Assembly: GCA_036507635.1 (NCBI GenBank)
Contig: DATCIQ010000003.1
Coordinates: forward strand, 1-55,512
Source of the DNA: Gammaproteobacteria bacterium
GTDB lineage: Bacteria > Pseudomonadota > Gammaproteobacteria > Steroidobacterales > Rariloculaceae
Reading direction: 5' to 3'
Length of the DNA: 55,512 bases
Shown: one piece after another, positions 1-55,512 of the stretch
How the letters are laid out: every line of letters starts with the position of its first letter
Position numbering within the stretch: position 1 is the first letter of the stretch
Made by a program: the position numbers and the translations under genes
Notes under the pieces: model-generated
The model's database searches: none
The model's input: only the letters and a program-made list of their open reading frames with translations
Told to the model about the DNA's origin: nothing

Positions 1-54
1 CCTCACGGAGCTTGAGCGACGCGATTGAGCCCGACCGACGGAACGCCTTCCTCC

Positions 55-112
55 GTAGGAGCGAGCTTCGCTCGCGATCCTGGGAAGAATCGCGAGCGAA
101 GCTCGCTCCCAC
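55..112. repeat. REP-like palindromic intergenic element (GTAGGAGCGAGCTTCGCTCGCGAT / ATCGCGAGCGAAGCTCGCTCCCAC)
   Basis: Two 24-nt arms are reverse complements with 1 mismatch around a 10-nt spacer. The same GTAGGAGCG...CGCTCCTAC family recurs at 10115, 12826, 25925 and 35950. Confidence 0.8.
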
Positions 113-164
113 GGGAAACCGCAAGCGAAATCTTGCGAAGCGTCTGAAATTGCAGGCTTTTGGC

Positions 165-193
165 TTGTCAGGGTAATTTCTGAGCCTTACAAT
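165..193 (+). promoter_or_regulatory. Candidate sigma70 promoter for infC
   Basis: TTGTCA (165-170), a 17-nt spacer, then TACAAT (188-193). It lies downstream of the REP and about 40 nt upstream of the proposed infC start. Confidence 0.5.
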
Positions 194-234
194 TTGCGTG
201 CTCCGTAGTCGACCGGGAATCCGAGAGGTGCAGA

Positions 235-753
235 ATCGTCCAATCTAAACGCGTAAGACGCAATGAAGAGATCACTACCTCTCAGGTTCGCGTTATCGGT
301 CCCGCCGGCGAGCAAGTCGGAATTCTAGGCATTCAACAGGCGCTGGACAGCGCATCCACCGCGGGGCTCGACTTGGTCGAGGTTGCGCCGAACTCCGAGC
401 CGCCGGTCTGCCGCATCATGGACTACGGGAAGTTCGTGTTCGAGCAAAACAAGAAGGCGCAGTCGGCGAGACGTAAGCAAAAGCAGATCCACGTAAAGGA
501 AGTCAAATTTCGCCCCGGCACCGAGGAAGGGGACTACCAAGTCAAGCTGCGCAGCCTCGTGCGCTTTTTGACTTCGGGAGACAAAGCGAAGGTAACTCTG
601 CGTTTTCGCGGCCGCGAGATGGCGCATCAGGAGCTTGGCCTCGAGCTGTTGAAGCGGGTGCAGGCGGATCTCAGTGAGTACGGCGCCGTGGAGCAACAGC
701 CCCTGCTCGAGGGCCGGCAGATGGTGATGGTGATCGGACCCCGTAAGCGTTGA
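235..753 (+). CDS. infC: Translation initiation factor IF-3, with a non-canonical ATC start proposed
   Basis: The translation [12 protein letters not shown]...[17 protein letters not shown]...[10 protein letters not shown] is diagnostic. The conserved N-terminal domain ([24 protein letters not shown]) lies upstream of the first TTG at 373. No ATG/GTG/TTG occurs between the in-frame stop at 181 and 373. ATC at 235 sits 6 nt after GAGAGG. Confidence 0.85.
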
Positions 754-884
754 AGGGCGAAAGCCGGGGCGCAATGCCCAATTAGCAAAGAAGTGCGTTA
801 GCGACGCGTAATCGCGCTGTCGACGAACGCCGCCTGACCAGTCTCGGCAAGACTGACGCGGGCTAGATCGCAAAGGAGAAAGAG

Positions 885-1082
885 ATGCCGAAACTGAAAT
901 CGAAGCGCGGCGCCGCGAAGCGCTTCCGTCCCAAAGGAAACGGCGGCTTCAAGCGCGCGCAATCGCACTTGCGCCACATCTTGACGAAGAAGAGCTCGAA
1001 GCGGAAACGTCAGCTCGGACCGATCAGGCAGGTCGACGAGGCGGACGTCGCCCACGTGCGTAAGCTCTTGCCGTATAGCTGA
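885..1082 (+). CDS. rpmI: 50S ribosomal protein L35
   Basis: [14 protein letters not shown]..., 65 aa and basic, in the conserved infC-rpmI-rplT order. GGAGAAAGAG Shine-Dalgarno sequence upstream. Confidence 0.95.
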
Positions 1083-1093
1083 GGGTTGCGACG

Positions 1094-1456
1094 ATGGCTA
1101 GAGTCAAACGAGGCGTCACGGCGCGTGCGCGGCATCGCAAGATGCTCGATAAGGCGAAGGGCTATTACAACGCTCGACGCAAGATCTATCGCGCGGCGAA
1201 GCAGGCCGTCATCAAAGCGGGGCAGTATGCTTATCGCGACCGGCGCCAACGCAAAAGACAGTTCCGGGCGCTGTGGATTACGCGCATCAATGCCGCCGCC
1301 CGGGCGCAAGGGCTCTCCTACAGCCGTCTCGTGAGCGGACTGAAGCTCGCCGGCATCGAGGTCGACCGCAAGATTCTTGCGGACATCGCGGTGTACGACC
1401 AGGAGGGCTTTGCGGCGCTGGCCGAAGCGGCGAAGACTGCAAAACCTGCAGCGTAA
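1094..1456 (+). CDS. rplT: 50S ribosomal protein L20
   Basis: [16 protein letters not shown]...[16 protein letters not shown] is a typical L20 sequence. Confidence 0.96.
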
Positions 1457-2467
<1,011 letters not shown>

Positions 2468-2476
2468 GATCCGTGC

Positions 2477-4858
2477 ATGCTCATCAACGTCGAATGGCTC
2501 AAAGATTGGGTGGACATCGAAGGCGACGTCGCGGATCTCGCCGACGATCTGACGACGGCGGGCCTGGAGGTCGATGCCGTCGAACCTCTGCGCAGAGATT
2601 TCGCGGGCGTCGTGGTCGCCCGTGTCGCCGAAACGCGGCCGCAACCGAATGCCGAACGTCTGGCCTTGTGCGTCGTCGACGACGGCCGCGAGCGGCATAC
2701 CGTCGTGTGCGCAGCACCCAATGTCGCCGCCGGTATGCGTGTCCCGTTCGCTCCGGCCGGCGCCCGTCTGCCTAAGGGACGAACGATCGAGGCGGCCGAG
2801 ATTCGCGGCACGCTGTCCCACGGGATGTTGTGCTCGGCGCGGGAGCTCGCGCTTGCCGATGACGGCGGCGGGCTCATGGTTCTCGATGACGATGCGCCGC
2901 TCGGCGTCCCGCTCGAATCGCATTTGCGCCTCGACGACACGATCCTCGACGTCAACATCACGGCGAATCGCGGCGACTGTTTCAGCGTGCTCGGGTTGGC
3001 GCGCGAGATTGCCGCGATACGACGTTTGACGTTACGGGGGCCGGAGCTCGCGCCCGTCGTGGCGGAGACGAGCGAGGCATTCCCCGTGACCCTCGAGGCC
3101 GCGGCCGCGTGCCCGCGATTCGCGGGACGCGTCGTCGAGGACATGAGCGCCGGCGCCCGGACCCCGGATTGGCTCCGCGAGCGTCTGCGCCGGGCGGGCT
3201 TGCGCGCGATCCACCCGATCGTCGACGTGACCAACTACGTCATGCTCGAGCTTGGCCAGCCGCTGCACGCATACAGCCTCGACGCTCTCGAGGGCGGTAT
3301 TAGCGTGCGGTTCGCGGCGGCCGGGGAAAGGCTCGCGTTGCTCGACGGTAGGCACATCGATCTCGGCGACGACGTCTTGGTCATCGCCGATGCGTCAGGT
3401 CCAATCGGGCTCGCGGGAATCATGGGCGGCGCACGCACGGCGGTGACCGCTTCAACCCGGCGCGTGTTCTTCGAGTCGGCATTCTTCGCGCCGGGTGCCA
3501 TCGGCGGTCGTGCGCGGCGCTATGGGCTCCACACCGACGCTTCCGTGCGCTTCGAACGTGGCGTCGATCCGACGCAACAACAAAGAGCCATCGAGCGGGC
3601 GACTGAGCTTTTGCGGGCAATCGCCGGCGGCCGCGCGGGTCCGACTCGAGTCGTCGCGGAACGCGCGAACCTTCCGGCGCTCGCGCCGATCAAGCTGCGC
3701 GCCGCAGAAATCGAAGCCGTGCTCGGCTTGCCCATCGCGGACAGCGATGTTACTGGCATCCTGCGTCGCTTGGGGATGCGTACCACCAAACGCGGCAAGA
3801 CTTGGTCCGTCGCGCCTCCGGCCTTTCGGTTCGACGTAGCGTTCGAATGGGACCTCGTCGAGGAGCTCGCGCGCCTGACGGGCTACGACAATATACCCGC
3901 CGTCGCCGGTTCCGGGTCGAGCATCTTGGGCACGGCGTCTGAGCGGCGCATCAGTGATGACTCGATTGCCGATACGCTCGTCGCTCGCGGTTACTCCGAA
4001 GCGATCACGTACAGCTTCATCGATGCCGGCGCCGAAGACCTCGTCAACCCGGGCGTCGAGGCCGTGCGGTTGGCGAATCCGATATCGGCAGACATGGGCG
4101 TCATGCGCCGCTCCTTGTGGCCGGGGCTGTTGCGCGTGGCGCGAGAGAACATGACTCACCAGCAGTCGCGGGTACGGGTCTTCGAGCTCGGCAACCAGTT
4201 CGCGGCGCGCGGCGGGAACGTAGCGGAAACCCGCGTCGTTGCTGGGCTCGCGGCCGGGGACCATTGGCCGGAGCAGTGGGATCTCGAGCGGCGAGGGGCC
4301 GATTTCTTCGACGTGAAAAGCGACGTCGAATCGCTTCTCGCACTCACCGGACAAGCGTCGGAATTTGCGTTCGCGCCCGAGTCGCATCCCGCGTTGAACC
4401 CGGCGCAAAGCGCGCGAATTTGTAGAAACGGCGAAATCGTCGGATGGCTCGGAGTTTTGCATCCGCGCGTACAGAAACAATTCGACCTCAAGTCGGGCGC
4501 GGTGCTGTTCTCGTTGCAGATCGAGAAGGCATTCGCCGCTGACATAACGTCGTATGCACGATTCTCGAAGTACCCCTCGGTGCGGCGGGACCTGGCGGTG
4601 GTCGTCGATGACGACGTCGCGGTCGAAACGCTCGTCAAACACGTGGAAGCGGCAGCCGGCGGGGTCCTACGGTCGGTCAGGATTTTCGACCTATACCGTG
4701 GCCCGGGCATAGATTCAAGGAGAAAAAGCGTCGGCTTAGGCTTGATTTTGCAGGACGCATCCCGCACGCTTACCGACGAAGATGCCGACCGAACGGTGGA
4801 CTCGGTCATGTATCGGCTGGAGCATGAGCTCGGGGCAAGAATAAGAACGCAACAGTAA
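2477..4858 (+). CDS. pheT: Phenylalanine--tRNA ligase beta subunit
   Basis: 793 aa with N-terminus [13 protein letters not shown] and B3/4, B5 and FDX-ACB-like regions. It follows pheS directly. Confidence 0.96.
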
Positions 4859-4869
4859 GACACCGATTC

Positions 4870-5169
4870 ATGGCGCTGACGAAAGCAGACATGGCAGAGT
4901 CATTGTTCAACGAGCTTGGGCTCAACAAGCGCGAAGCGCGCGAGCTCGTCGATCTCTTCTTCGAGGATTTGCGCGCGGCACTATCTTCTGGCGAGCAAGT
5001 CAAACTTTCCGGGTTCGGAAATTTCGATCTGCGCGACAAGAATCAACGTCCCGGTCGCAATCCGAAAACAGGCGAGGAAATACCGATCACGGCGAGACGC
5101 GTCGTGACGTTCCGGCCCGGCCAGAAGCTCAAGGCACGAGTGGAAGCGTATGCTGGAACCCGGGAATAA
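4870..5169 (+). CDS. ihfA: Integration host factor alpha subunit
   Basis: 99 aa, [10 protein letters not shown]...[26 protein letters not shown], an IHF/HU fold. Confidence 0.96.
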
Positions 5170-5506
5170 CGACGACCTTCCACCGATCCCAGGCAAGCGC
5201 TACTTCACCATCGGTGAGGTGAGCGAGCTCTGCGGCGTCAAGCCGCATGTGCTGCGCTACTGGGAGCAGGAGTTCCCGCAGCTCAAGCCCGTGAAACGGC
5301 GCGGCAACCGCCGCTACTACCAACGCCAGGACGTGCTGATCATTCGTCAGATCCGCAGTCTCCTTTACGAACAAGGGTTTACGATCGGCGGGGCCCGGCA
5401 GAAGCTCACCGGACAAGAGGCGCGCAGCGACCTGAGCCAGAGCCAGCAAATCATCCGCCAGGTGCGGACGGAGCTCGAGGAAGTTCTCAAGGTCCTGCGG
5501 CGTTGA
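5150..5506 (+). CDS. MerR-family transcriptional regulator conserved downstream of ihfA
   Basis: [25 protein letters not shown]...RRYY is a MerR helix-turn-helix. It overlaps the ihfA 3' end by 20 nt. Confidence 0.88.
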
Positions 5507-5566
5507 CCCGACGCTCGAGAACGCGGCCACCGACCCCTTCCGTTACGCTAAACTCATTCCCTCGAT

Positions 5567-5643
5567 CGGGGCGTGGCGCAGCCTGGTAGCGCACTTGCAT
5601 GGGGCGCAAGAGGTCGCTGGTTCGAATCCAGTCGCCCCGACCA
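5567..5643 (+). tRNA. tRNA-Pro (anticodon GGG)
   Basis: A cloverleaf is readable. Acceptor stem CGGGGCG/CGCCCCG, D stem GCGC/GCGC, anticodon stem CTTGC/GCAAG with loop AT-GGG-GC, T arm GGTTCGAATCC, and an encoded CCA end. Confidence 0.93.
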
Positions 5644-5680
5644 CTCAGAAAAAAATACGTTGCGAGGGTGACGGCGGGCC

Positions 5681-6955
5681 TTGTTCATTGAGCAATACAG
5701 ATTGGAGACGAATCCGTTTGCCGCGGACCGGGTACGTCCGTTCTTCTCGTCACACTCGGGCCGTTACGCCGCCACTAAGATAACGAAGGTATTCAGCGAG
5801 CATATTCAGTGCCTGGGCTTGTCGGGTCCGGCCGGCGTAGGCAAAACCGCGCTCATCCACCAGCAGCTTCGCAACCTCCGCAACGTCAACGTGAGCTGGA
5901 TCAAGCCTGACACCGACGATGCCGGGCTATGCTTGAGAAAGCTCGTTCGCGATCTGGGCCCCGGGCCCATCGACGCGACCCCCGGCGAGCTCAGGAACAT
6001 TCTGCAGGTGTTTCTGCGGCACCAGGCCGGCAGCGGCCGGCGCTCCCAGATCGTCGCCGACGGCATCGAGCGGCACTCGCCGGAAGTGATGCGTGAGCTC
6101 GAAGCCTTGAGCCGGTTACGGTTACGCGGACGCGGGCTCGTGCAGCTCATTCTGCTCACGCGCAACGACGAGCTCGTCGAGAATTTCCTCGCGCAACACG
6201 ACAGCGGACCGTTGGCTCGGGCACTCCATCACCGGTTGAGCGGCTTCACGCTCGAGGAGACTCGGACGTACTTGCGTGCGTCCCTTCACGGCGCCGGCTG
6301 TCCCTGGTTCGAGGAATTGTTCCCCGAAGAGGCCATCGTCGACGTCCAGGCTTTCACGCAGGGCGTGATCCGCGATATCGACGCGCTCGTTCGCGGGGGG
6401 CTCGAGTTGCTTGCGCTGCGCTCCCGCAACGCCGTGTCCCAGCCGCGTTTGACCCCCGGTCTGCTCCGCGAGGTAGCTCTGACACTGCACCTCAAATATG
6501 AGCCGGCCGCGTGGAAGCTGGCGCAAGAGGAGACGCTCTCCGCCGATGCCGTGCACTTGAGCGATCCGGCGGAGCTGCGCATCGAGGCGGCCCGCTTGCT
6601 CGTGACGAGCGGCGGACAGCTCGTTGCCGATATCTCACTGGACAGACCGCGTATGGTGCTCGGGCGCGACACGAGCTGCGATATCAGTCTCGACAGCAAC
6701 TACGTGAGCCGGTACCAGAATCTTTTCATGGAGACGACCGAAGGCTGGATGCTCATCGACTTGAACAGCAGGAATGGCTGCTTCGTCAACGGCCGCCGCG
6801 TCAGCGAGCACCATCTGCGCGACGGCGATTTGATCTCCGTCGGCCAACACCAGCTCCGCTTTACCGGGCCGAGCGCCGCGTGGATCGGAACGCGCGAAGA
6901 GACGGAGAGCGTCCCGCAATCCGCAACGAAGCAGGCGGCGGATCTAGGCGGCTAG
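5681..6955 (+). CDS. ExeA/GspA-like P-loop NTPase (AAA_22-like) fused to a C-terminal FHA domain
   Basis: 424 aa. TTG is the only in-frame start after the stop at 5669. The N-terminus YRLETNPF and Walker A GPAGVGKT (5825-5848) resemble ExeA-type ATPases. The C-terminus [20 protein letters not shown]...[13 protein letters not shown]...[13 protein letters not shown] is FHA-like. Confidence 0.75.
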
Positions 6956-6973
6956 GGCTTCCGTTCCCCCTCC

Positions 6974-8272
6974 TCAAGGCGCGCCGGCGGGACGCAACAG
7001 GTGCTCGCTCCGGTTCTGATGCACGTCGCTCGCACCCGCGACGCGGTCTTCGATACCGAGCAGAATGGGCGCCGCATTGCGCCGATAGATGTTGGCCTTG
7101 GCGTTATAGACCTTCCTCGTGATGCCGTGCTTGTCGTTGATGATGATGCGGCGCACCGTGAACTTGCCGTTGTCGAGCTTCGTGCCCGTCAAGTAGCACT
7201 TGATGAGCTCGACGCGATCTCCGGAAAGCACGATACCGGTGAGCTGCTCCATGCTGCGCGCCGCGCGAGCCACGAATTCGATCGAATCCAGCGTGACATG
7301 TCCCACGGCGTCAGCCCCATTGACCGGCATCTGCGTCGTAAACTCGCCGACCAACACCTGATCCGACATTGCTCTTTCGATGATGCGCGCGAGCGCGATG
7401 GTCACGTCGCCGACGATATAGTTGTATAAGGTCGGGTTCAGGCCTTCGGCCTGATGGAACTCGTAGCTGCCCCCGACGTGGAAGCAGGCCCGGATTCGCG
7501 GCACAGTGTTCTGCCGCGCCTTGCTGCGCGCGATCGCGTTGTCCGCGACGACCAAGTGCATGAAGTGAAAGAGATTGATGTTCGCTTCGAGCGTCAGGTC
7601 GCGGTTCCAGACATAGAATCCGTCGCCCGTCGTCGACCGGGCGAAATCGATGCCGATCTTCTGGCCCGAGAGCTTGTGCTGCGCCGAATTCAAGGAGTAC
7701 GAGAGGCTGTTGAGCTGCGTCATCTGCTCGAACGGGCTCAACAAGCTGAAGCCGACAATATCGAACAACGCGACGGCACGGCTCGGGACGTACGTGATGC
7801 TGTACCGTTTGATCATCTTCTCGATGATGCGCTGTTGCGAAGGATTGTCCGAAACGGGCAGCCGCAGAGGCAAGTAGGTCACGTCGATCCCGAGCAGCTT
7901 CGACACCTTGGCCATTTGGTCGGGGTCGAGCCTGCGGTGACCGGACAACAGCGACTTGAAAAAATCCTCGGAAGGGCGCGCGCGGACGGCGCCTGGCGCC
8001 GCCTTGCCGTTGCCGCTCTGGCCCGCATCGGCGGCGTGCGCGGAGAACGCCGCGACCGCGTAGTGCGGAACGACGAGCAGCTCGATCCCGTTCTCGCGCG
8101 GGCACCAGTTCAAGAGGACGTTCTCGCCGAGGCCCCATTGCTGATGCAGACACTTGTCGAGGAAGATGAGATTGCTGCGCTCGATGAGACTCATTTCATG
8201 AGTGATCGAGGAAAGGGCGTCCAGGTAGCTACCGACGCTCGCGAGCTTGAATATGCCGGAGTCTGAGTCCAT
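6974..8272 (-). CDS. Class III nucleotidyl (adenylate/guanylate) cyclase-like protein with uncharacterised N- and C-terminal domains
   Basis: 432 aa. The central region has cyclase-homology signatures: AVALFDIVGFS (first metal Asp), TTGDGFYVW (second metal Asp), IRACFHVGGSYEF and GDVTIALARIIE. The flanking ~160-aa N-terminal and ~95-aa C-terminal regions match nothing I recognise. Confidence 0.65.
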   Translation of the reverse strand: MDSDSGIFKLASVGSYLDALSSITHEMSLIERSNLIFLDKCLHQQWGLGENVLLNWCPRENGIELLVVPHYAVAAFSAHAADAGQSGNGKAAPGAVRARPSEDFFKSLLSGHRRLDPDQMAKVSKLLGIDVTYLPLRLPVSDNPSQQRIIEKMIKRYSITYVPSRAVALFDIVGFSLLSPFEQMTQLNSLSYSLNSAQHKLSGQKIGIDFARSTTGDGFYVWNRDLTLEANINLFHFMHLVVADNAIARSKARQNTVPRIRACFHVGGSYEFHQAEGLNPTLYNYIVGDVTIALARIIERAMSDQVLVGEFTTQMPVNGADAVGHVTLDSIEFVARAARSMEQLTGIVLSGDRVELIKCYLTGTKLDNGKFTVRRIIINDKHGITRKVYNAKANIYRRNAAPILLGIEDRVAGASDVHQNRSEHLLRPAGAP

Positions 8273-8429
8273 GCGCGCGCCGTGATGGGCCTCGCGCGAT
8301 CATACTCTTGAGTCCATACGTCGCAAAGCGCCGTTAGCGGGTTGTATTAGCGTGGTTTTCGTAGCCATATGGTTGCCCTCGTGAAGCCGTGACGTGATAA
8401 TCGGCGCCCCGTTTGAACGAAGAGTCTTC

Positions 8430-10118
8430 ATGACTGACAACCAGCGAGGCGGTCGCGACCCGCGCCGGTATTCGCGGACCGTCGTCGACGGCGCCGAGAG
8501 GGCGCCGGGGCGCGCGATGCTTCGGGCCGTCGGCTTTGCCGATGCCGATTTCGCGAAGCCGCAGGTCGGCATCGCGTCGGCCTGGAGCATGGTCACGCCC
8601 TGCAACATGCATCTCGACACGCTCGCGCGCGAAGCTCAGGCGGGCGTCGATGGCGCCGGGGGCAAAGCCGTGCCGTTCAATACGATCACGGTGTCCGACG
8701 GCATCTCGATGGGCACGCCGGGGATGCGTTACTCGCTGATCTCGCGGGAAGTCATCGCCGACTCGATCGAGACCGTCGTCGCCGCCGAAGGCCTCGACGG
8801 CATCGTGACGATCGGCGGCTGTGACAAGAACATGCCCGGATGCGTCATGGCCATGGCCCGTCTCGATCGGCCGTCGGTGTTCGTCTATGGCGGCACGATT
8901 AAGCCCGGTCCGAAACACCGCGATATCGTCTCGGTTTTCGAGGCCGTCGGCGGGCATGCCGCCGGTACCGTAAGCGATGCCGAGCTCAAGGAAGTCGAAT
9001 CGACGGCAATTCCCGGACCCGGATCCTGCGCCGGGATGTACACCGCCAACACGATGGCCTCGGCGATCGAGGCCCTGGGCTTGAGTCTCGCGAATAGCTC
9101 CGCTCAGGAAGCCGTGTCCGAGGCGAAACGCACCGATTGTCGGCGGGCCGGCGAAGCCGTCGTTGACCTGCTCGAGCGTGGAATCAGGCCCTCGGACATC
9201 CTCTGCAAGGAAGCGTTCGAGAATGCCATCGCGACGGTCATCGCGCTCGGCGGGTCGACGAACGCCGTATTGCACTTGCTCGCGATCGCGCATGAGGCGC
9301 GCGTCGCCTTGAGCCTCGACGATTTCACGCGCGTCGGCGCTCGCGTGCCGGTGCTCGCCGACCTGCGCCCGAGCGGACGCTTCATGATGTCGGAGCTCAT
9401 CCGCATCGGCGGGATCCGGCCCCTCATGAAGACGTTGCTCGATGCGGGGCTCTTGCACGGCCAATGCCTCACGGTCACGGGCCGTACGATGGCCGAGAAC
9501 CTCGCCGACGTCGCGCCGTACCCGGCCGACCAGACCATCGTGCGGCCGCTCGACAAGCCGCTCAAAGCCGACAGCCACATTGCCATCCTCTATGGCAACT
9601 TGGCGCCCGAGGGCGCCGTCGCGAAGATCTCGGGCAAGGAAGGCATGCAATTCGAGGGCAAGGCGCGCGTGTTCCATTCCGAGGAGGATGCATTGCGGGC
9701 GATTCTCGACGGCACGGTCGTCACGGGCGACGTCGTCGTGATCCGCTACGAAGGGCCGAAGGGCGGGCCGGGAATGCGTGAAATGCTGAGCCCGACCGGC
9801 GCGATCATCGGCCGGGGCTTGGGAGCCAAGGTAGCTTTGATTACGGACGGCCGGTTCTCGGGGGGCAGCCATGGCTTCGTGGTGGGCCACGTGGCGCCTG
9901 AAGCCGCGGTCGGCGGGCCGATTGCCCTTATCGAGCAAGGCGATGTGATCGTCATCGACGCGGGCAAGAAGACCATCGACGTGCGCGTGACGGCGGACGA
10001 GCTCGAGCGACGCCGGCGAGCGTGGCGCCCGCGTGCAGGTCAAGAGCTGCGCGGATTGCTGGCCAAGTACGCGCGACTCGTGAGCTCGGCGTCGCAGGGG
10101 GCCATCACCGACTTGTAG
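8430..10118 (+). CDS. ilvD: Dihydroxy-acid dehydratase
   Basis: MTDNQ...[26 protein letters not shown] and [10 protein letters not shown] motifs. The ATG at 8430 is preferred over the GTG at 8394. Confidence 0.95.
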
Positions 10119-10161
10119 GAGCGCCGTCCCGGCGCGATCGCGGCTCAAAAGCCGCTCCTAC
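10115..10161. repeat. REP-like element (GTAGGAGCG...CGCTCCTAC)
   Basis: Outer arms GTAGGAGCG / CGCTCCTAC enclose a GC-rich palindromic core. The ilvD stop codon TAG (10116-10118) lies inside the left arm. Confidence 0.75.
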
Positions 10162-10191
10162 CGAGAAGCCAGCCCAGAGAAAGCCAGACGC

Positions 10192-12825
10192 ATGAACATG
10201 TCCCTGCATCGTGCGCTTGTCGATCACAGCGTAGATACGCCTTACCCGGACTCGCGCTGGGTCGTCATGAAATTCGGCGGCAAAAGTGTCGCGACCGCCG
10301 ACAACTGGACCAAGATCGCGGGCCTCTTGCGCGACCGCCTCGATGAGGACGTCACGCCGGTCGTCTGTCATTCCGCGCTGGCCGGCGTGTCGAACGCTTT
10401 GATCGCGCTTCTCGACTTGGCGGTCGCCGGCGGCTCGACCGAGGATGCGCTCGACGCGATCGTCGATCAGCATCGGGCACTCGCTCACGATCTCAAGATC
10501 GATCCAACCGTCACCGACGAGATTTTTGCGGCTGTCGGTGAGCTCGTGGCGGGCGCGAAGCTCGTCGGCGAGGTCAGCCCTCGAGTTCATGCGCGAGTGC
10601 TTGCGAGCGGCGAGCTTGCCGCGACGAAGCTCGGCGTCGAGTACTTGCGCACGCAAGGCTTGCCAGCTCAGTGGCTCGATGCGCGCGAGCTGCTGCAAAG
10701 CACGGCCAGCAAGGATCAGACCGAGCGGGCGCGTTTCTTGTCCGCGCGCTGCGGCTTCGATCCCGACCCCGGGCTCGAATCCCGCCTCGTGGGGCTCGAC
10801 GGCTTCGCCGTCACGCAAGGCTTCATCGCGCGCAATGAGTCCGGCGAGACCGTGTTGCTCGGGCGCGGCGGCTCGGACACCTCGAGTGCGTACCTCGCAG
10901 GTAAGCTCCGCGCACGCCGCCTCGAGATTTGGACCGACGTGCCGGGCTTCTACAGCGCCGACCCGCGCGCCGTGCCGTCCGCGCGCTTGATTCGGAGCCT
11001 CCACTATCAAGAAGCCCAGGAAATCGCGTCGGCCGGGGGCGGCATTCTGCATCCGCGCAGCATCTCTCCGGTGCGCAACTCAGGAATCCCGCTGTTTCTT
11101 AAATGTACCGCCCATCCCGAATGGGAGGGTAGTGTGATCTCGAATGCCGTCGACGACGGCATGCCCCAGCTCAAGGCCATTTCGCATCGCAGCGGCATCA
11201 CGCTCGTCTCCATGGAATCGATGGAAATGTGGCATCAGGTCGGGTTTCTCGCCGATGCCTTCGAATGCTTTCGCAAGCACGGCATCTCGGTCGACTTGAT
11301 ATCGACTTCGGAAAGCAACGTCACGGTCTCGATCGACGTCGGCGCCAACGTGACCGACCACACCGGCGTCGAGAAACTTGCCGAGGATCTAAGACGTCTG
11401 TGTCGCGTGACCGTGATCAAGGACTGCGCGGCGATCACGCTCGTCGGCCGGCGCATCCGCACGATACTGCACGAGCTCGGTCCGGTGCTCGAAGTTTTCC
11501 AAGAGCAGCGCGTACACCTCGTGACGCAGGCCGCCAACGATTTGAACCTCACGTTCGTGGTCAGCTCCGAGCACGCTTACAGGCTGGTACAGCGCTTGCA
11601 CGGCCTCCTCGTCGACAAGTTCGAGGGCGGCGTATTCGGCAAGACGTGGGAGCAGCTTGTGAGCCCCGCCGCAGAAACCGAGCGTGCGGCGCGGACCGTT
11701 CCTTGGTGGGTCACGCGGCGCACGGAGCTCATTGCCATCGCGGAGGCGCGCGGGTCGGCATACGTCTACGACCGTGCGAGTATCGAACGGGCCATCAAAT
11801 CGCTGCAATCGCTGCGCTCCATAGACGCCGTCTTCTACGCGATGAAGGCCAACGCCAATCGGGAGATCTTGAAGCTCGCGCATGGTCTCGGGGCCAACTT
11901 CGAGTGTGTCTCGCCCGGCGAGATCAGGCGCGTGCTCGAGCTATACCCCAAGCTCGATCGGCACCGCATCTTGTTCACACCGAACTTTGCGCCGCGCGGC
12001 GAATACGAATGGGCCCTCGAGCAGGGGGTATGGCTCACGCTCGACAATTTGTTCGTGTTGCGCGAGTGGGGGCACCTCTTCAAGAACCGCGAGCTCTTCA
12101 TCCGCATCGATACCGGACAAGGGCGGGGGCATCACGAGCATGTACGCACGGCCGGGATGCACTCCAAGTTCGGTGTTCCGTTGTTCGAAATGGATGAGCT
12201 CGGCAAGCTCGTCAAGAAGAGCGGCGCGCGCGTCGTCGGCCTGCACGCCCATACGGGCAGCGGCGTGCTCGCCGCGGAGGCTTGGCGGGCGACGGGCGAG
12301 CAGCTGCTGGAGCTCACCAGAGCGTTTCCGGACGTCCGCTACATCGACTTGGGCGGCGGGCTCGGTGTGCCCGAGAAACCGGGCCAAGTGCCGCTCGATC
12401 TCGACGACCTCGACACGCTGCTCGCGGGCATCAAGACGAGCTGCGGCGACCGCGAGCTGTGGCTCGAACCCGGCCGCTACATCGTGGCCCAAGCCGGCGT
12501 TCTGTTGACGCGAGTCACGCAAACCAAGGGAAAGGGCGCCATGCAATACGTCGGCGTCAACGCAGGCATGAACGCGCTGATTCGGCCCGCTCTGTACGGC
12601 GCCTATCACGAGATCGTGAATCTGTCCCGGCTCGGCCGGCCGGCGACGGAAATCGTGACGGTCGTCGGTCCCATCTGCGAGACCGGCGATCGCCTCGGCT
12701 CCGATCGGCTCATGCCGCCTTCGGCTGAAGGCGACGTGATCCTCGTCGCGAATGCCGGCGCCTACGGTTACGTCATGAGCTCGCGCTACAACCTGCGTGA
12801 GTTTCTCGACGAGGTGCTGGTGTAG
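10192..12825 (+). CDS. Bifunctional aspartate kinase / diaminopimelate decarboxylase (LysC-LysA fusion)
   Basis: 877 aa. The N-terminal half has VVMKFGGKSV and ACT-like regions (aspartokinase). The C-terminal half has AVFYAMKANAN, HAHTGSG, DLGGGLGV and CETGD (PLP-dependent DAP decarboxylase). Confidence 0.9.
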   Translation: MNMSLHRALVDHSVDTPYPDSRWVVMKFGGKSVATADNWTKIAGLLRDRLDEDVTPVVCHSALAGVSNALIALLDLAVAGGSTEDALDAIVDQHRALAHDLKIDPTVTDEIFAAVGELVAGAKLVGEVSPRVHARVLASGELAATKLGVEYLRTQGLPAQWLDARELLQSTASKDQTERARFLSARCGFDPDPGLESRLVGLDGFAVTQGFIARNESGETVLLGRGGSDTSSAYLAGKLRARRLEIWTDVPGFYSADPRAVPSARLIRSLHYQEAQEIASAGGGILHPRSISPVRNSGIPLFLKCTAHPEWEGSVISNAVDDGMPQLKAISHRSGITLVSMESMEMWHQVGFLADAFECFRKHGISVDLISTSESNVTVSIDVGANVTDHTGVEKLAEDLRRLCRVTVIKDCAAITLVGRRIRTILHELGPVLEVFQEQRVHLVTQAANDLNLTFVVSSEHAYRLVQRLHGLLVDKFEGGVFGKTWEQLVSPAAETERAARTVPWWVTRRTELIAIAEARGSAYVYDRASIERAIKSLQSLRSIDAVFYAMKANANREILKLAHGLGANFECVSPGEIRRVLELYPKLDRHRILFTPNFAPRGEYEWALEQGVWLTLDNLFVLREWGHLFKNRELFIRIDTGQGRGHHEHVRTAGMHSKFGVPLFEMDELGKLVKKSGARVVGLHAHTGSGVLAAEAWRATGEQLLELTRAFPDVRYIDLGGGLGVPEKPGQVPLDLDDLDTLLAGIKTSCGDRELWLEPGRYIVAQAGVLLTRVTQTKGKGAMQYVGVNAGMNALIRPALYGAYHEIVNLSRLGRPATEIVTVVGPICETGDRLGSDRLMPPSAEGDVILVANAGAYGYVMSSRYNLREFLDEVLV

Positions 12826-12838
12826 GTAGGAGCGAGGG

Positions 12839-12921
12839 TAATTGGGGACAGTTTACCTATTTCCGTTTGCTTCGCTGGTTCGCCAAGACGCGAAGAGAAA
12901 TAGGTAAACTGTCCCCAATTA
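12839..12921. repeat. Long hairpin element: perfect 25-bp inverted repeat with a 33-nt spacer
   Basis: TAATTGGGGACAGTTTACCTATTTC (12839-12863) is the exact reverse complement of GAAATAGGTAAACTGTCCCCAATTA (12897-12921). An inner CTTCGC/GCGAAG pair extends the stem. It lies between convergent lysC-lysA and hisE. Confidence 0.85.
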
Positions 12922-12945
12922 CACGTGCGTGCCCAATTACACGTG
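12911..12945. repeat. Near-tandem 17-mer duplication (GTCCCCAATTACACGTG / GTGCCCAATTACACGTG)
   Basis: Two copies (12911-12927 and 12929-12945) differ by 1 mismatch. Copy 1 overlaps the right arm of the hairpin element and copy 2 contains the hisE stop codon (12937-12939). Confidence 0.8.
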
Positions 12946-13224
12946 GCGTCTCTCGAGCGCCGCCACGACATCGTCGAACGCGATGCCGCGCAATGCGAGC
13001 AGCACCAGCATGTGATAAACGAGGTCCGCAGCCTCTTCGGTGACACGGATGTCGTCTTCGGCCACCGCCGCGAGCGCGAGCTCGATGGCTTCCTCGCCGA
13101 GCTTTTGCGCAACCTTGACAGGTCCCTGTGCCGCGAGGCGCGCCGTGTAGCTTCCGGGCGAGGCGGCGGCCAAACGGTCGCGGATCACCGCTTGTAATGT
13201 TTCGAGGAACTCAAGATTGCTCAC
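12937..13224 (-). CDS. hisE: Phosphoribosyl-ATP pyrophosphatase (stand-alone HisE)
   Basis: 95 aa. SYTARLAAQGPVKVAQKLGEEAIELALAA...EEAADLVYHMLVLL is the typical MazG-like HisE. Confidence 0.92.
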   Translation of the reverse strand: MSNLEFLETLQAVIRDRLAAASPGSYTARLAAQGPVKVAQKLGEEAIELALAAVAEDDIRVTEEAADLVYHMLVLLALRGIAFDDVVAALERRHV

Positions 13225-13233
13225 GGCCGACTC

Positions 13234-14010
13234 CTAGGTCGCGGGAGGCCGTATCGCAACGCCGGCCTCCATGAGATAGCGCTTGAGCTTAGGGATTGCG
13301 ATCGCCGCCGAATGAAACACGCTCGCGGCGAGCGCCGCGTCGACACGCGTGCGCTCGAACACGTCCTTGAAATGCTCCATGGTCCCGGCGCCGCCGGAGG
13401 CGACCAGCGGCACGCGGCACGCGGCGCGCACGAGCATCAATTGGGCCAAGTCATAGCCCTCGCGGACGCCATCCTGATTCATGCAGTTCAAGACGATCTC
13501 GCCGGCACCGCGGTCTTGAGCCTCGCGTAACCAATCGAGGGTGCGCCTTCGGCTTGCACGCATGCGGGCCGGGTCGCCCGTGTTCTGAAAAACGTGGTAG
13601 TCGCCTTCTTGTTGCAGCGAGTCTATGCCGATGACGATGCATTGCGAGCCGAAGCGGCGCACGAGCTCGTCGATGAGGTTCGGGTTCTCGAGCGCCGGAG
13701 TATTCACCGAGATCTTCTCGGCGCCGAAATTGAGCACGGCCTCGGCATCCGCGATCGTTCGTATGCCGCCTGCGACACAGAACGGAATATCGAGCACAGC
13801 GGCCACGCGATTGACCCACGTGCGATCGACGGTGCGCCCGTCGGGACTCGCGGTGATGTCGTAGAAAACCACCTCGTCGGCGCCTTCGTCGCGGTAACGC
13901 TCGGCGAGCTCGAGAATATCGCCCATCACCCGGTGGTCGCGAAAGCGGACGCCTTTGACGACGACGCCGTCGCGTACGTCCAAACAGGGGATTATGCGTT
14001 TGGCAAGAAT
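13234..14010 (-). CDS. hisF: Imidazole glycerol phosphate synthase cyclase subunit, with an ATT start proposed
   Basis: The ORF-track version starts at TTG 13983 inside the conserved CLDV motif. The in-frame upstream codons encode ILAKRIIPC, matching the canonical HisF N-terminus [12 protein letters not shown]. There is no ATG/GTG/TTG back to the stop. ATT at 14010 is preceded by GAGGAG at 8 nt. Confidence 0.85.
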
Positions 14011-14729
14011 CGGCGTAGCTCCTCGTCCGTCAAACGATCCTCGAGCAGCGCTTTGCCCGAGATTGCGGCCGCAACGCCGGTCGCCGCCAGGGCCGCGAGA
14101 TCGCGGCTGTCGCGTACACCGCCCGACGCTTGAAACTTGAGCTCCGGCCAGCGCTTCACGCAGTCATGGTAGAGCTCGAGGTTCGGTCCCGTGAGAGCGC
14201 CGTCCCGCTCGACGTCCGTGCACAGGACATGGCGGATACCGGCGCCCGCATACTTATCGATGGCCGCATGGAGCGACGTGCTGGTGGACTTGGTCCAGCC
14301 GTGGGTCGTCACGTACGGAACGCCGTCCCCTGCAAAGCGCACGTCGAACCCGAGCACGATCCGTTCGGCGCCGAGATCGGCGGCCCACGCTGCCACCTCC
14401 TCGGGGTGGGTGACGGCGCGGCTGCCGATCACTAGGCGCTCGGCGAAGCGCCCCGCGGCATCGAGGCTCGCGCGGTGGCGGAGGCCACCGCCGAGCTGGA
14501 TGCGTAACCCGTGCATAGCGGCGATCTCGCGGATCAGCTCGGCGTTCGCCGGCCGGCCGGAAGCCGCTCCGTCGAGGTCGACCACGTGCAGCCATTCGGC
14601 ACCGAGCGCACGGTAGCGCGCCGCGACACTGCGCGGATCGACGTCGTAACGCGTCTCGCGATCGAAATCGCCTTGCAGCAGGCGCACGCAACGCCCGTCG
14701 CGAATATCGAGTGCCGGAACGAGCTGCAT
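13992..14729 (-). CDS. hisA: 1-(5-phosphoribosyl)-5-[(5-phosphoribosylamino)methylideneamino]imidazole-4-carboxamide isomerase
   Basis: [22 protein letters not shown]..., 245 aa. The longer 436-aa ORF is an artefactual upstream extension. Confidence 0.93.
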
Positions 14730-14734
14730 GGCCG

Positions 14735-15331
14735 TCAGAGCTTCACGAAATTTGCGAGTATGCGTGCGCCGACGGCCGCCGAGCGCTCCGGGTGAAACTG
14801 CGTGCCGAAAAAATTGTCCTGCTCGATGACGGCCGAAAAGGCGCCGCCGTAGTCGGCGATGGCGCACGTGTATGGGCCGACGGGCGCCGCGTAGCTGTGC
14901 ACGAAATAGGCGTACCCCCCGGCGGGAATGCCTGAGAGCAACGGCGACTCGGCGGTCGAATGCAGGTCGTTCCAGCCCATTTGCGGAATCGGCAAATCGG
15001 GTCGCTCCGGGAAACGCCGCACGCGCGCGGGAATGACTCCGAGACAAGGCGTCTCTTCTTCGTCGGAGGCGGCGAACAGCACCTGCATGCCGAGGCAGAT
15101 TCCGAGCACCGGTTGCGTCAAGGTCGGCACGAGCTCGACGAACCCGGCGCTCGCGAGGCGCGCCATCGCGTCTCTGGCCGCACCGACGCCCGGCAGCACG
15201 ACGTGGCTCGCGCGGCGCACGCGGTCGGGGTCCTCGCTGATCGGTGCATCGATGCCGAGACGCGCGAACGCGAACGTGAGCGACGCGAGATTGGCGCCGC
15301 AACAGCCGATGATGACGGGCTCGCAGGTCAC
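14735..15331 (-). CDS. hisH: Imidazole glycerol phosphate synthase glutamine amidotransferase subunit
   Basis: The GTG start overlaps the hisB stop (GTGA). GICLGMQVL contains the catalytic Cys and FHPERS contains the His. Confidence 0.92.
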   Translation of the reverse strand: MTCEPVIIGCCGANLASLTFAFARLGIDAPISEDPDRVRRASHVVLPGVGAARDAMARLASAGFVELVPTLTQPVLGICLGMQVLFAASDEEETPCLGVIPARVRRFPERPDLPIPQMGWNDLHSTAESPLLSGIPAGGYAYFVHSYAAPVGPYTCAIADYGGAFSAVIEQDNFFGTQFHPERSAAVGARILANFVKL

Positions 15332-16404
15332 AGTTGCCCCTTCGTCGACGGCAACGTGACGCCGCTCCGCGCGAACGCCTGGCGCAGCGCGCGGGCGACG
15401 CCTTTGAAGCATGCTTCGATCATGTGGTGCGTGTTGTCGCCGCGCACGCGAATCTGGATAGCGGCGCCGAGCGTGTCCGCAAGCGAGCGGAAAAAGTGCG
15501 GCACGAGCTCCGTGGGCAAGCCGCCTATCTGGTCGCGGGGGAAGCGCCCCTCGAATACGAGGTAGGCGCGACCGCCTAGATCGATCGCAACCTCGGCGGC
15601 CGCCTCGTCCATCGGCAGCACGAAGCCGTAGCGCTGGATGCCGCGCTTGTCGCCCAACGCCGCACGCAGCGCCTGGCCCACCGCCAGGGCGACGTCCTCG
15701 ACGGTGTGGTGCTCGTCGACGCCGAGGTCGCCGCGGCAGTGGACAGCCAGCGCGAATCCGCCGTGCTTGCCGAGCTGCTCGAGCATGTGATCGAAGAATC
15801 CGATGCCTGTTGTGATGTCTGGGTCGGCCTCGCGGTCGAGATCGACATCGACCGTGATCGCCGTTTCGCGCGTGCCGCGCGCGATGCGCGCCGTGCGCGG
15901 TGCGTCGAGCAAGGCGTGCGCGATCCCGGCCCAGGTCGCGGCCCAAACCTCACTGTCGGCTGCGATCTTGAAGCCACGCAAGCCCATGTTTCGGGCCAGC
16001 TCCATGTCCGAGTCGCGGTCGCCGACGACGGCGGAGGCACGGCGATCCAAGACGCCGTCGCCAAGATAGCCGCTCACCAAGCCCACTCGCGGCTTGCGGC
16101 AGTCGCAGGCCGCGGCGGGCATATGCGGGCAGAACAGAGCTTGTGCGAACTCGATGCCCTGCGATGCGAATAGCGTGCGGACGAATGCTTGAACGGCATC
16201 GAAAGGAGCGCGCGGGAACTCGGGCGTGCCGAGCCCTTCTTGATTGCTGACGATCACGAGCTCGTAGCCGGCCGCGATGAACTTGAGCAACGCCGGGACG
16301 ACGTCCGGCACGAGCTCGAGCTTTTCGAAGCTGTCGACGCGGCCGTCATCGGGCTCGACGATGAGCGTGCCGTCGCGATCGAGAAACAGAATCTTACGGC
16401 TCAC
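15328..16404 (-). CDS. hisB: Bifunctional histidinol-phosphatase / imidazoleglycerol-phosphate dehydratase
   Basis: 358 aa. N-terminal HAD motif FLDRDGTLI and C-terminal IGPD motifs (GFFDHML, DEHHTVEDVA, GDNTHH). Confidence 0.95.
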   Translation of the reverse strand: MSRKILFLDRDGTLIVEPDDGRVDSFEKLELVPDVVPALLKFIAAGYELVIVSNQEGLGTPEFPRAPFDAVQAFVRTLFASQGIEFAQALFCPHMPAAACDCRKPRVGLVSGYLGDGVLDRRASAVVGDRDSDMELARNMGLRGFKIAADSEVWAATWAGIAHALLDAPRTARIARGTRETAITVDVDLDREADPDITTGIGFFDHMLEQLGKHGGFALAVHCRGDLGVDEHHTVEDVALAVGQALRAALGDKRGIQRYGFVLPMDEAAAEVAIDLGGRAYLVFEGRFPRDQIGGLPTELVPHFFRSLADTLGAAIQIRVRGDNTHHMIEACFKGVARALRQAFARSGVTLPSTKGQL

Positions 16405-17470
16405 GCATTTGCTCCGCGCGCGAAAACGCTTGCAGCAGCCGGTCGTTGTCTTCAGGGCGTCCGACCGTGATTCTCACGCAGTTGACGAGGGCGCGTTCCG
16501 CCGGGAACGTGCGCACGAGGATGCCGGCCTTGCGCGCTGTCTCGGTAAAGCGTGCGGCTTCCCGGACCTCGATGAGCACGAAATTGGCGTCGCTCGGATA
16601 CACCTTGAGCACGTCCGGGAGATCGAGCAGCGCGTCAGCGAGCCGCCGGCGCTCGCGCTTGAGCGTTCCGATGCGCTCATCGGCGATTCTGAGCGAGTCG
16701 GGCGTAAGCGCCGCCACCACGAGCTCGATCGAAGGAGTGGGGAAGGTGTACGGGGGCAGCACGTTGCCCAGGAAATCGATGACCTCGCGGGCGGCGACCA
16801 CGGCGCCGCAGCGTGCGCCCGCGAGCGCGACGTACTTCGAAAGCGTCCGGAGCAGCACGACGTGCTCGTAGCGCCGGCGCAGGTCGAGAAAGTCGTGACC
16901 CGCGAACTCGTGATAGGCCTCGTCGATGACGACGAGGGTCCGGCCCGCGAGCGCTGCGCACAAGGCTTCGACATCGCGGCGCGGCACCGAGCAGCCCGTC
17001 GGGTTGTTCGGCGAGCATACGAAGACGATCTTCGTGCGCTCCGTGACGGCGCCCTGCACGCGATCGACCTCGAGGGCGAAATCGCGCTCCTTGACGAGCG
17101 GCACGCCGATGACTTCCGCGCCCTGAATGCCCGCGTACAGGCGATACATGTCGAACGTCGGCGGACAAATGAGGATTTGGTCCTGGCCCGCGCGGCAGAA
17201 TCCGCGGATCAGCACGTCGATCGCTTCGCTGCTACCGCGGGTCACGAGCAGCTCGTCCTCCGACGTCCCGTAATGCTTCGCAAGCGCGTCGCGCAGCGCG
17301 ATCGGCCGCGGGGGAGGGTAGACGTTCAAGCCGCGCTCGGTTTTGTCCCCGGGCAGACGCCACGGCGATTCGTTCGCGTTGAGCCTAAGCAGTCCGGGCT
17401 CGTAGGCACCGGGCGTATAGGGGCGAAGCTTGCGCAACTCGGGCCGCGCCAAGTCGAGGACGGAGCTCAC
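16394..17470 (-). CDS. hisC: Histidinol-phosphate aminotransferase
   Basis: The GTG start overlaps the hisD stop (GTGA). LNANESPW, NPNNPTG and RTLSKYVALAGARCG (PLP lysine) are present. Confidence 0.92.
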   Translation of the reverse strand: MSSVLDLARPELRKLRPYTPGAYEPGLLRLNANESPWRLPGDKTERGLNVYPPPRPIALRDALAKHYGTSEDELLVTRGSSEAIDVLIRGFCRAGQDQILICPPTFDMYRLYAGIQGAEVIGVPLVKERDFALEVDRVQGAVTERTKIVFVCSPNNPTGCSVPRRDVEALCAALAGRTLVVIDEAYHEFAGHDFLDLRRRYEHVVLLRTLSKYVALAGARCGAVVAAREVIDFLGNVLPPYTFPTPSIELVVAALTPDSLRIADERIGTLKRERRRLADALLDLPDVLKVYPSDANFVLIEVREAARFTETARKAGILVRTFPAERALVNCVRITVGRPEDNDRLLQAFSRAEQMREP

Positions 17471-18783
17471 GACGGTTCTCCGGCGGCATGGCTCGAGCTC
17501 AAGCGTCGCAAGACGGCCTCCGCATGCGCGTCGAGGCCCTCGAGGCGGGCAAGGGTGACGGCCACGGGTCCGATGTTCTCGAGGCCCTCGCGGCTCAGCT
17601 CCTGGACCGTCATGGCGCGCAGGAAATCGCCGACGCCGAGGCTCGAATAGCGATGCGCATAGCCGTAGGTCGGCAATACGTGGTTCGTGCCGCTGCAATA
17701 GTCGCCGACCGACTCGGGCGCCCAAGTGCCGAGAAACACGGAACCGGCCGATTGCACGCCGTCGAGCCAGAGACGCGGACTCTCGACCTGCAGAATCAAG
17801 TGCTCGGGTGCATAAGCGTTCGCAAGCTCGAGGGCTTCCGCTACGTCGTCGACGACGACGATGCTCGAGTGTGCGAGCGCCCCGTCGATGGCCTTACGGC
17901 GCAGGAGCTTGAGCTTCTGCTCATCGATCGCGCGCATCACGGCGTAGCCTAGCGTCGCGCTCGTAGTAACCAACACGACCTGAGAATCGGCGCCGTGCTC
18001 GGCTTGGGAAAGGAGATCCGCAGCGACGAAATCCGCCCGGGCCCTTGCGTCGGCGATGACGAGCACTTCCGACGGACCGGCCGGATAGTCGCGCGCCGCG
18101 CCTTCCGGATCTCGCTCGACTTGCGCCTTCGCTTCCGTGACCCACACGCTGCCGGGACCGAAGACCTTGTCGACTTTCGGAACGCTGGCCGTGCCGTAGG
18201 CCATGGCCGCAATCGCCTGCGCGCCGCCGATCTTGAACACGCGCGCGATCCCGCTCGTCTGCGCCGCATAGAGCACGGCAGGATCGACGCTGCCGTCGGC
18301 TCGGGGAGGGCTGCAGAGGATACGCACGGGACAACCGGCGAGCCGGGCCGGGATGCCGAGCATGAGCGCCGTCGACGGCAGCGGCGCGGAGCCCGCCGGC
18401 ACGTACAGCCCGACGCTGCGTAACGGGCGCCACACGCGCTCGCACGAGACACCGGGTGCCGTCTCGATGCGGAGCGGCGCCGGCAGCTGTGCGCGGTGAA
18501 ACGTCTCGATATTCGCGGCCGCGGCACGGATCGCCTGCTTCGCTGCCGCGTCGAGCCGTGCTTCGGCGGAGGGAAACTCCGCGGCCGTGACTTCGAGAGC
18601 GCCCACCCGTGCGCCGTCGAGCTCTTGGGCGAGCTCGACGAGCGCGCGGTCGCCGTCCGCTCGCACGCGCTCGATGATGCCCGCGACCTTGGCTCTAACG
18701 CTCGCGTCGTCGGCGAGCGCGGGGCGGCTCAACACGCGGCGGCGCTCCGCGGGACCGAGCTCGTTCCAAACGTAGAGCTGCAT
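17467..18783 (-). CDS. hisD: Histidinol dehydrogenase
   Basis: 438 aa with AGPSEVLVIAD, LLSQAEHG and GDYCSGTNHVLPT motifs. Confidence 0.95.
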   Translation of the reverse strand: MQLYVWNELGPAERRRVLSRPALADDASVRAKVAGIIERVRADGDRALVELAQELDGARVGALEVTAAEFPSAEARLDAAAKQAIRAAAANIETFHRAQLPAPLRIETAPGVSCERVWRPLRSVGLYVPAGSAPLPSTALMLGIPARLAGCPVRILCSPPRADGSVDPAVLYAAQTSGIARVFKIGGAQAIAAMAYGTASVPKVDKVFGPGSVWVTEAKAQVERDPEGAARDYPAGPSEVLVIADARARADFVAADLLSQAEHGADSQVVLVTTSATLGYAVMRAIDEQKLKLLRRKAIDGALAHSSIVVVDDVAEALELANAYAPEHLILQVESPRLWLDGVQSAGSVFLGTWAPESVGDYCSGTNHVLPTYGYAHRYSSLGVGDFLRAMTVQELSREGLENIGPVAVTLARLEGLDAHAEAVLRRLSSSHAAGEPS

Positions 18784-18792
18784 GGCCGTTCC

Positions 18793-19692
18793 CTATTCGA
18801 GCATCTTCTCGACCGGCAGCACGAGCATCGAGCTCGCGCCGGCCTCTTTGAGTTGCTCGAGCGTCTCCCAGAACACGTTCTCACGGCACACGGCATGCAC
18901 GGCGACTTTGTCGTCGCGACCCTCGAGCGGCATGATGGTCGGCGCCTCACTGCCCGGCAGCAGCGCCGTAATGGCCTTGAGCGCCGAGCGCGGCGCATGC
19001 AGCATGATGTACTTGCTCTCCTTGACCTGCAGCACGCCTTGAACGCGTTGCAGTAAGCGCCGCATCCACCGCTCTTTGCCGGCGGGAACCTCGACCGGCG
19101 TCTGAATCAACACCGCGCGGCTTTGCAGGATCGTCTCGGCTTCCTTGAGATCGTGCGCTTTGAGCGTCGCCCCGCTCGAAACGAGATCGCAAATGAGATC
19201 TGCTTTGCCCAAGCTCGGCGCGATCTCGACGGCGCCCGCGAACTCGACGACTTGGGCGCCGATGCCGGCGCGCTCGAGATAGTCCGCAACGATGCGTGGA
19301 TAGGTCGTCGCAATGCGCGTGTTCTTAAGCGATTGCGGCCCGCCATACTCGAAACCCGGCGGTGTAGCGAAAGACAGGCGGCAGTGACCGAAATCCAACG
19401 GCGTTACTTGCGCAAACAGCTTCGTGATACCCCGCGCTTGCATGCGTAGTCGGCACTCCTCGATGATGTTGAGCCCGACGATGCCTAGATCGCAGACGTC
19501 GTCCTGAACGAGCCCCGGAATGTCGTCGTCGCGCACCAACAGCACGTCGATCGGCATGTTTTCGCCGTAACAGATGAGCTGATCTCTGCCGCGCGAGTAA
19601 CTGAGCCCGCAACGCGTCAAGAGCTCCATCGAGTGCTCCGTGAGTCGCCCGGATTTCTGCACGGCGATCTTGATGCGCGGCTCGGTTTCCAT
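18793..19692 (-). CDS. hisG: ATP phosphoribosyltransferase (long form)
   Basis: METEPRIKIAVQKSGRL...DLVSSGATL, 299 aa from the ATG at 19692. The 323-aa ORF is an N-terminal over-extension. Confidence 0.92.
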   Translation of the reverse strand: METEPRIKIAVQKSGRLTEHSMELLTRCGLSYSRGRDQLICYGENMPIDVLLVRDDDIPGLVQDDVCDLGIVGLNIIEECRLRMQARGITKLFAQVTPLDFGHCRLSFATPPGFEYGGPQSLKNTRIATTYPRIVADYLERAGIGAQVVEFAGAVEIAPSLGKADLICDLVSSGATLKAHDLKEAETILQSRAVLIQTPVEVPAGKERWMRRLLQRVQGVLQVKESKYIMLHAPRSALKAITALLPGSEAPTIMPLEGRDDKVAVHAVCRENVFWETLEQLKEAGASSMLVLPVEKMLE

Positions 19693-19714
19693 GTGATCGG
19701 CTTCCGAGACCGCT

Positions 19715-20023
19715 CTAGGAAACACTGAGACGATCGAGGACGACGCGATAGCCGCCGTTGCCATTCGTCAGAAAACGCGCGACGCGGCCGATCGTCGTGA
19801 CGGAAACCCCGGTCAGCTCGTGGATCTTGCGATAGGGCGTACCGTCGTCGAGGTAAGCGACCACGCTCCAGCGATCGACGAGCGCTTCGAGCTCGGCCGG
19901 AGTGCACAGGTCGTTCAAGAAGCTCTTGCACTCCTGCTCGGTGCGCAACGCAAGCAGCGCTTGGTAGAGCCCGCGCTCGGCGCTGGCAACCGCGCGCCGA
20001 TCCGCTTCGCGATGATTCTTCAT
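19715..20023 (-). CDS. TrpR-like YerC/YecD-family DNA-binding protein, first gene of the his cluster
   Basis: 102 aa. FLNDLCTPAELEALVDRWSVVAYL..GTPYRKIHELTGVSVTTIGRVARFL is a TrpR-type helix-turn-helix. The gene ends 22 nt upstream of hisG. Confidence 0.8.
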   Translation of the reverse strand: MKNHREADRRAVASAERGLYQALLALRTEQECKSFLNDLCTPAELEALVDRWSVVAYLDDGTPYRKIHELTGVSVTTIGRVARFLTNGNGGYRVVLDRLSVS

Positions 20024-20124
20024 CGATGACCTCGAGCTTTCTCGCTGTGATAACGTAATAGTGCGTTAATACATTAGCGCAAACCGAAGGGGCAGGTCAA
20101 TACCGGGGGCGGGCTCGAGAAAGG

Positions 20125-21186
20125 CTAGGGCAAGCGGTCGATGACGGCTTGGCCGAATTCCCGCGTCCCGACCGAGGCTTCGCCCTTCGCGGCAATGTCG
20201 CGCGTCCGGACCCCGGCCTCGATGGCTGCCGCCACGGCGGCCTCGACGGCCGCGGCAGCCTCGCGGGCACCGAGGCTGTGACGCAGCAGCATGGCGGCGC
20301 TCAATATGGCGCCGCAAGGATTCGCGACACCGCACCCGGCGATGTCGGGGGCGGAGCCGTGGATCGGCTCGTAGAGCCCAGGACCGCCGTCGCCGAGTGA
20401 AGCGGAGGGCAAGAGCCCCATCGATCCCGCGAGCATGGACGCCTCGTCCGTGAGAATGTCGCCGAACATGTTTTCGGTGACCAAGACGTCGAAATCCGCG
20501 GGTCGGCTCAATAAGTGCATGGCGGCGGCGTCGACGAGGAGATGCTCGACCTTGAGCTCCGGAAACTCCCGGCGAAACACGCGCGTCGCGGTCTCGCGCC
20601 AGAGCCGCGATGTCTCGAGCACGTTGGCCTTGTCGATCGAGGTCACTTTGCCGCGCCGCTCTTTGGCCAGCCGCCCGGCGACGCGGCACACGCGCTCGAT
20701 CTCGCCGACCGTGTACTCGCAAGTATCGTAGGCGCGATCCGCATCGCGACCGCGCTTGCCGAAATAGATGCCCCCCGTGAGCTCGCGCACGACCATGATG
20801 TCGACGTCCTCGAGCTTCTCGGGCTTAAGCGGCGACGCCCCCATGAGCGCGCGCGTCGTCACGACGGGACGCAGATTCGCGTAAAGACCCAAGCCCTTGC
20901 GCAACCCGAGCAACCCTTGCTCGGGCCGCAAGTGCACAGGCACGTCGGCCCATTGGGGTCCGCCCACGGCGCCGAGCAGCACGGCCGCCGCAGCGCGACA
21001 GGCCTCGAGCGTCCGAGGCGGCAGCGGCGAGCCGTGCGCATCGTAGGCGCAGCCGCCGACGGGTTGCTCGACGAACTCGAGCTCAAGTCCCATTCTCGTC
21101 GCGACACGGTCGAGCACGCGGACGGCCTCGGCCGTCACCTCGGGGCCCACGCCGTCACCGCCGAGCACGACGATCCTTGCGATCAT
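20125..21186 (-). CDS. leuB: 3-isopropylmalate dehydrogenase
   Basis: [17 protein letters not shown]...[26 protein letters not shown]. The ATG overlaps the leuD stop (ATGA). Confidence 0.95.
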
Positions 21187-21758
21187 ATCAAGCGCTGTTC
21201 GAACGCCAGAATCGCGGGCTCGTTCTCGAGCAGAAACCCGAGCTGATCGAGCCCATGCAAGAGGCAATAGCGCGAAAAGCCGTCGATCGGAAACCCGATG
21301 CGCCGGCCGCCCGGCAGGACGACGCTCTGGGTCTCGAGATCGACCGTCACTTCGATGCCCGGATGCTCGACGAGCCAACGGTGATCGTCGGCGCCGACGA
21401 TGACGGGGAGCAGCCCGTTCTTGAGCGCGTTGTTGCAGAAAATGTCCGCGATCTCGGTGCTGATGACGGCTCGGATACCGAAGTCCAACAGCGCCCAGGG
21501 GGCGTGCTCGCGCGACGATCCGCAGCCGAAATTGCGTCCCGCGACGAGAACGGCCGCGCCCTCGGCATCGGGAGAATTGAGCACGAAGTCATCGCGTGTC
21601 GTCCCGTCCGGATGGTACCGCCAATCGGTGAACAAGCTCTTACCGAGGCCGGTCTTGGTCGTCGTCGTAAGAAAGCGCGCCGGAATGATCTGGTCCGTGT
21701 CGATATCGTCGATCGGCAGCACCACGGTGCGCGAGCGAACCTGCTTGATTCCGTTCAT
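21183..21758 (-). CDS. leuD: 3-isopropylmalate dehydratase small subunit
   Basis: [38 protein letters not shown], 191 aa. The ATG overlaps the leuC stop (ATGA). Confidence 0.94.
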
Positions 21759-23173
21759 ATACGGCGGCTCGAGCCCATGAGCTCGCGAGGATCGGTGACC
21801 TTGCCCGTCACGGCGGATGCAGCGGCCGTGAGCGGACTTGCGAGAATCGTGCGCGCTCCGCTGCCCTGGCGGCCTTCGAAGTTGCGATTGCTCGTGCTGA
21901 CCGAGAGTTGGCCGCGCCCGGCCGTATCGCCGTTCATGCCGATGCACATCGAGCAGCCGGACTCGCGCCACTCGCCGCCGGCCGCCTTGACGATCTCATC
22001 GATACCCTCGGCCTCGGCTGCGCGCTTGACCTGTTGCGACCCGGGAACGACAAGCAGGCGCACGTGCTTGGCGACGCGACGGCCGCGGAGGAGCTCCGCG
22101 GCCTGCCGCAAATCGCTGATCCGGCCGTTCGTGCAAGAGCCGATAAACACGACGTCGACGAGCTTGTCCTTGAGCGGCTTGCCGGCGTCGACCTGCATGT
22201 AAGCCAGCGCCTTGCGAAACGCCGGATCGTCGCCGGCAGGCACGCTCTCGTCGATCGCCACGACCATGCCCGGATTTGTCCCGAACGTGACCATCGGCTT
22301 CAAGCGCGATACGTCGATGCTTACGGATTGGTCGAATTTCGCCTCCGCGTCCGTGCCGAGTGCGCGCCACCGCTCGAGCGCGTCGTCCCAAGCGGAGCCT
22401 CGCGGCGCGAGCGGCCGGCCCGCGACATACTCGTAAGTCACGTCGTCGGGACCGATCATGCCCGCGCGCGCGCCGGCCTCGATCGACATATTGCAGATCG
22501 TCATGCGCTCTTCCATCGTGAGGCCTGCGACCGTCGAGCCGCGATACTCGATGACATGGCCGTTTCCGCCCGCGACGCCGATCGTGCCGATGATCTTGAG
22601 AATCACGTCTTTCGCCGTCACGCCTGCCGAGAGCGTGCCGGTCAGAATCACGGCCAGTGTGCGCGGCTTACGCTGCAACAGACATTGAGTCGCGAGCACG
22701 TGCCCCACTTCGGTCGTGCCGATGCCGAAAGCCAGCGCGCCGAAGGCGCCGTGCGTGCTCGTGTGCGAGTCACCGCAAACGATGGTCTTGCCGGGCTGAG
22801 TCGCGCCGAGCTCGGGACCGATCACGTGGACGATGCCGCGCTCGCCGCTGCCGAAGCTACGCAGCTCGATGCCGAAGTCGCGGCAGTTTTGCTCCATTTG
22901 CAGCACCTGCTTGGCCGCCGCAGGCTCGCTGACGACGGCGAGATCCTTGAGCGATGCAATCGGCACCGTCGGCGTCGAGTGATCGAGCGTCGCCAAGCAT
23001 AGGTCCGGCCGGCGCACGCTTAAGGCCCGGGCTCGGAGCTCCGCGAAGGCCTGAGGGCTCGTGACCTCGTGGATCAGGTGCAGATCGACGTACAAGATCG
23101 CCGGCCGCGCATCGCTTTCGGGGCTGACGATATGCGCATCCCAAACCTTCGCGAATAGTGTTCTCGCCGCCAT
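21755..23173 (-). CDS. leuC: 3-isopropylmalate dehydratase large subunit
   Basis: [16 protein letters not shown]..., [25 protein letters not shown] and CSMCIGMN are aconitase-family motifs. Confidence 0.95.
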
Positions 23174-23184
23174 CGACTGGGTCC

Positions 23185-24144
23185 TCAAAGGGCGATGGAG
23201 CGGTCGACCCGCTCGGCGAGCATCGGCTCGAGCCATCCCCATTCGTCGGCGGTCGAGCCGTCGAACAAGCCGAAGAACTTGCGCTGGATCTTCTCGGTCA
23301 TGGTGCCGCGCTTGCCGCTACCGACGATGATCTTGTCGACGGAGCGTACGGGCGTCACCTCGGCGGCCGTGCCGGTCAGAAAGACCTCGTCCGCGATGTA
23401 CAAGAGCTCGCGCGGAATGTCCTGCTCGACGACGTCGATATCCATGCAGCGGGCGAGCTTGATGACTGCGTCGCGCGTCAAGCCCCCGAGTATGGATGCA
23501 GAAGCGGGCGGCGTGTAGAGAACGCCGTCCTGCACGAGAAACAGATTCTCACCGGCACCTTCGCTCACGAAGCCGGCCGTGTTCAACGCAATTCCCTCGG
23601 CAAAGCCCAAGCGTCTGGCCTCGAGCGTCACCAGGATGCTCGACAAGTAGTTGCCGCCGGCCTTGGCCAACGCGGGGACCGTGTTCGGCGCCACTCGTTG
23701 CCATGACGAGATGCAAACATCGACGCCTTTTTCGAGCCCGCCTTCGCCCAAGTAGGAACCCCACTCCCAAGCCGCGATCGAGCAGCGCGCGGGCTCCTCG
23801 ATGTTGCCCGCGACGCCCATCTCACCGTAGCCGCGATACGCGATCGGCCGGATGTAAGCGCCGTTCAAAAGACGGTTCTCGCGAATGACCTGCTTGCAGG
23901 CGTCCACGATGGTTTCCCGCGAGTAAGGGATCTTCATGCGATAGATTTTCGCGGAATTGAACATGCGCTGGACGTGGTCCGTGAGGCGAAAGCCGATCGG
24001 TCCATCCGGCGTCTTGTAAACGCGAATCCCTTCGAACACGGACGATCCATAGTGCAGCGCGTGGCTCAGCACGTGGATGGTCGCTTGCTCCCACGGAACG
24101 AGCTTGCCCTCGTGCCAGATGAATTGACTTGTCTTTAAAGGCAT
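23185..24144 (-). CDS. ilvE: Branched-chain amino acid aminotransferase
   Basis: 319 aa with [25 protein letters not shown] and [10 protein letters not shown] (fold type IV PLP enzyme). Confidence 0.93.
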
Positions 24145-24193
24145 GGCTCGACTCTCCTGCGGCCGGCCTCGCGGCGGCTGATTATATGCTTCA

Positions 24194-25180
24194 TCAGCCC
24201 TGCAGCCAGCTCATACGTCCGCGTAATTCCCTACCCACCGTTTCGATCGAGTTGTCGAGATCCTCTTGCAGGAGCTTCTTGTACTTCGGCAGTCCCGCTT
24301 TGTTCTCGGCGATCCATTCGCGCGCGAATGTCCCGTCACGTACTTCCTTGAGCACCGCGCGCATGTTCTGCTTGACGTGCTCGTCGATGATGCGCGGCCC
24401 CCGAGTCAAGTCGCCGTACTTGGCCGTTTCGCTGACGAACTCGTGCATCTTCTTGAGCCCGCCTTCGTGGAGCAAATCGACGATGAGCTTCACCTCGTGC
24501 ATGCACTCGAAATAGGCGACCTCGGGCTGATAACCCGCTTCCACCAACGTCTCGAAACCGCGCACGATGAGCTCCGTAGTGCCGCCGCACAAAACCGCTT
24601 GCTCGCCGAACAAATCAGTCTCGGTCTCCTCGGCGAACGTCGTCGCAAGCACACCGCCGCGAGCTCCGCCGATGCCGTGCGCATACGCAAGCGCCCGCGC
24701 CTTGGCCTTGCCCGTGGCATCTTGAGCGACGGCGAGCAGGCACGGTACACCGCGCCCGGCTTCGTATTGGCGGCGCACCAAGTCACCGGGACCTTTCGGG
24801 GCGATGAGCACGACATCGAGGTCGGCGCGGGGCTTGATCTGCCCATAGTGGATATTGAAGCCATGCGCGAACAAGAGCGTGCAGCCCTTGTCGAGAGAGG
24901 CTTCGATGTCTTGGTAGAGCTTTCCTTGCGCCATGTCCGGCACGAGGAAAGCCACGAGTCCGGCGCCCTTGACGGCCGCGGCCGGGGCTTTTACTTCGAA
25001 GCCGTCGCGCGCGGCTTGCGCGGCCGTCTTACCGCCCGGGCGAAGGCCCAAGACCACGTCGAATCCAGAATCACGGAGGTTTTGCGCGTGAGCCCTCCCT
25101 TGGCTGCCGTACCCGAGCACGGCAATCCTCTCGCCGCTCAGTGCGTCGGTGTCGACGTCAGATTCCAAGAACAATTGCAT
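24194..25180 (-). CDS. ilvC: Ketol-acid reductoisomerase (class I)
   Basis: 328 aa with [19 protein letters not shown] and [11 protein letters not shown] motifs. Confidence 0.95.
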
Positions 25181-25212
25181 GGCTCGTACCCCTTCGAATT
25201 GTGCCTGCCGAT

Positions 25213-25245
25213 AAAAAAAAACCCCGCAGCCTTTCGGGTGCGGGG
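25213..25245 (-). terminator. Intrinsic terminator hairpin in the ilvC 5' leader (attenuator terminator)
   Basis: The minus strand reads CCCCGCACCC-GAAA-GGCTGCGGGG followed by a 9-nt T run. It ends about 30 nt upstream of the ilvC ATG, and no gene lies upstream on that strand. Confidence 0.7.
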
Positions 25246-25264
25246 CCTACGTGAGTATTTGTCG

Positions 25265-25394
25265 TCAAGTCAGCCGCCCGCACCCGCTGAAGCTCTGTAC
25301 TACCGCAAAAAGCTCGGCGGGGCGGATTGGAGTCATCTCAGTCTAGAATCGTACTCGGAATGATGATGATCCGAGAAAGCCCTTGAATTGTCAA
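25265..25394 (-). promoter_or_regulatory. Candidate attenuation leader with two alternative small leader ORFs and an antiterminator segment
   Basis: ORF-A (25394-25338, TTG start) encodes TIQGLSRIIIIPSTILD*. ORF-B (25336-25265, ATG start) encodes MTPIRPAELFAVVQSFSGCGRLT*. CGGGTGCGGG (minus strand of 25277-25286) is complementary to the 5' arm of the terminator. TTGACA (25394-25389) could alternatively be a -35 box. Confidence 0.45.
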
Positions 25395-25437
25395 CGTATT
25401 GCGCTATTCTGCCCAAACTCTCCCGAGGATAAATCGA

Positions 25438-25923
25438 ATGACGATCAAGGTCGGCGATACGGTGCCGCAAGGCAAGCTCACGGTCATGGGAGCCAACGGT
25501 CCGGAGCCATTGGCGAGCGATGATCTCTTCCGTGGCAAGAAGGTCGTCCTCTTCTCGGTGCCCGGGGCCTTCACGCCCACCTGCTCGGCCAAGCACCTGC
25601 CGGGCTATGTCGAGCAGGCCGCGAAAATCAAAGCCTTGGGCGTCGACACGATTGCCTGTCTCGCCGTCAACGATGTGTTCGTGATGTCGGCTTGGGGGAA
25701 GGCCGGTAACGTCGGCGACAGGATCGTCATGCTTGCCGACGGTAACGGCGACTACACGCGTGCGCTCGGGCTCGAGCTCGACGCCACGGGCTTCGGCATG
25801 GGCCGACGCGGCAAGCGTTTCTCCATGATCGTCGACGACGGCGTCGTCAGAGAGCTCAACGTCGAGCCGCCCGGGCAGTTCGGCGTGAGCTCGGCCGAAT
25901 CCGCGTTAGCGCAACTCGGCTGA
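25438..25923 (+). CDS. Peroxiredoxin (Prx5-like, AhpC/TSA family)
   Basis: MTIKVGDTVP..., VVLFSVPGAFTPTCS (peroxidatic Cys) and LADGNGDYTRALG. GAGGAT Shine-Dalgarno sequence upstream of the ATG at 25438. Confidence 0.92.
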   Translation: MTIKVGDTVPQGKLTVMGANGPEPLASDDLFRGKKVVLFSVPGAFTPTCSAKHLPGYVEQAAKIKALGVDTIACLAVNDVFVMSAWGKAGNVGDRIVMLADGNGDYTRALGLELDATGFGMGRRGKRFSMIVDDGVVRELNVEPPGQFGVSSAESALAQLG

Positions 25924-25924
25924 T

Positions 25925-25993
25925 GTAGGAGCGGCGTCTCGCCGCGATCTTCGCGCGCGACCCTCAAGAATCGCGGCCGGAGGCCGCTCCTAC
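25925..25993. repeat. REP-like element (GTAGGAGCGGCG...GCCGCTCCTAC)
   Basis: 24-nt arms at 25925-25948 and 25970-25993 with complementary outer halves. It starts 1 nt after the peroxiredoxin stop. Confidence 0.75.
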
Positions 25994-26061
25994 AGGGACG
26001 CTGCTCCCACACGAGACGCCTCTCCCACCAGAGGGCGCTCCCACCCACACGCAGCTCCAAC
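25994..26061. repeat. Four degenerate 16-18-nt tandem units ending in CTCCCAC/CTCCAAC (REP half-site array)
   Basis: The units are AGGGACGCTGCTCCCAC, ACGAGACGCCTCTCCCAC, CAGAGGGCGCTCCCAC and CCACACGCAGCTCCAAC. Each resembles the right half of the REP. Confidence 0.6.
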
Positions 26062-26077
26062 AGGTGCCGCCCCGTCG

Positions 26078-27031
26078 TCACGCGGTGGTGCGCCCTCCGA
26101 GGGCCGCGATCAACTCGGGAACAGCGTCGAACAAGTCGGCGACGAGCCCGACGTCCGCGACCTCGAAGATCGGCGCTTGAGAATCCTTATTGATCGCAAC
26201 GATCGTGCGCGCGTCTTTGATGCCCGTCAGGTGTTGGATGGCGCCCGATATGCCGAGCGCAATATAAAGGTTGGGCGCGATGATCTTTCCCGTCTGACCC
26301 ACTTGCAGGTCGTTCGGCGCGTAGCCTGAATCGACCGCCGCACGCGACGCGCCGACCGCGGCACCGAGCGCACGCGCAAGATCCTTGACGAGCCCGAAAT
26401 TCCCCGCGCTGCCGAGCCCGCGCCCGCCGGCCACGACGCGCGTCGCGGTCTGCAGATCGACGCGTCCGGCATCGCTCGATCGCAGCTCGACGAAACGCGT
26501 ATGCGTCGGCGTGCCCGCCTGGGCGCTCACGAGCTCGACGGGCGAGGGCGGCTGCTGTCCTACGGGGGCAAACGACGCCGTCCGCACGGATGCAACGACA
26601 CGGCGTTCCGGGTCCGCTTCCAACGTGACGATTGCGTTGCCCGCGTAGATCAGCCGCCGGAATCGATACGCGCTGTCCACGGCCATGAGGTCGCTGACCT
26701 GTCCGACGTCGAGCAGCGCGGCGATGCGCGGCAGCAAGTCCTTGCCGAACGTGCTGGACGGCGCGAGCACATGCGTATAGTCGCGCGCGAGGACGGCAGC
26801 TTGCGGCGCGATCACGCCTGCCAGCGCATGCGCGTGGCGTGCATCGACGATCGACAAAACTCTGCGCACGCCGGCGAGCGTGCTCGCGGCATGCGCCGCC
26901 CTGGTGTCGTGCGCGAAAACGGCCACGTCGATCGCGGCCGAGCCGAACGCATGCGCGCACGCGACGCATTTGGCGGTATTGACGTGGAGCTCGCCCTGGG
27001 CGTGCTCCGCAATGACGAGCACCTGCGGCAT
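26078..27031 (-). CDS. etfA: Electron transfer flavoprotein alpha subunit
   Basis: 317 aa. The C-terminal FAD-binding region reads VGQTGKIIAPNLYIALGISGAIQHLTG. Its start overlaps the etfB stop (TAATG). Confidence 0.94.
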   Translation of the reverse strand: MPQVLVIAEHAQGELHVNTAKCVACAHAFGSAAIDVAVFAHDTRAAHAASTLAGVRRVLSIVDARHAHALAGVIAPQAAVLARDYTHVLAPSSTFGKDLLPRIAALLDVGQVSDLMAVDSAYRFRRLIYAGNAIVTLEADPERRVVASVRTASFAPVGQQPPSPVELVSAQAGTPTHTRFVELRSSDAGRVDLQTATRVVAGGRGLGSAGNFGLVKDLARALGAAVGASRAAVDSGYAPNDLQVGQTGKIIAPNLYIALGISGAIQHLTGIKDARTIVAINKDSQAPIFEVADVGLVADLFDAVPELIAALGGRTTA

Positions 27032-27780
27032 TACAGAGCTCCCCGGCGGCGCAGCTCGGCAATGAGCGCGCCGATGTCCTTGACCTTGATGCCGGGCGGC
27101 CGGGGCTCGGGTGCGTCGGTCCGTACGACGCGAAACTGAGGCCGCGTCTCGACGCCAAGTGAGCTCAAGCTCACGACGTCGAGAGGCTTGCGTTTCGCTT
27201 TGAGAATCTCGGGGAGCTTCACGTAGCGCGGCTCGTTGAGACGCAGGTCCGAAGTGACGACGCCCGGAAGGTCGAGCTCGATCGTTTCGAGGCCGCTATC
27301 GACCTCGCGCGTCGCGCGCGCGACACCGTTTACGAGGGCGAGCTTCGACACGAACGTAGCTTGCGGACGATTCCACAGCGCGGCCAGCATCGGACCGGTT
27401 TGGCCCTGATCGTCATCGATGGATTGCTTGCCGAGCATCACGAGCAGCGGCTCCTCCCGCGCGACGAGCACGAGCAGCGCGCGGGCGACGGCGAGCGGCT
27501 CGAGCCTCGTCTCGTTCTCGACGAGGACCGCGCGGTCCGCCCCCATGGCCAATGCAGTGCGCAACTGCTGCTGCGATTCGGTCGTGCCGATCGAGACTGC
27601 CAGCACCTCGTCGGCTTGGTTGCGCTCCTTGATTCTCAATGCTTCCTCGAGGGCGATCTCGTCGAACGGATTGATGCTCATCTTGAGTCCCTCGGTCGCG
27701 ACGCCGGAGCCGTCCGCGCGGCAGCGGACCCGGACGTTGAAATCGACCACGCGCTTGATGCAAACCATGATTCTGCGCAT
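27031..27780 (-). CDS. etfB: Electron transfer flavoprotein beta subunit
   Basis: 249 aa with VCIKRVVDFNVRVR and NPFDEIALEEALR. Confidence 0.94.
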   Translation of the reverse strand: MRRIMVCIKRVVDFNVRVRCRADGSGVATEGLKMSINPFDEIALEEALRIKERNQADEVLAVSIGTTESQQQLRTALAMGADRAVLVENETRLEPLAVARALLVLVAREEPLLVMLGKQSIDDDQGQTGPMLAALWNRPQATFVSKLALVNGVARATREVDSGLETIELDLPGVVTSDLRLNEPRYVKLPEILKAKRKPLDVVSLSSLGVETRPQFRVVRTDAPEPRPPGIKVKDIGALIAELRRRGAL

Positions 27781-27824
27781 CGCATCGGACCCTTTGGACG
27801 GCGCGCTAATCGCGCGCCCAGGGA

Positions 27825-28727
27825 TTGTACAATCGCGGCGTGAATCCGAAGCCGCTCATCGATGCCGCCGCTCTCGCCTCGCGAATACCGGACGGCGATT
27901 GCGTCGTCGTCGATTGTCGATTCGACCTCACGGCACCTCACCAAGGCTTTGCGCGTTATCTCGAAGGACACATCGCCGGTGCGCGCTACGCGCATCTCGA
28001 CAAGGACCTCGCGGGACCCGTGACGCCGACGAGCGGCAGACACCCGTTGCCCGCGGTCGACGATCTCGCGGCGACTCTCGGCGCGTTCGGCATCGATGCC
28101 GGGACCTTCGTCGTCGCCTACGACGAAGCCGGCGGCGCCGTCGCGGCGCGTCTCTGGTGGCTCCTGCGCTGGCTCGGGCACGCCGAGGCTGCCGTGCTCG
28201 ACGGCGGTCTCGCGGCGTGGCGCGCATTCGGGGGAGTTGTGGCGACGCGCATTCCGGAGTGGCGACCGAGCCGCTATCGCCCGCGCACGGTGCGTGCGGA
28301 GTGGGTCGTCTCCACGCGGGAGCTCGAAGGAGTGCTCGCGCGCGAGGCTCGGCTTCTCGACGCGCGAGCGAGCGCGCGCTACCGCGGCGCCAGCGAGCCC
28401 ATCGATCCCGTCGCCGGCCACATTCCCGGCGCCTCCAACTTGCCGTTCAGCACGTGCCTGACGCCTGAGCAAAGATTCCTGCCGCGCGAGCAGCTCGAGG
28501 CGCTGTTTGCGGCGCAGGGTCTCCGAGGACAGCCGCTCCCCGAGGCCGTCGTGATGTGTGGGTCGGGCGTCACGGCGTGCCACCTGCTGCTCGCCATGGA
28601 GGTAACGCGGCTGCCGCCGGGGAAGCTGTACGCAGGCTCATGGAGCGAATGGATTCGCGATCCCGGGCGGCCCGTCGCGACCGGAGTCGAGGCCGGTTAC
28701 GCGAGGCGCGGCGCACATCGCACGTAG
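27825..28727 (+). CDS. sseA: 3-mercaptopyruvate sulfurtransferase (tandem rhodanese)
   Basis: Two rhodanese domains with active-site loop CGSGVTA. The start is uncertain: TTG at 27825 or GTG at 27840. Confidence 0.85.
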   Translation: MYNRGVNPKPLIDAAALASRIPDGDCVVVDCRFDLTAPHQGFARYLEGHIAGARYAHLDKDLAGPVTPTSGRHPLPAVDDLAATLGAFGIDAGTFVVAYDEAGGAVAARLWWLLRWLGHAEAAVLDGGLAAWRAFGGVVATRIPEWRPSRYRPRTVRAEWVVSTRELEGVLAREARLLDARASARYRGASEPIDPVAGHIPGASNLPFSTCLTPEQRFLPREQLEALFAAQGLRGQPLPEAVVMCGSGVTACHLLLAMEVTRLPPGKLYAGSWSEWIRDPGRPVATGVEAGYARRGAHRT

Positions 28728-28771
28728 CGGCGTTGTGGCACAATCGCTTTTTTCCTTGACAGGCCGCCGCC

Positions 28772-30022
28772 GTGACTCGCAAGTCCGTTTCGTTCGAACC
28801 CAGTGTTCGGCTCCGAGGTGTCCGCTACGAGATTCGCGGTAACCTCGCGCGGCGCGCGCACGAGCTCGAGCGCCAAGGCTACGAGATCATCTCCTTGAAT
28901 ATCGGCAATCCAGGGCTCTTTGGGCTCCGCACGCCGGAAACCATGCGCCTCGCCATGATAGAGAACTTGAGCTCGAGCGAGGCTTACTGCAACCAGAAAG
29001 GCATATTTCCGGCGCGCGAAGCGGTCGTCATGCAGCAGCAAGACCGGGGCGTGCTCGATGCGACCGCCGACCACGTGTTCATCGGCAACGGTGTCAGCGA
29101 GCTCATCGATCTCACACTGCGGGCACTTCTCAATCCCGGTGACGAAGTGCTGATCCCGAGCCCCGACTATCCGCTGTGGACCGCGGCCACGGTGTTGAAC
29201 GACGGCAAAGCCGTCTACTACCCGTGTCCGGAATCGGCGGCGTTCAATCCCGACGTCGCGGCGATCGCGAAACTCATCACGCCCCGGACGCGAGCCATCG
29301 TCGTCATCAATCCCAACAATCCCACCGGCGCCGTCTATGACCGCGAATGTCTCGCGGCGTTGGCGAAGCTCGCGGCCCATCACGGCCTCGTCATGATGAG
29401 CGACGAGATCTACGATCAGATGACGTATGACGACGCCGAGTTCGTGCCCATGGCGACGCTCTGTCGCGATACGTTGTGTGCCACTTTCAGCGGGCTTTCG
29501 AAGGTCTATCGTGCTTGCGGTTATCGCGTCGGCTGGGTTTCGTTCAGCGGCGCGGTCGAACGTTCGGAGCGTTATCTCACGTCCCTGGACTTGCTTGCGG
29601 CGCTTCGCCTCTGCAGCAACGTACCGGGTCAGTGGGCCGTGCAAACGGCACTCGGCGGCTTCCAGAGCATTCATAAGCTATGCGCGCCGGGCGGACGTCT
29701 CTACGAGTCGCGGCAAGCCATCATCGATGCCGTCGCAGAGAGCCGGTATCTGCACCTCGTCAAGCCGCGCGGGTCGATGTACGCGTTCATCGGAGTCGAT
29801 CGCAAGCAACTGCCGGACTTCGAGGACGAGGCCTTCGCACTCGAGCTGCTCGAGCAGCAACACGTGCTCGTGGCACCGGGCTCAAGCTTCAACACCCCGT
29901 ACCACGACCATTTCCGCATCACGACATTGCCGGACAAGGATCAGCTCGCCCACGTATTCGAGCGCATGGAGACCGTGCTCGAAAGCATGGCGGGACGAAA
30001 AGAGAGACTCGAAGTCGTCTAA
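28772..30022 (+). CDS. Pyridoxal-phosphate-dependent aminotransferase (AlaA/AlaC-like, class I)
   Basis: 416 aa with a GTG start. YEIRGNLARRAHELERQGYEIISLNIGNPGLFG, NPNNPTGAVY and SGLSKVYRACGYRVGW are present. Confidence 0.88.
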   Translation: MTRKSVSFEPSVRLRGVRYEIRGNLARRAHELERQGYEIISLNIGNPGLFGLRTPETMRLAMIENLSSSEAYCNQKGIFPAREAVVMQQQDRGVLDATADHVFIGNGVSELIDLTLRALLNPGDEVLIPSPDYPLWTAATVLNDGKAVYYPCPESAAFNPDVAAIAKLITPRTRAIVVINPNNPTGAVYDRECLAALAKLAAHHGLVMMSDEIYDQMTYDDAEFVPMATLCRDTLCATFSGLSKVYRACGYRVGWVSFSGAVERSERYLTSLDLLAALRLCSNVPGQWAVQTALGGFQSIHKLCAPGGRLYESRQAIIDAVAESRYLHLVKPRGSMYAFIGVDRKQLPDFEDEAFALELLEQQHVLVAPGSSFNTPYHDHFRITTLPDKDQLAHVFERMETVLESMAGRKERLEVV

Positions 30023-30050
30023 GAAATAGTCTATAACTTGCTGATATTGA

Positions 30051-32627
30051 ATGTTCTTTGAGCGCCCGAGCTCGGCGGCCACGACGCCGCGCATGGTCGT
30101 TCGGGACGGGCTCGCGGCGCGCCAGTGGGAAGCTCATCTTTACGAGGGGCGAGCGGAGCTCGGATGCGCGTGGGCGACACCGCCGCTCGTCGCGTATCGA
30201 GCGTGGCGGCGGGATCTCTACACCCGTGCTCTCGCGCACGATCAGCGCGGAGCTCTGCTGACTCGCGAGCAGAGTGGGGCACTCTGGCGGAAGGTCGTCG
30301 CGGAGTCGCCGGCCGGCGAGCGTCTGCTCGAGGTCGCGAGCGGCGCACGCTGGGCGGCGAGCGCGCGCCGCTTGCTCGCCGATTGGAATGTCGACGTCGA
30401 GAAGCTGCGTGCCGATCGAGCGCAGGCCGATTTTGCGGCCTTTCTCGCGTGGCACCGGGCCTATCTCGACCACCTCACGGCTCACCAGTGGCTCGACGAG
30501 GCCGCGTTGCCGGCTGCACTTGTCACGGGCATCCCCGAGTCTCTCGTGCTGCTCGATCTCGACGAGCTGCGGCCCGCGGAGCGCGATCTGCTTCGCCGTC
30601 TCGAGGAGGGCGGCTCGACCATCGCACGCGAGACCGCGCCCAGAACCGCCTGCCGCGCGCGCCGTCTGGCCCTCAACGACTCGCGCGAGGAGCTGCGAGT
30701 CGCCGCGGGATGGGCGAAGCTCGCGCTTCGCGACCGTCCTCGGTGCCGAGTCGCGATCGTGCTTCCAGGGTTGCGCCGGCAGCTCGCGCGCGCAGAGCAG
30801 ATGCTGCGCGAGTTTCTCGGCGGTGAGGTGCGGGTCGGCTTCGGGCTCGATGCGCCGTTGGTCACGCGGCCACTCATCGGCGCGGCCCTATGCGGCATCG
30901 AGTTGTCGTCAGCACGAGGCACGTTCGCGACGCTCAGCCGTTGGCTCAGAAGTCCGTTCTTTCACGGCGAGGACGTGCCGACATTGAGCCGCGCCGCCGC
31001 CGTCGAAGCCTCGCTGCGCTCATCCGTGTCCGCACAGCTCGACTTTCTCGTCGCCTACGAGAGGGGCGGCCTCGCGGCCCGGCTCGAGCACGACGTTCCG
31101 GAGCTTGCGGCGCGGCTCCGCGACGGATTGCGAGAAATGCGCAGGCCCGCGGAGCGCGCGACGCTCGATGTTTGGGCGCGTGCGTGGACACGCGGGCTCG
31201 CGAAGCTCGGCTGGCGGGCGACGGCTGCCGACGATCCAACATTGCGCGCGTTCGATGCGGCCCTTGCGACGCTCACGCAACTGACACCCGTCACCGGGGA
31301 GCTCGCGCAGGAGCCCGCGATCGCGGAATTGCGCACCGTATTGGAGCAGCCGGGCGCGGGGCCGCTGCCGCTTTTCGGCGTGCATGTGCTCGAGCACATC
31401 GACGACGTCGGTCCCGGCTACGCCGGTGTGTGGGTGACCGGGCTCACGGATCAGCTGTGGCCGGAGCAAGCGCGCATGAACCCGTTGCTGCCGCGGCGTT
31501 TGCAGGTGACGCATGGCCTGCCGTGGTCGACCCCCGCCGATGCCATGGCACGTGCACGCTCGAGCCAGGAGCGCTTGCTCCGGCGCACGCCGGAAGTCGT
31601 GTTCAGCTGGCCTGCCGTGATTCACGACTACGCGACGCAACCGAGCCCGCTCCTGGCCGCGATCGAGGAAGTCGAGCGCGTGGACCTCGGCCTCGACGTC
31701 GAGACCGGGGCGACCGCGCACACGCGCGCTTTAGAGCGCATCGATGATCCGGCGCCTGCGCTTGCGGGCTCGCGCATCGATGGGGGTGCCCGCACGCTGG
31801 ATTTGCAGGCGCGCTGCCCGGTTCGCGCCTTCTGCGAGCGCCGCCTGCACGCGCGAGCCTTGGAGTCACCGGTACCCGGCCTCGGCGTGCGCGGGCAAGG
31901 CGTCGCCATTCACCGCGCGCTCGAGCGACTTCTACGCCTGCGGCCCTCGCAAGAGGCGCTGCGCGCCGGCGCCGCCGTCGAGGATATCCGCCGGTGCGTC
32001 GAAGAAGCGCTTGCAACCGTGTTCGGCACGGCGCGGGCACCACTCGGCGTGTTGTTCGACCTCGAATGTGCGCGCACGAGCGCATTGCTCGCACGCTTCA
32101 TGGCAAGCGAGCTCGACCGGCCCACGTTTCGCGCCGTGGCCATCGAAGAACGGACCGACGTGGCGGTCGGGGAGTGGACGATCGCCTGCCGGATCGACCG
32201 CATCGACGAGATCGCGGACGGTACGTCGGTGCTCATCGACTACAAGACCGGGCGGGCGGTCGCCGGCGCCGTCGACTGGCTGCGGGACCGACTCACCGAG
32301 ACGCAGCTGCCGCTATATGCGCTCAAACCCGGAGGCGTTCTGTCGGGAATAATCACGATCGGCTTGGCCGGAAAGGACGTCTCTTACCGCGGCATCGCGG
32401 CGCAGCCCGCGCTCGTTGCAGAGTCCGTGAGCGCGCTGCCGGAAAGCCGGTCCTGGACGGAGCAAGTCGAGCGCTGGCGCGTGCAGGTGCGCGCGCTCGT
32501 CGATGCGTATGCGCGCGGCGATACGCGCATCTACCTCGACGACCCCGGCGATGCACAAGGCGCGTACGCGCCGCTCACGCGCGTCTACGGCGCCCTCGCC
32601 GTCGCTGCCCGAGAGAGCGACGCATGA
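30051..32627 (+). CDS. PD-(D/E)XK nuclease family protein (AddB-like partner of the downstream helicase-nuclease)
   Basis: 858 aa with no Walker A visible. The C-terminal RecB-type nuclease motif reads CRIDRID...VLIDYKTG...QLPLYAL. Its stop overlaps the next gene's start (ATGA). Confidence 0.75.
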   Translation: MFFERPSSAATTPRMVVRDGLAARQWEAHLYEGRAELGCAWATPPLVAYRAWRRDLYTRALAHDQRGALLTREQSGALWRKVVAESPAGERLLEVASGARWAASARRLLADWNVDVEKLRADRAQADFAAFLAWHRAYLDHLTAHQWLDEAALPAALVTGIPESLVLLDLDELRPAERDLLRRLEEGGSTIARETAPRTACRARRLALNDSREELRVAAGWAKLALRDRPRCRVAIVLPGLRRQLARAEQMLREFLGGEVRVGFGLDAPLVTRPLIGAALCGIELSSARGTFATLSRWLRSPFFHGEDVPTLSRAAAVEASLRSSVSAQLDFLVAYERGGLAARLEHDVPELAARLRDGLREMRRPAERATLDVWARAWTRGLAKLGWRATAADDPTLRAFDAALATLTQLTPVTGELAQEPAIAELRTVLEQPGAGPLPLFGVHVLEHIDDVGPGYAGVWVTGLTDQLWPEQARMNPLLPRRLQVTHGLPWSTPADAMARARSSQERLLRRTPEVVFSWPAVIHDYATQPSPLLAAIEEVERVDLGLDVETGATAHTRALERIDDPAPALAGSRIDGGARTLDLQARCPVRAFCERRLHARALESPVPGLGVRGQGVAIHRALERLLRLRPSQEALRAGAAVEDIRRCVEEALATVFGTARAPLGVLFDLECARTSALLARFMASELDRPTFRAVAIEERTDVAVGEWTIACRIDRIDEIADGTSVLIDYKTGRAVAGAVDWLRDRLTETQLPLYALKPGGVLSGIITIGLAGKDVSYRGIAAQPALVAESVSALPESRSWTEQVERWRVQVRALVDAYARGDTRIYLDDPGDAQGAYAPLTRVYGALAVAARESDA

Positions 32628-35600
32628 GCGAAACTACGGCCGACGGCCGAGCACGAACGCAGGCTTTGGACGGGCGCCGCTCGCTCATTGTTCAAGCACC
32701 CGCGGGCTCGGGTAAGACGGAGCTTTTGATCCAGCGTTACCTGACGCTGCTCGCGACCGTCGAGCAACCCGAGCAAGTGGTTGCGATTACGTTCACGCGC
32801 AAAGCCGCGGCGGAGATGCGTGGCCGGGTCCTACAGGCACTGTGCGATGCCGGAGCCGCGGACCGCGTCACGGAAGCGCATCGGGAGACGACCGTCGAGA
32901 TCGCGCACGCGGTGCTCGCGCGGGATGGGGAATTAGAATGGTCTCTCACGCTGCAACCGCAGCGCATGCGCATCGACACGCTCGATGCCATGAACGCGTG
33001 GCTCGCGCAGCAACTGCCGCTGCTCTCGGGCGGCGTCGCCGATGCCGAGCTCACCGAAGACGCGACGGCACTCTACGCCCATGCCGCGCGCCGCACCGTT
33101 GCGCGCGTCGCCGAGCCGGGCCCCGTCGGCGCAGCGCTGCAGTCGCTGCTCGGCCTCGTCGGCAACGCCGTCGAGCGCCTCGAGGCTCTCATGGCCGCGT
33201 TGTTGCGGACTCGAGATCAGTGGCTGCGCCATCTCGCCGTCGGTGACGATGCGTTGCTGCGCGACCGCGTGACGGCCGGTCTCGCCGCGTTGCGTGCAGA
33301 CCGGTTGCGCGAAGCTCGCGCGCTCATCGGTGCAGGGCGCGCCGAGCGGCTGCTCGAAATCGCCCGGCGCGCGGCGCGGCATGCGTCGCGGCCGCGCACT
33401 CGGGAGCTGCTCGCAGTCTTCAATTGCGACGCGCCGCCGCCGAGCGATGGTCCGGCCGCATTGCAGGCATGGCAAGGCATCGCACACTTGCTGTTGACGG
33501 GCGGCGGACAATGGCGGCGCTCGTTCACGAAGAACGAAGGGTTGGGTCCCGAGCACGCCGCCGACAGGCAGGCCATCACGAGGCTCCGCGATGAGCTGCA
33601 ATCCAACGAAGCCCTGCGCGAGCTGCTCGAGGGCCTTAAGTATCTGCCCGATGCCGAATATCCCGCCGAGCAATGGCATGACCTTCTGGCCTTGCGCGTC
33701 GTGCTGCTGCAGCTCGTCGCCGAGTTGCGCGTGCTGTTCGCGGACCGGCGCCAAGTGGATTTCGTGGAGCTCGCGGTCGCCGCGGAGGGAGCGCTCGGTA
33801 GCGTCGAGGAGCCCTCGGATTTGTTGTTGGCGATCGACCGGCGCATTCAACACGTGCTCGTCGACGAGTTTCAGGACACGTCGCATGCGCAGTTTCGGCT
33901 CCTCGAGTTGCTCACGGCCGGTTGGACACGGGATGATGGACGCAGCCTTTTTCTCGTCGGCGACCCGATGCAGTCAATCTACCGCTTCCGCGACGCGGAC
34001 ATGTCTCTGTTCTTGAAAGCCAAGCATCACGGCGTTGGCGGCATCGCGCTCGAGTCGCTCGTGCTGGAGCGGAATTTCCGCAGCGCGCCGGCCATCGCCG
34101 ATTGGATCAACGACGTTTTCGCCGGCGTCTTTCCGGATCGCGATCGGGAAGACTTAGGCATAGCGCGCTTTCACGCGTGCGTTGCCGTCCGAGCCGCGGG
34201 AGCGCGCCAATCCGTCGCGGTGCACGCGCTCAAATCGGACGATGAAGCAGCCGAGATTCGGCAGGTCGTTGCGATCCTCGCAGAGGAGCGGGCGCAGTCG
34301 GAGGAGCAGTCCATTGCGATCCTCGTGCAGAGCCGCGGTCATTTGCGTGGACTGCGCGCCGCGCTGCGCGCGCACGGTTTGACGGCCCGCGCGGTCGAGA
34401 TCGAGTCGCTCGCAGAGACCGAGATCGTCCAGGACCTCATCGGCCTCACGCGCGCGCTCGCTCACCGCGGCGATCGAATCGCGTGGCTCGCAGTGCTGCA
34501 CGCGCCCTGGTGCGGACTTGGTTGGCAGGATTTGCAAGCGCTCTGTGCGGGCCGGCCGGACGTGACGGTATCGGAAATGTTGCATGACCCGGAGCGTCTC
34601 GCGACGTTGAGCTCCGGCGGGCGGGCGAGGGCGATCGCAGTCCGCACGTTGCTCGACGATGCAGGGCGCCTGCGCGCACACATGAGCTTCGCGCAATGGG
34701 TGGAATACACATGGCGTCGCCTCGACGGCCCGAGCGCGGTGCTGGAAGCGGAGGATCTCGACCGCGCTCGCCAGTTCTTCGACGATCTCGCAGTGCTCAC
34801 AACCGACGGCGACCTCGACGATCCCGCGACGCTCGAGAGCTTTTTTCTGCAACCGCGACGGCAGCCCGATCCCGCCGACGAGCCTGGCATCGAGATCATG
34901 ACGATTCATCGCGCGAAGGGGCTCGAATTCGACACGGTCATCCTCTTCGGTCTCGGCCGACGCGTGCGCGCCCCGGAACCGGCGGCGTTGTATTGGCAAG
35001 AACGCATGCGTGCGGATGGCTCGCCGGCGCTTCTGCTCGGGCCCATGACGCGCGATGCGAGTCGACTCACCGACTATTTGCAGCGCGTCGAGCAGCAGCG
35101 CGATCTCGCCGAGCGCGCGCGTTTGCTCTATGTGGCGACCACGCGAGCACGCGAACGCTTGCACCTCGTGGCGCGACTGGGAAGCGACCAGGAAGCGCCG
35201 GCAAGCGGCACGTTGCTCGCATTGTTGTGGCCACGAATCGAGCACGAGTTTCGCCGCGTCATCCCCGGGCCGGCTCCGGCCGAGGCGCCCGCGGTCACGG
35301 CATTGCCGTTGGTGCGGTTCGCAAACGGCTTCGATGCGCCGCCTTCCCCGACCATTGCGGAACGCGTCACGGACGTCCTTGCGGCACGGCCCGAGTACGA
35401 GTGGGCCGGTCACGCCGCAGTGCAGGTCGGCACCGTCGTGCATGCGTGTCTCGAGCTCATGGCGGATTCGGATCTCGACAGGTGGAACGCCTCCACGATC
35501 GACGCGTGGCTACCGCGCCTGCGGCGCGAGCTCGCCATGTTGGGCGTAGCGCCGCGCGACCTCGACGCGTCTCTGCAGCGCGTACGCACGGCGTTGAGCA

Positions 35601-35953
35601 GCGTCGTGTCCGACCCGCGCGCCCGCTGGATACTCGCAGCGCACGCCGAATCGCGCTCGGAAATGCGCCTGACCATCGTCACGCCGGGCGGTCTCGAGCA
35701 CCTGAGGCTCGACCGCACGTTCATCGATGCCGGCGGCACCCGCTGGATCATCGACTACAAGACGAGCCTTCACGAGGGCGGCGACGCGGACGCGTTCATG
35801 GACGCGGAAGTCGATCGGTATCGCGCGCAGCTCGAACGATACGCGGCCGCGATGGCGAGCATCGACGCGCGACCGATCCGTGTGGGACTCTATTTCCCGT
35901 TGTTGGCGGGCTTTCGCGACTGGGCGCCTGCGGCTTCGCAACCTCCCACGTAG
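32624..35953 (+). CDS. UvrD/Rep-family helicase with C-terminal PD-(D/E)XK nuclease (AddA-like)
   Basis: 1109 aa from the ATG at 32624 (MSETTADG...). Walker A APAGSGKTE, DEFQDTS, TIHRAKGLEF, LLYVATTRARERL, and C-terminal nuclease RLDRTF...WIIDYKTS. The 1319-aa ORF is an N-terminal over-extension. Confidence 0.85.
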   Translation: MSETTADGRARTQALDGRRSLIVQAPAGSGKTELLIQRYLTLLATVEQPEQVVAITFTRKAAAEMRGRVLQALCDAGAADRVTEAHRETTVEIAHAVLARDGELEWSLTLQPQRMRIDTLDAMNAWLAQQLPLLSGGVADAELTEDATALYAHAARRTVARVAEPGPVGAALQSLLGLVGNAVERLEALMAALLRTRDQWLRHLAVGDDALLRDRVTAGLAALRADRLREARALIGAGRAERLLEIARRAARHASRPRTRELLAVFNCDAPPPSDGPAALQAWQGIAHLLLTGGGQWRRSFTKNEGLGPEHAADRQAITRLRDELQSNEALRELLEGLKYLPDAEYPAEQWHDLLALRVVLLQLVAELRVLFADRRQVDFVELAVAAEGALGSVEEPSDLLLAIDRRIQHVLVDEFQDTSHAQFRLLELLTAGWTRDDGRSLFLVGDPMQSIYRFRDADMSLFLKAKHHGVGGIALESLVLERNFRSAPAIADWINDVFAGVFPDRDREDLGIARFHACVAVRAAGARQSVAVHALKSDDEAAEIRQVVAILAEERAQSEEQSIAILVQSRGHLRGLRAALRAHGLTARAVEIESLAETEIVQDLIGLTRALAHRGDRIAWLAVLHAPWCGLGWQDLQALCAGRPDVTVSEMLHDPERLATLSSGGRARAIAVRTLLDDAGRLRAHMSFAQWVEYTWRRLDGPSAVLEAEDLDRARQFFDDLAVLTTDGDLDDPATLESFFLQPRRQPDPADEPGIEIMTIHRAKGLEFDTVILFGLGRRVRAPEPAALYWQERMRADGSPALLLGPMTRDASRLTDYLQRVEQQRDLAERARLLYVATTRARERLHLVARLGSDQEAPASGTLLALLWPRIEHEFRRVIPGPAPAEAPAVTALPLVRFANGFDAPPSPTIAERVTDVLAARPEYEWAGHAAVQVGTVVHACLELMADSDLDRWNASTIDAWLPRLRRELAMLGVAPRDLDASLQRVRTALSSVVSDPRARWILAAHAESRSEMRLTIVTPGGLEHLRLDRTFIDAGGTRWIIDYKTSLHEGGDADAFMDAEVDRYRAQLERYAAAMASIDARPIRVGLYFPLLAGFRDWAPAASQPPT

Positions 35954-36022
35954 GAGCGAGCTTCGCTCGCGATTCTTGGGGCGAGATTTCGAACAAGAAT
36001 CGCGAGCGGAGCTCGCTCCTAC
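35950..36022. repeat. REP-like element nearly identical to the copy at 55-112
   Basis: The left arm GTAGGAGCGAGCTTCGCTCGCGAT (35950-35973) is identical to 55-78. The right arm is ATCGCGAGCGGAGCTCGCTCCTAC (35999-36022). The AddA-like stop TAG (35951-35953) lies inside the left arm. Confidence 0.8.
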
Positions 36023-36037
36023 AAAGCCCCGCTGCGA

Positions 36038-36826
36038 TTACAGGCTCTGCAACCAGGGATCGAGATTCAGTGTGCGCCAGCCGCTGCCGTCGATCTCGGC
36101 CGTCAGGAACTCGAGCGGCTCGCGCAACTCGGCCGGCAAGTCGGCGCGCTCGCGCACCCGCCCGTCGAACGAAGGTACTGCGCCCCGCAAGCTTCCCGCG
36201 GTCTGCAAGGCCAGCGCCACCGTGCCGGAGACTTCGAGGGGACCGCCCGTGTCGCGGAGCTGCGCGGCCAAACGGCGCTCCGCCAATGCGAAATTCGTGA
36301 GCTCGTAGCCGCCGAGCGGCACCAACGCCGCGTTGCCGCCCGGGACCAGCGGTGGAACTTCGAGCTGCCCCACGCGCACGGACCCCACGATCGACATCGG
36401 CCAGTTATTGCGCAGCGTGAGCTCCTCGAGGTTCACACTGACGGAGCCGCGAGCACCCTGCAGCGGCAGCCACACACCGAGCGTGTCGAGGGAGGTTGCG
36501 AGCTCGACGTCCGACAAGTTGAGCGTGCGCCACGTCGCCGCGGCCGAGGCATCGACGAGTCCATCGGCCAAGCGCCCCGATAAGTGACCCGAGGCGCGGC
36601 CGATCAGCAACGGCAACGCCTTGAGATCCCATTCGAGGTCGCGCATCGGCAGACCGCCAATCGAGGCCAACGCCGCGCGTCCCGCCCAAACCGTGCCTGA
36701 AACACCCGACAGCACCGCACTGTCCGGCGCAAACCAGCGGTACGCCGTCGCGGCCGGAAACTGCAACAAGGCAAACGCGACATAGGCGCCGCAGCCCAGT
36801 GCAACCAACGATCGCTTGGCGAGCAT
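36038..36826 (-). CDS. gspN: Type II secretion system protein N
   Basis: 262 aa with an N-terminal TM segment (LVALGCGAYVAFALLQF) and last position in the gspG-N operon. The overall pattern is GspN-like. Confidence 0.75.
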   Translation of the reverse strand: MLAKRSLVALGCGAYVAFALLQFPAATAYRWFAPDSAVLSGVSGTVWAGRAALASIGGLPMRDLEWDLKALPLLIGRASGHLSGRLADGLVDASAAATWRTLNLSDVELATSLDTLGVWLPLQGARGSVSVNLEELTLRNNWPMSIVGSVRVGQLEVPPLVPGGNAALVPLGGYELTNFALAERRLAAQLRDTGGPLEVSGTVALALQTAGSLRGAVPSFDGRVRERADLPAELREPLEFLTAEIDGSGWRTLNLDPWLQSL

Positions 36827-36839
36827 CGACTAGCGACCG

Positions 36840-37316
36840 CTAGCTTCTGCGCAAAAACACTTGGCCGCTGACTCGCCCCTGATCGCGCGCCCCGTTGAAC
36901 GACGCCGACTCGACGGAGACGCCGTGGCTCTGCTCGAGTGTGACGAACCACTCGAGAAGGGCGTCGAACGCGGCGTTCTGGAAGCTCACGCTGATCGCGT
37001 CGGCGCCGTCGGGCCGCGTGCGCGTAAACGCTCCGGCAAGCCCCAACACTTGAGCCGTGCTGTCGACGAGCACGACGAGCGACTCGGCCGACGCACCCGC
37101 GGGCCGATTCCCCGTCGGCACGGCTTGCAGAGCCGCCGCGCGGCGCAAGTCGACGAGGGCTTGCGTCTTCTCTTCGACGGCGTCGCGGAGCTCGACGCTG
37201 CCGTTACGCATCGGCGTCCACACGAGACCCCAGAAGACGATGAGCGCGGCAGCCGCCGCACCACCGCCGAACAGCAGTCTTTCGCGGGGCTTGCGCTGCA
37301 TGAACCATTCTTTCAT
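36840..37316 (-). CDS. gspM: Type II secretion system protein M
   Basis: 158 aa from the ATG at 37316 (MKEWFMQRKPRERLLFGGGAAAAALIVFWGLVW). It has a single TM segment and an ATGA overlap with gspL. Confidence 0.8.
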   Translation of the reverse strand: MKEWFMQRKPRERLLFGGGAAAAALIVFWGLVWTPMRNGSVELRDAVEEKTQALVDLRRAAALQAVPTGNRPAGASAESLVVLVDSTAQVLGLAGAFTRTRPDGADAISVSFQNAAFDALLEWFVTLEQSHGVSVESASFNGARDQGRVSGQVFLRRS

Positions 37317-38548
37317 GGCGAAGTCCCGACTATCTGGACGCGGCCTTCGAGGCCGTCGTCGCTGGGACCGGTGTTTTGGATACGTAGGTCGAAGCGATTG
37401 GTTGACTTGATGTTCTGCTGGAACGTGTCGAGCGACGCAATGCTCGGAACGACGAGCTGCAGGTCCACGATACGATTGCGGTAGCTCAACGCCTCGATGC
37501 GGCTGTCTGCCGCTTGTGCATCCGCGATCACCGCGAGCGTGCTCAAGAAGGTCTCGCCGCCGCTGCTCGCGCGCTCGCCGGCCGCCGCGAGGCGACTGCG
37601 CGCGTTCGCGGTGCATGCCGAGAGGCTCGTCGACCCGAAGCTCTGTGCGCAAATCGTCTCGAGCTCTTCCGTGAGCGCTTGGTCCTCACTGCGCAACGAG
37701 AAATACTCCGCGGCCTGTGCGACGACGGTCAGCACGACCCACGCGACCAAGAGACTCGCAGCGACGTACCAGGGCCTGAGCAGGGCGCCGACATCGGATT
37801 TCGGCGCGTAGCCGCCCTGAAGCAGATTCGTGCCCGGCTCGAAAGCGAGCGTCACGGCGAGACGCGGTAAAAGACCGTCCGCCAGCTCTTTGACGTCGAG
37901 GCTCGCGACGCGCGATTGAATCGCCGCAAGCTCCGGCAGGCGCCGGCGTTTCGCCTCGGCGTCCATGTATACGAGCAAGTGCTGCGGGCCGGCGCTGTCC
38001 AAGGATGGCCCGGCGAGTAAATCGAGAACTTCGGCGAGACTTAAGCCCTCGAGCACAAACGGGGCCTCGCCGGGCCGCCGTCCATAGACGCGATTTCCTT
38101 CGACGAGCAGGTTCAAGGTCGAGGGCGTGTCGGGTATGCCGTCGGCTTCCGAGCACATCGCGTCCGGCGTGATACCCGCCTCACGCACGTCGGCGAGCCA
38201 GGCATCGAGGCGCTCGCGCGCGACGACGGAAACGGCGAGCGCTCCGGATTCCGAGCGCCGCCCCGCCGCGAAATGCAGGGATTCGATATCGGTGGCAAAC
38301 GTCTCCTCGAGAGAGAACGGCAACAGCTGGCGTAGACGAGCCTGGCTCGCCTTCGGCACGCTCGCACGAGTCGTGACGGTTTCCGTCGCCGGCACGAGCA
38401 CCACGACGCGGCGCCCCGCCGTGCGCGGCGCAACCGCCTCGAGTCGCGAGCGCCGGACCGGCTCGATGACTCGCCCTTCGGCGTTCAATACGACCGTGAC
38501 GACGTCGGCGCTCGGATCGCCCAGGCGTATGAAGAGGGAATCAGCCAT
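37313..38548 (-). CDS. gspL: Type II secretion system protein L
   Basis: 411 aa with a cytoplasmic actin-like N-terminal domain, one TM segment (YVAASLLVAWVVLTVVA) and a periplasmic C-terminal domain. Its position between gspK and gspM fits. Confidence 0.82.
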   Translation of the reverse strand: MADSLFIRLGDPSADVVTVVLNAEGRVIEPVRRSRLEAVAPRTAGRRVVVLVPATETVTTRASVPKASQARLRQLLPFSLEETFATDIESLHFAAGRRSESGALAVSVVARERLDAWLADVREAGITPDAMCSEADGIPDTPSTLNLLVEGNRVYGRRPGEAPFVLEGLSLAEVLDLLAGPSLDSAGPQHLLVYMDAEAKRRRLPELAAIQSRVASLDVKELADGLLPRLAVTLAFEPGTNLLQGGYAPKSDVGALLRPWYVAASLLVAWVVLTVVAQAAEYFSLRSEDQALTEELETICAQSFGSTSLSACTANARSRLAAAGERASSGGETFLSTLAVIADAQAADSRIEALSYRNRIVDLQLVVPSIASLDTFQQNIKSTNRFDLRIQNTGPSDDGLEGRVQIVGTSP

Positions 38549-38551
38549 CGG

Positions 38552-39496
38552 TCATTCAACCCCAAAGCTGCGGAACAACGCGCGCGTGAGCCCACTATTG
38601 TCACGTTGCAACACGGAACGCATGGTCAGCTGCGTCGTGTCGATGGTCACTGTTCCGGTAAGCAAAAAGTGCTCACTGACACCGTCGATCTTGGCGAACA
38701 TCTCAGGCGCGATCAGATCCGCGAAAGTCGTCTCCACGTCGGCGAAACCGGTATCGCCGCGCTCGTCGATGAGCGACGCCGCGAGCGACAGATCGATGTC
38801 GTCCGACAGCGAGGCCAATAGCATGTCCGATGCGGTGTTGACGTTCAAGGTCGTGCCGCGCGGCAGGGCCGCGACATACGGCGCGATGAGTCGGTAGCTT
38901 TCGTCATCGAATCCCGTCATGGCCATGAGCTCGGATGTCGACGTGATCATCACGTTCGCGGTGCGATAAGCGGGATCTTGCGCCGTGTATGCGGCATCCT
39001 CGGCGCCGGTGGGGAAGTGCACGTCGATGTCGGGATCGAGCCAGTCGACGACGACGCCGGCGAGACTCTCCTCGAGACCGAGCAGACGCAGCAGACGCTC
39101 GAGCTGCTCGCGCGCGAGCTCGTCCTCCGCACCTTCGAAAGTGACGAGGTTGTTGAGATTGAAGCGCCCCTGTAGGTCTTCGATTCGTCCGCTGATGACG
39201 CCGCCCTCGACGGGAAGCGGCGCGAGCTCCGTCGCCCAGAGCTCGCCAAGATGATCGCTGTCCGGCGAATCGACGAGGTCTTGGCGCAGAATATCGGCTG
39301 CCCAGGCTTCGGCGCCGAGGGCATACATGTAGCCCTGGTCGGCGGCGAGCGCCGACGCCGTCCGTCGTTGATCCAGCGTCGATTGCCACAATAGGTTCAC
39401 CGCGAGGATCGTGGCCATGGCCACGACGAAGACGGCCATGACAATGGCGACGCCTTGTTGGCGCTCGCGACCGGCAATGCTTAGCGAGGTCTTCAA
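38552..39496 (-). CDS. gspK: Type II secretion system minor pseudopilin K
   Basis: QQGVAIVMAVFVVAMATILAV... and GRFNLNNL are typical of GspK. The proposed TTG start at 39496 overlaps the gspJ stop (TTGA). The 470-aa ORF is an over-extension. Confidence 0.78.
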   Translation of the reverse strand: MKTSLSIAGRERQQGVAIVMAVFVVAMATILAVNLLWQSTLDQRRTASALAADQGYMYALGAEAWAADILRQDLVDSPDSDHLGELWATELAPLPVEGGVISGRIEDLQGRFNLNNLVTFEGAEDELAREQLERLLRLLGLEESLAGVVVDWLDPDIDVHFPTGAEDAAYTAQDPAYRTANVMITSTSELMAMTGFDDESYRLIAPYVAALPRGTTLNVNTASDMLLASLSDDIDLSLAASLIDERGDTGFADVETTFADLIAPEMFAKIDGVSEHFLLTGTVTIDTTQLTMRSVLQRDNSGLTRALFRSFGVE

Positions 39497-40137
39497 TTGC
39501 TGGTCTCCACGAGCCGCGACACGCGGCCGTAGCCCTCGAGCTCTACGGCGAGCTCGGTCGCACGCGGCCGCATGACCTGTCCCTCGGGTCCCGAGACACC
39601 GACCGGCGGCCATTCCAGGTGCCACTGTCCCGAAGCATCGAGGAACCGCACCTCGAGGTTCTCGACGCCCGAAAGAAGCTCCGTCCTCAGGGGCGGCGTC
39701 GCGAGCGTGCGATCCGCCACGGGCCAACGGAAGCGCACGAGCTTGTCGTCCTCCCAGGCATAGGCGACACGGAGCACGGTGCCGCGCGCAAAACCGGCGG
39801 GGTTCGACCAGCCGCCGCGGCTCAACTCGAGCGGGAATTGGGCGTTGGGGCTCGCCAGTAGGCTCGGCAGAAACGTCTCGCCGAGCTCCTCGCGCGTCGG
39901 TCGAGGATGTATCTGCGCCAAGTCTTGCATCACGATGCGCATGGCGAATTGCACTTCGCGCCACCGGTCGGCGCGTACGCTCGCGAGCGACTGCTGCTCG
40001 ATGACCGCATTCAAGCCGCCGAATGCCATGATCCCGATGATGGCGACGATCGCCATCGCCACGAGCAACTCGACGAGCGTGAAGCCGCTCTCGAGCGCAG
40101 AGCCATGCCGAGATCTGCGTCGCACGCGCATCGTCAT
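39493..40137 (-). CDS. gspJ: Type II secretion system minor pseudopilin J
   Basis: Prepilin-type N-terminus SG/FTLVELLVAMAIV, 214 aa. Confidence 0.85.
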   Translation of the reverse strand: MTMRVRRRSRHGSALESGFTLVELLVAMAIVAIIGIMAFGGLNAVIEQQSLASVRADRWREVQFAMRIVMQDLAQIHPRPTREELGETFLPSLLASPNAQFPLELSRGGWSNPAGFARGTVLRVAYAWEDDKLVRFRWPVADRTLATPPLRTELLSGVENLEVRFLDASGQWHLEWPPVGVSGPEGQVMRPRATELAVELEGYGRVSRLVETSN

Positions 40138-40598
40138 CCGCCGGCGCCGCCGCGAGGACCGTAAACGGCGCCCGGTGACTCGAGCCAGCGCATAGGCACG
40201 AAGCCCCGCGGCGGCGGCGGCTCGATGAGACCCGACATCCTATGGATCGTGCGGTCGGGGGTTTCCGCGCGCGCCACCGAGACGTCGACGCGCCGCAGGT
40301 TCTCGACTTGAGTCTCGGACACTTCGATTACGCAGATCCAGAGGCGCCCCGCATACTCGAGCTCTTCCTCCACGCTGCCGAGCTCGGGCCAGTCGGATTG
40401 AACGCTCCGCTCCGTGAGTATGTTGGTCGCGATCCAGCTCGCGAGCGTCTTCTCTTCCATGTAGGTGGCCGTGACGGCGTACTGACTGAGCTGCGTGTAG
40501 ACGGCCATCATGCCGAGCGCGACGATCACGAGCGCAACGGCCGCCTCGATGAGCGTGAATCCAGCGGACCGTCGCAGGTTAAGGCGTCGGATAACCAC
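40134..40598 (-). CDS. gspI: Type II secretion system minor pseudopilin I
   Basis: Prepilin-type N-terminus AG/FTLIEAAVALVIV. It carries an unusual Pro/Gly-rich C-terminal extension (EPPPPRGF...GPRGGAGG). Confidence 0.82.
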   Translation of the reverse strand: MVIRRLNLRRSAGFTLIEAAVALVIVALGMMAVYTQLSQYAVTATYMEEKTLASWIATNILTERSVQSDWPELGSVEEELEYAGRLWICVIEVSETQVENLRRVDVSVARAETPDRTIHRMSGLIEPPPPRGFVPMRWLESPGAVYGPRGGAGG

Positions 40599-41163
40599 GG
40601 CTCTCGGTCTCGATCGTGCCGTCGGCCACCGCGGTCAGGACGTGCTCGCCCGCGATTGCGTCGTGAAAGATCCGGGCCTCGAACGGCGTCATCTCGCCGC
40701 TCGAGAGGATCAGCACTTGGGGCTCCGGATCATCCTCATCGTCCGCGTCGATCCGCTCCGCGAGGACGATCTCCCGGTCTTCGACGACCACCGCGAGATC
40801 GAGCCGGTCGCCGATCGTGTGCTCGCCGAGCAGCCGATCTCCGGCAGGCGCAAGCCATGCCTCAAGCCCGTAGTCGTAGGTGTAGAAGCGATATGCCGAG
40901 CGCGTGAACAACACGCCGTAATCCCGACTCTGCATGATGGCTTCCTCGCGGACGAGGTCAAGAACGCTTTTCAGGCGCTCCGCTTGCTCACGCTCGTTGG
41001 CGCGGTCGGTGCCAAGGTCACGCAGTGACAGCACGGCCGCGCCGACGAGAATTCCGATGATTGCCATGACGACCAAAAGCTCGAGCAGCGAGAAACCGCG
41101 CTCAGCGTCGCGCCTCGCGGCACGCGACGAGTCAATTGAGATCCCAATTACCGATATCGGCAT
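40579..41163 (-). CDS. gspH: Type II secretion system minor pseudopilin H
   Basis: Prepilin-type motif RG/FSLLELLVVMAIIGIL. The start is uncertain. The only canonical start is ATG 41163, which overlaps gspG by 32 nt and gives a 23-aa leader. ATT at 41136, overlapping the gspG stop, is an alternative. Confidence 0.72.
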   Translation of the reverse strand: MPISVIGISIDSSRAARRDAERGFSLLELLVVMAIIGILVGAAVLSLRDLGTDRANEREQAERLKSVLDLVREEAIMQSRDYGVLFTRSAYRFYTYDYGLEAWLAPAGDRLLGEHTIGDRLDLAVVVEDREIVLAERIDADDEDDPEPQVLILSSGEMTPFEARIFHDAIAGEHVLTAVADGTIETESRGYPTP

Positions 41164-41578
41164 TGTTGTCTTCGCCGCCTTCTTGACCGTCCGCGCCCAA
41201 GGTGTAGACATCGAACTCGCCATGCTGACCGGGTTGTAGGTAGAGATACTCACGATTCCATGGGTCCTCGGGCATCGACTTCAAGTAACCGCCCTTGACC
41301 CAATTCGGAGCGATCGTCTCACCGGGATTCGTGACCAGGGCCTTAAGGCCTTCCTCCGTGCTCGGATAGCGGTAATTGTCGAGACGGTACAAGTCGAGCG
41401 CCGACTCGATGCTGCGGACGTCCTGCCGCGCGCGATTGATCTCCGCGCGATCCAGCTGCCTCATGATGTTCGGAGCAATCATCGCGGCGAGCAGCCCGAT
41501 GATGACGACGACGACCATGATCTCGATGAGCGTGAAACCGTTCTCGGTCTTCGGCGACCTTGCGCTTAAATCCAGCAT
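41132..41578 (-). CDS. gspG: Type II secretion system major pseudopilin G
   Basis: NG/FTLIEIMVVVVIIGLLAAMIAPNIM...DPWNREYLY is highly typical of GspG. Confidence 0.93.
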   Translation of the reverse strand: MLDLSARSPKTENGFTLIEIMVVVVIIGLLAAMIAPNIMRQLDRAEINRARQDVRSIESALDLYRLDNYRYPSTEEGLKALVTNPGETIAPNWVKGGYLKSMPEDPWNREYLYLQPGQHGEFDVYTLGADGQEGGEDNNADIGNWDLN

Positions 41579-41653
41579 GGCACTACCTTAGCGTGGCGAT
41601 AGTTGCTTCCCCCCCAAAGCCCCCGAAGATAGCATAATCACCAGCGATTCACC

Positions 41654-42277
41654 GTGACCGACGCACCCCTTCCATCCGCCCCAGCGCACCGGCAGAGAGC
41701 ACTGTGGCGCTGGCAAGTTCCACTCGGCGTTGCGTTGCTATCCGTCGTCCTGTCGCTCGGCGGAGACACGCTGCGCGAGCTCGCGCGTTACGAACGCGGC
41801 GAGCTTCTGGCGGGGGACGTTTGGCGGCTCGTGACGGCGCACCTCGTGCATCTAGGCATGGGCCACACGATATTGAATGTGAGCGCCCTCGCTATTCTCG
41901 TCTGGTTGTTCGACGAGATTCTCGACAATGTGGAGTGGGCAGTCGTCATGCTCGCATCCGCGCTCAGCATCGATGCCGGCCTCTATTGGTTTGCGAGCGA
42001 CGTCGATTGGTACGTGGGACTGTCCGGCGTCCTGCACGGAGTCATGATTGCCGGCAGCCTCAAGTTGCTCGCGGCGCGGGCGCCGATCGGCATGCTGCTG
42101 CTCTTGCTGACCTTGGGCAAATTGGCGTGGGAGCAATGGGGCGGTCCGGTGCCTTATTCGGAGCTCACCGCAGGCGGTCCCGTGGTCGTCGAGGCGCATC
42201 TTTTCGGTGCGATCGGCGGTGTTGCCGGGATCGCTCTGCTCATGCTGGTTCGCCGTGCTCTTCGGCGGTCGCTATAA
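41654..42277 (+). CDS. rrtA: Rhombosortase-like rhomboid-family intramembrane serine protease
   Basis: 207 aa, polytopic, with a GTG start. WRLVTAHLVHLGMGHTILN, GLSGVLHG (catalytic Ser) and AHLFGAIGG (catalytic His) are present. The size and motifs fit the short rhombosortase subfamily. Confidence 0.7.
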   Translation: MTDAPLPSAPAHRQRALWRWQVPLGVALLSVVLSLGGDTLRELARYERGELLAGDVWRLVTAHLVHLGMGHTILNVSALAILVWLFDEILDNVEWAVVMLASALSIDAGLYWFASDVDWYVGLSGVLHGVMIAGSLKLLAARAPIGMLLLLLTLGKLAWEQWGGPVPYSELTAGGPVVVEAHLFGAIGGVAGIALLMLVRRALRRSL

Positions 42278-42305
42278 TCGCGCACCGCTTTCGTTTCGGA
42301 ACACC

Positions 42306-43076
42306 ATGGAACTTGCAGCGCTTACGAGATGGCCCGGGATCGCCGGGCAGACGGCCGTCGTCACGGGCGCCTCGCGCGGCATCGGCCGCGCGATCGCGGA
42401 AGCTCTCGTGCAACAGGGCGCCAACGTTATCGGTACGGCGACGACGGCGTCAGGCGCCGAAGCGATCACGAACCGCCTCGGCGAGCTCGGCAAGCGAAGC
42501 GCCGGTCGCGTCCTCGATGTGACGGACGGGGCGGCGATCGATGCCTTTTGGGACGAAGTGACGGCGGAATTCGGAGCGCCGACGATCCTCGTCAACAGCG
42601 CCGGCATCACACGCGACAATTTGCTCATGCGTATGAAGGACGAGGAATGGGATCAGGTGCTCGCGACAAATCTGACTGCCTTGCATCGGGTATGCAAGGC
42701 GGCGTTGCGCGGCATGATGAAGGCACGCCATGGCCGTATCATCAACATCGGCTCCGTGGTGGGACTCACGGGCAACCCAGGACAGGCCAACTACGCCGCC
42801 GCCAAAGCAGGAATGATCGGCTTCTCGAAATCTCTGGCGCGCGAGGTCGCATCGAGAAACATCACCGTAAACACCATCGCGCCCGGGTTCATCGACACCG
42901 ATATGACGAGGTCGTTGAACGAGAAACAGGTAGACTCGCTCCGTCAACAGATCCCGGCCGGCCGGCTCGGCGTTCCCGAGGACGTCGCCGCAGCGGTCGT
43001 ATATCTGGCCTCCGACGCGGGCGGCTACGTGACCGGCGAAACGCTCAATGTCAATGGCGGCCTGTACATGCAGTGA
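42306..43076 (+). CDS. fabG: 3-oxoacyl-[ACP] reductase
   Basis: VVTGASRGIGRAIA, NSAGITRD and YAAAKAG (SDR motifs), 256 aa from the ATG at 42306. Confidence 0.93.
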   Translation: MELAALTRWPGIAGQTAVVTGASRGIGRAIAEALVQQGANVIGTATTASGAEAITNRLGELGKRSAGRVLDVTDGAAIDAFWDEVTAEFGAPTILVNSAGITRDNLLMRMKDEEWDQVLATNLTALHRVCKAALRGMMKARHGRIINIGSVVGLTGNPGQANYAAAKAGMIGFSKSLAREVASRNITVNTIAPGFIDTDMTRSLNEKQVDSLRQQIPAGRLGVPEDVAAAVVYLASDAGGYVTGETLNVNGGLYMQ

Positions 43077-43193
43077 TCGCGAAAGGTTCCGAATAACGTA
43101 CTGTTTTCAACTATCTTTTGTTATTCTTGTAGGGTTGGGCTCACTGATTTGTAGAAGGACCCGCCTGATTTCAATACAATACGCGCCACGCTG

Positions 43194-43212
43194 GCCGGAC
43201 CCATGGTCCGGC
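43194..43212 (+). other. Stable hairpin in the fabG-acpP intergenic region
   Basis: GCCGGACC-CAT-GGTCCGGC is an 8-bp GC-rich stem with no clear U tract. It may be a processing or attenuation structure. Confidence 0.35.
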
Positions 43213-43240
43213 TTGTCACTTAATAGGGGGTATGGAAGAG

Positions 43241-43483
43241 ATGAGCAGTGTCGAAGATCAAGTCAGAGGAATCATTGCTGAGCAGCTGGGCGTCAAGGCC
43301 GACGAGATCAAGAACGACGCCTCGTTCGTCGACGATTTGGGCGCTGACTCCTTGGACACCGTAGAGCTCGTGATGGCCCTCGAAGAAGAGTTCGAGACAG
43401 AAATCCCCGACGAAGACGCGGAAAAAATAACGACGGTCCAACAGGCTATCGACTATATCGTCTCGAGAAAAGGCGATTCGTGA
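43241..43483 (+). CDS. acpP: Acyl carrier protein
   Basis: [18 protein letters not shown]...[20 protein letters not shown] contains the phosphopantetheine Ser. The ATG at 43241 is preferred by N-terminal alignment over 43232. Confidence 0.95.
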
Positions 43484-43539
43484 CCGGTACGGCGTGTCCG
43501 CCGTTGCTTCCCTAAGGCGATTACCGCGAGCAATAAACC

Positions 43540-44781
43540 GTGGCCAAGCGACGGGTCGTTGTCACCGGGCTGGGACTGATCGCGCCGACCGGTAACACCG
43601 TTCTGGACGCCTGGAACAACGTCCGGGACGGCATCAGCGGAATTACCGAGATCGATTCCTTCGATGCAAGCCAGTTCACTACGCGCTTTGCCGGAACCAT
43701 TCGCAATTTCGACGTCGGCGCATATCTCGAGCCGAAAGAAGCACGCAAGTGCGATCCCTTCATTCATTACGGCATCGCCGCGTCAGTGCAGGCGATCGCC
43801 GATTCCGGCATCGAGGTCAAGGACGGCGAGGCGCATAGAATCGGCATCGCCATGGGTGCCGGGATCGGCGGCATCAGCACGATCGAGGCGACGCACGACA
43901 AGTGGCGCGAAGGAGGGCCGCGGCGCATATCGCCGTTCTTCGTCCCCGCAACCATCATCAACATGATCTCCGGCCATGTCTCGATCATGTACGGCATGAC
44001 CGGGCCGAATCTTGCTGTGGTCACGGCGTGCACGACGTCGACGCATTGTATCGGCCTTGCCGGGCGCCTGATTCAGCACGGCGACGCCGACGTCATGTTG
44101 GCGGGCGGCGCCGAGTATGCTACGACGCCGCTCGGGCTCGGCGGCTTCTGCTCCGCGCGCGCATTGTCGACGAGAAACGATGCGCCGACGCTTGCGAGCC
44201 GGCCGTGGGACCGCGACCGCGACGGCTTCGTGCTCAGCGACGGCGCAGGGTGCATCGCGCTCGAAGAATATGAGCACGCGCGAGCTCGCGGCGCCAAAAT
44301 CTACGCCGAGCTCGTGGGCTTCGGAATGAGCGCCGATGCGCACCACATCACCGCGCCCTCCGACAGCGGCGAGGGGGCGTATCAATGCATGCGCAACGCC
44401 CTGCAAGACGCGGGATTGAGTGCCGAGGAGATCGGCTACATCAACGCGCACGGGACGTCGACGCCGCTCGGCGACGTCGCCGAGACGGTCGCGATCAAAC
44501 GCGCTTTCGGGTCGTACGCCAAGAAGCTCGTGGTGAGCTCGACCAAATCGACGACCGGGCACATGATCGGAGCGGCCGGTGCAGCGGAGGCGATCTTCAC
44601 GATCTTGGCCCTACAGAATCAAGTCGTTCCCCCGACGATCAACCTCGACAACCAGGATCCCGCCTGCGACCTCGATTACGCGCCGAAAACGGCGCGCGAT
44701 ACGAAGCTTAGCGCGGCGCTGTCGAACTCTTTCGGCTTCGGCGGCACCAACGGCACGGTAGTTTTCGTCACGCCCCCTTGA
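43540..44781 (+). CDS. fabF: 3-oxoacyl-[ACP] synthase II
   Basis: 413 aa with a GTG start. [20 protein letters not shown] (active Cys), [11 protein letters not shown] and [11 protein letters not shown] are present. Confidence 0.95.
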
Positions 44782-44874
44782 GCCGCCCGGCTGTCCGTAA
44801 GAGCGGTCGGCGCATTTCTGCATGAGCTCCCCTGGTACGCTAACCTTGGCGTGAGCTTCTGAGGCACACAGCAA

Positions 44875-45696
44875 GTGCAGTGGAGTTGGTCGGTTAACGG
44901 CGCGGCTACCGGGGTCGATCCCGAAGACCGCGGTCTCGCCTACGGCGACGGTCTGTTCGAAACGATGGCCGCGCAGGACGGGGGCATCCGGTGGCTCGAG
45001 CAACACCTCGAACGCCTGACTGCCGGCTGCGCGCGACTCGCCATTTCCGGCCTGTCAGTCGCCGACTTGCGCCGGCAGCTGGCACGACAAACGCCGCCTC
45101 GAGGGAAGGCCGTCATCAAGCTTATCGTGACTCGCGGGACCGGCGCGCGCGGCTATCGCCCTCCGCCGGAATCCCGGCCTACGGTGATCATCGGGTCTGG
45201 ACCATGGCCCGTGCAGCCTGCAGAGCACTACACTCACGGGATCGAGATGGTCACTTGCGAGACGCGCCTCGGCGAGAATCCGAAACTTGCAGGATTGAAG
45301 CACTTATGCCGCTTGGAACAGGTCATGGCGCAGATAGAATTGCGGAACCGCGGTGTCGACGAAGGCGTGTTGTTGAGCACCGGCGATCTCGTCGTCAGCG
45401 GCACGAGCAACAACGTGTTCGCGGTGTATGGTTCCCGGGTTTGCACGCCGCGGATCGAGCGCTGCGGCGTCCGCGGTGTCATGCGCCGTCTGGTGCTCGA
45501 GTCCTGCGCCGCCCTCGACCTGCCGTACGAAGAGATCGACATGGACATCGAAGCCCTGCGCCGCGCCGACGAGGTGTTCGTGACGAACGCGTTGCTCGGC
45601 GTGCGCCCCGTTCGGCGCTTGGACGGTCAGGTCTTCGCCGCCGGTCCCGTCACTCGACGTATCGGCGCCCGGCTCGGAACCGCGCCGCGTGAGTAG
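44875..45696 (+). CDS. pabC: Aminodeoxychorismate lyase
   Basis: Fold type IV PLP enzyme (RGLAYGDGLFET, KHLCRLEQV), in the conserved position after fabF. Confidence 0.85.
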   Translation: MQWSWSVNGAATGVDPEDRGLAYGDGLFETMAAQDGGIRWLEQHLERLTAGCARLAISGLSVADLRRQLARQTPPRGKAVIKLIVTRGTGARGYRPPPESRPTVIIGSGPWPVQPAEHYTHGIEMVTCETRLGENPKLAGLKHLCRLEQVMAQIELRNRGVDEGVLLSTGDLVVSGTSNNVFAVYGSRVCTPRIERCGVRGVMRRLVLESCAALDLPYEEIDMDIEALRRADEVFVTNALLGVRPVRRLDGQVFAAGPVTRRIGARLGTAPRE

Positions 45697-46708
45697 ACCG
45701 ATCCGCATCGCCTTGGCGTGTTTCGTCGTCGCGGCAATCGCTGCCGGCGCCGGCGCGTTCACGATGTGGCGAAGCCTGAGCTCACCCATGACGTTGCCGG
45801 CGGAGGGCGACACCTTCGAGGTGATCGTCGGAACGCCCCTGGCGAAGCTCGCGGCCGACTTGGGCGAACGAAATCTGCTGCCGCATCCGCGCTTCCTGAC
45901 CGCGTATGCCCGCGTCACCGGCGACGCGACACGGATTCAAGCCGGAGAGTACCGAATCCCGCCCGGGACGACGCCGCTCGGGCTGCTCGACATGCTCGTC
46001 AAAGGCAGCGTGGTTCTTCACCAATTCACGGTCGTCGAGGGCTGGCGTTTTGCGGATTTGCTGACCGCGGTGCGCGCGCACCCAGCCGTGCGCAGCCTCG
46101 ATACGGGCGCAGCCGACATCATGGCCGAGCTCGGCAGCCCCGGAACCCCGCCGGAAGGGCAATTCCTGCCGGACACGTATGTGTTCCCCAAGGGCACGAC
46201 GGACTTGCAGGTGCTCCGCCTGGCTCACGAAGCGCTCGTCGAGCGGCTCGATGCGGCATGGGCCGAGCGTTCGCCGGACACGGTCTTGAGCGACCCTTAT
46301 GAGGCGTTGATTCTCGCTTCCATCATCGAGAAAGAGACGGCATTGCCTGCCGAGCGGCGCCTCATCTCGGGCGTCTTTCAAGGGCGCCTGCAGCGCGGTA
46401 TGCGACTGCAGACCGATCCGACGGTGATCTACGGGCTTGGCGACGCGTTCGACGGCAATTTGCGACGCCGCGACCTCGCGCGCGACACACCCTACAACAC
46501 GTACACGCGGCGCGGCCTTCCGCCGACGCCGATCGCTCTTCCCGGTGTCGCGTCGTTGGAAGCCGCCGTGAATCCCGAGCTCACGGGTGCGTTGTATTTC
46601 GTCGCCACGGGGGACCCGGACGGCAGCCATAGCTTCTCGGCGACGGTCGAGGAGCACAACGCGGCCGTTCGCCGATATCTCGACCGCACGCGCCAACAAA
46701 CACCCTAG
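45689..46708 (+). CDS. mltG: Endolytic murein transglycosylase (YceG family)
   Basis: N-terminal TM segment, then ILASIIEKE, DPTVIYG, YNTYTRRGLPPTPI and ALYFVA motifs. Confidence 0.92.
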   Translation: MSRPIRIALACFVVAAIAAGAGAFTMWRSLSSPMTLPAEGDTFEVIVGTPLAKLAADLGERNLLPHPRFLTAYARVTGDATRIQAGEYRIPPGTTPLGLLDMLVKGSVVLHQFTVVEGWRFADLLTAVRAHPAVRSLDTGAADIMAELGSPGTPPEGQFLPDTYVFPKGTTDLQVLRLAHEALVERLDAAWAERSPDTVLSDPYEALILASIIEKETALPAERRLISGVFQGRLQRGMRLQTDPTVIYGLGDAFDGNLRRRDLARDTPYNTYTRRGLPPTPIALPGVASLEAAVNPELTGALYFVATGDPDGSHSFSATVEEHNAAVRRYLDRTRQQTP

Positions 46709-46710
46709 CC

Positions 46711-47355
46711 ATGCCGCGCGGGGCATTCATCACGCTCGAAGGAACCGAAGGGGTCGGCAAATCGAGCTGTCTCACGATCATCGGCGACTTCGTGGAATCG
46801 TCGGGCCACGACGCGGTGCTCACGCGCGAGCCCGGAGGCACGCCGCTCGGCGAGGGGCTTCGAGATTGGATACTCGACGGCGACCACGGCGCGTTGTCCG
46901 CCGAGGTCGAAGCCCTGCTCATGTTTGCGGCGCGTGCGTTGCACATCAATGCCGTCGTCGAGCCGGCGCTCGCCGCGGGTCGTTGGGTGATCTGCGACCG
47001 ATTCACGGACGCAACGATGGCCTATCAGGGCGGCGGACGCGGCGCGGATCGAGCGTTCCTGGAGAGCCTGGCCGCCGTCGTGCAAGGTTCGCTGCTGCCT
47101 GACCTCACCTTGTTGCTCGATGCACCCGTCGACGTCGGCCTCGCTAGGATCAGCGGGCGGGCGCACGATCACTTCGAGCGCGAAGGCCGCATTTTCTTCG
47201 AGCGCGTGCGCAGCACTTATCTCGACCTCGCACGCCGGGAACCCGAACGCATCAAAGTAGTGGATGCAAGCGCACCCCTCAACCAAGTCAAGCGGCAAAT
47301 CGTCGCGGAGATCGAGGCGTTCGAGCAAACGTTTGGAGCGCGCCATGGCCGTTGA
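46711..47355 (+). CDS. tmk: Thymidylate kinase
   Basis: FITLEGTEGVGKSS (P-loop), REPGGTPLGE and DRFTDATMAYQG. Confidence 0.94.
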   Translation: MPRGAFITLEGTEGVGKSSCLTIIGDFVESSGHDAVLTREPGGTPLGEGLRDWILDGDHGALSAEVEALLMFAARALHINAVVEPALAAGRWVICDRFTDATMAYQGGGRGADRAFLESLAAVVQGSLLPDLTLLLDAPVDVGLARISGRAHDHFEREGRIFFERVRSTYLDLARREPERIKVVDASAPLNQVKRQIVAEIEAFEQTFGARHGR

Positions 47356-48349
47356 TGCATTGAGCACATTGACGGGCTCGTTGTGCGCGTGGCTGCGCGA
47401 GCCGCTTGCTGCGCTCGAAGCCGCGCACCGCGGCGGTCGACTCGGGCATGCGTGGCTGATCGTCGGGCCGCCCGGTCTCGGCAAGCTCAATCTTGCGCTC
47501 GTGTTCGCGGACCGTCTTCTGCGAGGCCGCGTGGGCACGCAAACGCCGCCCGAGCTGTCCGCGGTACTGGCACTCGAGGCGATGAGCGATCGACACAAGC
47601 CCGTGGACCATCACCCGGATCTGCATTGGCTCTTTCCCGAGGAGGGCAAACGCTCGGTCAGCATCGAGCAGATACGCGACGTGATCGAATCGCTCGCCCT
47701 GAAGGGCCATCAGGGCGGCGCCAAGGTGCTAGTGATCGAGCCCGCGGAAGCGATGACTGCGGCCGCGGCGAACGCGCTTTTGAAGTCGCTCGAGGAACCG
47801 CAAGGGCAAACCTACATGTTGCTCGTGAGCGAGCAGCCCGGTCGGCTCCCAAGCACGATACGCAGCCGCTGCCAAACCCTGATCGTGCACGGCCCGAAAA
47901 CCGCAGCCGTCGCAGCCGGCGGGCCCGTGGCAGGCTCGCGAGCCGAGCTTGCCCCGTTGCGCGTGGCGCAACAAAATACAGCAGACTATCATTTATTTAT
48001 TAATGAATTAAATGATTCTCTTAATGCTATTTATGAGGGAAAACGGGACCCCCAAAGCGTCGCCGATGAGTGGCTGAAGAAAGGCGACCTGGCCGCGATC
48101 CTCGATTGGCTGATCGCTCACGTCCGTCGGGGGGTACGCGCGCGCGTCGTCCTCAGCCGCTCGAACCCCATCACAGAACCGCGACGGGCCGTATTGCATA
48201 ATGAATGGCAGGCGCTGACACTCGCCAAGCTGTTCGAGCAGCTCGCTGCAGCCGAACGACTTCGCGAGCAGCAGGGCGGTGGCATCAACGCCGAGCTCGC
48301 GCTGCGCGTGCTGTTACTTGGCTTCGTTCCCGAGCGAGGGCGACCGTGA
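47345..48349 (+). CDS. holB: DNA polymerase III delta-prime subunit
   Basis: HAWLIVGPPGLGK, AANALLKSLEEP and SRCQ motifs, 334 aa from the ATG at 47345. It contains an anomalous AT-rich in-frame patch (see findings). Confidence 0.88.
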   Translation: MAVDALSTLTGSLCAWLREPLAALEAAHRGGRLGHAWLIVGPPGLGKLNLALVFADRLLRGRVGTQTPPELSAVLALEAMSDRHKPVDHHPDLHWLFPEEGKRSVSIEQIRDVIESLALKGHQGGAKVLVIEPAEAMTAAAANALLKSLEEPQGQTYMLLVSEQPGRLPSTIRSRCQTLIVHGPKTAAVAAGGPVAGSRAELAPLRVAQQNTADYHLFINELNDSLNAIYEGKRDPQSVADEWLKKGDLAAILDWLIAHVRRGVRARVVLSRSNPITEPRRAVLHNEWQALTLAKLFEQLAAAERLREQQGGGINAELALRVLLLGFVPERGRP

Positions 48350-48684
48350 GCAAACCCGGATTATTGACACTGACGATCAAGGACAAGAGCGCTCTGTATC
48401 TTGCCTACATGCCGTTCGTGCAAAACGGCGGGCTGTTCATCCCCACGAATTCGAGCTACAAGCTCGGTGACGAGGTATTCATGCTGCTGAGCGTGATGGG
48501 CGAGGAGGAGAAGATTCCAGTCGCCGGACGCGTCATCTGGATCACGCCGAAAGGCGCCCAGGGCAAACGTACCGCCGGAATCGGCGTGCAGTTCAGCGAG
48601 CAAGATCAAGGCAATACGCAAAAACGCATCGAGAACTATCTCGCCGGCGCGCTCGGCGGCGACAAGCCCACCCACACCATCTAG
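48346..48684 (+). CDS. PilZ domain protein (type IV pilus assembly PilZ)
   Basis: 112 aa with a GTG start overlapping the holB stop (GTGA). LTLTIKDKSALYLAYMPFVQNGGLFIPT...GIGVQF, in the conserved position after holB. Confidence 0.85.
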   Translation: MSKPGLLTLTIKDKSALYLAYMPFVQNGGLFIPTNSSYKLGDEVFMLLSVMGEEEKIPVAGRVIWITPKGAQGKRTAGIGVQFSEQDQGNTQKRIENYLAGALGGDKPTHTI

Positions 48685-49721
48685 AGCTCGTTGTGATTCA
48701 GACCGCCCTTGAGAACGTAGGTTTGAAACCCGCGTTCGTTGAGAATGAACGCTCCGGCAGAGCTGCGTCGGCCCGTATCGCAGCACACGACATATTTGAC
48801 CGCCGGATCCAGCGTTTTGAGCTTCAAGCGAATGAAATATAGGGGAACGTTGATCGCGCCCTCGTTGTGATACGCCTCGAATTCGCTCGGCAGGCGCACA
48901 TCGAGCCACTGACCGCCGCTCGCCACGATTTTCTCGGCCTGCTCCTTGTCGACCCAATCGAGCATTGGTTCATTGAGCAACGTGTGGAAATCCTGCTTGC
49001 CGAGCCGCATCAGCGAGCCATCCGTCTCCATATATACAGTAGCATTGCGCTTCGCCTGAGAAATCAGCGCTTCCTCGCCGAACGTATCGCCGACCTCGAG
49101 CTCCGCCAAGCGTATACCTTCCTTATTGAGCGGCGTCTCGCGCGTCACAATGCAGCGGCCGCGCGTAATGACGTAGAAGTAGTCGCCTTCGTCGCCTTGC
49201 TTGATCACGACGTCGCCGGCCTTGTAGTTGACCTGTTGCAGACGCATGAAAATCGCCTGGATGTTCGCCGGCGGGATTTTGTGGAAGGCTTTCGTCTGCA
49301 GCAGCGTGGTCATCCAATCGTCGCCGGTACTGGCATGGCCTTGGAGCTCGCTGACTTCGTACTGTCCCGTCTGGTCCCAGGTCAACATCACGTCGAGTAA
49401 ATCACTGTCGATCGTGATGTACTGAGTGCTCGTCGTAGCGATGGCCGTGTAGTGACGGGGGAGTTGCGGCGCCAGTGGATTGCGTGAGTCCTCGCTGCCG
49501 CCGATGACGGCGGTCATGACCTTGTCGCCCTTGCGCAAGTCGACGCTGCCGCTCAATACGTATACGGTGCGTTTCCCCGTATCGCCCTCATTGAACAAGT
49601 GCTCGCCGGGTTGCGCTTCGCGGACCTCGGTCTTTTCGACGAGCGCCTGCAGGTTGTCCTTCTTGAGGCTACTCAGGGGGATAAGGGTCTTCAGTTGCTG
49701 TAGGTCGACGTGTTTACTCAT
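48681..49721 (-). CDS. Tandem cyclic-nucleotide-binding domain protein with a C-terminal rhodanese domain
   Basis: 346 aa. The second CNB domain has a canonical phosphate-binding cassette (GDTFGEEALISQAKRNATV), whereas the first CNB domain is degenerate. The rhodanese domain has the Cys loop CCDTGRRS. Confidence 0.78.
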   Translation of the reverse strand: MSKHVDLQQLKTLIPLSSLKKDNLQALVEKTEVREAQPGEHLFNEGDTGKRTVYVLSGSVDLRKGDKVMTAVIGGSEDSRNPLAPQLPRHYTAIATTSTQYITIDSDLLDVMLTWDQTGQYEVSELQGHASTGDDWMTTLLQTKAFHKIPPANIQAIFMRLQQVNYKAGDVVIKQGDEGDYFYVITRGRCIVTRETPLNKEGIRLAELEVGDTFGEEALISQAKRNATVYMETDGSLMRLGKQDFHTLLNEPMLDWVDKEQAEKIVASGGQWLDVRLPSEFEAYHNEGAINVPLYFIRLKLKTLDPAVKYVVCCDTGRRSSAGAFILNERGFQTYVLKGGLNHNEL

Positions 49722-49809
49722 TCGACGAGGATTCTGGCGCGAGGTCGAGTGCTACCCTTTATCCGAAGCGAGTCTAGCATAGCCGCTTTGCTTAGGTCTG
49801 ATAACGATT

Positions 49810-51852
49810 TCACGCTGGAACGGCGAGCAGGCGCCATCCCGCGTGCGGTGCAAAACGAGGCCCGAATTGTTCCGCCAACTGCTCCAAACGGTGCACCAAT
49901 GTCTCGACACCGCGTTGGCGCGCATAGTTGATCGGCCCGCCGCGAAACGGCGCGAACCCCGTCCCGAATACGACTCCGGCGTCCAATAGATCGGCGTCCG
50001 CGACGATCCGCTCGGCAAGGCATGCGACGGCCTCGTTGACGAGCGGCAGCATGAGCCGATCCTCGAGGTCCGGGCTCGGCCGCGGGTGGTCGCGACGCTT
50101 CTGCGGCCGGCCTTCCACGTACCTATAAAAGCCCTCGCCGCTCTTGACTCCGAGCTTGCGGCTGTCGACCTTGGCAGCGAGCAACTTCGGTACCGCGCCG
50201 CCGTATACAGCACCGAGAATATCGGCGACATGACGCGCAATATCCAGTCCGACCCGATCCGCAAGCTCGATCGGACCCATCGGCATTCCGAACGACGTCG
50301 CCGCCGCGTCGATGGTCTCGAGCGCATGACCATCCTCATGTGCCCGCAACGCTTCCAGCATGTATGGCAAGAGAATCCGATTGACGAGGAACCCCGGCGA
50401 GCTGCGGCAGGGCAGGGGCAGCTTGCCGATTTGAATCACGAACGACAGGGCGCGCCGGAACGTTTCCTCGCCCGTGGCGGGCCCGCGGACGACCTCGACG
50501 AGCGGCAACTGCGCCACGGGGTTGAAAAAGTGCAGGCCGATGAAACGCTGCGGAGCGGTGAACACCGGCGCAATGTCTTCGATGCGAATGCTCGAAGTAT
50601 TGGTCGCGACCACGGCGTCCGCTTTGAGCTTCGGCTCGAGGCCCCGAAATAACGATGCCTTGGCTTCGAGATTCTCGATGATCGCCTCGACGACGAGGTC
50701 CGCCGCGCCCGCTCCTGCACCCTCGAGGTCGGCCTGCAAGCGGGCATCCGCGTCCGCCGCCGCGCCCGGCGCTTTGAGGCGGCTCGCGAACAACTTGCGC
50801 GCGCGTTCCAGCGCGGGCGTGATGTATTCCATTGCTCGATCCTGGAGCGTCACGTCCATGCCCCGCAATGCGCACCACGCGGCGATATCGCCGCCCATGA
50901 CGCCGGCCCCCACGACGTGCACGCGCTGGACCGTCGAAGTCCTCGGCGCAAGATTGCGCAACCGCTCGCGCAGATGAAACACGCGCACGAGATTCCTGCA
51001 AGTTGCCGTAACCAGCAGGCGGCCAATGGATTCGACTTCCGCGCGATAAGCCGCCTCTCCGTGCGCGCCGTAGCGGCGCCACAAATCGATGATGGCAAAC
51101 GGGGCCGGGTAATGCTCCGCGGATGCCCGGCGCGCAACGCGCGCGTGTGCTCGATTCGCAATCAACGCGCGCACGGGCGCGTAGCGGAGCAGGCGCAAGT
51201 ACCATGGCGCCCGGCGCCGACGCGGCCTGGCTGCAATGAGCGCCGCCGCCGCTTCGCGCATGGCTTGCGGCTCGACCACTCGGTCGACGAGTCCGGCTTG
51301 CAACGCCTCCGACGGAGACAGCTGCCGTCCAGTCAGCATGAGATCGAGCGCCAGCGGCGCGCCGAGCAACTCGACGGCTCGCACGGTGCCGCCGAAACCC
51401 GGATGAATGCCGAGCTGTATCTCGGGTAGCCCGAGCGTCCGCTCGTAGCCGCGCGCGGCGACGCGATAGTCGCAGGCGAGCGCAAGCTCGAGACCGCCCC
51501 CCAATGCAAAGCCGTTGATGAGGGCAACAGTGGGGAAATCGAGCGCCGCGATGCGTGCCATGAGATGCTGACCGCGGGCGGCCGCCTGCGTTCCTTGCAG
51601 AGCTGTGTGGAGCGCGCCGAACTCGCCGACGTCGGCGCCGAGGATGAACCCCGACGATTTAGCCGACCTGATGACGAGCCCCGCGGGCGGTTTGCCGCCG
51701 ACGGCCGCGTCGAGCACGCGCTCGAGCTCGGTGAGGACGTCTTGCGACAGCGTATTGCTGCCGGAATCGGCTTTGTCGAGCGTCAACCAACAGATGCCCA
51801 CGCTATCGGTCTCGACGACCCAATGCTCGAGCGGCGGCGCGGCCACATTCAC
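49810..51852 (-). CDS. Fatty-acid oxidation multifunctional enzyme (enoyl-CoA hydratase / 3-hydroxyacyl-CoA dehydrogenase, FadB/FadJ-like)
   Basis: 680 aa with a GTG start. N-terminal crotonase fold (GFALGGGLELALACD) and central NAD-binding motif VVGAGVMGGDIA. Confidence 0.9.
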   Translation of the reverse strand: MNVAAPPLEHWVVETDSVGICWLTLDKADSGSNTLSQDVLTELERVLDAAVGGKPPAGLVIRSAKSSGFILGADVGEFGALHTALQGTQAAARGQHLMARIAALDFPTVALINGFALGGGLELALACDYRVAARGYERTLGLPEIQLGIHPGFGGTVRAVELLGAPLALDLMLTGRQLSPSEALQAGLVDRVVEPQAMREAAAALIAARPRRRRAPWYLRLLRYAPVRALIANRAHARVARRASAEHYPAPFAIIDLWRRYGAHGEAAYRAEVESIGRLLVTATCRNLVRVFHLRERLRNLAPRTSTVQRVHVVGAGVMGGDIAAWCALRGMDVTLQDRAMEYITPALERARKLFASRLKAPGAAADADARLQADLEGAGAGAADLVVEAIIENLEAKASLFRGLEPKLKADAVVATNTSSIRIEDIAPVFTAPQRFIGLHFFNPVAQLPLVEVVRGPATGEETFRRALSFVIQIGKLPLPCRSSPGFLVNRILLPYMLEALRAHEDGHALETIDAAATSFGMPMGPIELADRVGLDIARHVADILGAVYGGAVPKLLAAKVDSRKLGVKSGEGFYRYVEGRPQKRRDHPRPSPDLEDRLMLPLVNEAVACLAERIVADADLLDAGVVFGTGFAPFRGGPINYARQRGVETLVHRLEQLAEQFGPRFAPHAGWRLLAVPA

Positions 51853-51855
51853 TCC

Positions 51856-52611
51856 CTACGCCGCGACACGCTTGTCACGAACGACTTCGAAATCGCAGAT
51901 GAGCGGCAGGTGGTCCGACAGCTGTACTTTCGGAATGTGGAAACCCTTGACCTCGATGCCTTTGCCATAGAGAACGAAGTCGAGCTCCTTGCGCGGCGAG
52001 CGACTGGGGTAGGAGGGCAATCCCTCCACGTTGGCGCTCTTCAATCCCGCCGCTTTCATGAACAAGTAGATCTCGTGCTCGCCCCAAAACGTATTGAAGT
52101 CACCGGCGATGAGCGCCGGCTTCGGCGCGGCAACGACGAGATCGTGTAGGGATCGAAGTTGCGCTTGACGGTGCCGATACTTGAGCGACAAGTGCACGAG
52201 GAAAATCGCGCATTCCTCGAGCTCTAATTCGATGGTGAGCCGCTTGATGCCCTTCTCGAAGTAGTGAAACCGCTCACCATGAACGCGCGGTGCGGCCAAG
52301 AACGCGTTGCCCTGCTTGCGAACGATCGGCACCATGTGGTTGATCGACGTCACGCCATACTTGGATTGATAAACGGAATAATGGCCGAGAGCACGCGCAA
52401 TGCTCTCCGCCTGATTGACCTTGCGCGTTCTAATGGAGCCCGAATCCACCTCGATGAGCCCGACGATATCCGGATCCTGGCTCTTGATGAAGGTCGTGAT
52501 GCGCTCAAGATTCTCCTGATTGCCCATGAGGTAGCCGACCCCCGGCAGAGGCCAGCGCATGCTCGAGCCGAACCCGATCCCGTAGCAGATGTTGTAGAGC
52601 AATAGCCGCAT
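51856..52611 (-). CDS. Endonuclease/exonuclease/phosphatase (EEP) family protein
   Basis: MRLLLYNICYG..., IVGLIEVD, IAGDFN and SDHLPL are EEP signatures. The ATG at 52611 is preferred over the TTG at 52638. The gene ends 3 nt before the FadB-like gene. Confidence 0.82.
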   Translation of the reverse strand: MRLLLYNICYGIGFGSSMRWPLPGVGYLMGNQENLERITTFIKSQDPDIVGLIEVDSGSIRTRKVNQAESIARALGHYSVYQSKYGVTSINHMVPIVRKQGNAFLAAPRVHGERFHYFEKGIKRLTIELELEECAIFLVHLSLKYRHRQAQLRSLHDLVVAAPKPALIAGDFNTFWGEHEIYLFMKAAGLKSANVEGLPSYPSRSPRKELDFVLYGKGIEVKGFHIPKVQLSDHLPLICDFEVVRDKRVAA

Positions 52612-52761
52612 CGCGCCGCTTAGTTTACCGGACGGCAACCCCTATTGAACCGTGCGCCACGCAAGGATTTGGGATAGCCGGAAAGCATTACACGGTGCAT
52701 TGCAAATACGGACGCCGAGGAGTACGGTCCCGGTCAGCGCGACGTCGAGGGACAGGTCTCA

Positions 52762-53214
52762 ATGTCGGAACAAAACCCGATCCGTGTATTCGTTACGCAC
52801 GTGTTCTCGAGTCATCCCGACTATCACCGCGTGTTCGAGTATCTCGAGAGCTCGAGCAATTTTTTCTATAAGAACTGCAGCGTACCGGAGATGCCGAAGG
52901 CCGGCGGCAAGGAAGCCATGAAGGAAGCGTTGCTGGAGCAAATCCGCGCGGCCGAGATCGTCATCGTTGTGAGCTCGATGTACTCCGAAAACCGCGACTG
53001 GATTGCCTACCAAATGGACGTCGCGCAAGCCGCCGACATCCCGATCGTGGCGTTGGCCGGATTCGGCGGAACGGGGAGGATCCCCGAGGAAGTGAAGGGA
53101 CGGGCCGCGGAAGTCGTCGAGTGGAACGAGCGGCTGATGGTCGATGCAGTGCGTAAGCATGCCCGTCACGAGGATACCAAACGCTGGGACGTGATCGAAT
53201 TCGACATGTCCTGA
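52762..53214 (+). CDS. TIR-like domain protein (DUF1863 / ThsB-like fold, by-eye assignment)
   Basis: 150 aa. IRVFVTHVFSSHPDY at the N-terminus, then EALLEQIRAAEIVIVVSSMYSENRDWIAYQMDVAQAADIPIVAL. This matches the beta-alpha pattern and W-containing helix of MTH538/TIR-like domains. Confidence 0.5.
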   Translation: MSEQNPIRVFVTHVFSSHPDYHRVFEYLESSSNFFYKNCSVPEMPKAGGKEAMKEALLEQIRAAEIVIVVSSMYSENRDWIAYQMDVAQAADIPIVALAGFGGTGRIPEEVKGRAAEVVEWNERLMVDAVRKHARHEDTKRWDVIEFDMS

Positions 53215-53216
53215 CC

Positions 53217-54158
53217 ATGAAACCGCGTCCGTCGGTCATCGCCCATCGCGGGGCGAGCGGTTATCTGCCCGAGCACACGTCCGAGGCGAAAGTATTGGCG
53301 CATGCCATGGGCGCCGATTACATCGAGCAGGACGTCGTCGCGACGCGCGATTCCGAGCTCATCGTCATCCACGATATTTTTCTCGACGACGTAACCGACG
53401 TGGCGGAAGTGTTTCGCGGGCGCGCGCGCGACGATGGTCATTATTACGCCATCGATTTCGATCTCGCGGAGATTCGCGAGCTCCGCGTCGTCGAGCGGCG
53501 CCACAGGGGCACTGACAAGCCGTTGTATGCAGGTCGTTTTCGGGGGCATGACGCACGTTTTCGCGTCGCCACGCTCGGCGAGGAAATCGCGCTGCTTCAG
53601 GGTCTCAACGCCACCAGCGGCCGGCTGGCCGGCATTTGTCCCGAAATCAAGGAGCCGCGGTGGCACTTCGAACATGGCGTGGATCTCGCCCAACTCGTGT
53701 TGCGGGAGCTCGGTCGCTACGGGTATCGGGACCATGAATCGCCTCTCTATGTCCAATGCTTCGACTCGCGCGAGCTCAAGAGAATGCGCACCGAGCTCGG
53801 CACGCGACTCAAGTTGTTGCAACTTCTGCCGGCAAGCGATGCCGCGTCGCCGACATTGACGCCCGAAATATTCGCGCCGATCGCCGACTACGCGGCCGCA
53901 GTCGGGTTGCCGTACGAGCTCCTCGTCGACCGCAGCGGCGGGCGCGCGCCCGTCTTGGCGCCGTCGTCGTTGCTGCCGATCGTGCGCAACGCCGGGCTCA
54001 CCGTATTCGCCTACACGTTGCGCCGCGATCGCGTGCCCGATTGGGCACCGTCCTTCGAGGAGCTGCTGCGGCTCTTGCTCGCGGAACCGTCGGTCGGCGG
54101 CCTGTTCTGCGACCACCCCGACATCGCCGTGCGCGTCCGTAATTCATTGTCGTCGTAG
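53217..54158 (+). CDS. Glycerophosphodiester phosphodiesterase (GDPD family, cytoplasmic, GlpQ/UgpQ-like)
   Basis: VIAHRGASGYLPEHT and YIEQDVVATRDSELIVIHD are GDPD catalytic motifs, and there is no signal peptide. The gene starts 2 nt after the TIR-like gene's stop. Confidence 0.88.
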   Translation: MKPRPSVIAHRGASGYLPEHTSEAKVLAHAMGADYIEQDVVATRDSELIVIHDIFLDDVTDVAEVFRGRARDDGHYYAIDFDLAEIRELRVVERRHRGTDKPLYAGRFRGHDARFRVATLGEEIALLQGLNATSGRLAGICPEIKEPRWHFEHGVDLAQLVLRELGRYGYRDHESPLYVQCFDSRELKRMRTELGTRLKLLQLLPASDAASPTLTPEIFAPIADYAAAVGLPYELLVDRSGGRAPVLAPSSLLPIVRNAGLTVFAYTLRRDRVPDWAPSFEELLRLLLAEPSVGGLFCDHPDIAVRVRNSLSS

Positions 54159-54230
54159 GGTTATTTTCCTCATGGACAGCCTTTGGAAACTGGCCTAGAG
54201 TGGCCCTAAAGGCGGCGCCAGAGAAGCCCG

Positions 54231-54854
54231 ATGAAAGATCGCACGTCATTGTTCATCGCCCTGTGGCTGGCGGCCTGCACGAGCACGAGCCAGGTCAGCA
54301 ACGAGCCCGTCGATCGTTGCGAGACGACGGATTGTTTCAATCAGCAGCAGGTGCGTAACTTCGAGATTGTCGACGAAACGACGCTCGTGGTTTACGTCGG
54401 CAATCAGAACTGCCCGTTTCGCGTCGAGTTCACGGGTGCTTTCTGCGATTTGACGTTTCTTCCGGGCAGCGACTTGGTGTTTCGACCCGACACGTTGCGC
54501 GCGGCACGAGAGCCGGACAACGTGTTGATGCGCGTGTGCTCGCGCGACAGCAATCTCGGCATCGACGAAGGTCCTTTCAGCACGGCGCCGGGAGGCGACG
54601 AGTTCCCGGATGGTCGCAACCCGTGCCGCGTCCGGGATATCGCTTCGCTGACGGACGACGAGCTGCTCGAGCTTTATGTGGAGAAGCAAATCACGGCGCC
54701 GCCGCCGCCGTTCGGGACGGGCGAGATTACCGTTCCCGATGAGCCTGAGGAAGAAGGCGAGGCAGCGGACGCAAACGACGCCGCGCAGGACGCCGAGGCC
54801 GCGCCGGACCAGGAGCAGGCGCCGGTTTCAGCGCCGCAAACGCCGGATCTCTAG
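54231..54854 (+). CDS. Lipoprotein with a Cys-containing globular domain and an acidic low-complexity tail
   Basis: Lipobox LWLAAC at residues 11-16. The C-terminal PDEPEEEGEAADANDAAQDAEAAPDQEQAP tract is acidic and likely disordered. Confidence 0.7.
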   Translation: MKDRTSLFIALWLAACTSTSQVSNEPVDRCETTDCFNQQQVRNFEIVDETTLVVYVGNQNCPFRVEFTGAFCDLTFLPGSDLVFRPDTLRAAREPDNVLMRVCSRDSNLGIDEGPFSTAPGGDEFPDGRNPCRVRDIASLTDDELLELYVEKQITAPPPPFGTGEITVPDEPEEEGEAADANDAAQDAEAAPDQEQAPVSAPQTPDL

Positions 54855-54855
54855 C

Positions 54856-55512
54856 TTATAGCTGACAATTGGGGCGCACGCCGGAGTCGCGCACGGCGTT
54901 GTATTCCTGGAGCGCCGACGTCAGATGCGGTACGAGATCGGCCATGCGCGTCTCGGGAGCGGGGTGAGTGGACGCAAACTCAGGCGCCGGTCCTTCTCGC
55001 TCCTCGGACATTCTGCGCCACATGTAGAGCGCGGCTCGCGGATCGTAACCGGCTTTCGCCATGTAATTCACGCCGACCGCGTCGGCCTCGGTCTCCTGGG
55101 CGCGACTGAACGGCAAGAATATCCCCAGCATCACGCCTTCGCGAATCATGCCGCCGAGTCCCGTGGCCGCATTGCCGATGACGCTCAGCGTCTCGGCGCG
55201 CGCCGCGCGGCGCTCGCGTTCGAGAACATGACCTTGCGTCAAATGCGCAGCTTCGTGGCCGATGACCGCAGCCAGCGCGTCCGGAGTATCCGCAACGTCG
55301 AGAATCCCCGAGTAGATTGCAACCTTGCCGCCCGGCAAAACCTGGGCATTCTTTTGGTCGTCGTCAAAAACGATGACCTCCCAGTCCAGCTGCTTGTAGG
55401 AATCGTCGAGAACGCCGACGATTCGGCTGGCGACGCAGGTTACGTAGCTTTGCACATGCCGGTTCGGATGGATGGGCAGGTGCCTTTTCATCGTCAGCCA
55501 TTCCACGCGGTA
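54856..55512 (-). CDS. M48-family zinc metalloprotease (N-terminus probably beyond the window edge)
   Basis: HEAAHLTQGH (HExxH), NAQVLPGGKVAIYSGIL and ETEADAVG. The reading frame stays open to the window end. Confidence 0.82.
   Translation of the reverse strand, partial: YRVEWLTMKRHLPIHPNRHVQSYVTCVASRIVGVLDDSYKQLDWEVIVFDDDQKNAQVLPGGKVAIYSGILDVADTPDALAAVIGHEAAHLTQGHVLERERRAARAETLSVIGNAATGLGGMIREGVMLGIFLPFSRAQETEADAVGVNYMAKAGYDPRAALYMWRRMSEEREGPAPEFASTHPAPETRMADLVPHLTSALQEYNAVRDSGVRPNCQL

Follow-up and report, generated by a model that had tools for sequence, protein, structure and literature searches.

Class III nucleotidyl cyclases share a palm-fold homology domain (CHD; PF00211; beta-alpha-alpha-beta-beta-alpha-beta) of about 190 residues, which forms its active site as a head-to-tail dimer and is frequently preceded by a regulatory domain. 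Solved examples include a Chlamydomonas guanylate cyclase (3et6), Rv1625c (4p2f), CyaB of Pseudomonas aeruginosa (3r5g) and Cya2 (2w01). AAA_22 NTPases of the ExeA/GspA and MshM type form a second relevant group, together with the XrtA/PEP-CTERM ATPase (TIGR03015), and ExeA ends in a peptidoglycan-binding/transmembrane part. FHA domains that read phosphothreonine are known from actinobacterial Ser/Thr kinase pathways, as in GarA/OdhI, Rv1747 and FhaB/FipA. In the Pycsar and CBASS defence systems a nucleotide-cyclase-type protein stands beside a second gene. The locus described here lies in a 55,512-nt stretch of DNA from a gammaproteobacterium of the Rariloculaceae, which we call the window, and contains two convergent genes, A and B, with the following features.

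5567..5643, + strand: tRNA-Pro, anticodon GGG (ARAGORN; Rfam tRNA, 61.9 bits)
5681..6955, + strand: gene A, 424 aa, start TTG (ORF, Pfam domains)
5807..6166, + strand: AAA_22 domain of A, residues 43-162 (Pfam)
5825-5848, + strand: Walker A of A, GPAGVGKT, G49-T56
6059-6061 and 6068-6070, + strand: D127 and E130 of the Walker B-like motif of A, IVADGIE
6656..6844, + strand: FHA domain of A, residues 326-388 (Pfam FHA)
6956..6973, no strand: spacer of 18 nt between the convergent stop codons, hairpin-free
6974..8272, - strand: gene B, 432 aa (ORF, AlphaFold/Foldseek fold)
7043..7804, - strand: cyclase-homology core of B, about residues 157-410 (hhalign, Foldseek)
7103-7105, - strand: N390 of B, invariant
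7385-7387, - strand: R296 of B, motif IVGDVTIALAR
7622-7624, - strand: D217 of B, putative metal-binding Asp, motif RSTTGDGFYVWNR
7760-7762, - strand: D171 of B, putative metal-binding Asp, motif LFDIVGFS
7805..8272, - strand: N-terminal region of B, residues 1-156 (separate AlphaFold model)
8273..8393, no strand: divergent intergenic region of 121 nt between B (-) and ilvD (+), promoter-like hexamers on each strand
8394..10118, + strand: ilvD, dihydroxy-acid dehydratase, conserved right boundary (ORF; Pfam of orthologues in locus L144)
10192-12825, downstream of ilvD: aspartokinase/diaminopimelate-decarboxylase fusion

On balance we lean towards a native, vertically inherited locus in which B would be a nucleotide-signalling enzyme and A its clade-specific, phosphothreonine-dependent partner. 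The tRNA-Pro is the conserved left boundary of the locus, in a block pheST-ihfA-merR-tRNA-Pro, and the same tRNA-Pro adjoins the locus in related genomes. An Rfam scan of positions 5000-9000 found nothing besides this tRNA. The flanks given in the first-pass annotation proved correct, with pheS/pheT-ihfA-merR on one side and ilvD on the other. The TTG start of A lies 38 nt past the tRNA-Pro. A and B converge with exactly 18 nt (GGCTTCCGTTCCCCCTCC) from stop to stop; no terminator-like site was found in the junction, and 81 nt across it fold more poorly than shuffled versions on both strands (z +2.9 and +2.4), so that the convergent, hairpin-free arrangement noticed at first stands. Across 66 loci the spacing has a median of 13 nt and mostly falls between -4 and +40 nt. 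A hairpin-free junction of about 13-18 nt might let the two transcripts collide, and expression of one gene would then damp the other. Promoter-like sites in the region between B and ilvD, at 8326-8299 (-) and 8373-8401 (+), are consensus matches only.

Searches of Pfam, NCBIfam, PADLOC, PDB sequences and phmmer gave no relevant match for gene B, and a 69-sequence family profile run against the PDB found no cyclase. Weak PDB sequence matches were methyltransferases and a His-tag artefact, and were set aside as not relevant. The Guanylate_cyc model of Pfam, which the first-pass annotation had named as a check, matched neither B nor the 69 family members even at E <= 1. The AlphaFold model of B (pLDDT 90.8, pTM 0.89) gave a different picture: the best 50 Foldseek matches in the PDB were class III cyclases without exception (best E 1.2e-8, range 1e-8 to 1e-6), with Foldseek probability 1.0 and a TM-score on the target of up to 0.68. 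An hhalign comparison of the family profile with six solved cyclase domains yielded E 2.4e-4, with the canonical register over residues 167-312. Judged from the predicted structure, gene B encodes a palm domain of the class III nucleotidyl-cyclase type that has diverged strongly. The divergent cyclase-like core claimed from the sequence is thus confirmed, as a domain detectable by structure and profile-profile comparison only. Some annotation pipelines call relatives of B 'class 3 adenylate cyclase'. Identity as a GGDEF diguanylate cyclase was considered and rejected: Pfam found no GGDEF in B, the GG(D/E)EF motif is absent, the hairpin motif is TTGDGF, and the PDB fold matches are class III cyclases. 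A viral structure library returned just generic cyclase domains from giant viruses and phages, and the lone diguanylate cyclase match of B is a viral prediction at E 0.27.

In the hhalign alignment D171 and D217 correspond to both metal-binding Asp residues of cyclases, at the end of beta1 and in the beta2-beta3 hairpin. Among 69 family members with identities down to 28%, D171 is conserved in 64, D217 in 62 and R296 in 62, and N390, W222 and G288 are present in all. Q305 and a DKHG motif (380-383) are conserved specifically in the B family. For R296, hhalign places the residue one off the canonical, triphosphate-contacting Arg compared with the ungapped register, and the equivalence is uncertain. 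Strong purifying selection on D171, D217, R296 and the invariant family residues suggests NTP binding by B together with two metal ions, and B might make a nucleotide-derived signal. The pair of positions that specifies the base in cyclases, Lys/Asp for ATP and Glu/Cys (or Ser) for GTP, is different: S213, at the Lys/Glu position, is Ser or Thr in 64/69 members, and Y285, at the Asp/Cys position, is Tyr or Phe in 57/69. I292, at the position of the transition-state Asn of the NxxxR motif on helix alpha4, four residues before R296, is Ile or Val in 61/69. With other residues at the base-selecting positions and in place of the Asn, B probably has a non-standard substrate or product.

The same replacements would also fit a non-catalytic pseudo-cyclase, and it counts against our preferred reading that, among sequence-profile methods, hhalign alone ties B to cyclases, at a probability of 43%. 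In this alternative B would be a catalytically dead regulator or scaffold that binds a nucleotide or other ligand, and its conserved residues would serve binding. We regard this as unlikely, while giving it more weight than any other alternative. Replacement of the Lys/Asp pair and the catalytic Asn and the failure of Guanylate_cyc on 69/69 members are in line with it, as is the REC-EAL-B architecture of some distant members, which resembles EAL proteins carrying degenerate, regulatory GGDEF-type palm domains. Degenerate palm domains, however, usually lose the metal-binding Asp and the Arg, whereas both Asp and the Arg are retained in about 90% of B members across Gamma- and Alphaproteobacteria. 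The additional invariant polar residues N390, K392, DKHG and Q305 also point to a complete active site.

The first-pass annotation had placed the core of B between two domains that could not be assigned. This holds for the N-terminal 157 or so residues, but not for the C-terminal beta-rich part, which is most likely part of a cyclase domain of increased size, since the Foldseek alignments to the model cover 240-266 columns against cyclase domains of 183-216 residues. The N-terminal region comprises an alpha/beta domain (about 13-82), in which W46, G49 and W56 are conserved, a disordered linker (about 85-100) and a helical segment (102-156). The helical segment accompanies the cyclase core in distant relatives, and fused homologues match from about residue 102. 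A separate AlphaFold model of residues 1-157 (pLDDT 85) had no significant fold match in the PDB by Foldseek (best E 0.65, probability 0.07). A helix-turn-helix assignment for this domain had come from the JGI name 'YdaS/Cro' and two weak HTH_3 matches (E 0.066). It was rejected, the model of residues 1-157 having no significant PDB match. The overall layout would be that of a soluble protein with a regulatory N-terminal region ahead of the diverged palm domain.

Gene A is a fusion of an AAA_22 (ExeA/GspA-like) P-loop NTPase and a C-terminal FHA domain, as proposed at first; both domains score above their Pfam cutoffs (AAA_22, 38.4 bits against 27; FHA, 62.6 bits against 20.7, E 4.9e-17). The NCBIfam model TIGR03015 aligned to residues 1-237 with 52.6 bits, far under its cutoff of 324.5, and homologues of A align starting at residue 1. 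Among 34 homologues G49, G54 and K55 of the Walker A motif are invariant, and D127 and E130 are conserved in at least 90%. The FHA domain is the best-conserved part of the protein, with residues 320 to 394 nearly invariant. Its predicted phosphothreonine-contact residues are present as R329 (GR), S343-R344 (SR) and N365-G366 (NG), and R329, S343 and N365 are invariant in the same 34 homologues; Gln346 stands where a His usually follows SR. The PDB sequence matches of this domain are the FHA domains of GarA, OdhI and Rv1747, and a tblastn search of phages and plasmids with A found just FHA-domain matches in actinobacterial ABC-transporter genes. The FHA domain of A may read phosphothreonine and couple Ser/Thr phosphorylation to the B pathway. 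A might either bind a partner that carries the phosphate (B itself is one candidate) or form a complex with that partner.

The B family is large: clustering at 90% identity gives more than 3,700 groups and at 50% identity 449 representatives, from at least 322 species. For synteny, 80 loci were fetched out of the 322 matching species. B lies between merR/tRNA-Pro and ilvD-lysAC in 68/68 loci whose contigs span both flanks, and among loci reaching both flanks it is kept at the same junction throughout the Woeseiaceae-related gammaproteobacteria, a group of sediment and soil bacteria. Gene A is confined to one clade. Compared with the window, the genes of that clade have median identities of 64% (B), 57% (A), 56% (pheT) and 80% (ilvD); B is thus more conserved than pheT, and A evolves about as slowly as pheT. 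Four locus types were distinguished: 50 loci with A-B-ilvD, 47 with B-(PALP)-FAD oxidase-Hanks kinase-ilvD, 6 with neither A nor the kinase and 0 with both.

Whether A and B belong together is answered differently from the two sides. The signalling-pair idea of the first-pass annotation stands in so far as A was never seen away from B, in about 50 loci with enough DNA, and B is always convergent directly behind it at identities of 49-99%. From the side of B the pairing fails, since roughly every second locus (56/106) has B but no FHA gene. As most of the wider group gets by with B and no A, A cannot be essential to the core function of B. Where A is missing, about 20 nt separate the end of B from the 3' end of tRNA-Pro, so A alone fills the tRNA-proximal slot. 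This much remains of the tRNA-hotspot idea, while B is fixed across the group. Two functionally unrelated genes, brought together by one insertion of A between tRNA-Pro and B in the clade ancestor and kept by synteny, would explain the many loci in which B lacks A, the use of a classic insertion slot and the collinearity of the pheT-to-lysAC block as a whole. We find this rather improbable. The A-B pair is intact even where the tRNA-Pro/merR side is replaced (loci L084, L098, L111, L121 and L127), and other genes around B come and go while the pair stays tail-to-tail. The very short spacer is kept over the whole identity range of A, and the pheT-like rate of A also speaks against an unrelated passenger.

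GC3 is 0.809 for A and 0.841 for B, and it runs from 0.71 to 0.85 in the window's other 44 called ORFs, with ilvD at 0.835, so that B has the second-highest value in the window; the excess of A/T-ending codons seen by eye in both genes is not there. No integrase-sized ORF apart from A and B lies between tRNA-Pro and ilvD, and no copy of the tRNA-Pro 3' end (14-45 nt, mismatches allowed) occurs elsewhere in the 55.5-kb window, so both absences reported at first are upheld. PADLOC gave no match for B and just PDC-M16A at E 0.077, which is noise, for A. A tblastn search with B of 72,556 plasmids and 50,697 phages gave no match. A horizontally acquired two-gene anti-phage module based on nucleotide signalling and integrated at tRNA-Pro, as first proposed from the position beside a tRNA 3' end, the cyclase-fold protein adjoining an NTPase and an arrangement unlike a textbook operon, and to which the transposase genes 1.5-3.4 kb from the B homologue of one distant relative (L149) could be added, is very improbable given these results, the fixed position of B with native composition across the Woeseiaceae-related group and its conservation above that of pheT, defence genes being typically patchy and fast-evolving. 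A tRNA-linked genomic island was rejected on the same grounds, the clade-restricted presence of A notwithstanding. GC3, the lack of a tRNA-end repeat and of plasmid or phage matches, synteny and conservation indicate a native locus inherited vertically. For genome scans, tRNA proximity combined with unfamiliar domains does not make an island, and checks of composition and synteny settle the matter quickly.

In clades without A, a Hanks-type Ser/Thr kinase usually lies near B, one or two metabolic genes away and as part of the ilvD-side operon. The complementary occurrence of A and the kinase coincides with the division into two clades and cannot be separated from phylogeny. The 55-kb window contains no Hanks kinase at E < 0.01, and no kinase or phosphatase was found in it. 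Twelve positions of B differ consistently between A-containing and A-lacking clades, among them 214-215, next to D217, which are TT in the former and SS in the latter. A clade-specific phospho-acceptor in B was considered here and rejected: the wider B family has TT throughout, and SS is peculiar to Woeseiaceae, so the difference says nothing about A. In distant B members REC is found fused at either terminus, and REC-EAL fusions occur as well, in line with a signalling role. Tail-to-tail partners recur in the family: 3/7 contexts examined in Alphaproteobacteria have, at -8 to +13 nt from the B homologue, a convergent neighbour of about 400 aa with pentapeptide repeats.

A broader view would make B the prototype of a new class of signalling enzymes built on a palm domain, with a messenger other than cAMP or cGMP, a novel N-terminal control and interchangeable partners: the FHA-NTPase in this lineage, proteins with pentapeptide repeats in Rhodospirillales, and REC or EAL domains as fusions in other groups. 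We hold this broader view to be doubtful; if it were true, Ser/Thr phosphorylation would be connected with a new second messenger in the sediment-dwelling Woeseiaceae group. Woeseiaceae and their relatives are among the most abundant marine-sediment bacteria, and B is a fixed chromosomal gene in them. No Pfam or NCBIfam model covers the large and strongly conserved family of B, whose N-terminus matches no solved fold. If B is active with its non-standard specificity residues, it would represent a new signalling output for the class III cyclase superfamily and an entry to nucleotide signalling linked to Ser/Thr phosphorylation in uncultured Gammaproteobacteria.

Fusions of ExeA/AAA_22 with FHA, the cyclase-like family of B and bacterial adenylate cyclases with FHA domains were searched for in the literature, with no relevant result. 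The likeness to Pycsar and CBASS ends with a cyclase-type protein beside a second gene: there is no PADLOC match, cNMP-binding effector or CD-NTase fold, in agreement with the mismatch noted at first, A and B are convergent and not in an operon, and B is fixed and syntenic in the whole lineage and absent from the plasmids and phages searched. With class III cyclases B shares the palm fold, a region ahead of the core and the motif order FxDIxGF(T/S), GD hairpin and GDxxxxLARxxE helix. It differs in having no Pfam/HMMER match, neither the Lys/Asp nor the Glu/Cys base-specifying pair, no catalytic Asn, an N-terminal region of no known fold, and a domain of about 250 residues with the additional conserved motifs WNR, DKHG and YNAK. 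By sequence, the FHA domain of A matches the actinobacterial readers GarA/OdhI, Rv1747 and FhaB/FipA best, and the Arg, Ser and Asn contacts of the single-FHA readers are conserved; A differs from them by its fusion to a P-loop NTPase, by Gln in place of the SxxH His and by the lack of a nearby kinase in its clade. With ExeA/GspA, MshM-type NTPases and TIGR03015, A shares the 'Y.L..NPF' lead-in and the Walker A GxxGxGKT, but it has the FHA domain in place of the C-terminus of ExeA and falls far below the cutoff of the XrtA/PEP-CTERM model. The identified neighbours from pheST to the aspartokinase fusion include no secretion, pilus or exosortase gene, and the only constant neighbour of gene A is B.

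Genes A and B lie in the window in the following order.

Before the tRNA: rplT, pheS, pheT, ihfA and a MerR-family gene
5567-5643, + strand: tRNA-Pro(GGG)
5681-6955, + strand: ORF A (gene A), 424 aa, TTG start
6974-8272, - strand: ORF B (gene B), 432 aa
8394-10118, + strand: ilvD, 3' of the A/B pair
10192-12825, + strand: aspartokinase/diaminopimelate-decarboxylase fusion, 877 aa (AA_kinase, ACT, Orn_DAP_Arg_deC), directly after ilvD

A and B are convergent, with 18 nt separating their stop codons. No terminator-like hairpin was found at the A/B junction, and the 81 nt around it folded worse than shuffled controls on either strand. Rfam returned only the tRNA over the locus. The ORF, junction and folding checks agree with the first-pass annotation, which had described a convergent pair beside tRNA-Pro with this spacing and no hairpin. 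Its domain assignments were also good: Pfam placed AAA_22 at residues 43-162 and FHA at residues 326-388 of A, each above cutoff, and structure and profile-profile alignment recovered the cyclase-like core of B. The aspartokinase/diaminopimelate-decarboxylase fusion is kept in all related loci, as is a 20-nt overlap between the ihfA stop and the start of the MerR-family gene (window 5150-5169).

The best-supported reading makes B a native signalling enzyme belonging to the class III cyclase superfamily; synteny, co-occurrence, motif conservation, the fold and a native composition were observed, and we infer catalysis and the nature of the product. None of the sequence methods places B in any family. 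AlphaFold, given 69 diverse sequences, modelled B with confidence (pLDDT 90.8, pTM 0.89), and each of the 50 best PDB matches to the model is the catalytic domain of a class III adenylyl/guanylyl cyclase (E 1.2e-8 to 1.6e-6, probability 1.0). Profile-profile alignment with six real cyclase-domain sequences, reconstructed from the PDB alignments, put residues 167-312 in the canonical register (E 2.4e-4, probability 43%). In this register the two metal Asp residues are D171, in LFDIVGFS, and D217, in RSTTGDGF, and the counterpart of the GDxVNxAxR helix is IVGDVTIALAR. Among 69 B members with identity down to 28%, D171, D217 and R296 are retained in 62-64, and W222, G288 and N390 in every one. 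A pseudo-cyclase is a conceivable but rather unlikely identity for B, to be weighed between these retained residues and I292, which probably stands at the catalytic Asn position of canonical class III cyclases. Modelled alone, the N-terminal 157 residues of B gave a confident structure (pLDDT 85) that had no match in the PDB (best E 0.65).

Homologues of B form more than 3,700 clusters at 90% identity, with 449 representatives at 50% identity. Some pipelines already label B relatives 'class 3 adenylate cyclase' or 'adenylate/guanylate cyclase domain-containing protein', so the superfamily link is not wholly new; neither Pfam nor NCBIfam describes the B family itself. The outcome is a moderately interesting cyclase-like family, uncharacterised and highly conserved, whose N-terminal domain is new. 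In distant homologues the B domain is joined to receiver domains at its N or C terminus, or to REC-EAL, and therefore belongs to signal transduction. These fusions include the family members P0247, P0272, P0280, P0282, P0292, P0297 and P0302, and those with REC-EAL have other sequence in place of the first ~100 residues of B. Among Alphaproteobacteria (Nisaea, Thalassobaculum and metagenomic contigs), B homologues adjoin pentapeptide-repeat proteins of ~400 aa (Pfam Pentapeptide, E 1e-60 to 1e-65; loci L141:4570-5760 and 7139-8344, L142:4748-5989, L147:5159-6328 and L149:5178-6395). Three of these neighbours, orthologous to one another at 38-40% identity, are arranged tail-to-tail with B at a distance of -8 to +13 nt. 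Close pairing with a convergent gene seems to recur in the B family.

Gene A is confined to the clade closest to the window, where it is an obligate neighbour of B. Residues 1-237 of A align with the XrtA/PEP-CTERM-associated ATPase family of NCBIfam at a score far under cutoff. Across 34 A homologues, GPAGVGKT (Walker A) is kept, as are D127, at an acidic Walker B position, and E130; their FHA domain hardly varies, and this extends to its phosphothreonine contacts (R329, S343 and N365). The evolutionary rate of A is as low as that of pheT. Metagenomes scanned with A yielded 60 loci, and all those extending far enough have B convergent right behind A; the stop-to-stop distance has a median of 13 nt and is mostly -4 to +40 (66 loci). 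The pairing also holds where other DNA replaces the tRNA-Pro/merR side, and mere inherited adjacency within one clade is an improbable account of it. In one contig of a sister sample (Ga0209321_10021560, L131:924-1616), gene B is identical to that of the window, and A is reduced to its C-terminal ~180 residues (linker and FHA) joined upstream to unrelated DNA. The contig is an assembly chimera or else comes from a strain whose A lacks the NTPase part.

Where A is missing (L060), only ~20 nt separate the end of B from the 3' end of tRNA-Pro, indicating that A fills a tRNA-proximal slot, in which no trace of an integration mechanism remains. In a more distant gammaproteobacterium (L144, BroJett010 lineage), a CN_hydrolase gene follows B without a spacer and shares one base with it (the last of B and the first of the CN_hydrolase gene), and a cupin gene separates the CN_hydrolase gene from tRNA-Pro (L144:7260-8315 and 8446-9456). 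Between B and the tRNA, different lineages therefore carry different genes. Between B and ilvD, A-lacking loci carry a PLP enzyme, a GlcD-like FAD oxidase and a Hanks-type Ser/Thr kinase. The arrangement A-B-ilvD occurs in 50 loci and B-(PALP)-FAD oxidase-kinase-ilvD in 47; six have neither and none has both. The kinase is kept in Woeseiaceae loci L020-L080 (e.g. L038:4641-7091 and L060:7210-8451, compared with window 5681-8393), and one version has a C-terminal Calx-beta domain. No Ser/Thr kinase was found within the window. That one clade has a phosphothreonine reader and the other a Ser/Thr kinase is suggestive, but the pattern is fully confounded with phylogeny.

Scanning one genome per species found B relatives in 322 species: Woeseiaceae, Lentisalinibacter and a large number of uncultured Gammaproteobacteria. 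In 68/68 loci covering both flanks, merR/tRNA-Pro is on one side of B and ilvD-lysAC on the other, and likewise in a more distant gammaproteobacterium (L144/L145). Conservation of B exceeds that of pheT: the median identities are 64% and 56%, respectively, for the close clade and 56% and 49% for Woeseiaceae. A metagenome contig (Ga0209320_10000179, 32.6 kb) has 99-100% identity to the window from pheT through lysAC and is probably from the same population. The first-pass annotation had proposed the pair as a candidate signalling or defence module at a tRNA, a classic insertion hotspot, and by eye had seen more A/T-ending codons than in the neighbouring core genes. The codon claim was wrong, since GC3 is 0.809 for A and 0.841 for B, the second-highest in the window, versus 0.71-0.85 for other ORFs. 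The fixed position and conservation of B, an outcome of the kind that the first-pass annotation had itself named as refuting its idea, argue against an island, as do the lack of another copy of the tRNA 3' end within the window and of an integrase-like ORF between tRNA and ilvD. PADLOC gave no match for B and nothing above noise for A, tblastn of B against plasmid and phage collections found no match, and A matched these collections through its FHA domain only, so that a defence island is very hard to credit.

As a native signalling enzyme, B would have an intact metal/triphosphate site with non-standard specificity residues, and A would be a clade-specific FHA-NTPase with a functional link to it. 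Expression of A and B is probably coupled by their convergent junction, which lacks a hairpin, possibly through antisense interference, and coupling of the two proteins may be phosphothreonine-dependent. The nearest solved relatives of the FHA domain of A are those of GarA, OdhI and Rv1747. Unlike canonical class III cyclases, B has S213 and Y285 at the base-specifying positions.
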